DNA of 64,000 nucleotides. Source: Escherichia coli. GTDB taxonomy: Bacteria > Pseudomonadota > Gammaproteobacteria > Enterobacterales > Enterobacteriaceae. Shown here piece by piece: positions 1 to 64,000 of the stretch (positions are counted from its first letter, which is position 1; every line of letters begins with the position of its first letter). The stretch lies in NCBI RefSeq assembly GCF_024502345.1, contig NZ_JALDNN010000001.1; one strand, written 5' to 3'. The position numbers and the translations under genes are program-made. The notes under the pieces were generated by a model. The model ran no database searches and was not told the origin of the DNA. It saw nothing but the letters and a program-made list of their open reading frames with translations.

Positions 1-665
1 TCTACAGCAATACGATGGCGGACAATATTGCTTACCGTGAACAGATTGGTGCGGAGCCACGTAACCGTGGCAAGCCGGTAGATGATATGTTGCTGGTAGA
101 CGAAATGCAGCAATCGCTGGGGCGCAACCCGGATGGTAAGCATCTGATCATTCTGCATACCAAAGGTTCGCACTTTAACTACACCCAGCGTTACCCGCGC
201 AGCTTTGCGCAGTGGAAGCCGGAATGTATTGGTGTTGATAGCGGATGTACCAAAGCGCAGATGATCAACTCCTATGACAACTCGGTGACCTATGTGGATC
301 ACTTTATCTCCAGTGTGATTGATCAGGTTCGCGATAAGAAAGCGATTGTGTTCTACGCAGCTGACCACGGCGAGTCAATTAATGAACGCGAGCACCTGCA
401 CGGCACGCCGCGTGAACTGGCACCGCCGGAGCAGTTCCGCGTACCGATGATGGTCTGGATGTCAGATAAATATCTGGAAAATCCGGTCAATGCGCAGGCG
501 TTTGCGCAGCTGAAAAAAGCAGCCGACATGAAAGTGCCACGCCGTCACGTAGAGCTGTACGACACCATCATGGGTTGTCTTGGCTATACTTCACCGGATG
601 GTGGAATTAACGAAAACAACAACTGGTGTCACATCCCGCAGACAAAAGAGGCAGCGGCTAACTAA
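1..665 (+). CDS. eptB: Kdo2-lipid A phosphoethanolamine transferase, C-terminal part (5' end outside window)
   Basis: Open frame runs from window edge to stop at 663-665; sulfatase-like C-terminus; lies next to proK and dppA as in K-12. Confidence 0.8.
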
Positions 666-756
666 GAGGCCTGCTGACTTTCTCGCCGATCAAAAGGCAT
701 TTTGCTATTAAGGGATTGACGAGGGCGTATCTGCGCAGTAAGATGCGCCCCGCATT

Positions 757-833
<77 letters not shown>

Positions 834-840
834 ATTTAGA

Positions 841-868
841 AAAACCAGTCTACGGGCTGGTTTTTTGC
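841..868 (+). terminator. Rho-independent terminator after proK
   Basis: Hairpin accagtc-tacg-ggctggt followed by TTTTTT. Confidence 0.6.
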
Positions 869-924
869 TTTCTGCGACCTGAAGAGGATGAGAACCTCCG
901 GGGGCAGGGAGGTTCGGCTCGACG

Positions 925-1011
925 TAGGCCTGATAAGACGCGTCAGCGTCGCATCAGGCAACGGCACCGCACTCATTGTCGGATGCAGCGTACCCGTCTT
1001 ATCCGACCTAA
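925..1011. repeat. REP/BIME palindromic units
   Basis: Two REP-like palindromes (gcctgataagacgcgtcagcgtcgcatcaggc and gtcggatgcagcgtacccgtcttatccgacc). Confidence 0.6.
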
Positions 1012-1549
1012 ACGGCAGCACACCACACATTTCCCTGCCAAATTTGCGCCCCATATCTCACAATCCATTAACGGATTTGTGACAGAAACCATTGTCTTTT
1101 TTTATATTTGCTTAAATCTTTTTTTGCGTTACTTATGGCTGGCGCTGGCATTTTCCGCTGTGCGTTTTAGCGTTCATGGTATTAATCGCTCAGATATCCA
1201 CCTTTTCCTCAGATTTTTTCATTAAATGCATAAAACTTAATCACCAAATGTTGCTAAATATTAAGCTGATTGTTCTGGTCATGTTGGAGTAGCACAAATT
1301 TCTCTGCTGCAAATAGCTGTTTGAAGTTTTTTTAATCTTTGTTTGTGGATTCTCACCGTTGGTGTAAATCCCGGTTGGCTGTATTGACGTTTTCACATTC
1401 TGTTGACAGATTGTAGGTCACGAGGGGCATTTTATGGAGGATCCGCACTGTTACACTGATGTTAATTAGTACGGCATCCCCACCTCATAACGTTGACCCG
1501 ACCGGGCAAAAAACAAAAAAGGTCAGGCAGCGACAACCCACTGCAAAGG

Positions 1550-1578
1550 GTTAAAACAACAAACATCACAATTGGAGC
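1550..1578 (+). promoter_or_regulatory. C/A-rich element in dppA 5' UTR, the known GcvB sRNA target type
   Basis: aacaacaaacatcacaattggagcag just upstream of the dppA start; long leader 1230-1584. Confidence 0.45.
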
Positions 1579-1584
1579 AGAATA

Positions 1585-3192
1585 ATGCGTATTTCCTTGA
1601 AAAAGTCAGGGATGCTGAAGCTTGGTCTCAGCCTGGTGGCTATGACCGTCGCAGCAAGTGTTCAGGCTAAAACTCTGGTTTATTGCTCAGAAGGATCTCC
1701 GGAAGGGTTTAACCCGCAGCTGTTTACCTCCGGTACCACCTATGACGCCTCTTCCGTACCGCTTTATAACCGCCTGGTTGAATTTAAAATCGGCACCACC
1801 GAAGTGATCCCGGGCCTCGCTGAAAAGTGGGAAGTCAGCGAAGACGGTAAAACCTATACCTTCCATCTGCGTAAAGGTGTGAAGTGGCACGACAATAAAG
1901 AATTCAAACCGACGCGCGAAATGAATGCCGATGACGTGGTGTTCTCGTTCGATCGTCAGAAAAACGCGCAAAACCCGTACCATAAAGTTTCTGGCGGCAG
2001 CTACGAATACTTCGAAGGCATGGGCTTGCCAGAGCTGATCAGCGAAGTGAAAAAGGTGGACGATAACACCGTTCAGTTTGTGCTGACTCGCCCGGAAGCG
2101 CCGTTCCTCGCTGACCTGGCAATGGACTTCGCCTCTATTCTGTCAAAAGAATATGCTGATGCGATGATGAAAGCCGGTACACCGGAAAAACTGGACCTCA
2201 ACCCAATCGGAACCGGTCCGTTCCAGTTACAGCAGTATCAAAAAGATTCCCGTATCCGCTACAAAGCGTTTGATGGCTACTGGGGCACCAAACCGCAGAT
2301 CGATACGCTGGTTTTCTCTATTACCCCTGACGCTTCCGTGCGTTACGCGAAATTGCAGAAAAATGAATGCCAGGTGATGCCGTACCCGAACCCGGCAGAT
2401 ATCGCCCGCATGAAGCAGGATAAATCTATCAACCTGATGGAAATGCCGGGGCTGAACGTCGGTTATCTCTCGTATAACGTGCAGAAAAAACCACTTGATG
2501 ACGTGAAAGTTCGCCAGGCTCTGACCTACGCGGTGAACAAAGACGCGATCATCAAAGCGGTTTATCAGGGCGCGGGTGTATCAGCGAAAAACCTGATCCC
2601 GCCAACCATGTGGGGCTATAACGACGACGTTCAGGACTACACCTACGATCCTGAAAAAGCGAAAGCCTTGCTGAAAGAAGCGGGTCTGGAAAAAGGTTTC
2701 TCCATCGACCTGTGGGCGATGCCGGTACAACGTCCGTATAACCCGAACGCTCGCCGCATGGCGGAGATGATTCAGGCAGACTGGGCGAAAGTCGGCGTGC
2801 AGGCCAAAATTGTCACCTACGAATGGGGTGAGTACCTCAAGCGTGCGAAAGATGGCGAGCACCAGACGGTAATGATGGGCTGGACTGGCGATAACGGGGA
2901 TCCGGATAACTTCTTCGCCACTCTGTTCAGCTGCGCCGCCTCTGAACAAGGCTCCAACTACTCAAAATGGTGCTACAAACCGTTTGAAGATCTGATTCAA
3001 CCGGCGCGTGCTACCGACGACCATAACAAACGCGTTGAACTGTACAAGCAAGCGCAGGTGGTGATGCACGATCAGGCTCCGGCACTGATCATCGCTCACT
3101 CCACCGTGTTTGAACCGGTACGCAAAGAAGTTAAAGGCTATGTGGTTGATCCATTAGGCAAACATCACTTCGAAAACGTCTCTATCGAATAA
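1585..3192 (+). CDS. dppA: Dipeptide ABC transporter periplasmic binding protein
   Basis: 535-aa ORF with signal peptide and SBP family 5 sequence; first gene of dppABCDF. Confidence 0.96.
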   Translation: MRISLKKSGMLKLGLSLVAMTVAASVQAKTLVYCSEGSPEGFNPQLFTSGTTYDASSVPLYNRLVEFKIGTTEVIPGLAEKWEVSEDGKTYTFHLRKGVKWHDNKEFKPTREMNADDVVFSFDRQKNAQNPYHKVSGGSYEYFEGMGLPELISEVKKVDDNTVQFVLTRPEAPFLADLAMDFASILSKEYADAMMKAGTPEKLDLNPIGTGPFQLQQYQKDSRIRYKAFDGYWGTKPQIDTLVFSITPDASVRYAKLQKNECQVMPYPNPADIARMKQDKSINLMEMPGLNVGYLSYNVQKKPLDDVKVRQALTYAVNKDAIIKAVYQGAGVSAKNLIPPTMWGYNDDVQDYTYDPEKAKALLKEAGLEKGFSIDLWAMPVQRPYNPNARRMAEMIQADWAKVGVQAKIVTYEWGEYLKRAKDGEHQTVMMGWTGDNGDPDNFFATLFSCAASEQGSNYSKWCYKPFEDLIQPARATDDHNKRVELYKQAQVVMHDQAPALIIAHSTVFEPVRKEVKGYVVDPLGKHHFENVSIE

Positions 3193-3342
3193 TTAAAAGC
3201 CATACCCGGTGGTGCTGTGCCTCTGCGTGCAGCGCCATCCGGCAGCAATACTTCATTCCCTGCCCGACCTGGGCGGGAATTGATTTGTGAGCAATACAGA
3301 CACGCAGTTCCAGGCTGCGGGTCACTACAGAGAATCCGGGTT

Positions 3343-4362
3343 ATGTTGCAGTTTATTCTCCGACGTTTGGGACTCGTCATCCCCACGTTTATCGGTATTA
3401 CCCTTCTCACATTTGCCTTTGTCCACATGATCCCGGGCGATCCGGTGATGATCATGGCGGGCGAACGTGGGATCTCCCCAGAGCGTCACGCGCAGTTGCT
3501 GGCTGAACTCGGCTTAGATAAACCGATGTGGCAGCAGTATCTCCATTACATTTGGGGCGTTATGCATGGCGATCTAGGCATTTCAATGAAAAGCCGCATC
3601 CCGGTTTGGGAAGAGTTCGTGCCGCGCTTCCAGGCCACGCTGGAACTTGGTGTCTGCGCGATGATTTTTGCTACGGCAGTCGGTATTCCGGTTGGTGTGC
3701 TGGCTGCGGTTAAACGCGGTTCCATTTTCGATCACACAGCGGTTGGCCTGGCGCTGACAGGTTATTCAATGCCTATCTTCTGGTGGGGAATGATGCTGAT
3801 CATGCTGGTTTCGGTGCACTGGAACCTGACGCCCGTCTCCGGTCGCGTGAGCGATATGGTGTTCCTCGATGATTCCAATCCGTTAACCGGTTTTATGCTG
3901 ATCGACACCGCCATCTGGGGTGAAGACGGTAACTTTATCGATGCCATCGCCCATATGATCTTGCCCGCCATTGTGCTGGGTACTATTCCGCTGGCGGTCA
4001 TTGTGCGTATGACACGCTCCTCGATGCTGGAAGTGCTGGGTGAAGATTACATCCGCACCGCGCGCGCCAAAGGGTTGACCCGCCTTAGGGTGATTATCGT
4101 CCATGCGCTGCGTAACGCGATGCTGCCGGTAGTGACCGTTATCGGCCTCCAGGTGGGAACATTGCTGGCGGGGGCGATTCTGACCGAAACCATCTTCTCG
4201 TGGCCTGGTCTGGGGCGCTGGTTGATTGACGCGCTGCAACGCCGCGATTATCCGGTGGTTCAGGGCGGCGTATTGCTGGTGGCAACGATGATTATCCTCG
4301 TCAACCTGCTGGTCGATCTGCTGTACGGCGTGGTGAACCCGCGTATTCGTCATAAGAAGTAA
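3343..4362 (+). CDS. dppB: Dipeptide ABC transporter permease
   Basis: 339 aa from ATG 3343 (MLQFILRRLG...); the ORF track's upstream in-frame extension lacks permease sequence. Confidence 0.93.
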   Translation: MLQFILRRLGLVIPTFIGITLLTFAFVHMIPGDPVMIMAGERGISPERHAQLLAELGLDKPMWQQYLHYIWGVMHGDLGISMKSRIPVWEEFVPRFQATLELGVCAMIFATAVGIPVGVLAAVKRGSIFDHTAVGLALTGYSMPIFWWGMMLIMLVSVHWNLTPVSGRVSDMVFLDDSNPLTGFMLIDTAIWGEDGNFIDAIAHMILPAIVLGTIPLAVIVRMTRSSMLEVLGEDYIRTARAKGLTRLRVIIVHALRNAMLPVVTVIGLQVGTLLAGAILTETIFSWPGLGRWLIDALQRRDYPVVQGGVLLVATMIILVNLLVDLLYGVVNPRIRHKK

Positions 4363-4371
4363 GGGGACATC

Positions 4372-5274
4372 ATGTCACAGGTTACTGAAAATAAAGTGAT
4401 TAGCGCACCGGTGCCGATGACCCCGTTACAGGAGTTCTGGCACTATTTTAAACGCAACAAAGGCGCGGTCGTCGGGCTGGTTTACGTCGTCATCGTGCTG
4501 TTTATCGCGATCTTTGCCAACTGGATTGCTCCCTATAACCCGGCGGAACAATTCCGCGATGCGCTGCTTGCCCCGCCCGCCTGGCAGGAAGGCGGCAGCA
4601 TGGCGCACTTGCTGGGCACCGATGACGTAGGGCGTGATGTGCTGTCGCGCCTGATGTACGGCGCGCGTTTATCGCTGCTGGTTGGCTGTCTGGTGGTGGT
4701 GTTATCGCTGATTATGGGCGTTATTCTCGGCCTGATCGCCGGTTACTTTGGCGGCCTGGTCGATAACATCATCATGCGCGTGGTCGATATCATGCTGGCG
4801 CTGCCAAGTCTGCTGTTGGCACTGGTGCTGGTGGCGATGTTCGGCCCGTCGATTGGTAACGCCGCGCTGGCGCTGACCTTTGTTGCCTTGCCGCACTATG
4901 TGCGCTTAACCCGCGCCGCCGTGCTGGTGGAAGTTAACCGCGATTACGTTACCGCGTCTCGCGTGGCAGGTGCCGGGGCGATGCGTCAGATGTTTATTAA
5001 CATCTTCCCGAACTGCCTTGCGCCTCTGATTGTTCAGGCGTCGCTCGGTTTCTCTAACGCCATTCTCGATATGGCTGCTCTTGGTTTCCTCGGCATGGGG
5101 GCGCAGCCGCCAACGCCGGAGTGGGGCACCATGCTCTCCGACGTGTTGCAGTTCGCGCAAAGCGCCTGGTGGGTCGTGACCTTCCCGGGTCTGGCGATCC
5201 TGCTGACGGTGCTGGCATTTAACCTGATGGGTGACGGTCTGCGTGACGCGCTCGATCCCAAACTGAAGCAGTAA
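4372..5274 (+). CDS. dppC: Dipeptide ABC transporter permease
   Basis: 300-aa polytopic permease. Confidence 0.95.
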
Positions 5275-5284
5275 GAGGTTCGAA

Positions 5285-6268
5285 ATGGCGTTATTAAATG
5301 TAGATAAATTATCGGTGCATTTCGGCGACGAAAGCGCACCGTTCCGCGCCGTAGACCGCATCAGCTACAGCGTAAAACAGGGCGAAGTGGTCGGGATTGT
5401 GGGTGAGTCCGGCTCTGGTAAATCGGTCAGTTCGCTGGCGATTATAGGGCTGATTGATTATCCGGGCCGCGTAATGGCGGAAAAGCTGGAGTTTAACGGT
5501 CAGGATTTACAGCGTATCTCAGAAAAAGAGCGCCGCAACCTGGTGGGTGCCGAAGTGGCGATGATCTTCCAGGACCCGATGACCAGCCTTAACCCGTGCT
5601 ACACAGTGGGTTTCCAGATCATGGAAGCGATTAAGGTGCATCAGGGCGGTAATAAGAGCACTCGTCGTCAGCGGGCGATTGACTTGTTGAATCAGGTCGG
5701 TATTCCCGATCCGGCTTCGCGTCTGGATGTTTACCCGCATCAGCTTTCCGGCGGCATGAGCCAGCGCGTGATGATTGCGATGGCCATTGCCTGTCGGCCA
5801 AAACTGCTGATTGCCGATGAACCAACCACTGCGCTGGACGTGACCATTCAGGCGCAAATCATTGAACTACTGCTGGAGCTACAGCAGAAAGAGAACATGG
5901 CGCTGGTGTTAATTACCCATGACCTGGCGCTGGTGGCGGAAGCGGCACATAAAATCATCGTGATGTATGCCGGTCAGGTGGTGGAAACGGGCGATGCGCA
6001 CGCCATCTTCCATGCGCCGCGTCACCCGTATACTCAGGCATTGCTGCGTGCGCTGCCGGAATTTGCTCAGGACAAAGAACGTCTGGCATCGTTGCCTGGC
6101 GTTGTTCCCGGCAAGTACGACCGCCCGAACGGCTGCCTGCTTAACCCGCGCTGCCCCTATGCCACTGACAGATGTCGCGCTGAAGAACCGGCGCTGAATA
6201 TGCTCGCTGACGGGCGTCAGTCCAAATGCCATTACCCACTTGATGATGCCGGGAGGCCCACACTATGA
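5285..6268 (+). CDS. dppD: Dipeptide ABC transporter ATP-binding protein
   Basis: 327 aa, Walker [12 protein letters not shown] signature LSGGMSQR. Confidence 0.95.
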
Positions 6269-7269
6269 GTACGCAAGAGGCCACCTCGCAACAACCGCTG
6301 TTGCAGGCTATCGACCTGAAAAAACATTATCCGGTGAAGAAAGGCATGTTCGCGCCGGAACGTCTGGTTAAAGCGCTGGATGGCGTTTCGTTTAACCTTG
6401 AACGTGGCAAAACGCTGGCGGTAGTAGGTGAATCTGGCTGCGGTAAATCGACCCTCGGTCGGTTGTTGACGATGATTGAAACACCTACCGGCGGTGAACT
6501 GTATTACCAGGGGCAGGATCTGCTCAAGCACGATCCGCAGGAGCAGAAACTGCGTCGGCAGAAAATCCAGATCGTCTTCCAGAACCCCTATGGTTCGCTG
6601 AATCCGCGTAAAAAAGTCGGGCAAATTCTTGAAGAGCCGCTGCTTATTAACACCAGCTTAAGCAAAGAACAGCGTCGGGAAAAAGCCCTGTCGATGATGG
6701 CGAAAGTCGGCCTGAAAACCGAGCACTATGACCGCTATCCGCATATGTTCTCCGGCGGACAACGTCAGCGTATCGCTATTGCCCGTGGTCTGATGCTCGA
6801 CCCGGACGTGGTGATTGCCGATGAACCGGTCTCCGCGCTGGACGTCTCGGTGCGTGCACAGGTGCTCAACCTGATGATGGATTTGCAGCAGGAACTGGGG
6901 CTTTCTTATGTCTTCATCTCCCACGACCTGTCGGTGGTGGAGCACATTGCTGATGAAGTGATGGTGATGTACCTGGGCCGCTGCGTGGAGAAGGGAACGA
7001 AGGACCAAATCTTCAATAACCCGCGCCATCCGTACACTCAGGCGCTACTTTCCGCGACGCCGCGCCTGAATCCGGACGATCGCCGCGAGCGCATCAAACT
7101 CACCGGTGAGCTGCCAAGCCCGCTGAATCCACCGCCGGGCTGCGCGTTTAACGCCCGCTGTCGTCGGCGCTTCGGCCCCTGCACCCAGTTGCAGCCGCAG
7201 CTAAAAGACTACGGCGGTCAACTGGTAGCTTGTTTTGCTGTTGATCAGGATGAAAATCCGCAGCGTTAA
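6265..7269 (+). CDS. dppF: Dipeptide ABC transporter ATP-binding protein
   Basis: 334 aa, Walker [10 protein letters not shown], signature [12 protein letters not shown] overlap with dppD. Confidence 0.95.
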
Positions 7270-7274
7270 CTCAC

Positions 7275-7300
7275 AAAACCGGGGCCATGCGCTCCGGTTT
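7275..7300. terminator. Bidirectional hairpin between convergent dppF and yhjV
   Basis: aaaaccggggccatgcgctccggttt inverted repeat. Confidence 0.45.
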
Positions 7301-8359
7301 ACTCAATCAGCTTCAACAGTGGCGACAAGCATAGCAAAATGCCGTAAAGCAGAATTAGCCAGGCTTTAAATCCGCGAAGTTTTTCCAGTTGTGCGACTTT
7401 ATAGATCAGGAAAAACGGAATGAGGCACGACACAATGCCATATAACGGGCTTCCCAACTGAAAGAACACCAGCACCGATACACGAAACGAAACCCAAATC
7501 GTCAACGTAATGACGATAAAAGCGCAGATCGCCAGAGTCAGCATGCGTGAGTTAATTTTCTTGGTATCAATAATTCGGCTTAACAGATTGAGAATAATGC
7601 CTTTAATAGCCTCGTGGAAACCGAGATAAATGCCAAAGAATGCGGTCAGTACGGCAAAGATATTCAGCACCGTAGAGGTGATATGAATGATATGTCCAGG
7701 GATCACCTGCGCGGCCAGTGCCAGTGCCGAGATATTTTGTTCAAAGGCAGAAACGGCTTCTTCGTGGCTAATTGAGAAGGTAAACGAAAAGGCAAAAAAC
7801 AGGATCACCGCGATGAGCGTGATATAACTAATTCGATGGGTACGCAGCGCGAGCCGGGTTGCCAGTACTTTATCTGCTTCCCGTTTACGATAGGCAATAT
7901 TCATTGGGTTAAGTACCTGAATAAATACCGCAGAAAAGAAGCAAAATGGAATGGTAAGCAGGACATCGCGGAAAAAGACGGAGGCTTGCGGGAAGGCGGT
8001 TATATTGGCGAAATTCCAGTGCGGGATCATCGCAAAACCGAACACGACAATAATCCCTACTTTGACCACCACCATTGGCCCAGAAATCTTAAACAGTAAT
8101 CGTTCACCACCAGACGCAATCGCTACCAGTACGGCGAAAATAGCGACTTTATAAAGTAGAGATTGTGAAAGATCGGCATCGGTTAAACCGAAGGTTTTCA
8201 GGTACGAGGCGCTGTCGAAAACCACGGAGAGAGAGTAGATAAAAATCCCGTGGATAATCATCAAAAAGTAGATAACCCCGAGGAAAATTCCCCAGTTCTT
8301 CCCCAGGTAATGACTGATAATATCGGTGTAGTCATTACAGGAATCGCTTTCAGAAAGGG
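7299..8359 (-). pseudogene. yhjV: Putative HAAAP-family amino-acid transporter, 5'-truncated by IS1
   Basis: Polytopic membrane ORF; reading frame stays open upstream of the first in-frame start up to the IS1 left end at 8360; K-12 YhjV is ~423 aa from memory, so ~70 N-terminal codons are missing. Confidence 0.7.
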
Positions 8360-8414
8360 GGTGATGCTGCCAACTTACTGATTTAGTGTATGATGGTGTT
8401 TTTGAGGTGCTCCA

Positions 8415-8690
8415 GTGGCTTCTGTTTCTATCAGCTGTCCCTCCTGTTCAGCTACTGACGGGGTGGTGCGTAACGGCAAAAGCACCGCCGGACATCAGCG
8501 CTATCTCTGCTCTCACTGCCGTAAAACATGGCAACTGCAGTTCACTTACACCGCTTCTCAACCCGGTACGCACCAGAAAATCATTGATATGGCCATGAAT
8601 GGCGTTGGATGCCGGGCAACCGCCCGCATTATGGGCGTTGGCCTCAACACGATTTTCCGCCATTTAAAAAACTCAGGCCGCAGTCGGTAA
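8415..8690 (+). CDS. insA: IS1 InsA
   Basis: 91-aa ORF with C-x2-C...C-x2-C zinc-finger N-terminus. Confidence 0.93.
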
Positions 8691-9112
8691 CCTCGCGCAT
8701 ACAGCCGGGCAGTGACGTCATCGTCTGCGCGGAAATGGACGAACAGTGGGGATACGTCGGGGCTAAATCGCGCCAGCGCTGGCTGTTTTACGCGTATGAC
8801 AGGCTCCGGAAGACGGTTGTTGCGCACGTATTCGGTGAACGCACTATGGCGACGCTGGGGCGTCTTATGAGCCTGCTGTCACCCTTTGACGTGGTGATAT
8901 GGATGACGGATGGCTGGCCGCTGTATGAATCCCGCCTGAAGGGAAAGCTGCACGTAATCAGCAAGCGATATACGCAGCGAATTGAGCGGCATAACCTGAA
9001 TCTGAGGCAGCACCTGGCACGGCTGGGACGGAAGTCGCTGTCGTTCTCAAAATCGGTGGAGCTGCATGACAAAGTCATCGGGCATTATCTGAACATAAAA
9101 CACTATCAATAA
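8609..9112 (+). CDS. insB: IS1 InsB reading frame (expressed as InsAB' by -1 frameshift)
   Basis: 167-aa ORF in -1 frame relative to insA; A6C slippery run at 8666-8672. Confidence 0.88.
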
Positions 9113-9127
9113 GTTGGAGTCATTACC

Positions 9128-10013
9128 GGATTCCGGTGCCAGCGTGGCGGTCGGCTGGCGAAATGACGTCTGGAGCTGGGATATCGGTACCACGCCGATG
9201 GGCTTCAACGTGGTGGATGTGGTCGGCGGCATCAGTTACAGCGATGATATCGGGCCGCTGGGTTACACCGTTAACGCCCACCGTCGGCCCATCTCCAGTT
9301 CTTTGCTGGCCTTTGGTGGGCAAAAAGACTCCCCGAGCAATACCGGGAAAAAATGGGGTGGCGTACGTGCCGACGGTGTGGGGCTAAGTCTGAGCTACGA
9401 TAAAGGTGAAGCAAATGGCGTCTGGGCATCGCTTAGTGGCGACCAGTTAACCGGTAAAAATGTCGAAGATAACTGGCGCGTGCGCTGGATGACGGGCTAT
9501 TACTATAAGGTCATTAACCAGAACAATCGCCGCGTCACAATCGGCCTGAACAACATGATCTGGCATTACGACAAAGATCTGAGTGGTTACTCACTCGGTC
9601 AGGGCGGTTACTACAGTCCGCAGGAATACCTGTCGTTTGCCATACCGGTGATGTGGCGGGAGCGCACGGAAAACTGGTCGTGGGAGCTGGGGGCGTCTGG
9701 CTCGTGGTCGCATTCACGCACCAAAACCATGCCGCGTTATCCGCTGATGAATCTGATCCCGACCGACTGGCAGGAAGAAGCTGCGCGGCAATCCAACGAT
9801 GGCGGCAGCAGTCAGGGCTTCGGCTATACGGCGCGGGCATTACTTGAACGACGTGTTACTTCCAACTGGTTTGTCGGCACGGCAATTGATATCCAGCAGG
9901 CGAAAGATTACGCCCCCAGCCATTTCCTGCTCTACGTACGTTATTCCGCCGCCGGATGGCAGGGTGACATGGATTTACCGCCGCAGCCGCTGATACCTTA
10001 CGCCGACTGGTAA
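9128..10013 (+). pseudogene. bcsC: Cellulose synthase outer-membrane subunit BcsC, 3'-terminal remnant only
   Basis: ~295 C-terminal codons in frame immediately after the IS1 right end; the rest of bcsC and the upstream bcs genes are absent. Confidence 0.8.
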
Positions 10014-10094
10014 GTTTTCAGATAGCGCCTCTCTTAATGCCGCTGCGATCGGGTATACTCGGGCGGCAATCTGGGATTTCCGGGGGGAGACAAT

Positions 10095-12083
10095 TTGCGC
10101 GTAAGTCGCTCGTTAACAATCAAGCAGATGGCAATGGTGGCAGCCGTTGTCCTGGTGTTCGTTTTTATTTTTTGCACCGTTTTGCTGTTCCATCTGGTCC
10201 AGCAGAATCGCTATAACACGGCTACGCAACTGGAAAGCATTGCTCGCTCTGTCCGCGAACCTTTATCTTCAGCCATTTTGAAAGGTGATATTCCCGAAGC
10301 GGAAGCTATTCTTGCCAGCATTAAACCGGCAGGCGTGGTCAGCCGTGCCGATGTAGTGCTGCCCAACCAGTTCCAGGCGCTGCGTAAAAGTTTTATTCCA
10401 GAGCGCCCGGTGCCGGTAATGGTTACTCGCCTGTTTGAGCTACCGGTTCAAATCTCGCTGGGCGTTTACTCGCTCGAACGTCCGGCAAATCCGCAGCCAA
10501 TTGCCTATCTGGTGCTACAGGCGGATTCCTTCCGTATGTATAAGTTCGTGATGAGCACCCTCTCAACGTTAGTGACCATTTACTTACTTTTGTCGTTAAT
10601 ATTGACGGTGGCGATTAGCTGGTGCATTAACCGCCTGATTTTGCATCCGTTACGCAATATTGCTCGCGAACTTAACGCCATCCCAGCCCAGGAGCTTGTT
10701 GGTCACCAACTGGCATTACCGCGTCTGCATCAGGATGATGAAATCGGTATGTTGGTGCGCAGTTACAACCTCAACCAGCAATTGCTGCAGCGCCATTATG
10801 AAGAACAGAACGAAAATGCGATGCGCTTCCCAGTGTCGGATTTGCCGAACAAAGCCTTGCTGATGGAGATGCTGGAGCAGGTTGTCGCGCGTAAACAAAC
10901 CACCGCGCTGATGATCATCACCTGTGAAACCCTGCGTGATACTGCGGGTGTGCTGAAAGAGGCGCAACGAGAAATTCTGCTGCTGACGCTGGTGGAAAAA
11001 CTCAAATCGGTACTGTCGCCACGTATGATCCTCGCGCAGATTAGCGGTTATGACTTTGCTGTCATTGCCAATGGTGTACAGGAACCGTGGCACGCAATCA
11101 CCTTAGGTCAGCAAGTGCTCACTATCATGAGCGAGCGCCTGCCGATTGAACGTATTCAACTCCGTCCGCACTGTAGCATTGGCGTGGCGATGTTCTACGG
11201 CGATCTCACCGCCGAACAGCTTTACAGTCGCGCTATTTCTGCGGCATTTACCGCTCGCCATAAAGGCAAGAATCAGATTCAGTTCTTTGATCCGCAGCAG
11301 ATGGAAGCCGCCCAGAAGCGGTTGACGGAAGAGAGCGATATCCTTAATGCACTGGAAAATCATCAGTTTGCTATTTGGTTACAGCCACAGGTCGAGATGA
11401 CCAGCGGTAAACTGGTCAGTGCGGAAGTGTTACTGCGTATCCAGCAACCGGATGGCAGTTGGGACCTGCCGGATGGCTTAATCGAGCGCATTGAGTGCTG
11501 TGGGCTGATGGTTACCGTCGGTCACTGGGTGCTGGAAGAGTCCTGTCGATTGCTTGCAGCCTGGCAAGAGCGCGGCATTATGCTGCCCTTGTCGGTAAAC
11601 CTCTCTGCGCTGCAACTGATGCACCCGAATATGGTGGCGGATATGCTGGAACTGTTAACCCGCTATCGCATTCAGCCGGGAACACTGATTCTGGAAGTGA
11701 CAGAAAGCCGACGTATTGACGACCCTCATGCTGCGGTGGCAATCCTCCGTCCGCTGCGCAATGCTGGAGTTCGGGTGGCGCTGGATGATTTCGGCATGGG
11801 CTACGCAGGGCTGCGTCAGCTGCAGCATATGAAATCGTTGCCAATCGACGTTCTGAAAATCGACAAAATGTTTGTTGAAGGCTTGCCGGAAGATAGCAGC
11901 ATGATTGCTGCAATTATCATGCTGGCGCAGAGCCTGAACTTACAAATGATTGCCGAAGGCGTGGAGACTGAAGCACAACGCGACTGGCTGGCAAAAGCGG
12001 GCGTTGGTATTGCCCAGGGCTTCCTTTTTGCTCGTCCACTCCCTATTGAAATCTTCGAAGAGAGTTACCTGGAAGAAAAGTAG
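10095..12083 (+). CDS. pdeK: c-di-GMP phosphodiesterase, HAMP-GGDEF(degenerate)-EAL membrane protein
   Basis: 662-aa ORF with N-terminal TM segments and C-terminal EAL domain; start ambiguous (TTG at 10095, ATG at 10128). Confidence 0.85.
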
Positions 12084-12229
12084 CTACCCCAAACTGATTA
12101 CAAAACTTTAAAAAGTGCTGGTTTGTGCGAGCCAGCTCAAACTTTTTAACCTTTTTGTTTCAATTATGATCCAGGTACATTTCTGTGATGTTGTCTGGGT
12201 GTTATTTTAAGGCCGCAGGTACCCCATAA

Positions 12230-13552
<1,323 letters not shown>

Positions 13553-13566
13553 TCTCATCACTTATG

Positions 13567-13600
13567 CCCGCACTCCCTTCCCCGAGTGCGGGTGTTTGCG
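13567..13600 (+). terminator. Rho-independent terminator after dctA
   Basis: cccgcactc...gagtgcggg hairpin followed by a T-rich tract. Confidence 0.6.
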
Positions 13601-13772
13601 CATAATTGACCCCTGTGCCTGAACTTACCACCTGGGTGAGTTCAGGTTTATTTCACTTCTTCCGTGACATTTTCATGTTCTTGCGGTCTAACACGAAGTG
13701 TTTTTAACGTCATTTAGACTGACCGACAACGGGCAGTTTTTTTATTACCAGGATAGTTGATCAGGGGTTCAC

Positions 13773-15269
13773 ATGCAGGGCACAAAAATTCGACTTTTAG
13801 CGGGCGGTTTGCTGATGATGGCCACTGCTGGCTATGTGCAGGCAGATGCGCTCCAGCCTGATCCAGCATGGCAACAGGGGACGCTTTCCAACGGTTTACA
13901 GTGGCAAGTGCTGACCACCCCCCAGCGTCCCAGCGATCGTGTTGAAATTCGCCTGCTGGTTAATACCGGTTCGCTCGCCGAAAGTACACAACAGAGCGGT
14001 TACAGTCACGCCATCCCTCGTATTGCGCTAACGCAAAGCGGTGGCCTTGACGCAGCACAGGCGCGTTCATTGTGGCTGCAGGGGATCGACCCTAAACGCC
14101 CGATGCCGCCGGTAATTGTCTCTTATGACACCACGCTGTTTAATCTGAGTTTGCCCAATAACCGTAACGATTTGCTGAAAGAGGCGCTCTCTTATCTGGC
14201 AAATGCCACTGGCAAACTGACTATCACGCCAGAAACCATCAACCACGCGCTGCAAAGTCAGGACATGGTGGCAACCTGGCCTGCCGATACTAAAGAGGGC
14301 TGGTGGCGCTATCGTCTGAAAGGGTCAACCTTGTTAGGTCACGATCCTGCCGATCCGCTGAAACAACCCGTTGAAGCGGAAAAGATTAAAGATTTCTATC
14401 AGAAATGGTACACCCCGGATGCAATGACGCTGCTGGTGGTGGGAAACGTGGATGCGCGCTCGGTTGTCGACCAAATCAACAAAACGTTTGGCGAACTGAA
14501 AGGCAAACGTGAAACACCGGCTCCGGTGCCGACGCTTTCTCCGCTGCGTGCGGAAGCGGTGAGTATTATGACTGACGCGGTGCGTCAGGACCGGTTATCT
14601 ATCATGTGGGATACGCCGTGGCAGCCGATTCGTGAATCAGCCGCACTGCTGCGCTACTGGCGTGCGGACCTGGCCCGTGAGGCGCTGTTCTGGCATGTTC
14701 AGCAAGCGTTAAGCGCCAGTAACAGCAAAGACATCGGTCTTGGATTTGACTGCCGTGTGCTGTATCTGCGTGCGCAGTGTGCCATCAACATCGAATCACC
14801 AAACGACAAGCTGAACAGCAACCTTAATCTGGTGGCGCGTGAACTGGCGAAGGTTCGCGATAAAGGTCTGCCGGAAGAAGAGTTCAATGCGTTAGTGGCG
14901 CAAAAGAAACTGGAGCTGCAGAAACTGTTTGCCGCCTATGCACGAGCTGATACCGATATTCTGATGGGTCAGCGGATGCGTTCGTTGCAAAATCAGGTTG
15001 TCGATATCGCGCCGGAGCAGTATCAGAAACTGCGGCAGGATTTCCTTAACAGCCTGACTGTGGAGATGTTAAATCAGGATCTGCGTCAGCAGTTGTCGAA
15101 TGATATGGCGTTAATACTGCTGCAGCCGAAAGGCGAGCCAGAATTTAACATGAAAGCGTTGCAGGCGGCCTGGGATCAAATCATGGCCCCATCTACCGCC
15201 GCTGCGACCACCTCTGTCGCCACGGATGACGTACATCCTGAAGTGACGGATATTCCACCTGCACAGTAA
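13773..15269 (+). CDS. yhjJ: Putative M16-family zinc peptidase, periplasmic
   Basis: 498-aa ORF with signal peptide. Confidence 0.88.
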   Translation: MQGTKIRLLAGGLLMMATAGYVQADALQPDPAWQQGTLSNGLQWQVLTTPQRPSDRVEIRLLVNTGSLAESTQQSGYSHAIPRIALTQSGGLDAAQARSLWLQGIDPKRPMPPVIVSYDTTLFNLSLPNNRNDLLKEALSYLANATGKLTITPETINHALQSQDMVATWPADTKEGWWRYRLKGSTLLGHDPADPLKQPVEAEKIKDFYQKWYTPDAMTLLVVGNVDARSVVDQINKTFGELKGKRETPAPVPTLSPLRAEAVSIMTDAVRQDRLSIMWDTPWQPIRESAALLRYWRADLAREALFWHVQQALSASNSKDIGLGFDCRVLYLRAQCAINIESPNDKLNSNLNLVARELAKVRDKGLPEEEFNALVAQKKLELQKLFAAYARADTDILMGQRMRSLQNQVVDIAPEQYQKLRQDFLNSLTVEMLNQDLRQQLSNDMALILLQPKGEPEFNMKALQAAWDQIMAPSTAAATTSVATDDVHPEVTDIPPAQ

Positions 15270-15270
15270 T

Positions 15271-15302
15271 GCCTGATGGTGATGAGTTAGCACAACCATC
15301 AG
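15271..15302. terminator. Bidirectional terminator between convergent yhjJ and kdgK
   Basis: cctgatggt...accatcagg inverted repeat. Confidence 0.5.
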
Positions 15303-15364
15303 GTATTTATGGATGAGCTGGATAGAGGGGTAACACTTTATCCAGCCTTTTGCATATGCTGCGT

Positions 15365-16294
15365 TTACGCTGGCATCGCCTCACGCGGGATAATCGCGCC
15401 GCGATACTGAATAACGGTACTTGCAGTCAAATGCCCACGTTTCGCGGCATCTTCCGCACTACCGCCTGTCAAACGTACCGCCAGATAACCGGCACTGAAA
15501 GAGTCGCCAGCTGCGGTGGTATCGATCACTTTTTCTTTCGGCAGTTTCACCGCCGGAACATCCACTAACCCTTCGCCAGCAATGGACACCAGGCAAGAAT
15601 CCGCCCCGCGTTTCACCACCACTTCTTTCACGCCCGCGTTATGGGTGCGCGCAATGACGTCTTCCACCGGCTGTTGACCCCACAGCGCGTCTTCATCGTC
15701 CAGCGTCAGGAAGGCGATATCCGTGCATTCCAGCATTTGCTGGTACACCTGCTGTGTCTCTGCTTTGCTGGCCCACAGGCGCGGACGATAGTTATTGTCG
15801 AAAATCACTTTTCCGCCGTTGGCGCGGCATTCGCGCAGCAGGGAAAGCAGTTTCTCGCGGCTGGTCGGGCTTAAGATCGCCAGGCTAATCCCGCTCAGGT
15901 AGAGATAATCGAAATTCGCCAGCTCTGCACAAATCGCCGCAGACTGCTCGCTCTCCAGCCAGAATTTGGCAGCGGCTTCGTTACGCCAGTAGTAGAACGT
16001 ACGTTCGCCGGTGCTGTCGGTTTCAATGTAGTAAAGGCCCGGCAGACGGTTTTCCATCCGTTGGGTCAGGGAAGTATCAACGTTCTCGCCGTGCCAGGCG
16101 TCCAGCATCTGCTGGCTAAAACTGTCCGTTCCCAGCGCCGTTACGTAATGAACGGTTAATGCCGCAGGATCGACCTGACGGGCGATATAGACGGAAGTGT
16201 TCAGGGTATCGCCGCCGAAACCGCGCTTAACGTCCGCGCCTTTCTCGGAAAGCTCAATCATGCATTCGCCAATCACGGCAATCTTTTTGGACAT
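15365..16294 (-). CDS. kdgK: 2-dehydro-3-deoxygluconokinase
   Basis: 309 aa from ATG at 16294 (MSKKIAVIGE...), PfkB ribokinase family; the ORF track's 425-aa version is an upstream in-frame extension. Confidence 0.92.
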   Translation of the reverse strand: MSKKIAVIGECMIELSEKGADVKRGFGGDTLNTSVYIARQVDPAALTVHYVTALGTDSFSQQMLDAWHGENVDTSLTQRMENRLPGLYYIETDSTGERTFYYWRNEAAAKFWLESEQSAAICAELANFDYLYLSGISLAILSPTSREKLLSLLRECRANGGKVIFDNNYRPRLWASKAETQQVYQQMLECTDIAFLTLDDEDALWGQQPVEDVIARTHNAGVKEVVVKRGADSCLVSIAGEGLVDVPAVKLPKEKVIDTTAAGDSFSAGYLAVRLTGGSAEDAAKRGHLTASTVIQYRGAIIPREAMPA

Positions 16295-16525
16295 AGTCGT
16301 GAACCTGATCTGTAAAAAATTAGCGTTAGTTTGCGCTGTGGTGGTTTGCTGGTCAACCATATTAAAACAGTGTTCCATTATTTTTTTGAGCCAGAACGTA
16401 TTCCTGAAAGATTCCGTTGTGGAGTGAGGAAATTTACCCCGGCCAGGCGGTAAAGTTCTGCCCTTACGCGCCGATAATCTTTGTCGAGTCCAGGCAGCAT
16501 CACTTTTAAACACAGGACATCTTTG

Positions 16526-17293
16526 ATGATAAGGCAGGTTATCCAGCGAATAAGCAACCCTGAAGCAAGCATCGAGAGCTTGCAGGAACGGCGTTTTTGG
16601 TTGCAGTGTGAGCGTGCTTACACCTGGCAGCCGATCTATCAAACATGCGGGCGGTTAATGGCCGTGGAGCTATTAACGGTGGTCACGCATCCCTTGAACC
16701 CTTCGCAACGCCTGCCGCCGGATCGCTATTTTACTGAAATCACCGTCAGCCATCGGATGGAGGTTGTGAAAGAGCAGATTGATTTGCTGGCGCAAAAAGC
16801 CGACTTCTTTATAGAGCACGGCCTGCTGGCATCGGTCAATATTGATGGCCCTACGCTCATCGCCCTGCGTCAGCAACCAAAAATCCTGCGCCAGATTGAG
16901 CGTCTTCCCTGGCTGCGTTTCGAACTGGTGGAACACATCCGCCTGCCGAAAGATTCAACCTTTGCCTCGATGTGTGAATTTGGCCCGCTGTGGCTGGATG
17001 ATTTTGGCACCGGGATGGCAAATTTCTCTGCGCTAAGTGAAGTGCGTTATGACTACATCAAAATCGCGCGAGAGCTGTTCGTGATGCTGCGTCAGTCGCC
17101 GGAAGGCCGCACACTCTTTTCTCAGCTTTTACATCTAATGAATCGCTATTGTCGCGGGGTGATTGTCGAGGGCGTAGAAACGCCGGAAGAGTGGCGTGAT
17201 GTACAGAACTCGCCCGCATTCGCCGCACAAGGCTGGTTTCTTTCACGCCCGGCACCGATAGAAACGCTGAATACGGCGGTTCTGGCGCTATAA
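16526..17293 (+). CDS. pdeH: c-di-GMP phosphodiesterase (EAL only)
   Basis: 255 aa from MIRQVIQR...; EAL-domain sequence. Confidence 0.9.
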   Translation: MIRQVIQRISNPEASIESLQERRFWLQCERAYTWQPIYQTCGRLMAVELLTVVTHPLNPSQRLPPDRYFTEITVSHRMEVVKEQIDLLAQKADFFIEHGLLASVNIDGPTLIALRQQPKILRQIERLPWLRFELVEHIRLPKDSTFASMCEFGPLWLDDFGTGMANFSALSEVRYDYIKIARELFVMLRQSPEGRTLFSQLLHLMNRYCRGVIVEGVETPEEWRDVQNSPAFAAQGWFLSRPAPIETLNTAVLAL

Positions 17294-17362
17294 GCTGCCT
17301 CATTTTCCGCCTGGCTGGACTATCTTTAGGACTGGCACAGGAAGAATATGAGGAAGCGAACG

Positions 17363-19423
17363 ATGAGCAAGGCAGGCAAAATAACCGCTGCGATTTCAGG
17401 GGCTTTCTTGTTGTTGATTGTCGTGGCGATCATTTTGATTGCAACTTTTGACTGGAATCGACTCAAACCGACCATCAACCAGAAAGTCTCTGCGGAGTTG
17501 AATCGTCCGTTCGCTATCCGTGGCGATCTGGGCGTGGTGTGGGAGCGGCAAAAACAAGAAACTGGCTGGCGCAGCTGGGTGCCATGGCCCCATGTACACG
17601 CGGAAGACATCATTCTTGGCAATCCACCGGATATTCCCGAAGTCACGATGGTGCATTTGCCACGCGTAGAGGCAACGCTGGCACCGCTGGCGCTGCTGAC
17701 CAAAACGGTCTGGCTGCCGTGGATCAAGCTCGAAAAGCCCGACGCGCGCCTGATTCGCCTCTCTGAAAAGAACAATAACTGGACGTTTAATCTTGCCAAC
17801 GATGACAACAAAGACGCGAATGCAAAGCCGTCGGCATGGTCGTTTCGGCTGGATAATATTCTGTTCGATCAAGGGCGGATCGCTATTGATGACAAAGTAA
17901 GCAAAGCGGATCTGGAAATTTTTGTCGATCCGTTAGGCAAGCCGCTGCCGTTCAGCGAAGTTACTGGATCGAAAGGTAAAGCGGATAAAGAAAAGGTCGG
18001 CGATTACGTTTTTGGCCTGAAGGCGCAGGGACGTTATAACGGTGAACCGCTCACGGGTAAGGGTAAAATTGGCGGTATGCTGGCGCTGCGTGGTGAAGGG
18101 ACGCCGTTTCCGGTACAGGCTGATTTCCGTTCAGGTAATACCCGTGTTGCTTTTGATGGCGTCGTGAATGACCCAATGAAGATGGGCGGTGTCGATTTAC
18201 GGCTTAAATTTTCTGGCGATTCACTGGGTGATCTCTATGAACTGACGGGCGTTCTGCTGCCCGATACCCCGCCGTTTGAAACGGATGGTCGGCTGGTAGC
18301 GAAAATCGACACTGAAAAATCGTCGGTCTTTGATTATCGCGGCTTTAATGGGCGAATTGGCGATAGCGATATCCACGGTTCTCTGGTCTACACCACCGGC
18401 AAGCCACGACCAAAACTGGAAGGTGATGTCGAGTCGCGGCAATTGCGGCTGGCGGACCTGGGACCGTTGATTGGCGTTGATTCCGGGAAAGGGGCAGAAA
18501 AGTCGAAACGGTCTGAACAGAAGAAGGGCGAAAAAAGCGTTCAGCCTGCGGGTAAAGTGCTGCCTTATGACCGCTTCGAAACCGATAAATGGGACGTCAT
18601 GGATGCCGATGTTCGTTTCAAAGGCCGACGTATCGAGCATGGCAGTAGCCTGCCGATTAGCGATCTTTCTACTCATATCATCCTCAAAAATGCTGACCTG
18701 CGCCTGCAACCGCTGAAATTTGGCATGGCGGGCGGCAGCATTGCGGCGAATATTCATCTGGAAGGCGATAAAAAGCCGATGCAGGGGCGGGCAGATATTC
18801 AGGCTCGTCGACTGAAACTGAAAGAACTGATGCCCGATGTGGAACTGATGCAGAAGACGCTGGGGGAAATGAACGGTGACGCGGAACTACGCGGTAGCGG
18901 TAACTCGGTGGCGGCGCTTTTAGGCAACAGTAACGGCAACCTGAAACTGTTGATGAATGACGGGCTGGTGAGCCGCAACCTGATGGAGATTGTTGGGCTG
19001 AATGTCGGCAACTACATTGTCGGTGCGATATTTGGTGACGATGAGGTGCGGGTGAACTGCGCGGCGGCGAATCTGAATATTGCCAACGGCGTGGCGCGCC
19101 CGCAGATTTTTGCTTTCGATACTGAGAACGCGTTGATTAACGTTACCGGCACGGCAAGTTTTGCTTCGGAACAGCTGGATTTGACTATTGATCCGGAGAG
19201 TAAAGGTATTCGGATTATCACACTGCGTTCGCCGCTGTATGTGCGGGGGACGTTTAAAAATCCGCAGGCTGGGGTGAAAGCCGGACCGTTGATTGCCCGT
19301 GGTGCTGTTGCTGCGGCACTGGCAACGCTGGTAACACCTGCGGCGGCGTTGCTGGCACTGATCTCACCTTCCGAAGGGGAGGCTAATCAGTGCCGGACGA
19401 TTTTGTCGCAGATGAAGAAGTGA
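17363..19423 (+). CDS. yhjG: AsmA-family envelope protein
   Basis: 686 aa from second ATG (GAGGA 7 nt upstream); N-terminal TM anchor; alternative start at 17348. Confidence 0.85.
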   Translation: MSKAGKITAAISGAFLLLIVVAIILIATFDWNRLKPTINQKVSAELNRPFAIRGDLGVVWERQKQETGWRSWVPWPHVHAEDIILGNPPDIPEVTMVHLPRVEATLAPLALLTKTVWLPWIKLEKPDARLIRLSEKNNNWTFNLANDDNKDANAKPSAWSFRLDNILFDQGRIAIDDKVSKADLEIFVDPLGKPLPFSEVTGSKGKADKEKVGDYVFGLKAQGRYNGEPLTGKGKIGGMLALRGEGTPFPVQADFRSGNTRVAFDGVVNDPMKMGGVDLRLKFSGDSLGDLYELTGVLLPDTPPFETDGRLVAKIDTEKSSVFDYRGFNGRIGDSDIHGSLVYTTGKPRPKLEGDVESRQLRLADLGPLIGVDSGKGAEKSKRSEQKKGEKSVQPAGKVLPYDRFETDKWDVMDADVRFKGRRIEHGSSLPISDLSTHIILKNADLRLQPLKFGMAGGSIAANIHLEGDKKPMQGRADIQARRLKLKELMPDVELMQKTLGEMNGDAELRGSGNSVAALLGNSNGNLKLLMNDGLVSRNLMEIVGLNVGNYIVGAIFGDDEVRVNCAAANLNIANGVARPQIFAFDTENALINVTGTASFASEQLDLTIDPESKGIRIITLRSPLYVRGTFKNPQAGVKAGPLIARGAVAAALATLVTPAAALLALISPSEGEANQCRTILSQMKK

Positions 19424-19427
19424 TGAT

Positions 19428-19600
19428 AATTGCCGGATGTCTGACATCCGGCAATTAAACAGATTTAGATTGTTGGCAAAGTGTGCTTTGTTCATGCCGG
19501 ATGCGGCGTTAACGCCTTATCCGGCCTACAAATCCTTGTGAATTCAATATATTGTATGGAAATTCAGGCCTGATAAGCGTAGCGCATCAGGCTTTTCACA
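19428..19600. repeat. Terminator hairpin plus REP elements
   Basis: gccggatgtctgacatccggc hairpin, then REP-like gccggatgcggcgttaacgccttatccggcctac and gcctgataagcgtagcgcatcaggc. Confidence 0.6.
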
Positions 19601-19604
19601 CTTA

Positions 19605-20927
19605 TTACAACGACTGATGTCGCGTCTCATGGGTCAGCAGCAGGGCGATTAACGTCAAGCCAGCCATCGCCGCCAGATATAACCCCACCGCACCTAACCC
19701 GTAGTTAGTCTGCAACCAGGCTGCGATATACGGCGCAACGGAAGCCCCGAGAATCGACGCTACGTTGTAAGAGAATGATGCTCCGGTGTAACGCACTTCT
19801 GTTGGGAACAGCTCTGGTAACAGCGCGCCCATCGGCCCGAAGGTCAGCCCCATCAGACTTAACCCCAGCAGCAGGAAGGCAAAAACCAGAATCGGGTTGC
19901 CAGAACCGAGCAGCGGGTTAAAGGCGAACAGCGCGAACAGGATGATCAGCGTGGTGATAATTACCATGCTTTTACGGCGACCAAAGGCATCAGCCAGTAA
20001 TCCGGCGACTGGCACCATCACGCCAAAACCAATAACTGCCATCATCAGCATCCACAACACTTCGTTACGCGGCAGGCCAAGCCCAACTGGCGCGGCGGCG
20101 GTACTGAAGGTCATAGAGTAGACCGTCATGATGTAAAACAGCGTATAGGTTGCCAGCATAATGAACGTACCCAGTACGGTTACGCGAACATGTTTGGTTA
20201 GCAGCGTACCCAGCGGGATCTTCACCTGTTTTTTCGCTTTAGCGACTTTCTCAAACACCGGCGACTCATGCAGCGACACGCGAACATACAGGCCGATAAT
20301 GACCAACACCGCCGAGAAGATAAATGGCACACGCCAGCCCCAGCTCATAAACTGCTCGTCGGTCAGTAGCCAGGAAAGCAGCAAGAAAGTGCCGTTGGCA
20401 AAGAAGAAGCCAATCGGTGCGCCCAGCTGTGGGAAGGAGCCATACAGTGCACGTTTGCGCGGGGGGGCGTTTTCAGTCGCCAGCAGCGCCGCGCCGCCCC
20501 ATTCACCGCCTAAGCCCAGACCCTGACCAAATCGAGCCAGCGCCAGCAGCAGCGGGGCGAAAATACCAATCGTGGCATAGCCCGGCAGCAGACCAATCAC
20601 CACGGTCGAAATCCCCATCGTTAGCAACGAGGCGACCAGCGTCGCTTTACGCCCAACGCGATCGCCAAAATGACCAAATACGGCAGAGCCAATGGGGCGC
20701 GCGACGAAGGCGATGGCGAAGGTGGCGAGCGACTGTAGCGTTGCTGCCGTAGGATCGCCCTGCGGGAAGAAGATATGCGGAAACACAATAACGGCCGCAG
20801 TGGCGTAAATGTAAAAGTCGAAGAACTCAATGGCCGTGCCAATGAGAGAGGCGACAAGGACTTTATTACGCGAGTTGATCGGCGTGTATTCTTGCTCGTG
20901 GTCGAGTGTTGTGGCTGTTGCTTGCAT
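19605..20927 (-). CDS. yhjE: MFS transporter
   Basis: 440-aa 12-TM MFS-type sequence. Confidence 0.9.
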   Translation of the reverse strand: MQATATTLDHEQEYTPINSRNKVLVASLIGTAIEFFDFYIYATAAVIVFPHIFFPQGDPTAATLQSLATFAIAFVARPIGSAVFGHFGDRVGRKATLVASLLTMGISTVVIGLLPGYATIGIFAPLLLALARFGQGLGLGGEWGGAALLATENAPPRKRALYGSFPQLGAPIGFFFANGTFLLLSWLLTDEQFMSWGWRVPFIFSAVLVIIGLYVRVSLHESPVFEKVAKAKKQVKIPLGTLLTKHVRVTVLGTFIMLATYTLFYIMTVYSMTFSTAAAPVGLGLPRNEVLWMLMMAVIGFGVMVPVAGLLADAFGRRKSMVIITTLIILFALFAFNPLLGSGNPILVFAFLLLGLSLMGLTFGPMGALLPELFPTEVRYTGASFSYNVASILGASVAPYIAAWLQTNYGLGAVGLYLAAMAGLTLIALLLTHETRHQSL

Positions 20928-21242
20928 AATCTTTTCTTATTTTTTGGCTAACGAATAGCCATATTACGCACAGCAAAAGTGATATTTCAATGTGTAACAA
21001 ATCGCGGAAATGGTCAAAAACTAGGCAAAAAGGGGATAATGTTTAGGCCAGTGATTTTTCTTCTATGAAATGCTTCACATAATTTTATAAATGGTGGATA
21101 AAACTGGTTTCAGGTTAAATAAAAGTTACCAACTGGATTTATATGCTGGGGTTATGAGTTGGCATGAAATTGTTTGCTCCTGAAGAGATGTAGTTTCAGG
21201 TGGTTATGTGCATGTCATTGCCTGGTCTCTGGCCGGCTTGTA

Positions 21243-21283
21243 CCCCCTCACCCTAACCCTCTCCCCGGAGGGGCGAGGGGATC
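21243..21283. repeat. GC-rich imperfect palindrome (box C-like intergenic repeat)
   Basis: ccctcaccctaaccctctccccggaggggcgagggg. Confidence 0.35.
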
Positions 21284-21318
21284 GACCGTGCGTTTATCAG
21301 GCATTATAAACCAATGAA

Positions 21319-22332
21319 TTACCGCTGCGTTTTCCCCGGCATTCGCGGGTCGTCTTTATATTCGGCGGTGGCAATCCACGCCGCGCAAAACAGCGTCAAA
21401 CGGGCGAAGAAGTAGAAAAATGCCATCAGCCCCAGCACGGAACCAAATGCTGCACCAGAGGGGGATTTCATCAACGATGGCAGGGTGTAGGTCATCACGA
21501 TTTTAATCACTTCAAAACCAATAGCAGCCAGAAATGTTCCGCGAATCAGGGCTTTTTTGCGCGGACGGTGGCGCGGCAACCGCCAGAAGATCCAGAAGAA
21601 AAGCAGATAGTTGGCGAAGATGGAAATCGCCAGGCCAATCAACCGCCACGTCGGTTTCAGCCACTCAATGCTGTTCAGGTGCAGGGCGCTAATAATCATT
21701 TGCTGCGCCGAACCGGCAACCGAGGTGATCGAAAGCGTCACAATCAGCGCAATCAACAAACCAATCAGCGAAATAAAATCACGCAGATATTTTACCCAGA
21801 ACTTCTCCTGATCTTGCGGCGAGCGTTCCCAGACATCGCGCGACTGGGCGCGAATCGCTTCACGCAGGTTACCCATCCAGTTGATGCCGGAATAAAGCGC
21901 CACCGCCAGGCCGACAAGCCCTACAGTCGTACGCTGCTGAACGGCGGTGTTGATGGTGTTTTTCAACGTAGCGGCTAGCGTCGGATCGCTGATGTTTTGC
22001 AGAATTTTGTCGAAGATATCCTGTAGCAACATCGGATGGGAGGCCAGCACAAAGCCCCCTGCGGCAAACGACACCATCAAAATCGGGATCATCGACAAAA
22101 ATGAGAAATAGGTGATAGCCGCACCAAACTGGTTACCCAGCCGATCGTTAAAGCGTTCTGTCGCGCGAATAAGGTGCGCAATAATCGGTTGGCGTTGGAC
22201 TTTTTCGGCAGTGGTGGTGACGGTTTCCAGCGCCTGGCTAACTTTGCCGCCTTTCTCGCTATTATCCAACGGCTTAATCGGCTCGTGCTCCAGATCCTGA
22301 GTGGGACGTTTGATCTCGTTTTCCTGCGTCAT
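21319..22332 (-). CDS. yhjD: Inner membrane protein, YihY/virulence-factor BrkB family
   Basis: 337-aa polytopic membrane ORF. Confidence 0.88.
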   Translation of the reverse strand: MTQENEIKRPTQDLEHEPIKPLDNSEKGGKVSQALETVTTTAEKVQRQPIIAHLIRATERFNDRLGNQFGAAITYFSFLSMIPILMVSFAAGGFVLASHPMLLQDIFDKILQNISDPTLAATLKNTINTAVQQRTTVGLVGLAVALYSGINWMGNLREAIRAQSRDVWERSPQDQEKFWVKYLRDFISLIGLLIALIVTLSITSVAGSAQQMIISALHLNSIEWLKPTWRLIGLAISIFANYLLFFWIFWRLPRHRPRKKALIRGTFLAAIGFEVIKIVMTYTLPSLMKSPSGAAFGSVLGLMAFFYFFARLTLFCAAWIATAEYKDDPRMPGKTQR

Positions 22333-22380
22333 CCGCTCTTTTGTCCTTCTGTCGTGGTCATTCTTAAAAAGTATAGTCGG

Positions 22381-23280
22381 TCAGTCCAGGTACTCTTTCA
22401 TTACGCCAGCCAGCCACTGCATAAACAGGTTTACACGCCGGGAAAGCTCCCGACGCTGCGGATAAACCAGCGAAAGGGAGAGCGGCTCGGCACGGTAGCC
22501 TGGCAACACTTCAATAAGCCGCCCGGCACGCAGGGCTTCGCGCACGGCAATGCGCGGGATCTGAATAATCCCCAGACCGGCAAGACCGGCAGCGAGATAG
22601 TTTTCGCTACTGTTTACCGTCAACATGCCGCCAGACTTAAACCACTGGACGCCATTAACGCTGGCAACCTCAAAACCTAACGGATGTACACCCAGGTGCG
22701 GTGTATAACGCACTATTGCGTGTGAAGTCAGATCATCGGGGCTTTGCGGATAACCAAAGCGCGTCAGATAGTGCGGACTGGCACAGTTGACCATGGTCAG
22801 TTTGCCGAGGGGACGGGCGATAACGCCATCTTCCGGTAACGCGCCAGTGCGTATCACGCAATCAAAACCATCATGAAGAATATCTACCGGACGGTCATGG
22901 CTACTCAGTTCCAGCTCAATTCCCGGATGCAGATAGAGAAATTCCGACAGGCGCGGCAGTAACAGGCTTTTCGCGATTCCTGGCGGGATGTCGATGCGTA
23001 ATTTACCGCTGATACTGGTGGCATCCTGTTGAAACAGACCGTCCAGTTCGTTGATATTACTCAACACATCTTTTGCCCGTTGATAATAGGTCATGCCTTC
23101 TGGCGTGAGTTTGACCCGTCGCGTGGTGCGCTGGAGAAGCTGGGTGCCAAGTTGATGTTCCAGTGCCTGTATCTGGCGCGAAACACTTCCCTTTGGCAAA
23201 GCAAAGAAATCCGCTGCGCGGGAAAAACTTTCCAGCTCCGCGACTTTGATGAACAACTGCATTGCGTGAATTTTATCCAT
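22381..23280 (-). CDS. yhjC: LysR-family transcriptional regulator
   Basis: 299 aa from MDKIHAMQLF...; HTH then substrate-binding domain; track ORF has a 24-codon upstream extension. Confidence 0.85.
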   Translation of the reverse strand: MDKIHAMQLFIKVAELESFSRAADFFALPKGSVSRQIQALEHQLGTQLLQRTTRRVKLTPEGMTYYQRAKDVLSNINELDGLFQQDATSISGKLRIDIPPGIAKSLLLPRLSEFLYLHPGIELELSSHDRPVDILHDGFDCVIRTGALPEDGVIARPLGKLTMVNCASPHYLTRFGYPQSPDDLTSHAIVRYTPHLGVHPLGFEVASVNGVQWFKSGGMLTVNSSENYLAAGLAGLGIIQIPRIAVREALRAGRLIEVLPGYRAEPLSLSLVYPQRRELSRRVNLFMQWLAGVMKEYLD

Positions 23281-23799
23281 TTCTTTGACCGATTGTTGTT
23301 CACAGCGAAACAGTAACGCACATATCGCATTGTTTATTGTTTTTTCTAACATCTAATGCCGGGTTTCACAATGTTGTCATGACGAATGTGGCGATTTCTC
23401 AGCAGGAAAAGGGCGGAATAGCTTTCTGAGAAAGGTGAATCCCCTTAAACAGAGCGTATTTTTCAGCGATTCCCTTTAAAGTGAATAGAGGACGTATTGG
23501 CTATTTGTGCTTATTTTTGTCTCATTGCCGTTTGTTATTTTGGCTTGTGGTCGCGGAATTTCATTTTTAATTGCATGCGTACTAACCATCAATATAAGGA
23601 AATCCTCAAAATTGTTTTAAATAGTGCCCTCGACATGTAATTTCAGGCGTTTAGCTGTAACTATTTATATCGGTAACTATTTTCTACGCGTCATCTCTGT
23701 AGAATGGCCACCGCCAAATGGCGAATTCTTATTTTTTTTCGCGGGTAATACCCTTCCACTACTTAAGTCTTTTTAACATATTCAGGTGGAGATTCAGTT

Positions 23800-24402
23800 A
23801 TGCAAATAGTCATGTTTGACAGGCAGTCAATATTTATTCATGGAATGAAAATCAGTTTACAGCAGCGTATTCCAGGAGTGAGTATTCAGGGGGCCAGTCA
23901 GGCAGACGAGTTATGGCAAAAGCTGGAAAGTTACCCTGAAGCTTTAGTTATGCTCGATGGCGATCAGGATGGTGAATTTTGCTACTGGCTGCTGCAAAAA
24001 ACCGTGGTGCAATTTCCTGAGGTTAAGGTGTTAATTACGGCGACGGATTGCAATAAACGGTGGTTACAGGAAGTTATCCATTTTAATGTGCTGGCCATTG
24101 TGCCTCGTGATTCAACCGTCGAGACATTTGCGTTGGCGGTAAATAGTGCGGCGATGGGGATGATGTTTCTGCCTGGAGACTGGCGGACGACGCCGGAAAA
24201 GGACATTAAAGATCTCAAATCGTTAAGCGCCCGCCAGCGGGAGATTTTAACCATGTTAGCGGCGGGCGAATCAAATAAGGAGATCGGCAGAGCGCTGAAT
24301 ATCAGTACTGGAACGGTAAAAGCGCATCTGGAATCCCTGTATCGCCGTCTGGAAGTGAAAAATCGCACCCAGGCGGCAATGATGTTAAATATCTCCTCCT
24401 GA
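23800..24402 (+). CDS. yhjB: LuxR/FixJ-type response-regulator-like protein
   Basis: 200 aa with C-terminal LuxR HTH (SARQREILTMLAAGESNKEIGRAL). Confidence 0.9.
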   Translation: MQIVMFDRQSIFIHGMKISLQQRIPGVSIQGASQADELWQKLESYPEALVMLDGDQDGEFCYWLLQKTVVQFPEVKVLITATDCNKRWLQEVIHFNVLAIVPRDSTVETFALAVNSAAMGMMFLPGDWRTTPEKDIKDLKSLSARQREILTMLAAGESNKEIGRALNISTGTVKAHLESLYRRLEVKNRTQAAMMLNISS

Positions 24403-24412
24403 AGAGGATAAT

Positions 24413-24449
24413 TTTACAGCCAGCAGGAAGTTAGCGGCTGGCTGTAAAA
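24413..24449. terminator. Bidirectional terminator between yhjB and treF
   Basis: acagccagc...gctggctgt hairpin. Confidence 0.55.
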
Positions 24450-24452
24450 ATA

Positions 24453-26132
<1,680 letters not shown>

Positions 26133-26506
26133 TTATCGGGCTTTTCTTTAAGGGTAGTCATTCGCTCCGCCTGGTGGGCGACAAAGCGTGCGGTGGATCA
26201 CGTTTATTAACCTGTCAAAAAATATAACGCACTAATATCAATGGAATTTATAAAAATACAGATTTCGTGTTGTTTTTCATTTTCAGAACATTCAATCCTG
26301 CTCTTGCCGCAATCATGATATGCCATTCCTGATCTGGGTAATAGGCATAGGCTATCTTATTGATAGTTTATATTCATGTAATTGATTGATTCCTATCAAA
26401 AAGCGTATCTCCCTGTTTTTTATGATGGCTTTGTCTCGCAGAGACGTTTGCAGCATTCTGGAAAATTTTCTGGGTCACAATAACTCACCACCGTGAGGGA
26501 AGAATA

Positions 26507-49319: not shown

Positions 49320-51362
49320 ATGACGAATCCGTTACTGACTCCCTTTGAATTGCCTCCGTTTTCTAAAATTCTCCCGGAACATGTCGTTCCAGCCGTGACT
49401 AAGGCATTGAATGACTGCCGCGAAAATGTGGAGCGCGTAGTAGCGCAAGGAGCACCGTACACCTGGGAAAATCTCTGCCAGCCGTTGGCGGAAGTGGACG
49501 ATGTGTTGGGGCGTATTTTCTCCCCGGTCAGCCACCTGAACTCGGTGAAAAATAGCCCGGAATTGCGCGAAGCGTACGAACAAACTCTGCCGCTGCTGTC
49601 GGAATACAGCACCTGGGTAGGGCAACATGAAGGGCTGTATAAAGCGTACCGCGACCTGCGCGATGGCGATCATTACGCCACGCTGAACACGGCTCAGAAA
49701 AAAGCGGTTGATAACGCACTGCGCGATTTTGAACTCTCAGGCATCGGTCTGCCGAAAGAGAAACAACAGCGTTACGGCGAAATTGCCACTCGTCTTTCTG
49801 AACTGGGCAACCAGTACAGCAACAACGTCCTTGATGCGACGATGGGCTGGACTAAACTCGTTACCGACGAAGCGGAACTGGCGGGGATGCCAGAAAGCGC
49901 GCTGGCTGCGGCAAAAGCCCAGGCCGAAGCGAAAGAGCTGGAAGGCTACCTGTTGACGCTGGATATCCCAAGCTACTTGCCGGTAATGACCTACTGCGAC
50001 AACCAGGCCTTGCGTGAAGAGATGTATCGTGCTTACAGCACCCGCGCTTCAGATCAAGGCCCGAACGCCGGTAAGTGGGACAACAGCAAGGTGATGGAAG
50101 AGATCCTCGCGCTGCGTCACGAACTGGCGCAACTGCTGGGCTTTGAAAACTACGCCTTCAAATCACTTGCCACTAAAATGGCAGAAAACCCGCAGCAGGT
50201 GCTGGATTTCTTAACCGATCTGGCAAAACGCGCACGTCCGCAAGGCGAAAAAGAGCTGGCGCAACTGCGTTCCTTCGCCAAAGCCGAATTTGGCGTCGAT
50301 GAGTTGCAGCCGTGGGATATCGCGTACTACAGCGAAAAACAAAAACAGCACCTCTACAGCATCAGTGACGAACAGCTGCGTCCGTACTTCCCGGAAAACA
50401 AAGCGGTTAACGGCTTGTTTGAAGTGGTAAAACGTATTTACGGCATCACCGCTAAAGAGCGTAAAGATGTTGATGTCTGGCACCCGGATGTACGTTTCTT
50501 CGAACTGTATGACGAGAACAACGAACTGCGCGGCAGTTTCTACCTCGACCTGTATGCCCGTGAAAACAAGCGCGGCGGGGCGTGGATGGATGACTGCGTA
50601 GGCCAGATGCGCAAAGCTGACGGTTCTCTGCAAAAACCGGTCGCGTATCTGACCTGTAACTTTAACCGTCCGGTAAATGGTAAACCGGCGCTGTTTACCC
50701 ATGACGAAGTGATCACCCTGTTCCACGAGTTCGGTCACGGCCTGCACCATATGCTGACCCGCATAGAAACCGCCGGTGTATCCGGGATCAGCGGGGTGCC
50801 GTGGGATGCGGTCGAACTGCCGAGCCAGTTTATGGAAAACTGGTGCTGGGAGCCTGAGGCGCTGGCGTTTATCTCCGGTCACTATGAAACCGGCGAACCG
50901 CTGCCGAAGGAGCTGCTGGATAAAATGCTGGCGGCGAAAAACTACCAGGCGGCGCTGTTTATTCTGCGCCAGCTGGAGTTCGGTCTGTTCGATTTCCGCC
51001 TCCATGCCGAGTTCCGTCCGGATCAGGGGGCGAAAATCCTCGAAACTCTGGCAGAAATCAAGAAACTGGTTGCCGTAGTACCGTCTCCATCCTGGGGCCG
51101 TTTCCCGCACGCTTTCAGCCATATTTTCGCCGGTGGTTATGCCGCAGGTTACTACAGCTACCTGTGGGCCGACGTGCTGGCGGCAGATGCCTTCTCGCGC
51201 TTTGAGGAAGAGGGCATTTTCAACCGTGAAACCGGACAGTCGTTCCTCGACAACATTCTGAGCCGTGGCGGTTCAGAAGAGCCGATGGATCTGTTCAAAC
51301 GCTTCCGTGGGCGTGAACCGCAGCTGGATGCGATGCTGGAGCATTACGGCATTAAGGGCTGA
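49320..51362 (+). CDS. prlC: Oligopeptidase A (M3 family)
   Basis: 680 aa from [14 protein letters not shown]; zinc motif HEFGH. Confidence 0.95.
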
Positions 51363-51369
51363 TCATTCA

Positions 51370-52122
51370 GTGAAAATCTGCTTAATTGATGAAACAGGCA
51401 CCGGAGACGGTGCCTTATCTGTTCTGGCGGCTCGCTGGGGGCTGGAACATGATGAAGACAACCTGATGGCGCTGGTATTAACGCCGGAACATCTGGAATT
51501 GCGCAAGCGTGATGAGCCAAAACTTGGCGGCATCTTTGTTGATTTTGTTGGCGGAGCGATGGCGCATCGTCGCAAATTCGGCGGTGGTCGTGGTGAGGCG
51601 GTGGCGAAAGCGGTGGGCATTAAAGGCGATTATTTGCCGGATGTGGTGGACGCTACCGCAGGGCTGGGGCGCGATGCCTTTGTGCTGGCTTCGGTCGGCT
51701 GCCGCGTGCGGATGCTGGAGCGTAATCCAGTGGTTGCCGCGCTACTCGACGACGGCCTGGCGCGTGGTTATGCGGATGCGGAAATCGGCGGCTGGTTGCA
51801 GGAGCGGTTGCAGTTAATTCACGCCTCCAGCCTGACGGCGCTGACCGATATTACCCCGCGCCCGCAGGTGGTTTATCTCGACCCGATGTTCCCGCATAAG
51901 CAGAAAAGCGCGCTGGTGAAAAAAGAGATGCGTGTCTTTCAGTCGCTGGTGGGGCCGGATCTTGATGCCGATGGATTACTGGAGCCTGCACGCTTGCTGG
52001 CGACCAAACGCGTGGTGGTAAAGCGCCCGGACTACGCGCCACCGCTAGCGAATGTCGCCACGCCAAACGCGGTAGTCACTAAAGGGCATCGCTTTGATAT
52101 TTATGCCGGAACGCCAGTATAA
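51370..52122 (+). CDS. rsmJ: 16S rRNA m2G1516 methyltransferase
   Basis: 250 aa from GTG at 51370, just after the prlC stop. Confidence 0.85.
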
Positions 52123-52170
52123 AAGTAAAGCAGGGTAGCGATAACGCTACCCTGCTTTCTGCAAGAATAA

Positions 52171-53640
52171 TTAATGGCTTTCCGGCGTCGCAATCATGCG
52201 TTTCAGCCACGGGACCATCAACAGCATCACTACTGCAACGCCCAGCGTGACCAGACCAATCTTACCAAACACGTTGGTATAGACGGGCAACGTCTCAAGC
52301 GGATCGGTAATGTTGTCCGGCACCGCGGTAAATGTTGCCACATAGCCGCCCAGCAAGAACGCGGCAGCCTGCGTCAGGAACCACATCCCGAGAATAAAGC
52401 CCATCAAATGCTGCGGCACCAGGGCAGCAATCATCGCCAGGCCAAGGGCGCTAATAAACAGTTCACCTAAGCTCTGGAATAAGTACACCAGCACGATAAA
52501 CCATGGCGATGTCAGCCCTTGTGCATCCGCAAACCACATTCCCGCAGCTGCCGCCGTCAAAAAGCCCAGTGAGCACATAAACATGCCGAGAGTAAATTTC
52601 ATCGGCATCGAGAGGTCTTTGCCTTTGTTACCCAGATGCGTGTAAATGCCTGCCAGTATTGGGCTGGCGAGTACCACCCAGAACGGGTTAAGCGCCTGGA
52701 AGCTGACCGGGTTGATGGAAAAACCGAGAATTTCATGATGCACGTTGTTGATGGCAAAGAAGTTCAGCGATGTTGGCATCTGGGCGTAGAGAATGTAAAA
52801 CACCACCGCTTCGAGCATCAGGACAAAGGCGACAAACATTTTATTGCGCCCGGTTTTATCCAGCTTGAATGCCTGACGAAAGAAGATGATGGTGACGACG
52901 ATGGAGAGAACAATCAGCACCAGATTGGCGACTTCTACGTTGTGCATCAGCCATGCACAGACGAAGATCATCACCACGCTGCCAAGTAACACGTACAACA
53001 GTTTGCTGAAGCTCATCGGCCGGAAGTCGGGTTCAGAACCAATGTCTTTCACCATTCCACGACAGGCGATGTAAACCAGTAATGCGATAATTAACCCCGC
53101 CCCGCACAGGTTGTAGGTGACAGAATAACCGAATCTATCAGCGATCACAGGGGCCAGCGATAATGCTATCAACGAGCCGATATTGATCGACATATAGAAC
53201 AGGGTGAATGCGCCATCAAGGCGCGGATCTTTCGGCGGATAGCACTTCGAAAGCAAGCTGGCTGGGTTAGCTTTAAACAGGCCGTTACCGACAGCGATAG
53301 TCCCCAGGGCGATGAAAATCAGGTCAGGCTTAAGTAGCGACATGCCGGTCATGAAGTAGCCAATCGCCAGCACAAGTGCTCCAAGAACGATGGTGCGTTT
53401 GGTCCCCAGCAGGTGGTCGCCGACATAGCCGCCAATGGAAATGAGGCCATAGACCAGCGCAGCAAAAGCACCAAAAGTGACAAAAGCCTGCTCTTGCGAG
53501 AATCCAAGCTGTTTAACGAAGAAAACCGCCAGTACGCCCTGCACGCCGTAGTAGCCGAATCGCTCCCATAACTCGACAAAAAAGATCATGAAAAATGGGC
53601 GAGGTTGCTGCAGCATCCCCATGGGTGTTGTTGTATTCAT
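52171..53640 (-). CDS. dtpB: Proton-dependent di/tripeptide permease (POT family)
   Basis: 489-aa MFS/POT sequence. Confidence 0.95.
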
Positions 53641-53904
53641 ATTTATTAACCTTCCAATACCATCCTGAAAAGTATGAACGCGTAAGGGATAACGCGCGAA
53701 AAAGTTTACATCTGTCAGAGATTCTTAATATTGATGCGGTGAATAGATTAATACACTATTACAACAGAAAATAACCAGCTGATCACACTAATGATGGAAA
53801 ATATGATGGTGTTAAATATTGTATTGGCTGGGGATTTTGATTGCGAACGCAGACCGTAGGCCAGATAAGGCGTTTACGCTAATCAGGTAACAAGGCGCGC
53901 CAAA

Positions 53905-53935
53905 AAGCAAAACGCCCGCATATGCGGGCGTTCAG
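53905..53935 (-). terminator. uspA terminator
   Basis: aaaacgcccgcatatgcgggcgtt hairpin just downstream of the uspA stop. Confidence 0.6.
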
Positions 53936-53956
53936 GAACACGTCGTGGAGGGAAGA

Positions 53957-54391
53957 TTATTCTTCTTCGTCGCGCAGCGGAACAATCAGCATATCAACGT
54001 GAACGGTGTTGATCAGCTGACGTGCGGAAGACATCAGTTTGCTCCAGAAGTCCTGGTGGTGACCACAAACCACCAGATCCATATCGTATTTCTTGATTGC
54101 ATCGACCAGAACCTGGCCCAGGTCGCCGCTGCCGCTCAGGGTTTCAGTGATTGGGTATCCTGCATTAGTGGAAAGCTCGGTCAGTGCATGATGTGTCTCT
54201 TCAGAGATGCGTTTCTGCATATCACCCAGATTCACATCAATAAGCCCGGTGTATAGGTCAGAGTAGTTTACATCTACGTGGATCAGAGAAACTTTCGCAT
54301 TGTAGGGGCGAGCCATAGAGACTGCTTTCTCTACCAGAACTTTGCTTTCCGGGGAGAGATCGACCGCGATGAGAATGTGTTTATAAGCCAT
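53957..54391 (-). CDS. uspA: Universal stress protein A
   Basis: 144 aa, [24 protein letters not shown]... Confidence 0.96.
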
Positions 54392-54781
54392 AGTGTTACT
54401 CCTTCCATAAAGTTGTCGATGACTGGCCAGCTAGCGTTTCTTGTGCCGTTACGTCACCCGCGTCCTGCGAACTACGTGCGCGGGGCTAACCCAGCCGTAA
54501 AGATTCAGTGTTAAGACCATCCTTACCTTATAGCGACCCGGATGATCCGTCAATCCGCCTTGCTTACCCGTTAGATAAACAAATTTTCGACATGAATATA
54601 TTGATAGTGGTTAACCTTCTGGAAAAAAAACAACCTGATCTCCTACACTATCTATAGAGCCGCTCGGATGTTGGTCACCACAAAAGCGGTTTCTCCAGGA
54701 CCTGGTGTTAACTGATTGGCAGCGTATCGGGAGCGGTAGCCCCGGGGTGGAACTCCGCGGGCAGGTCGCCGGGGAGGAGGT

Positions 54782-55117
54782 ATGATAAGCACCGTCGCAT
54801 TATTTTGGGCTTTATGTGTCGTTTGCATTGTTAACATGGCGCGCTATTTCTCATCACTACGCGCGTTGTTAGTGGTACTGCGTAACTGCGATCCATTGCT
54901 CTATCAATATGTTGATGGAGGGGGCTTTTTTACCTCACATGGCCAACCCAACAAACAGGTGCGTCTCGTTTGGTATATCTATGCCCAACGTTATCGCGAT
55001 CATCACGATGATGAGTTTATTCGCCGCTGTGAGCGGGTGCGTCGGCAGTTTATTCTGACCAGCGCATTGTGTGGTCTGGTGGTGGTCAGCCTGATTGCAT
55101 TGATGATTTGGCATTAA
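54782..55117 (+). CDS. uspB: Universal stress protein B
   Basis: 111-aa two-TM protein divergent from uspA. Confidence 0.93.
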
Positions 55118-55187
55118 GCTCTTCAGCAATAATAACGCATAAAAAAAGCGGGCCAGTAAACTGACCCGCTCGTTTTGGTGCGTACGA

Positions 55188-56687
55188 TTACAGGAACTGC
55201 AAGGAGAGCCAGTACAGCCCGCCGGAAAGCAGTACCGCAGCCGGAAGGGTAAACACCCAGGCCATCAGAATGCTGGTCACGGTTTTACGCTGTAAGCCGC
55301 CACCATCTACCACCATTGTCCCCGCGACAGAAGAGGAGAGTACGTGAGTAGTGGAAACCGGCATCCCGGTATAACTCGCCAGGCCGATAGACACTGCCGC
55401 CGTCATCTGGGCAGACATCCCCTGAGCGTAGGTCATGCCTTTCTTACCGATTTTCTCACCGATAGTCGTTGCCACACGACGCCAGCCAATCATCGTACCG
55501 ATACCTAACGCCAGCGCGACCGCCATGATGATCCACACCGGCGCATACTCGATGGTGCTAAGCATGTCGGACTTCAGTTTCTTCAACAGGCGCTGATCGT
55601 CAGCACTCACGCCAGGCATCTTCACCACTTTGTCGATAGTGTCAGAAACGCACAGCATAATGCGGCGCATCTGGCTACGTTGATCAAGCGACAGCTTGTC
55701 GTAGCTTTCCACATCGGTAGTCAACATGCCTTTCAGGCGGTTGAGCGCGTTAATGGTATTCGACGGATGGCAATGGAACTCCGCGGGTTGCGTTGCGCCA
55801 GCTTCCGGAGCCGGTACTAATTGATCAGCACCGGTAGCTTGTTTCAGCAGCGCAGGATGCTGCTCAAAGTAAGCTTCGACGTTGTTGATGGCATCACGGG
55901 TACGGGTGATTTCGTAGCCAGTGGCATTCATGTTCACCACGAAGCCTGCTGGTGCGACGCCAATCAATACCAACATAACCAGACCAATGCCTTTCTGACC
56001 ATCGTTTGCGCCGTGCGAAAACGCCACGCCGATAGCGGAAAGGATCAGCGCAATACGCGTCCAGAACGGCGGCTTTTTCTTGCCGTCTTTCTTTTCACGC
56101 TCCGCTGGGGTCAGGTGGATACGGGCGCGTTTCTTGGTGCCGCTCCAGTAGCGACGCAGCAAGAAAATCAGACCGCCAGCAAACACCAGGCCGACAATAG
56201 GGGAAACGATCAGAGAACCGAAAATACTTAATACTTTCGGGATATTGAGTGCATCCACCACTGACGTCCCGGTCATCAACGCATTGGTTAAACCAATCCC
56301 GATGATCGCGCCAATCAGCGTATGAGAGCTGGATGCAGGTAAACCAAAGTACCAGGTACCCAGGTTCCAGATAATCGCCGCCAGCAACATAGAGAACACC
56401 ATGGCAAGGCCATGAGACGATCCCATATTAAGCAGCAGATCCGTCGGCAGCATATGCACAATGGCATAGGCAACACTCAGACCACCCAGCAAAACACCCA
56501 AAAAGTTGAACACCGCTGCCATAACCACGGCGAGCTGAGAACGCATCGCGCGGGTATAGATAACGGTTGCCACGGCGTTGGCTGTGTCATGGAAACCATT
56601 GATGGCTTCGTAGAACAGCACAAAAGCCAGTGCAAGCAATAATAACAGCCCGGTATGCAAATCCAGGCCAGCAAACAAATGTAGCAT
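55188..56687 (-). CDS. pitA: Low-affinity inorganic phosphate transporter
   Basis: 499-aa PiT family sequence. Confidence 0.95.
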
Positions 56688-56918
56688 AGGACGTTACGCC
56701 ATTTTGAGGACATGAACGCGGCGCATTATCAGTGACTTTCGCGGCGCGGGCAAAGTGAAATATAGACTTTTTTTGATTTGCCTCCTGTATGGATTTCACT
56801 CAAAAAATAATTATCTTATATAATTCAGGTAAATACTTCCTTTTAGTAATATTGATGCTGGTGCGACCACTGAGGAATCTTTACAATTCACGCCCGTTTT
56901 TTCTAAGAGGAGCGCAAC

Positions 56919-58121
56919 GTGGAAAGGTTTGATGCCATTATTATAGGCGCTGGTGCGGCGGGTATGTTCTGTTCTGCGCTGGCAGGTCAGGCAGGACGCC
57001 GGGTTCTGCTGATCGATAATGGTAAAAAACCAGGGCGCAAAATCCTCATGTCTGGCGGTGGGCGCTGCAACTTTACCAACCTTTATGTCGAACCGGGCGC
57101 TTATCTGAGCCAGAATCCGCATTTTTGTAAGTCTGCACTCGCACGTTTTACCCAGTGGGATTTCATTGATCTGGTCAATAAACACGGCATCGCATGGCAC
57201 GAGAAAACGTTAGGGCAACTCTTCTGCGATGACTCCGCGCAGCAGATTGTCGACATGCTGGTGGATGAGTGCGAGAAGGGCAATGTGACCTTCAGATTGC
57301 GTAGCGAAGTGCTGAGTGTGGCGAAGGATGAAACAGGCTTCACGCTTGATCTGAACGGCATGACTGTCGGTTGCGAAAAGCTGGTCATCGCGACCGGTGG
57401 GCTGTCAATGCCGGGGCTGGGCGCATCGCCGTTTGGTTATAAGACTGCCGAACAATTTGGCCTCAACGTGCTGTCGACCCGCGCGGGTCTGGTGCCATTC
57501 ACTCTGCATAAACCGTTGCTCGAAGAGTTACAGGTGCTGGCGGGCGTGGCGGTGCCTTCCGTGATTACCGCTGAAAACGGCACCGTTTTCCGAGAGAACT
57601 TACTCTTCACCCACCGCGGCTTATCTGGACCGGCGGTGTTGCAGATTTCCAGCTACTGGCAACCGGGTGAATTTGTCAGTATCAATCTGCTACCGGATGT
57701 GGACCTCGAAACCTTCCTGAATGAGCAGCGTAACGCACATCCGAATCAGAGCCTGAAAAACACACTGGCGGTTCATCTACCGAAGCGGTTGGTTGAACGC
57801 TTACAGCAACTCGGGCAAATCCCGGATGTCTCGCTAAAACAGCTCAACGTGCGTGACCAACAGGCACTGATTAGCACATTGACCGACTGGCGCGTACAAC
57901 CCAACGGCACTGAAGGCTATCGCACTGCCGAAGTGACGCTCGGCGGCGTGGACACCAACGAACTCTCTTCACGGACGATGGAAGCGCGCAAAGTGCCTGG
58001 GCTGTACTTCATCGGCGAAGTGATGGACGTCACCGGCTGGCTGGGGGGCTATAACTTCCAGTGGGCGTGGTCGAGTGCATGGGCTTGTGCGCAGGATTTG
58101 ATTGCAGCGAAGTCGTCCTGA
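56919..58121 (+). CDS. yhiN: Putative FAD-dependent oxidoreductase (HI0933-like)
   Basis: 400 aa from GTG with AAGAGGAG RBS; N-terminal IIGAGAAG dinucleotide-binding motif. Confidence 0.9.
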   Translation: MERFDAIIIGAGAAGMFCSALAGQAGRRVLLIDNGKKPGRKILMSGGGRCNFTNLYVEPGAYLSQNPHFCKSALARFTQWDFIDLVNKHGIAWHEKTLGQLFCDDSAQQIVDMLVDECEKGNVTFRLRSEVLSVAKDETGFTLDLNGMTVGCEKLVIATGGLSMPGLGASPFGYKTAEQFGLNVLSTRAGLVPFTLHKPLLEELQVLAGVAVPSVITAENGTVFRENLLFTHRGLSGPAVLQISSYWQPGEFVSINLLPDVDLETFLNEQRNAHPNQSLKNTLAVHLPKRLVERLQQLGQIPDVSLKQLNVRDQQALISTLTDWRVQPNGTEGYRTAEVTLGGVDTNELSSRTMEARKVPGLYFIGEVMDVTGWLGGYNFQWAWSSAWACAQDLIAAKSS

Positions 58122-58173
58122 GCTATTTTTCCTAAAGATGAAAATTATTAGAGTCGCATTAAAAATGAGCTAA

Positions 58174-59368
<1,195 letters not shown>

Positions 59369-59637
59369 CTAATTTTGATAGTGGCTATCTTGTGATTATT
59401 TTCTAATGAGCCCGTGAACTGAACCCCCCATGCTTAATATAAGGTGGAGGGAAAGGTGATTGAAAACTCACCCAGTGGGCTGATCTTTATAAAATATGAA
59501 CAGGTTGAAAAAAAAACAGTAACTTTGCTGTTTTTTATACTTAACCACTATGCATTAATGCTGCGTTATTTCATTCTACCTAAGAAAAACCAGCGTTACG
59601 CAAATGGTCAACGCTGGTTTTATCCGGTACGTTGCAA

Positions 59638-60690
59638 TTATTTTTTAGCAGAACCCGCTTCTAATATTGAAACGATTGAGAACAACGTAAAGCATACCGC
59701 TCCCAAACCGACCAGAACCCGCGAAGGAATAAAATATCCCATATCGGTCTGCGCCATTTCCGCAAGAAACGATGCCAGGAAAAGGCAAAACAGGCAGGTG
59801 AAGACGGGAATCATCGGTATTCTGTTGGCTAACGAACAGGTACGTCTCCAGACCAGTGCCAGTAGCCAGACTTTTGAGAATATGCTGTAACAGATCATTC
59901 CGAGGCAAATGAGAATAATGCCGGGAGCCAGTCGGGCGCTTGCATCGGAGCTGACTAAGACGTATATGCCCTGCAGCACCGTGATTGAGCCGAGAAAAAT
60001 AACCCAATAACACCACAGCCAGTGCTCTTTCGTTGAAAACGTATTACGTGTTTGATGGACGATTGTGGCAACAAGGCCAATTAGACAGGCACAGATTGCG
60101 GTTAACCCGAGCAATACGTGACCGGCGACATAATGCGGAGTTATGTCGGCACTACGTAACAGCGTAATAGACCAAATGAAACCGAGCAGGGTAAGTAACA
60201 CGGGAACGGCAATGAGGCAATTACCGATTAATGAAGAATAAGCCTGTACCGGAGTTCCGTCGCTCTTGCTCCCCGCTGCGTTTTTAGGAATGAGCAGAAA
60301 GTGACCGGACGACGCTGCCACCGTCGATACACATGCGGCAATCATACCAACGCCAAAAATAACATGGCCGGCGACAAACTCGTCTGCCATCACATCATTA
60401 CCTGCTAACAGTGCCCAACCCCATATCATGGTGATAATTGACCCCGCATAGCCAATAATGGGGAACAATGTATTGTAAAACGTATTAACGCCGCGCGTGA
60501 GCTGCGAAATGATAATAAATGCGGTAGTGAATAATGCCAGGCATATGGCTGCCAGAGAAATCAGCACATGACCCGCGACGAAATACTCGCTTTGCCCTGA
60601 ACTTTCCAGCACAAAGCCACCTAACGCGATACAAATCAAGCCCATAATTAAAGGGATTAATTTGAAAAGCCACCCGATATATATGTTCAC
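59638..60690 (-). CDS. yhiM: Inner membrane protein implicated in acid resistance
   Basis: 350 aa from GTG at 60690 (GGAG upstream); about ten hydrophobic segments with repeated VAGHV motifs. Confidence 0.85.
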   Translation of the reverse strand: MNIYIGWLFKLIPLIMGLICIALGGFVLESSGQSEYFVAGHVLISLAAICLALFTTAFIIISQLTRGVNTFYNTLFPIIGYAGSIITMIWGWALLAGNDVMADEFVAGHVIFGVGMIAACVSTVAASSGHFLLIPKNAAGSKSDGTPVQAYSSLIGNCLIAVPVLLTLLGFIWSITLLRSADITPHYVAGHVLLGLTAICACLIGLVATIVHQTRNTFSTKEHWLWCYWVIFLGSITVLQGIYVLVSSDASARLAPGIILICLGMICYSIFSKVWLLALVWRRTCSLANRIPMIPVFTCLFCLFLASFLAEMAQTDMGYFIPSRVLVGLGAVCFTLFSIVSILEAGSAKK

Positions 60691-61009
60691 TTTAAACTCC
60701 TCAGGTATCCCTGCTAATATTGAAATGTGCATTAATGATAATTTCAGCCTGTTAATACAATGACGAGATATCATTAAAGACAAATGCATAGCATAACTAT
60801 AGCGGGGTTTACTTTGCAGAGCGCTACTTTTCAGAGTTCAAAAGGCCATGATAAATAAATATTTATCCTAAGATTAATTCTTATTCTGTTGTTTTTTACG
60901 ATTATCTTCCAGGGAGGGATTCTTTTTCATTATTTGGTAAAAGACCGGATGGTCTCGGTGCTTAAAATCAGCGAGCATATACGCATTATTGCTTTATATC
61001 GTCGAAAAT

Positions 61010-62662
61010 ATGTCTTTCAGACATGTATCATTTATTTTGTTACTAACAAGTCAAAAATATCACGGGTTATTTATGAAAGTATTTCACAATATATTTAAGC
61101 ACATCCCTTCAAACCATAAAGATAAGCATTCAGATAAAGTTAATAATCGTCAACACCATGGTAAGGTTGATAAAAAACATCGTTCAGAGATAGTTGAAAT
61201 TGATAAGATGGATAAACATTCGCAAATAGATAACGATTTTGGCCTGCATATCATCTATTTCCTGCAACATGGCTGCTGGAACGTAACTGAACATAGTCCT
61301 CAGATAGAAAAAATATGGTTTTACAATAGTGAGCCATCTATAGATATTAAAGAATATAATAGTTTCGCCGACAATACTACTGACACGTTTATCTTTACAA
61401 TTATACCAGACAATAACCATGTGATAAAATTATCGTCTCCCATTACCGTTACGATTGAGCGTAAGGACGGTTATTATTTTATTAATTTCTCCGGGGATAA
61501 ATCAGACATAATTTATAAAGTTGATGGGCTTTCTATCATACCTGAAAATTTCTTTACTCTTCTTAGCGGTAATTTTAAAGCTGACTGGCGTTGGGATGTT
61601 TCTAAAGAGACGTTTCCTAAGGATAAGTTTGCTAGCTATGTTGAATCTGTTTTTTCAAAAATAGACTTTTATAAACAGTGTGGTGTGATTAACCCACAAA
61701 ATGCCAACACGGCTTATTTTGGCGATACAGATGGAAGAGTAGGCGCTGTACTTTATGCATTGCTCGTTTCAGGGCATATAGGCATCAGGGAAAAGGGGTG
61801 GAGTTTATTATGTGATTTATTAGAACACGAAGACATGGCTTCATTCGCATATGAAAATAAAAAATTGAAAAAACTCTTCACTTTATTAGATAAGAGAGAC
61901 ATGTTCTTGAATGAGTTGCATCAACATGTTTTTTTAAAAGGCGATGCGATTACCCCTTGTATCTTCCTTGGGGATCATACAGGCGATAGATTCAGTACTA
62001 TTTTTGGTGATAAATATATCCTTACTTTGCTAAATTCTATGCGAAATATGGAGGGTAATAAAGATAGTCGTATAAATAAAAATGTCGTCGTTCTGGCTGG
62101 AAATCATGAAATCAATTTTAATGGTAACTATAGTGCACGACTAGCAAATCATAAACTCTCTTCCGGTGATACGTATAACTTAATTAAAACGCTCGATGTT
62201 TGTAATTATGACTCAGAAACGAAAGTTTTAACCAGTCATCACGGAATAATAAGAAATGAAGAAAATGAATGTTATTGTCTAGGTGCTTTGCAGGTTCCAT
62301 TTAATCAGATGAAAGACCCAATTGATCCTGAGGAATTAGCAAATATATTTAATAAAAAACATAAACAACACATGGATGATCGTCTTATCCATCTAATTAG
62401 GAGCAATGCTATAGCATCCACACCTGTATATGACAATTATTTTAATAACACTACTGCTTTCAGACCAAAACCTGAAGATATCTTCAAATGTGGACAGACG
62501 CTCAAAAAAAGTAAACAGAAATTTGGCCATTATGGATTAGGGGTAGATCAGCATCAAAAAATTGATAATTATACCATGGGGCTAAATTCCTGGAAGATAG
62601 CACTTAACGAACGTGGTGATAAAAAAGGTGTCCCAGGGCTTAGTTGTTTTCAACCACATTAA
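61010..62662 (+). CDS. yhiL: Uncharacterised YhiL/YhiJ-family protein with metallophosphoesterase-like signature
   Basis: ~550-aa AT-rich ORF; start uncertain (TTG 60989, ATG 61010 or ATG 61073); motifs FGDTDG, GDHTGDR and GNHE shared with the downstream paralogue. Confidence 0.65.
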   Translation: MSFRHVSFILLLTSQKYHGLFMKVFHNIFKHIPSNHKDKHSDKVNNRQHHGKVDKKHRSEIVEIDKMDKHSQIDNDFGLHIIYFLQHGCWNVTEHSPQIEKIWFYNSEPSIDIKEYNSFADNTTDTFIFTIIPDNNHVIKLSSPITVTIERKDGYYFINFSGDKSDIIYKVDGLSIIPENFFTLLSGNFKADWRWDVSKETFPKDKFASYVESVFSKIDFYKQCGVINPQNANTAYFGDTDGRVGAVLYALLVSGHIGIREKGWSLLCDLLEHEDMASFAYENKKLKKLFTLLDKRDMFLNELHQHVFLKGDAITPCIFLGDHTGDRFSTIFGDKYILTLLNSMRNMEGNKDSRINKNVVVLAGNHEINFNGNYSARLANHKLSSGDTYNLIKTLDVCNYDSETKVLTSHHGIIRNEENECYCLGALQVPFNQMKDPIDPEELANIFNKKHKQHMDDRLIHLIRSNAIASTPVYDNYFNNTTAFRPKPEDIFKCGQTLKKSKQKFGHYGLGVDQHQKIDNYTMGLNSWKIALNERGDKKGVPGLSCFQPH

Positions 62663-62922
62663 ACTCAATGAGTGCTGTGGTATATCTTTTTAATGCTGCC
62701 AGTATTTCATAGGTTTTCTTAATCGATTGCAGAGGTATGTGCTGATGACGCCTCTACAATCTTTAGGGACTTTCTCTACTATGAGATAAGAAATTTCATA
62801 TTATGCTTTAAGGCCGAATGATTTGTGCAAAATATAATTATTTTTCCATCGAACATGAGGTGTATGTCATAAGATTAAATGATAACTATGTATTCCTCGC
62901 GGTGAATTATATGAGGTAAAAG

Positions 62923-64000: not shown

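Follow-up and report, generated by a model that had tools for sequence, protein, structure and literature searches.

The locus between dppF and pdeK raises the question of how a single IS1 element came to lie between the distal parts of two genes, yhjV and bcsC, and what happened to the cellulose genes that separate them in K-12. We followed this locus in the whole 64-kb stretch of Escherichia coli DNA available for analysis (the window, within which all positions below are given), comparing it with K-12 MG1655, with close relatives of the strain, and with 5,426 complete RefSeq E. coli genomes. The same comparison was used to re-examine an initial annotation of the locus, in which it was described as an IS1-associated deletion of the bcs cluster.

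The IS1 element and the gene remnants beside it

The sequence, its ORFs, and a profile match identify the element at the scar as a complete IS1 of 768 bp, located on the plus strand at positions 8360-9127. It begins with the left inverted repeat IRL, GGTGATGCTGCCAACTTACTGAT (8360-8382; an exact match that occurs once in the window), and closes with IRR, the IS1 right end (9105-9127). Between the repeats lie an intact insA (8415-8690, an ORF of 91 aa) and an intact insB frame (8609-9112, an ORF of 167 aa), together with an intact A6C frameshift motif, AAAAAAC, at 8666-8672; a profile search matched both ORFs to the NCBIfam model NF033558 (IS1 transposase). The structural features of an IS1 are present: a length of about 768 bp, imperfect inverted repeats of about 23 bp, and the insA/insB' -1 frameshift signal. 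Scar IS1 and IS1A of K-12 differ at 7 of 768 positions, which corresponds to 99.1% identity. The 64-kb window holds only two IS elements.

The element had been described initially as lacking a target-site duplication, and its exact boundaries bear this out: the 9 bp adjoining its left end, CAGAAAGGG, are unlike the 9 bp adjoining its right end, GGATTCCGG. Two simple IS1 insertions served as controls, and both are flanked by perfect 9-bp duplications, GGGAATTTT for an insertion in yhjV (L008) and ATCATCCTG for an insertion near gadA (L036). The missing duplication at the scar is therefore meaningful. The unmatched flanks count against a simple insertion and not against the identity of the element as IS1; they are what a deletion during or after the insertion would leave.

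Both breakpoints were placed by BLAST against the K-12 MG1655 chromosome (NC_000913.3). On the left, positions 3202-8359 of the window correspond to K-12 positions 3,705,931-3,700,774, and the breakpoint is located at K-12 3,700,774, which is nucleotide 212 of yhjV. On the right, the window from 9127/8 onward corresponds to K-12 3,686,586/5 downward; here the breakpoint is ambiguous by 1 nt, as the final C of IS1 is the same as the K-12 base. Apart from this ambiguity at the bcsC side, the breakpoints are nucleotide-exact in comparison with both K-12 and the close relatives.

The yhjV remnant delimited by BLAST against K-12 comprises 1,061 nt on the minus strand (7299..8359) and retains codons 71-423 and the stop codon. 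The 5' loss of 211 nt, that is, 70 codons and 1 nt, agrees with the initial annotation, according to which about 70 N-terminal codons were missing from a frame that abuts the left end of IS1 and is still open; the reading frame indeed continues open across the junction into the element. The translated remnant differs from K-12 YhjV by one residue. Its first start codons, TTG/ATG at 8264/8261, are located at about codon 103, and a possible product would have at most 321 aa, being about 103 residues short. In the serine/threonine transporter subfamily model TIGR00814, the remnant aligns to positions 60-397 of 397, with a score that is under the curated cut-off because of the truncation. The left neighbour, dppF (6265..7269, plus strand), is an intact ORF encoding 334 aa.

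The right end of IS1 abuts the last 886 nt of bcsC (9128..10013, plus strand; BLAST against K-12), encoding residues 864-1157 and the stop. These 294 codons and stop match the approximately 295 codons claimed originally. In the BcsC profile NF008520, which has 1157 positions, the match runs from 864 to 1157; the remnant represents part of the C-terminal beta-barrel, with the signal peptide and the TPR region absent; a 271-aa sub-ORF within it carries the Pfam domain BCSC_C. The yhjV and bcsC remnants show no decay.

The right neighbour, pdeK/hmsP (10095..12083, plus strand, 662 aa), is intact, as judged from its ORF and the K-12 annotation; the protein collection lists the identical sequence under the name HmsP. 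The start of this gene now lies 968 bp downstream of the right end of IS1. A promoter and terminator consensus scan of positions 7200-10300 gave no signal above shuffled expectation, except for the known inward IS1 promoter region. With no outward promoter or terminator above chance, we make no claim on effects on pdeK expression.

Extent and age of the loss

Relative to K-12, 14,188 bp are absent between the two breakpoints. The relative L027 carries two extra ldr units compared with K-12, amounting to 966 bp; for an ancestor with three ldr copies, like L027, the loss would come to about 15,154 bp. On either count, the figure of roughly 17 kb given in the initial annotation was too high. The missing K-12 interval comprises ldrD, rdlD, bcsG, bcsF, bcsE, bcsR (yhjR), bcsQ, bcsA, bcsB, bcsZ, and codons 1-863, or three quarters, of bcsC. 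Thus, all that remains in the window of the cellulose cluster, bcsRQABZC and bcsEFG, is codons 864-1157 of bcsC; bcsA, bcsB, and the accessory genes are gone. The 35-aa ldr ORF and the antisense rdl of the yhjV-bcsG locus have disappeared with the deleted interval. We presume that other Ldr/Rdl loci are located elsewhere in the genome; K-12 also has ldrABC. A BLAST search found no match to any of the missing 14.2 kb elsewhere in the 64-kb window.

The remnants are the distal parts of both genes, and near-identical relatives as well as K-12 have these parts in the same order and orientation. Collinear remnants around a single IS1 constitute the layout of a deletion and therefore rule out an inversion, in line with the initial reading of the locus.

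The relatives were examined on both sides of the scar. On the left, draft genomes that share the same rare DppB allele are 99.82-99.96% identical to the window over positions 1-8359, and an intact yhjV of 423 aa was called in seven of the eight. Beyond yhjV, the stretches fetched from these drafts contain one to three ldr copies (Ldr_toxin ORFs) and most of bcsG, bcsF, bcsE, and bcsR. On the right, L045-L047 are 99.96-99.99% identical to the window over 16 kb, and bcsC, bcsZ, and bcsB are all full-length in them. In the fetched stretches, relatives at 99.93-99.99% identity on both flanks, with 2-5 differences per 8-16 kb, therefore retain yhjV, ldr, bcsG/F/E/R, and bcsB/Z/C, while the same interval is absent from the window; the proposed removal of the bcs cluster and ldrD/rdlD at this locus thus holds. 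The relatives also preserve both target sites undisturbed: ...CAGAAAGGG|TTTTTAAATAAATG... in yhjV, with a local G+C content of 36%, and ...GCAGCCAGTC|GGATTCCGGTG... in bcsC, with 68% G+C. An intact locus in relatives that are only a few bases per 10 kb away indicates that the deletion postdates the split from them, and the loss is thus recent and strain-specific.

The DppF allele of the strain is unique in the protein collection, the exact protein being found on one NCBI E. coli contig and one Logan contig. The latter, the independently assembled short-read contig L024 (ERR14375843), agrees with positions 933-8359 of the window at 100% identity and breaks off precisely at the edge of IS1. Over 24 kb of the right flank, no complete E. 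coli genome surpasses about 99.3% identity, and a Shigella origin was considered for this reason; it was rejected, as the proteins are labelled E. coli, there are near-identical E. coli drafts, and only two IS elements occur in the window.

Comparable scars in E. coli and the probable route to the deletion

Searches with the two junctions, as queries of 201 and 161 bp, gave no hit across either of them among the 5,426 complete RefSeq E. coli genomes. An analogous bcs deletion, with IS1 at the scar in the same orientation as here and without a duplication, is present in three of these genomes. GN25 (NZ_CP139196.1) has the layout yhjV'-IS1-'bcsC, with 567 nt of yhjV and 2,991 nt of bcsC remaining. 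In O9:H10 Res13-Lact-PEB20-37-A (NZ_CP062853.1), an intact yhjV is followed by IS1 and 'bcsB, all of yhjV being kept, and in WP7-S17-ESBL-04 (NZ_AP022177.1), with the layout bcsE'-IS1-'bcsC, bcsC is reduced to its last 522 nt. As in the window, part or all of the bcs cluster has been lost between yhjV and bcsC in each of the three, whereas the breakpoint positions differ from those described here.

Other matches were set aside. Exact matches to the 320-aa YhjV and 271-aa BcsC sub-ORFs of the remnants mostly represent unrelated events, namely, frameshifted yhjV or bcsC, IS1 inserted at a different position in yhjV, and an IS-free deletion between bcsA and yhjV. Plasmid matches that combine IS1 and bcsC do not correspond to this junction, for bcsC is full-length in them and IS1 is located downstream.

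The bcsC side of the scar has a counterpart in another sample. In L022, a Logan contig of 1,918 bp (SRR16526992), the right end of IS1 lies at the identical bcsC nucleotide, and the bcsC-side flank shows 8 differences from the window in 1,146 positions. To the left of this IS1, only 2 nt are visible, and they read TG rather than GG. A hot spot for IS1, an event independent of that in the window, and a contig assembled from mixed strains are all conceivable explanations of L022.

We consider it highly probable that the scar in the window is a real IS1-associated deletion. The same end product is expected of three routes: an adjacent deletion, recombination of two direct IS1 copies, and a single-step IS movement accompanied by deletion. 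If the deletion is real, the most likely route in our estimate, at somewhat better than even confidence, is an adjacent deletion made by one IS1 through intramolecular transposition. This route is favoured because the branch is very short and fewer events are needed on it, and because no relative has IS1 at either site. It would comprise the following steps: (i) an IS1 copy inserts at what is now one of the two junctions, (ii) one end of this IS1 attacks a second site, in bcsC, on the same chromosome in an intramolecular replicative transposition, (iii) the DNA between the two sites is lost as a circle, along with one copy of the target duplication, and (iv) a single IS1 is left between unrelated flanks. 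IS1 prefers AT-rich targets, and the AT-rich site in yhjV (36% G+C, ...CAGAAAGGG|TTTTTAAATAAAT...) would for this reason be the more likely site of the primary insertion.

Deletions that arise by intramolecular transposition and leave an element with no direct repeats have been described as typical of IS1/Tn9 (PMC9330008), and an absent duplication is usually due to an adjacent deletion or to recombination between IS copies (PMC11708052). The scar shares with the IS1/Tn9 adjacent deletions one retained IS1, no direct repeats, contiguous DNA lost from one side, and collinear flanks, the collinearity extending here to both K-12 and the relatives, with the interval between the flanks missing. We see no difference in kind from these deletions; the end product does not tell which insertion was primary or in which direction the deletion proceeded. 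A precursor with IS1 and its duplication at either junction was found neither among L025-L032 and L045-L047 nor among the 5,426 complete genomes.

The main competitor of the adjacent deletion is a route in which IS1 inserted twice in direct orientation, in yhjV and in bcsC, and RecA-dependent homologous recombination between the two copies then removed the interval and produced a single hybrid IS1 whose flanks do not match. This route gives the identical product, a single IS1 with no duplication and collinear flanks, and separate IS1 insertions in yhjV and in bcsC are known from other E. coli, L008 included. The L022 contig, with its IS1 end at the same bcsC nucleotide, would fit a stand-alone insertion at that site, but a simple insertion there, with its 9-bp duplication, should show GG to the left of the IS1 rather than TG. 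Two independent insertions and a recombination would also have to be accommodated in a lineage only about 0.01-0.07% from relatives with an intact locus, and none of the fetched relatives has IS1 at the yhjV or the bcsC site. We therefore regard the two-insertion route as possible but distinctly less probable than the adjacent deletion.

An assembly artefact, in which two IS1 copies flank an intact bcs cluster and the assembler collapsed the repeat, has to be considered because the join passes through a multi-copy repeat; L024, which stops at the edge of IS1, does not span it. We consider such a collapse very improbable: the 4.74-Mb contig of the protein set suggests a long-read assembly, in which 768-bp repeats rarely collapse, the same architecture is seen in three finished genomes, and a collapse would require both IS1 copies to be in direct orientation.

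Also very improbable is a transfer of the bcs segment to another place in the genome or to a plasmid in a strain that is still cellulose-positive. In its favour, the window covers only 64 kb of the genome, and a complete bcsC beside IS1 is found on some E. coli plasmids. Against it, no piece of the deleted DNA is present within the window, bcsA occupies a median of one place and at most two places per genome and is never on a plasmid in the 5,426 complete E. coli, and the collinear remnants rule out a simple inversion.

Predicted consequences for cellulose production

If the adjacent deletion or any of the equivalent routes removed the cluster, several functions are predicted to be lost with it. 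With no BcsA or BcsB, no cellulose is expected, and with no BcsG or BcsE, no addition of phosphoethanolamine to cellulose; the strain should thus make neither cellulose nor phosphoethanolamine-cellulose. The single-copy and never plasmid-borne state of bcsA in the complete genomes makes the cellulose-negative phenotype a sound prediction. The strain should also be without this Ldr/Rdl locus and without a functional YhjV permease. Absence of cellulose genes is not confined to this strain: among the same 5,426 complete genomes, bcsA is unmatched in 89 and has coverage below 80% in 114, and about 2% have no intact bcsA.

K-12 is likewise cellulose-negative through a lesion in the bcs cluster, bcsQ being annotated as a pseudogene in MG1655. 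However, K-12 retains all bcs genes, and its cellulose defect can be repaired by one base change, whereas the genes of this strain are physically gone.

Convergent loss of function in cellulose genes has been described across E. coli, Shigella, and Salmonella, and the mutations named in the relevant part of that study are frameshifts and a single-base deletion in bcsA (PMC10881479). A text search of the paper found no mention of insertion sequences. The lineages described there and the present strain have in common a cellulose-negative genotype that has arisen independently. They differ in that, in contrast to the small mutations named in that part of the study, an IS removes the whole cluster here, and in that a link to virulence is not known for this strain. 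A full-text literature search for IS-associated bcs deletions in E. coli found none among its top-ranked results.

The junction base shared with L022, together with the three other bcs deletions that have a same-orientation IS1 at the scar, led us to consider a broader idea, namely that the bcsC nucleotide is a recurrent IS1 target or that the cellulose-null allele spreads between lineages, and that IS1 could drive a convergent, possibly selected, loss of cellulose. We regard this idea as speculative and rather unlikely.

The deletion is an ordinary type of mutation that recurs in E. coli, and it raises no new mechanism and no new question. It provides a further example both of the removal of accessory loci by IS1 without a duplication and of the repeated loss of bcs genes in E. 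coli. For the strain itself, the loss of cellulose and phosphoethanolamine-cellulose should alter the biofilm (rdar) morphotype, and, by the published work on ST95 (PMC10881479), the response of the host to the strain could change as well.

IS1 and bcsC in other E. coli sequences

In the Logan contig L022 (SRR16526992, 1-1918), the right end of IS1 stands at exactly the same bcsC nucleotide as in the window (IS1, 8360-9127; bcsC remnant, 9128-10013). Over 1,146 positions, the bcsC flank of this contig has 8 differences from that of the window; to the left of its IS1 stand the two bases TG, not GG. The junction may mark an IS1 hot spot or have arisen independently, or the contig may combine more than one strain. 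IS1 together with most of the bcsC tail is also matched by numerous plasmids from E. coli, with sizes of about 90-160 kb. The single plasmid inspected among them, pHI1B-o111 (NZ_CP066840.1, 1307-5784), carries a full-length bcsC of the chromosomal type, with a bcsZ fragment upstream and IS1 just downstream, an arrangement suggesting that the plasmid has picked up chromosomal DNA beside an insertion sequence.

Other lesions of the bcs genes

In the Logan contig L010 (SRR26082427, 4046-6963), from another E. coli, a truncated bcsA (625 aa) lies 78 bp from the same 320-aa ORF that is called within the yhjV remnant of the window (7299-8359), and no insertion sequence was called between the two. 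This strain appears to have lost bcsRQ, bcsEFG and ldr by a deletion that involved no insertion sequence. In several unrelated E. coli assemblies (L012-L014 and L018-L021), bcsC is split into ORFs of ~873-877 aa and 271 aa. Here a premature stop or a frameshift has arisen repeatedly near codon 875, separate from the IS1 event of the window.

Differences from K-12 in gadA, yhiS and the dppA-yhjV region

Compared with K-12, the window gadA (28115-29517, plus strand) contains two extra base pairs, CG, near 28452-28453, which shift the reading frame past approximately codon 112. The gene is intact (466 aa) in the closest relative, L035, which is 99.987% identical; in contig L038 it is split into 336 and 137 aa, like the window gene. 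No IS5 is present at the site (42459-42464) where one disrupts the K-12 yhiS, and therefore yhiS is an intact 407-aa ORF (41984-43207). An IS5 copy is located between yhiM and yhiN, at 58170-59377, which corresponds to about 3,636,158-61 in K-12.

Between dppA and dppB, at about 3202-3205, the window lacks approximately 153 bp of DNA that K-12 has there. Since an 86%-similar copy lies between yhjG and yhjE (19467-19596), the missing DNA looks like a dispersed repeat, which we take to be a putative REP/BIME-like element. The dppB-to-yhjV segment (3202-8359) is 96.96% identical to K-12, compared with 98.8-99.0% for the flanking segments, although YhjV itself differs from the K-12 protein by one residue. 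This lower nucleotide identity suggests that the segment may be a recombinant or lineage-specific block.

Follow-up and report, generated by a model that had tools for sequence, protein, structure and literature searches.

A TTG codon as the very probable translation start of pdeK (hmsP) in Escherichia coli

The pdeK locus and its candidate start codons

The window, by which we mean the whole 64,000-nucleotide stretch of Escherichia coli DNA that was analysed, carries the gene pdeK downstream of a remnant of bcsC. The features that bear on the translation start of this gene are the following.

10014..10094, plus strand: bcsC-pdeK intergenic region of 81 nt, with a conserved block that includes the -10-like TATACT at 10054-10059
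10082..10090, plus strand: Shine-Dalgarno sequence GGGGGGAGA, in which GGAG ends 5 nt 5' of the TTG (duplex -9.4 kcal/mol)
10095..10097, plus strand: TTG, the favoured initiation codon of pdeK, to be read as fMet; first start codon of the ORF, and the start indicated by PGAP, by tetracycline ribosome profiling (TetRP) and by metagenomic sequences
10095..12083, plus strand: pdeK (yhjK, hmsP) CDS, 662 aa, GAPES3-HAMP-degenerate GGDEF-EAL (NF008807, Pfam)
10098..10127, plus strand: codons 2-11, a short, positively charged, predicted cytoplasmic N-tail with residue conservation, third-position changes and R2, R5 and K10
10128..10130, plus strand: ATG codon 12, probable internal methionine and the alternative start of the initial annotation; no Shine-Dalgarno sequence and no TetRP site
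10131..10193, plus strand: predicted first transmembrane helix (TM1), approximately residues 13-33 (Kyte-Doolittle maximum 3.14)
10134..10136, plus strand: ATG codon 14, probable internal methionine and the start annotated in K-12 in 2006 (649 aa); TetRP 0/0/0

Reading the sequence directly bears out the initial annotation in that the longest pdeK ORF (10095..12083, 662 aa) opens with TTG at 10095-10097 and that the ATG at 10128-10130 is in frame as codon 12, 11 codons past the TTG, with a product of 651 aa; both coordinates and lengths were right. Further in-frame candidates had been passed over, namely ATG 10134 (codon 14, 649 aa), GTG 10137 and GTG 10155. The closest in-frame stop 5' of the TTG is 60 nt away with no start codon in between, and the start region reads ...CCGGGGGGAGACAAT TTG CGC GTA AGT CGC TCG TTA ACA ATC AAG CAG ATG GCA ATG GTG... 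An in-frame ATG as close to the start as this, 11 codons away, is no more than chance would give. The region also holds a 59-codon ATG ORF (10037-10216, plus strand) in another frame that overlaps the start of pdeK and is probably fortuitous.

The 662-aa product matches the NCBIfam HmsP equivalog NF008807 with 782.8 bits (cut-off 733, E = 2.3e-235), protein residues 2-659 aligning to profile positions 1-663 of 670, and Pfam places GAPES3 at residues 36-155, HAMP at 178-231 (below its cut-off), GGDEF at 247-394 and EAL at 415-648. SGYDF stands in place of GGDEF at residue 317 and, with two hydrophobic stretches, the protein has the architecture TM-GAPES3-TM-HAMP-GGDEF(degenerate)-EAL. It matches HmsP of the Enterobacterales over its full length. 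Klebsiella, Salmonella and Serratia have the motif MRV(S/R)RSLTIKQM at the N-terminus, the start at TTG and the bcsC-hmsP-dctA gene order in common with the window. Yersinia HmsP controls Hms-dependent biofilm and not cellulose. K-12 PdeK (YhjK, b3529/ECK3514) is the same gene, with the same start region, TTG codon, length of 662 aa and domain architecture, although the window protein has Q199 instead of K and the adjacent bcs genes are deleted in the window strain. The K-12 protein is an active phosphodiesterase (PDE) whose transmembrane regions dock it on cellulose synthase, PDE activity having been demonstrated in vitro for its cytoplasmic part (PMC7397504). The difference at residue 199 (10689-10691; Q in the window, K in K-12, within AIPAKELVGH of the TetRP table) is an ordinary strain polymorphism of the HAMP region.

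The gene order bcsC-pdeK-dctA recurs in GF3-3, MC4100, Klebsiella, Salmonella, Serratia and Citrobacter, although bcsC is a remnant in the window, and the bcsC-hmsP(pdeK)-dctA region is at least 98% identical in 5,424 of 5,426 complete E. coli genomes. An IS1 element of 768 bp (8360-9127) stands in for 15,636 bp of GF3-3, a deletion of approximately 15.6 kb with flanks at 7299-8359 and 9128-10013. The lost segment comprises the first 211 nt (the 5' end) of yhjV, four copies of the ldr toxin gene, bcsGFE, bcsRQABZ and the first 2,587 nt of bcsC, which leaves pdeK intact beside an 886-nt bcsC remnant with its cellulose synthase partner genes gone. The 5,426 complete E. coli genomes contain no case of the deletion junction as one piece, and the window may therefore derive from a lineage that is Shigella-like or has not been sampled.

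In the spacer between bcsC and pdeK, a block at 10023-10080 (TTTTCAGATA..CGCCTCTCTTAATGCCGCTGCGATCGGGTATACTC.GGCGGCA) shows no variation among Escherichia, Citrobacter and Salmonella, and its TATACT hexamer resembles a -10 element without a good -35. This block may serve pdeK as a promoter of its own or bind a regulator. A consensus scan of the plus strand of the spacer, of a kind that misses the conserved TATACT, returned no sigma-70 promoter or terminator. That the leader holds a riboswitch or another regulatory RNA was considered and rejected, there being no Rfam match at E <= 1 and a folding energy close to that of shuffled sequences (z = 0.23).

Start-site profiling, annotation and ribosome-binding sites

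Start-site ribosome profiling, which the initial annotation had named as one way to check the start, has been published for K-12 and points to the TTG (PMC4909307). In the TetRP data of Nakahigashi et al., yhjK is listed with a new initiation site at 3683641, a shift of -39 and the codon TTG (PMC4909307, Table S2 row 51), and the reads at this TTG are 37.6/53.1/21.1 versus 0/0/0 at the 2006 start, at a resolution of approximately one codon and for K-12 grown in a single condition. The 2014 record U00096.3 has its start at this same site; the start annotated in 2006 lay 39 nt further downstream, which corresponds to ATG 10134 of the window and a product of 649 aa (PMC4909307, Table S3). The K-12 result carries over to the window because MC4100, a K-12 derivative, is identical to it throughout the start region, nucleotide for nucleotide. 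The yhjK row of the TetRP table has no entry under N'-peptide (PMC4909307), the TRAINSPOTTER supplements hold no entry for pdeK/yhjK, and a literature search on the yhjK start codon returned nothing relevant.

A start at ATG 10134, as in the 2006 K-12 annotation (U00096.2), would have history on its side, and several gene callers still give products of 647 and 649 aa; entries beginning at M14 are found in databases for E. coli (649 aa), Citrobacter (649 aa) and E. fergusonii (647 aa). Against it stand the TetRP reads of 0/0/0 (PMC4909307) and the withdrawal of this start from the K-12 record, U00096.3 using the TTG. The RefSeq PGAP CDS likewise begins exactly at the TTG both in GF3-3, which is 100% identical here, and in MC4100. 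ATG 10128 could instead be the main start, with the TTG and codons 2-11 forming an untranslated leader that is open by chance. Genome-wide, ATG is favoured over the other start codons, and some orthologue entries do begin at M12 (Salmonella 657, Serratia 657, Edwardsiella 658, E. fergusonii 649 and Citrobacter 650 aa), the M12 and M14 entries coexisting in public databases with TTG-start forms. Nevertheless, the TetRP listing rule covers every in-frame NUG up to 60 nt away with median reads of at least 1, and the yhjK row flags no site at -6, the position of ATG 10128 (PMC4909307). The only sites given for yhjK are that at -39 and a second, weaker one at +21, which is GTG 10155 (PMC4909307).

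This second site would suit a scheme of dual initiation, in which the TTG gives the main 662-aa form and ATG 10128, ATG 10134 or GTG 10155 a minor shortened isoform. Many E. coli genes have two start sites according to the same study (PMC4909307), and with a weak TTG, scanning 30S subunits could slip to the nearby ATGs. The profiling itself speaks against such slippage, with 0/0/0 at ATG 10134 and nothing at 10128 (PMC4909307), and GTG 10155 is considered further below.

Calculated for the 20 nt upstream against the 3' end of 16S rRNA, the anti-Shine-Dalgarno duplex at TTG 10095 has an energy of -9.4 kcal/mol, a strength found at only 0.7% of sampled window positions. For ATG 10128 the value is -0.4 kcal/mol, which 74.5% of window positions equal or better, so that this codon has no Shine-Dalgarno sequence upstream; ATG 10134 also lacks one (-2.2 kcal/mol). 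At GTG 10155 the duplex reaches -4.9 kcal/mol through an SD-like GGUGG, which is 13 nt off and counts against this codon as a second start. The TTG shows the marks of a canonical Shine-Dalgarno-led start, being an NTG that opens the ORF, with GGAG ending 5 nt upstream, inside the canonical range of 5-10 nt, and an initiation footprint in K-12. The combination of initiation signal, Shine-Dalgarno sequence and conservation that would identify an internal start was found neither at ATG 10128 nor at ATG 10134.

Conservation and membrane topology of the N-terminus

Relatives of PdeK were collected by an exhaustive HMMER search against representatives of 50%-identity clusters, and ranged from 85% to 28% identity. 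Over this whole range most alignments open, in query and subject alike, at residue 1 or close to it. Aligned together, the sequences have the N-terminus MRV(S/R)RSLTIKQM down to 42-52% identity, and the motif is still recognisable at 28-31% identity (MRVRRSLTRKY, MQVQRSLTLTQL, MDLKQSLTFRQM), M1, L7 and T8 being almost invariant. M12 is well conserved among HmsP orthologues, a point in favour of ATG 10128, and position 12 is I, T or L in several distant relatives.

For comparison at the DNA level, orthologues were picked by whole-protein homology (loci L083-L093) from E. fergusonii, two Citrobacter, Salmonella, Klebsiella, Serratia, Edwardsiella and three more taxa at 46%, 42% and 31% identity. 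The homologous start codon is TTG in nine of the ten taxa and GTG in the remaining one (L089), and a Shine-Dalgarno sequence of the GGAG type (GGAG/GGGA) lies just 5' of the start in all of the orthologues compared. In four of them an in-frame stop is located 6, 12, 15 or 18 nt 5' of the start. Differences within codons 2-11 are mostly synonymous (CGC/CGG/CGA, GTA/GTT/GTC/GTG, TCG/TCA/TCC/TCT, TTA/CTT/CTG/TTG) and preserve the amino acids out to 31% identity. Both the stops immediately 5' of the TTG and this pattern of substitution argue against an untranslated leader followed by a start at ATG 10128. A contig search keyed on the generic EAL motif DDFG[MT]GY[AS] yielded 80 GGDEF-EAL loci that were unrelated, with no orthologue among them.

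Metagenomic DNA was scanned with a pattern that begins at the second base of the start codon and leaves the first base free, giving at least 120 matches (L094-L213), 116 of those listed being usable. The pattern fixes codons 2-12, so that only the first base and the sequence 5' of it were sampled without bias; among the matches listed, the first base was T, and hence the codon TTG, in all 116 usable cases. Among the same listed matches, GGAG is present 5-9 nt upstream in 75 of 75 distinct orthologue sequences, and across the 75 distinct N-termini GGAGA at -11..-7 provides the sole conserved upstream positions, the stretch from -45 to -13 being essentially random (29% pairwise identity) and third codon positions being near saturation. 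Of the internal candidates, codon 14 is ATG in 44/75 of the sequences among the matches listed and otherwise encodes Thr or Ala (31/75), with Val in some E. fergusonii, while codon 21 is GTG in 38/75. Neither is conserved as a start, which counts against a shortened isoform from ATG 10134 or GTG 10155. The chance that ATG 10134 is the start of pdeK is virtually nil.

The position of the start also determines what precedes TM1. The initial annotation held that an ATG 10128 product would still begin ahead of the first transmembrane helix; this is correct, but by approximately one residue, and such a product would be without the cytoplasmic tail. All of the lysines and arginines before TM1 (R2, R5 and K10) are within residues 2-10, and a product beginning at M12 or M14 has no positive charge before the helix. 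According to the positive-inside rule, a positively charged tail of this kind sets the N-in orientation. The charge argument adds to the case against ATG 10128, which we regard as extremely unlikely to be the main start. GTG 10155 is located inside TM1, and a product beginning at V21 would keep 13 of the ~21 residues of the helix; this codon is probably not a functional start. Overall, we see only a slight chance of dual initiation at pdeK.

Translation of pdeK thus very probably starts at TTG 10095. The initial annotation had treated the start as ambiguous, and the raw sequence does permit at least two starts while databases hold shorter forms; the doubt is nonetheless settled by published profiling and current annotation, and the profiling, the strength of the Shine-Dalgarno sequence, the deep conservation and the logic of membrane topology agree on the TTG. 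In the mechanism that we propose, GGGGGGAGA (10082-10090) would place the 30S subunit so that initiation occurs at TTG 10095, read as fMet, to give the 662-aa PdeK, a predicted membrane-bound c-di-GMP phosphodiesterase. The first 11 residues would be a real and conserved part of the protein, forming a short cytoplasmic tail in which the charges of R2, R5 and K10 are predicted, from the positive-inside rule, to orient TM1 with the N-terminus inside. This orientation would leave GAPES3 in the periplasm and the HAMP-GGDEF(degenerate)-EAL module in the cytoplasm, and the ATGs at 10128 and 10134 would be internal methionine codons.

The start of pdeK at TTG is already known and an ordinary detail of annotation; the gene, its start and its function have been described previously. 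The practical value of the result is modest and it opens no new biology. The right N-terminus matters for cloning, tagging and topology models of PdeK/HmsP, and database entries that begin at M12 or M14 need to be cleaned up. Interpretation of expression levels is also affected, in that a TTG start would limit output.

Invariance of the TTG codon

UUG is a rare start codon in E. coli, used by only approximately 3% of genes (bioRxiv 10.1101/063800). Fitch parsimony on a neighbour-joining tree of 79 distinct pdeK orthologues assigns 0 changes to the first base of the start codon, 9-15 changes (mean 12.4) to five neighbouring four-fold sites and, on average, approximately 24 changes to upstream non-coding positions. 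Genome-wide, UUG starts change to AUG or GUG at 0.0316 versus 0.0658 for four-fold sites, or approximately half the rate (Belinky et al., 2017; PMC5622118). With these rates, approximately 4-6 switches would be expected at the pdeK TTG, and the Poisson probability of observing none is approximately 0.02-0.003. This suggests an invariance that goes beyond the behaviour of UUG starts in general, and we take it as suggestive only, because the sample was selected by pattern, parsimony undercounts changes and GTG or ATG is found in more distant relatives. Such non-TTG starts are the GTG of L089 and the ATGs of Balneatrix (L215) and of L216.

We tentatively raise the possibility, in which we place less than even confidence, that the rare TTG and the Shine-Dalgarno sequence of hmsP/pdeK are held by gene-specific selection across the Enterobacterales, as might be read from their conservation. 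The conserved weak TTG may keep the output of PdeK low. E. coli cyaA offers a precedent as the gene of a signalling-nucleotide enzyme with a functionally weak UUG start behind a good Shine-Dalgarno sequence; the parallel with pdeK, which likewise combines UUG with a good Shine-Dalgarno sequence in the gene of such an enzyme, is suggested on the pdeK side by sequence conservation. If selection of this kind does operate, inefficient and possibly IF3-sensitive initiation would keep a local c-di-GMP 'sink' at low copy beside its target complex.

Three Pseudomonas relatives also open with an apparent TTG start, behind AAGGAA. These GGDEF-EAL membrane proteins (L003 (1986), L028 (1995) and L044 (1980)) share 27-30% identity with PdeK, score below the cut-off of the HmsP equivalog and carry the related N-terminal motif LKLELKNSLSVKLL.

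Follow-up and report, generated by a model that had tools for sequence, protein, structure and literature searches.

The DNA analysed here is a stretch of Escherichia coli of 64,000 nucleotides (the window), in which yhjD and yhjE follow one another on the minus strand. The space between the two genes carries what is almost certainly a complete BoxC repeat of type A, about 60 bp long (21232-21291, with the minus strand G-rich). The open reading frame list and the comparison with annotated genomes place this unit 26 nt past the yhjD stop codon and 304 nt ahead of the yhjE start. The complete genome closest to the window is that of E. coli GDSC2227PM, with 99.5% identity across the intergenic region. 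The features of the locus are the following:

19605-20927, minus strand: yhjE, the gene downstream of the BoxC unit.
21212-21323, no strand: allele-specific segment of 112 bp that carries the BoxC unit and is replaced by REP/BIME in K-12-type E. coli.
21232-21242, minus strand: left tail of the unit, GCCGGCTTGTA on the plus strand, the predicted outer-stem partner of the right tail.
21243-21253, minus strand: distal G block GGGTGAGGGGG, the third strand of the published triplex or, alternatively, a partner of the C block via one G-T/G-U wobble.
21254-21256, minus strand: second loop, TTA, which defines type A / HPG1.
21257-21266, minus strand: proximal G block GGGGAGAGGG, which pairs with the C block at 9/10 positions with one G-A mismatch.
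21267-21269, minus strand: first loop, TCC, read from the sequence.
21270-21280, minus strand: C block CCCCTCGCCCC, the pyrimidine arm of the hairpin, whose G is the conserved "mismatch" position.
21281-21291, minus strand: right tail, ATCGACCGTGC on the plus strand, the conserved end of the unit that faces the yhjD stop (family consensus GACCGaCCGnGC).
21319-22332, minus strand: yhjD, the gene upstream of the BoxC unit, whose transcript would read the element in the G-rich sense.

Read 5' to 3' along the minus strand (the sense strand for yhjD), the unit consists of the GCACGGTCGAT tail, CCCCTCGCCCC, TCC, GGGGAGAGGG, TTA, GGGTGAGGGGG and the TACAAGCCGGC tail. GC content is 0.68-0.73 over 21220-21279 against 0.25-0.40 in the remaining intergenic DNA (20920-21200), bearing out the AT-rich surroundings between yhjE and yhjD described in the original prediction. 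That prediction had placed a GC-rich imperfect palindrome of 36-40 bp at 21243-21283. The palindrome is real: the quoted 36-mer, ccctcaccctaaccctctccccggaggggcgagggg, is found at 21245-21280, inside this interval, and 10-nt arms at 21244-21253 and 21271-21280 form an inverted repeat with 90% complementarity. A second pairing, read from the sequence, overlaps the first and joins 21257-21266 to 21270-21279 at 9/10 positions. The C block is able to pair with either G block, which gives two near-equivalent hairpins. The pairing arms of the predicted palindrome stand, but the anatomy is that of a three-block motif with two alternative hairpins rather than of a simple palindrome. The predicted size has to be revised as well, because in the paralogue alignment the conserved unit is longer, at ~58-60 bp (21232-21291). 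Both G blocks together make four G-tracts with 3-nt loops (GGGG-AGA-GGG-TTA-GGG-TGA-GGGGG), a canonical G-quadruplex motif. No inverted repeats larger than the core arms were found around the unit. Its right tail also follows the motif in Pseudomonas copies, and a flank resembling its left tail is present at the MG1655 alx-sstT and ygfF-gcvP copies.

The assignment to a family relies on exact pattern matches. At 21245-21279 on the minus strand, the three blocks fit without deviation the TMECO consensus CCCTCNCCC-N3-6-GGGNGAGGG-N3-GGGNGAGGG of Holder et al. (2015; PMC4666352), a pattern found 0 times in 100 shuffles. The 22-mer GGGAGAGGGTTAGGGTGAGGGG has a single match in the window (21244-21265, minus strand) with 0 mismatches and is likewise absent from 100 shuffles. 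With one match each for the 22-mer and the three-block pattern, the 64-kb window holds a single copy of the motif. Type A has TTA as its second loop and type B has CCG, and the commonest form in MG1655 is type A with one mismatch (PMC4666352). The window copy is type A with one mismatch and has the type A / HPG1 core GGGAGAGGG-TTA-GGGTGAGGG. The HPG1 21-mer GGGAGAGGGTTAGGGTGAGGG is present in it without any change, 3 nt downstream of the C-rich block; this 21-mer has 16 copies in MG1655, including those at tusA-zntA, cstA-ybdD and fabI-ycjD (Kaplan et al., 2016; PMC5100583).

The family itself has been described repeatedly since the 1990s. PMC2267715 and PMC4666352 credit BoxC to surveys of that decade, and the latter paper, which calls the TMECO motif "earlier described as BoxC", adds that Maher's group came upon it anew and named it the PIT element. 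The name BoxC is assigned here via these later papers, which equate BoxC, PIT and TMECO (PMC4666352, PMC2267715). In a systematic stem-loop survey, E. coli BoxC is a 50-56-bp family with 22-32 copies (PMC2267715). MG1655 has 23 TMECO copies, all intergenic and without strand bias, and the neighbours of TMECO form no functional gene class (PMC4666352). Neither yhjD nor yhjE was matched by name in a text search of the supplementary files of that paper, which reports 62 conserved TMECO loci, and the MG1655 record has no repeat feature annotated in the yhjD-yhjE region. The copy is absent from K-12-based lists because K-12 has REP there. The fabI-adjacent copy in the HPG1 list we take to be the site of the original box C description. 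In an Rfam scan of 20600-21700 (E<=10) the best overlapping hits reached 18.8 and 15.6 bits, where the gathering scores are 40 and 71. That the palindrome downstream of yhjD is a solo, complete type-A BoxC repeat, of the family also published as PIT, TMECO and HPG1, can be regarded as practically assured.

A copy search with a 76-nt query (21225-21300) was run against 5,426 complete E. coli genomes (E<=10). The query has places in 5,425 of them, between 2 and 35 per genome (median 19); the genome closest to the window has 12. BoxC places are chromosomal in 96,690 cases and on plasmids in 61. Among the matches listed, most paralogues span query positions 8-67 (window 21232-21291) with 85-92% identity, and in genomes without the yhjD copy the best match is a paralogue. 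Four paralogues, at tusA-zntA, glcC-yghO, trpS-yhfZ and cstA-ybdD, are all intergenic; these and the window copy align over ~55-60 bp, and the flanks beyond are unrelated. Since paralogues align at four other intergenic loci and the median is 19 places per genome, the motif is not unique but multi-copy in essentially every E. coli genome. The resemblance to box C-type repeats seen in the original prediction is thereby upheld, together with the exact TMECO/BoxC pattern and the HPG1 21-mer.

Copy number varies by lineage, from 3-5 places in several genomes, one of them from a record labelled ST131, to 16-31 in many. This spread agrees with the published strain-to-strain variation, with 1-2 copies in some strains, 19-29 in others and 6 in IAI39 and CE10 (PMC4666352); published K-12 counts are 16-32 (PMC5100583, PMC2267715, PMC4666352). 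Across 56 E. coli strains, motif loci are far more rearranged than control intergenic regions (PMC4666352). The tusA-zntA copy is present in nearly all E. coli, which makes this locus uninformative as a clean empty site. Some E. coli have extra insertions of ~160-167 bp or ~454 bp in the tusA-zntA intergenic region.

What occupies the slot downstream of yhjD in other strains? The window-MG1655 alignment reveals a REP pair (BIME) in MG1655 at exactly the position of the BoxC unit. From inside the last yhjD sense codon to window position 21212 the two alleles cannot be aligned and share scattered identities only; that codon (21322-21324) is CGG in the window and CCT in MG1655. The BoxC-type allele is found in ~600-622 of 5,424 E. 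coli genomes, including IAI39 and CE10, and the REP-type allele at the yhjD 3' flank in 4,802, with several sub-variants. Together, the two alleles cover essentially all E. coli genomes examined; P0029 has the K-12-type allele. The window copy has no REP consensus, and REP/BIME is the alternative allele in MG1655 and the 4,802 genomes, as expected from the original view that the element is not a REP. Two further differences touch this region. Near window position ~21190, just outside the allele segment, 20 bp (CGTCCCCAGAGCCTCTTCAG) are present in MG1655 and other strains with the REP allele but absent from the window allele. In BH100N, IS1397 (IS3-family) is inserted in the BIME downstream of yhjD, a third type of event in that slot.

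REP-like palindromes, and no BoxC, are also present downstream of yhjD in Salmonella, in a Citrobacter amalonaticus-type YhjD contig and in one other enterobacterial contig, with sequence too diverged in these three outgroups for fixing the junctions. Because the outgroups have their own REP-like palindromes and no BoxC, the presence of BoxC is derived relative to them. YhjD ends in ...PGKTQR in the window, as in Salmonella and most Enterobacteriaceae, and in ...PGKTQP in K-12-type E. coli. At the last codon it is the K-12-type REP allele that is derived, since the BoxC allele keeps the ancestral Arg and the REP allele has Pro. The K-12-type REP segment begins inside that codon, and thus the repeat replacement altered the last residue of YhjD. 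Judging from these alignments, most E. coli, like the other Enterobacteriaceae compared here, appear to have a REP slot at this site.

The trpS-yhfZ locus independently repeats the REP/BoxC alternation of the yhjD 3' slot. Three alleles are found 3' of trpS: empty (EC958), REP/BIME (K1508) and BoxC (1,524 genomes, O145:H28 among them). About 10 nt separate the end of the BoxC tail from the trpS stop codon, and the BoxC allele differs by segment replacement and not by clean insertion, as at yhjD. For this reason E. coli offers no clean junction for a target-site duplication test. Of the 16 HPG1 copies in Table 1 of PMC5100583, 6 are between convergent genes and 1 is between divergent genes, and by our own count 8/9 of the tandem cases are nearer to the 3' end of the upstream gene. 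On these counts BoxC shares the 3'-flank niche of REP; PMC4666352, in disagreement with the count from this table, reports motifs more often upstream than downstream of ORFs.

The distribution of the motif extends well past E. coli. The 2015 paper reports TMECO in 262 proteobacterial genomes (PMC4666352). Published TMECO counts reach 143 in Enterobacter asburiae LF7a and are zero in Salmonella. The exact 17-mer CCCCTCACCCTAACCCT, scanned in contigs representing one genome per species, gave at least 120 loci. Among the matches listed are three Pseudomonas genomes, with 33 loci in strain dw_612 alone; Boseaceae, Bradyrhizobium, Mesorhizobium and Methylovirgula; Ca. Contendobacter, Methylomagnum, Methylophaga and Sideroxyarcus; and Archangium, several Deltaproteobacteria and Thermodesulfobacteriota MAGs, and one Elusimicrobia MAG. 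At almost all listed loci the 17-mer is followed by CTCCC, then a loop, then GGGAGAGGG, which is the same architecture, and many of these lineages have the full TMECO pattern, including Myxococcota and Thermodesulfobacteriota. The motif is thus present outside Proteobacteria as well, in distant phyla. The full TMECO pattern was also seen on a 2,679-bp contig binned as a Methanomicrobiaceae MAG, which is either bin contamination or a real non-bacterial occurrence. In addition, the 17-mer is present in 107 IMG/VR viral/proviral stretches, with 56 full TMECO matches, many of which may be prophage calls with host flanks.

In several genomes the motif is part of a longer unit. In Pseudomonas sp. 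dw_612 it forms the left end of a 160-164-bp repeated unit, with ~196-293-bp versions and tandem arrays also present. The left end of the dw_612 unit is a type-A-like motif with the E. coli BoxC tail GACTGACCGAG, and at the right end a T-run comes before a type-B-like motif in inverted orientation. In Pseudomonas sp. EaCA-3 the units measure ~117-149 bp. Other lineages often have the motif in back-to-back pairs. MG1655 itself has an A...B unit of ~145 bp at lldD-trmL, laid out like the Pseudomonas units, and B-to-A back-to-back pairs with 18-29-nt spacers at hrpB-mrcB, alx-sstT and ygfF-gcvP. Around 29 paired units, taken from a Rhodospirillales contig and the two Pseudomonas genomes, no target-site duplication was recognisable. 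Where Pseudomonas loci have motif pairs 800-900 bp apart, no transposase was found between the motifs, and these intervals hold tandem short-unit arrays with spurious ORFs only.

It is possible that a single MITE-like element, spread across phyla and competing with REP 3' of genes, has BoxC type A as its left end and type B as its right end, in which case the window copy would be a solo left end. Because neither a transposase nor a target-site duplication was found, this proposal is put forward tentatively, and we consider it rather doubtful. A MITE has two terminal inverted repeats, and the window has one motif in 64 kb. The wider puzzle concerns the family: both the near-complete conservation of a ~35-nt motif across phyla and its mode of spread call for explanation. 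The authors of the TMECO study called its mechanism and origin unanswered (PMC4666352). The REP/BoxC alternation at two loci, the A/B unit ends and the non-proteobacterial occurrence could frame this question; none of them is decisive, and they concern the family rather than the yhjD copy.

For the copy at yhjD, the best explanation overall, to which we give a probability of roughly 0.9, is a BoxC copy that is a selfish or neutral repeat without a dedicated role for yhjD or yhjE. BoxC would be a structure-prone repeat of this kind, and not a dedicated yhjD/yhjE regulator, that takes the niche directly 3' of genes also used by REP/BIME. Its arrival at yhjD may have occurred by segment replacement or insertion, via recombination or a transposition-like process. 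Locally, it may well add a stable stem-loop to the 3' untranslated part of the yhjD transcript and raise rearrangement around the copy. We lean, with limited confidence, towards the yhjD copy having no locus-specific function. The very strong conservation of the motif across phyla argues against a purely neutral element and is hard to reconcile with one.

Folding of the unit differs between RNA and DNA. As RNA, the minus strand folds at -33.5 kcal/mol (z = -3.0 against shuffles) and the plus strand at -29.0 kcal/mol (z = -2.2). The minimum-energy RNA fold pairs the C block with the distal G block, while the tails pair as an outer stem. As DNA, the values are -11.2 kcal/mol for the minus and -9.9 kcal/mol for the plus strand, both with z ~0, and the hairpin is no stabler than that of shuffled sequences. 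Isolated single strands of the motif form a stable purine-motif intrastrand triplex by CD and NMR and a duplex with their complement, and in vivo DMS footprinting gave no support for a stable triplex (PMC4666352). By CD, the HPG2 (type B) oligonucleotide is a G-quadruplex when K+ is present, folds as a hairpin with Mg2+ or Li+ and pairs into a duplex with its complement (PMC5100583). According to PMC4666352, earlier work by Maher saw neither promoter nor terminator activity of PIT elements and no block to polymerase in vivo. In the window, a promoter and terminator scan found no promoter at the BoxC unit and no terminator-like site on either strand; there is no T-run, and the unit is therefore not an intrinsic terminator. 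A sigma-70-like promoter match lies at 20961-20990 on the minus strand (TTGAAA, 18-nt spacer, TAATAT), ~35-60 nt upstream of the yhjE start, in an intergenic part conserved from E. coli to Salmonella.

REPs stabilise mRNA 3' ends. The BoxC unit could similarly act as a 3' stem-loop of the yhjD mRNA, as an exonuclease barrier or terminator interchangeable with the REP of other strains. Its position 26 nt from the yhjD stop and its RNA fold (-33.5 kcal/mol, z = -3.0) are compatible with such a role, as are the alternation of BoxC and REP in the same 3' slot at two loci and the preference of family copies for 3' flanks. A terminator is contradicted by the lack of a T-run and by the PIT elements without terminator activity cited in PMC4666352, and family copies lie in both orientations relative to the upstream gene. 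We regard this role as unlikely, though not negligible.

More improbable still is a regulatory switch between G-quadruplex, hairpin and duplex, or a triplex, controlling yhjD termination or yhjE initiation. The motif is highly conserved, the yhjD-sense strand has the four G-tracts with 3-nt loops, and in vitro both the HPG2 (type B) G-quadruplex-hairpin switch (PMC5100583) and the triplex (PMC4666352) have been observed. However, ~89% of E. coli have no BoxC at yhjD, with REP instead, and the promoter-like site and start codon of yhjE lie ~240-300 nt downstream of the element. The family has neither strand bias nor a functional class of neighbours (PMC4666352), the duplex is preferred once the complementary strand is present (PMC5100583, PMC4666352), and the earlier tests, as PMC4666352 presents them, detected neither promoter nor terminator activity, nor a footprint in vivo.

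A REP/BIME palindromic unit, which would likewise be intergenic, GC-rich and palindromic in a slot that holds REPs elsewhere, is refuted by the alignments and has a negligible probability, since the element matches the BoxC pattern instead and shares only scattered identities with the MG1655 REP pair at the same position. Equally negligible are the readings as a GC-rich palindrome arisen by chance or as a piece of the mechanical 47-codon ORF (21174-21317) that overlaps the element: the pattern occurs 0 times in 100 shuffles, many near-identical non-coding copies exist per genome in both orientations, no Rfam family comes near its gathering score, and copy number refutes chance.

The annotation of the element as a BoxC/TMECO repeat, and not as a REP, terminator, small RNA or gene, can be regarded as settled, and it can be set beside the systems already described. 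In MITE-like arrangements, paired motifs of two Pseudomonas genomes bound repeated units of 117-293 bp as inverted ends; the window copy is one end without a partner. REP/BIME shares the niche directly 3' of genes and alternates with BoxC at yhjD and trpS, but is unrelated in sequence. REPs have an associated transposase family, RAYT; a RAYT-like partner is not known for BoxC, and none turned up here. HPG1 has the 21-mer that is identical in the window copy; the paper describing it proposes a regulatory role and does not use the name BoxC (PMC5100583). A locus-specific role of the type proposed for HPG1 is disfavoured here, because the presence of BoxC at yhjD varies by strain. PIT/TMECO elements share with the window copy the exact pattern, the TTA loop, the common single mismatch and a strain-hypervariable locus, the triplex being known for consensus oligonucleotides only. 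Finally, the window copy resembles the BoxC family in its ~56-60 bp length, its GC-rich imperfect palindrome, its strictly intergenic location and its dispersed, multi-copy nature, with nothing substantive to separate the two.
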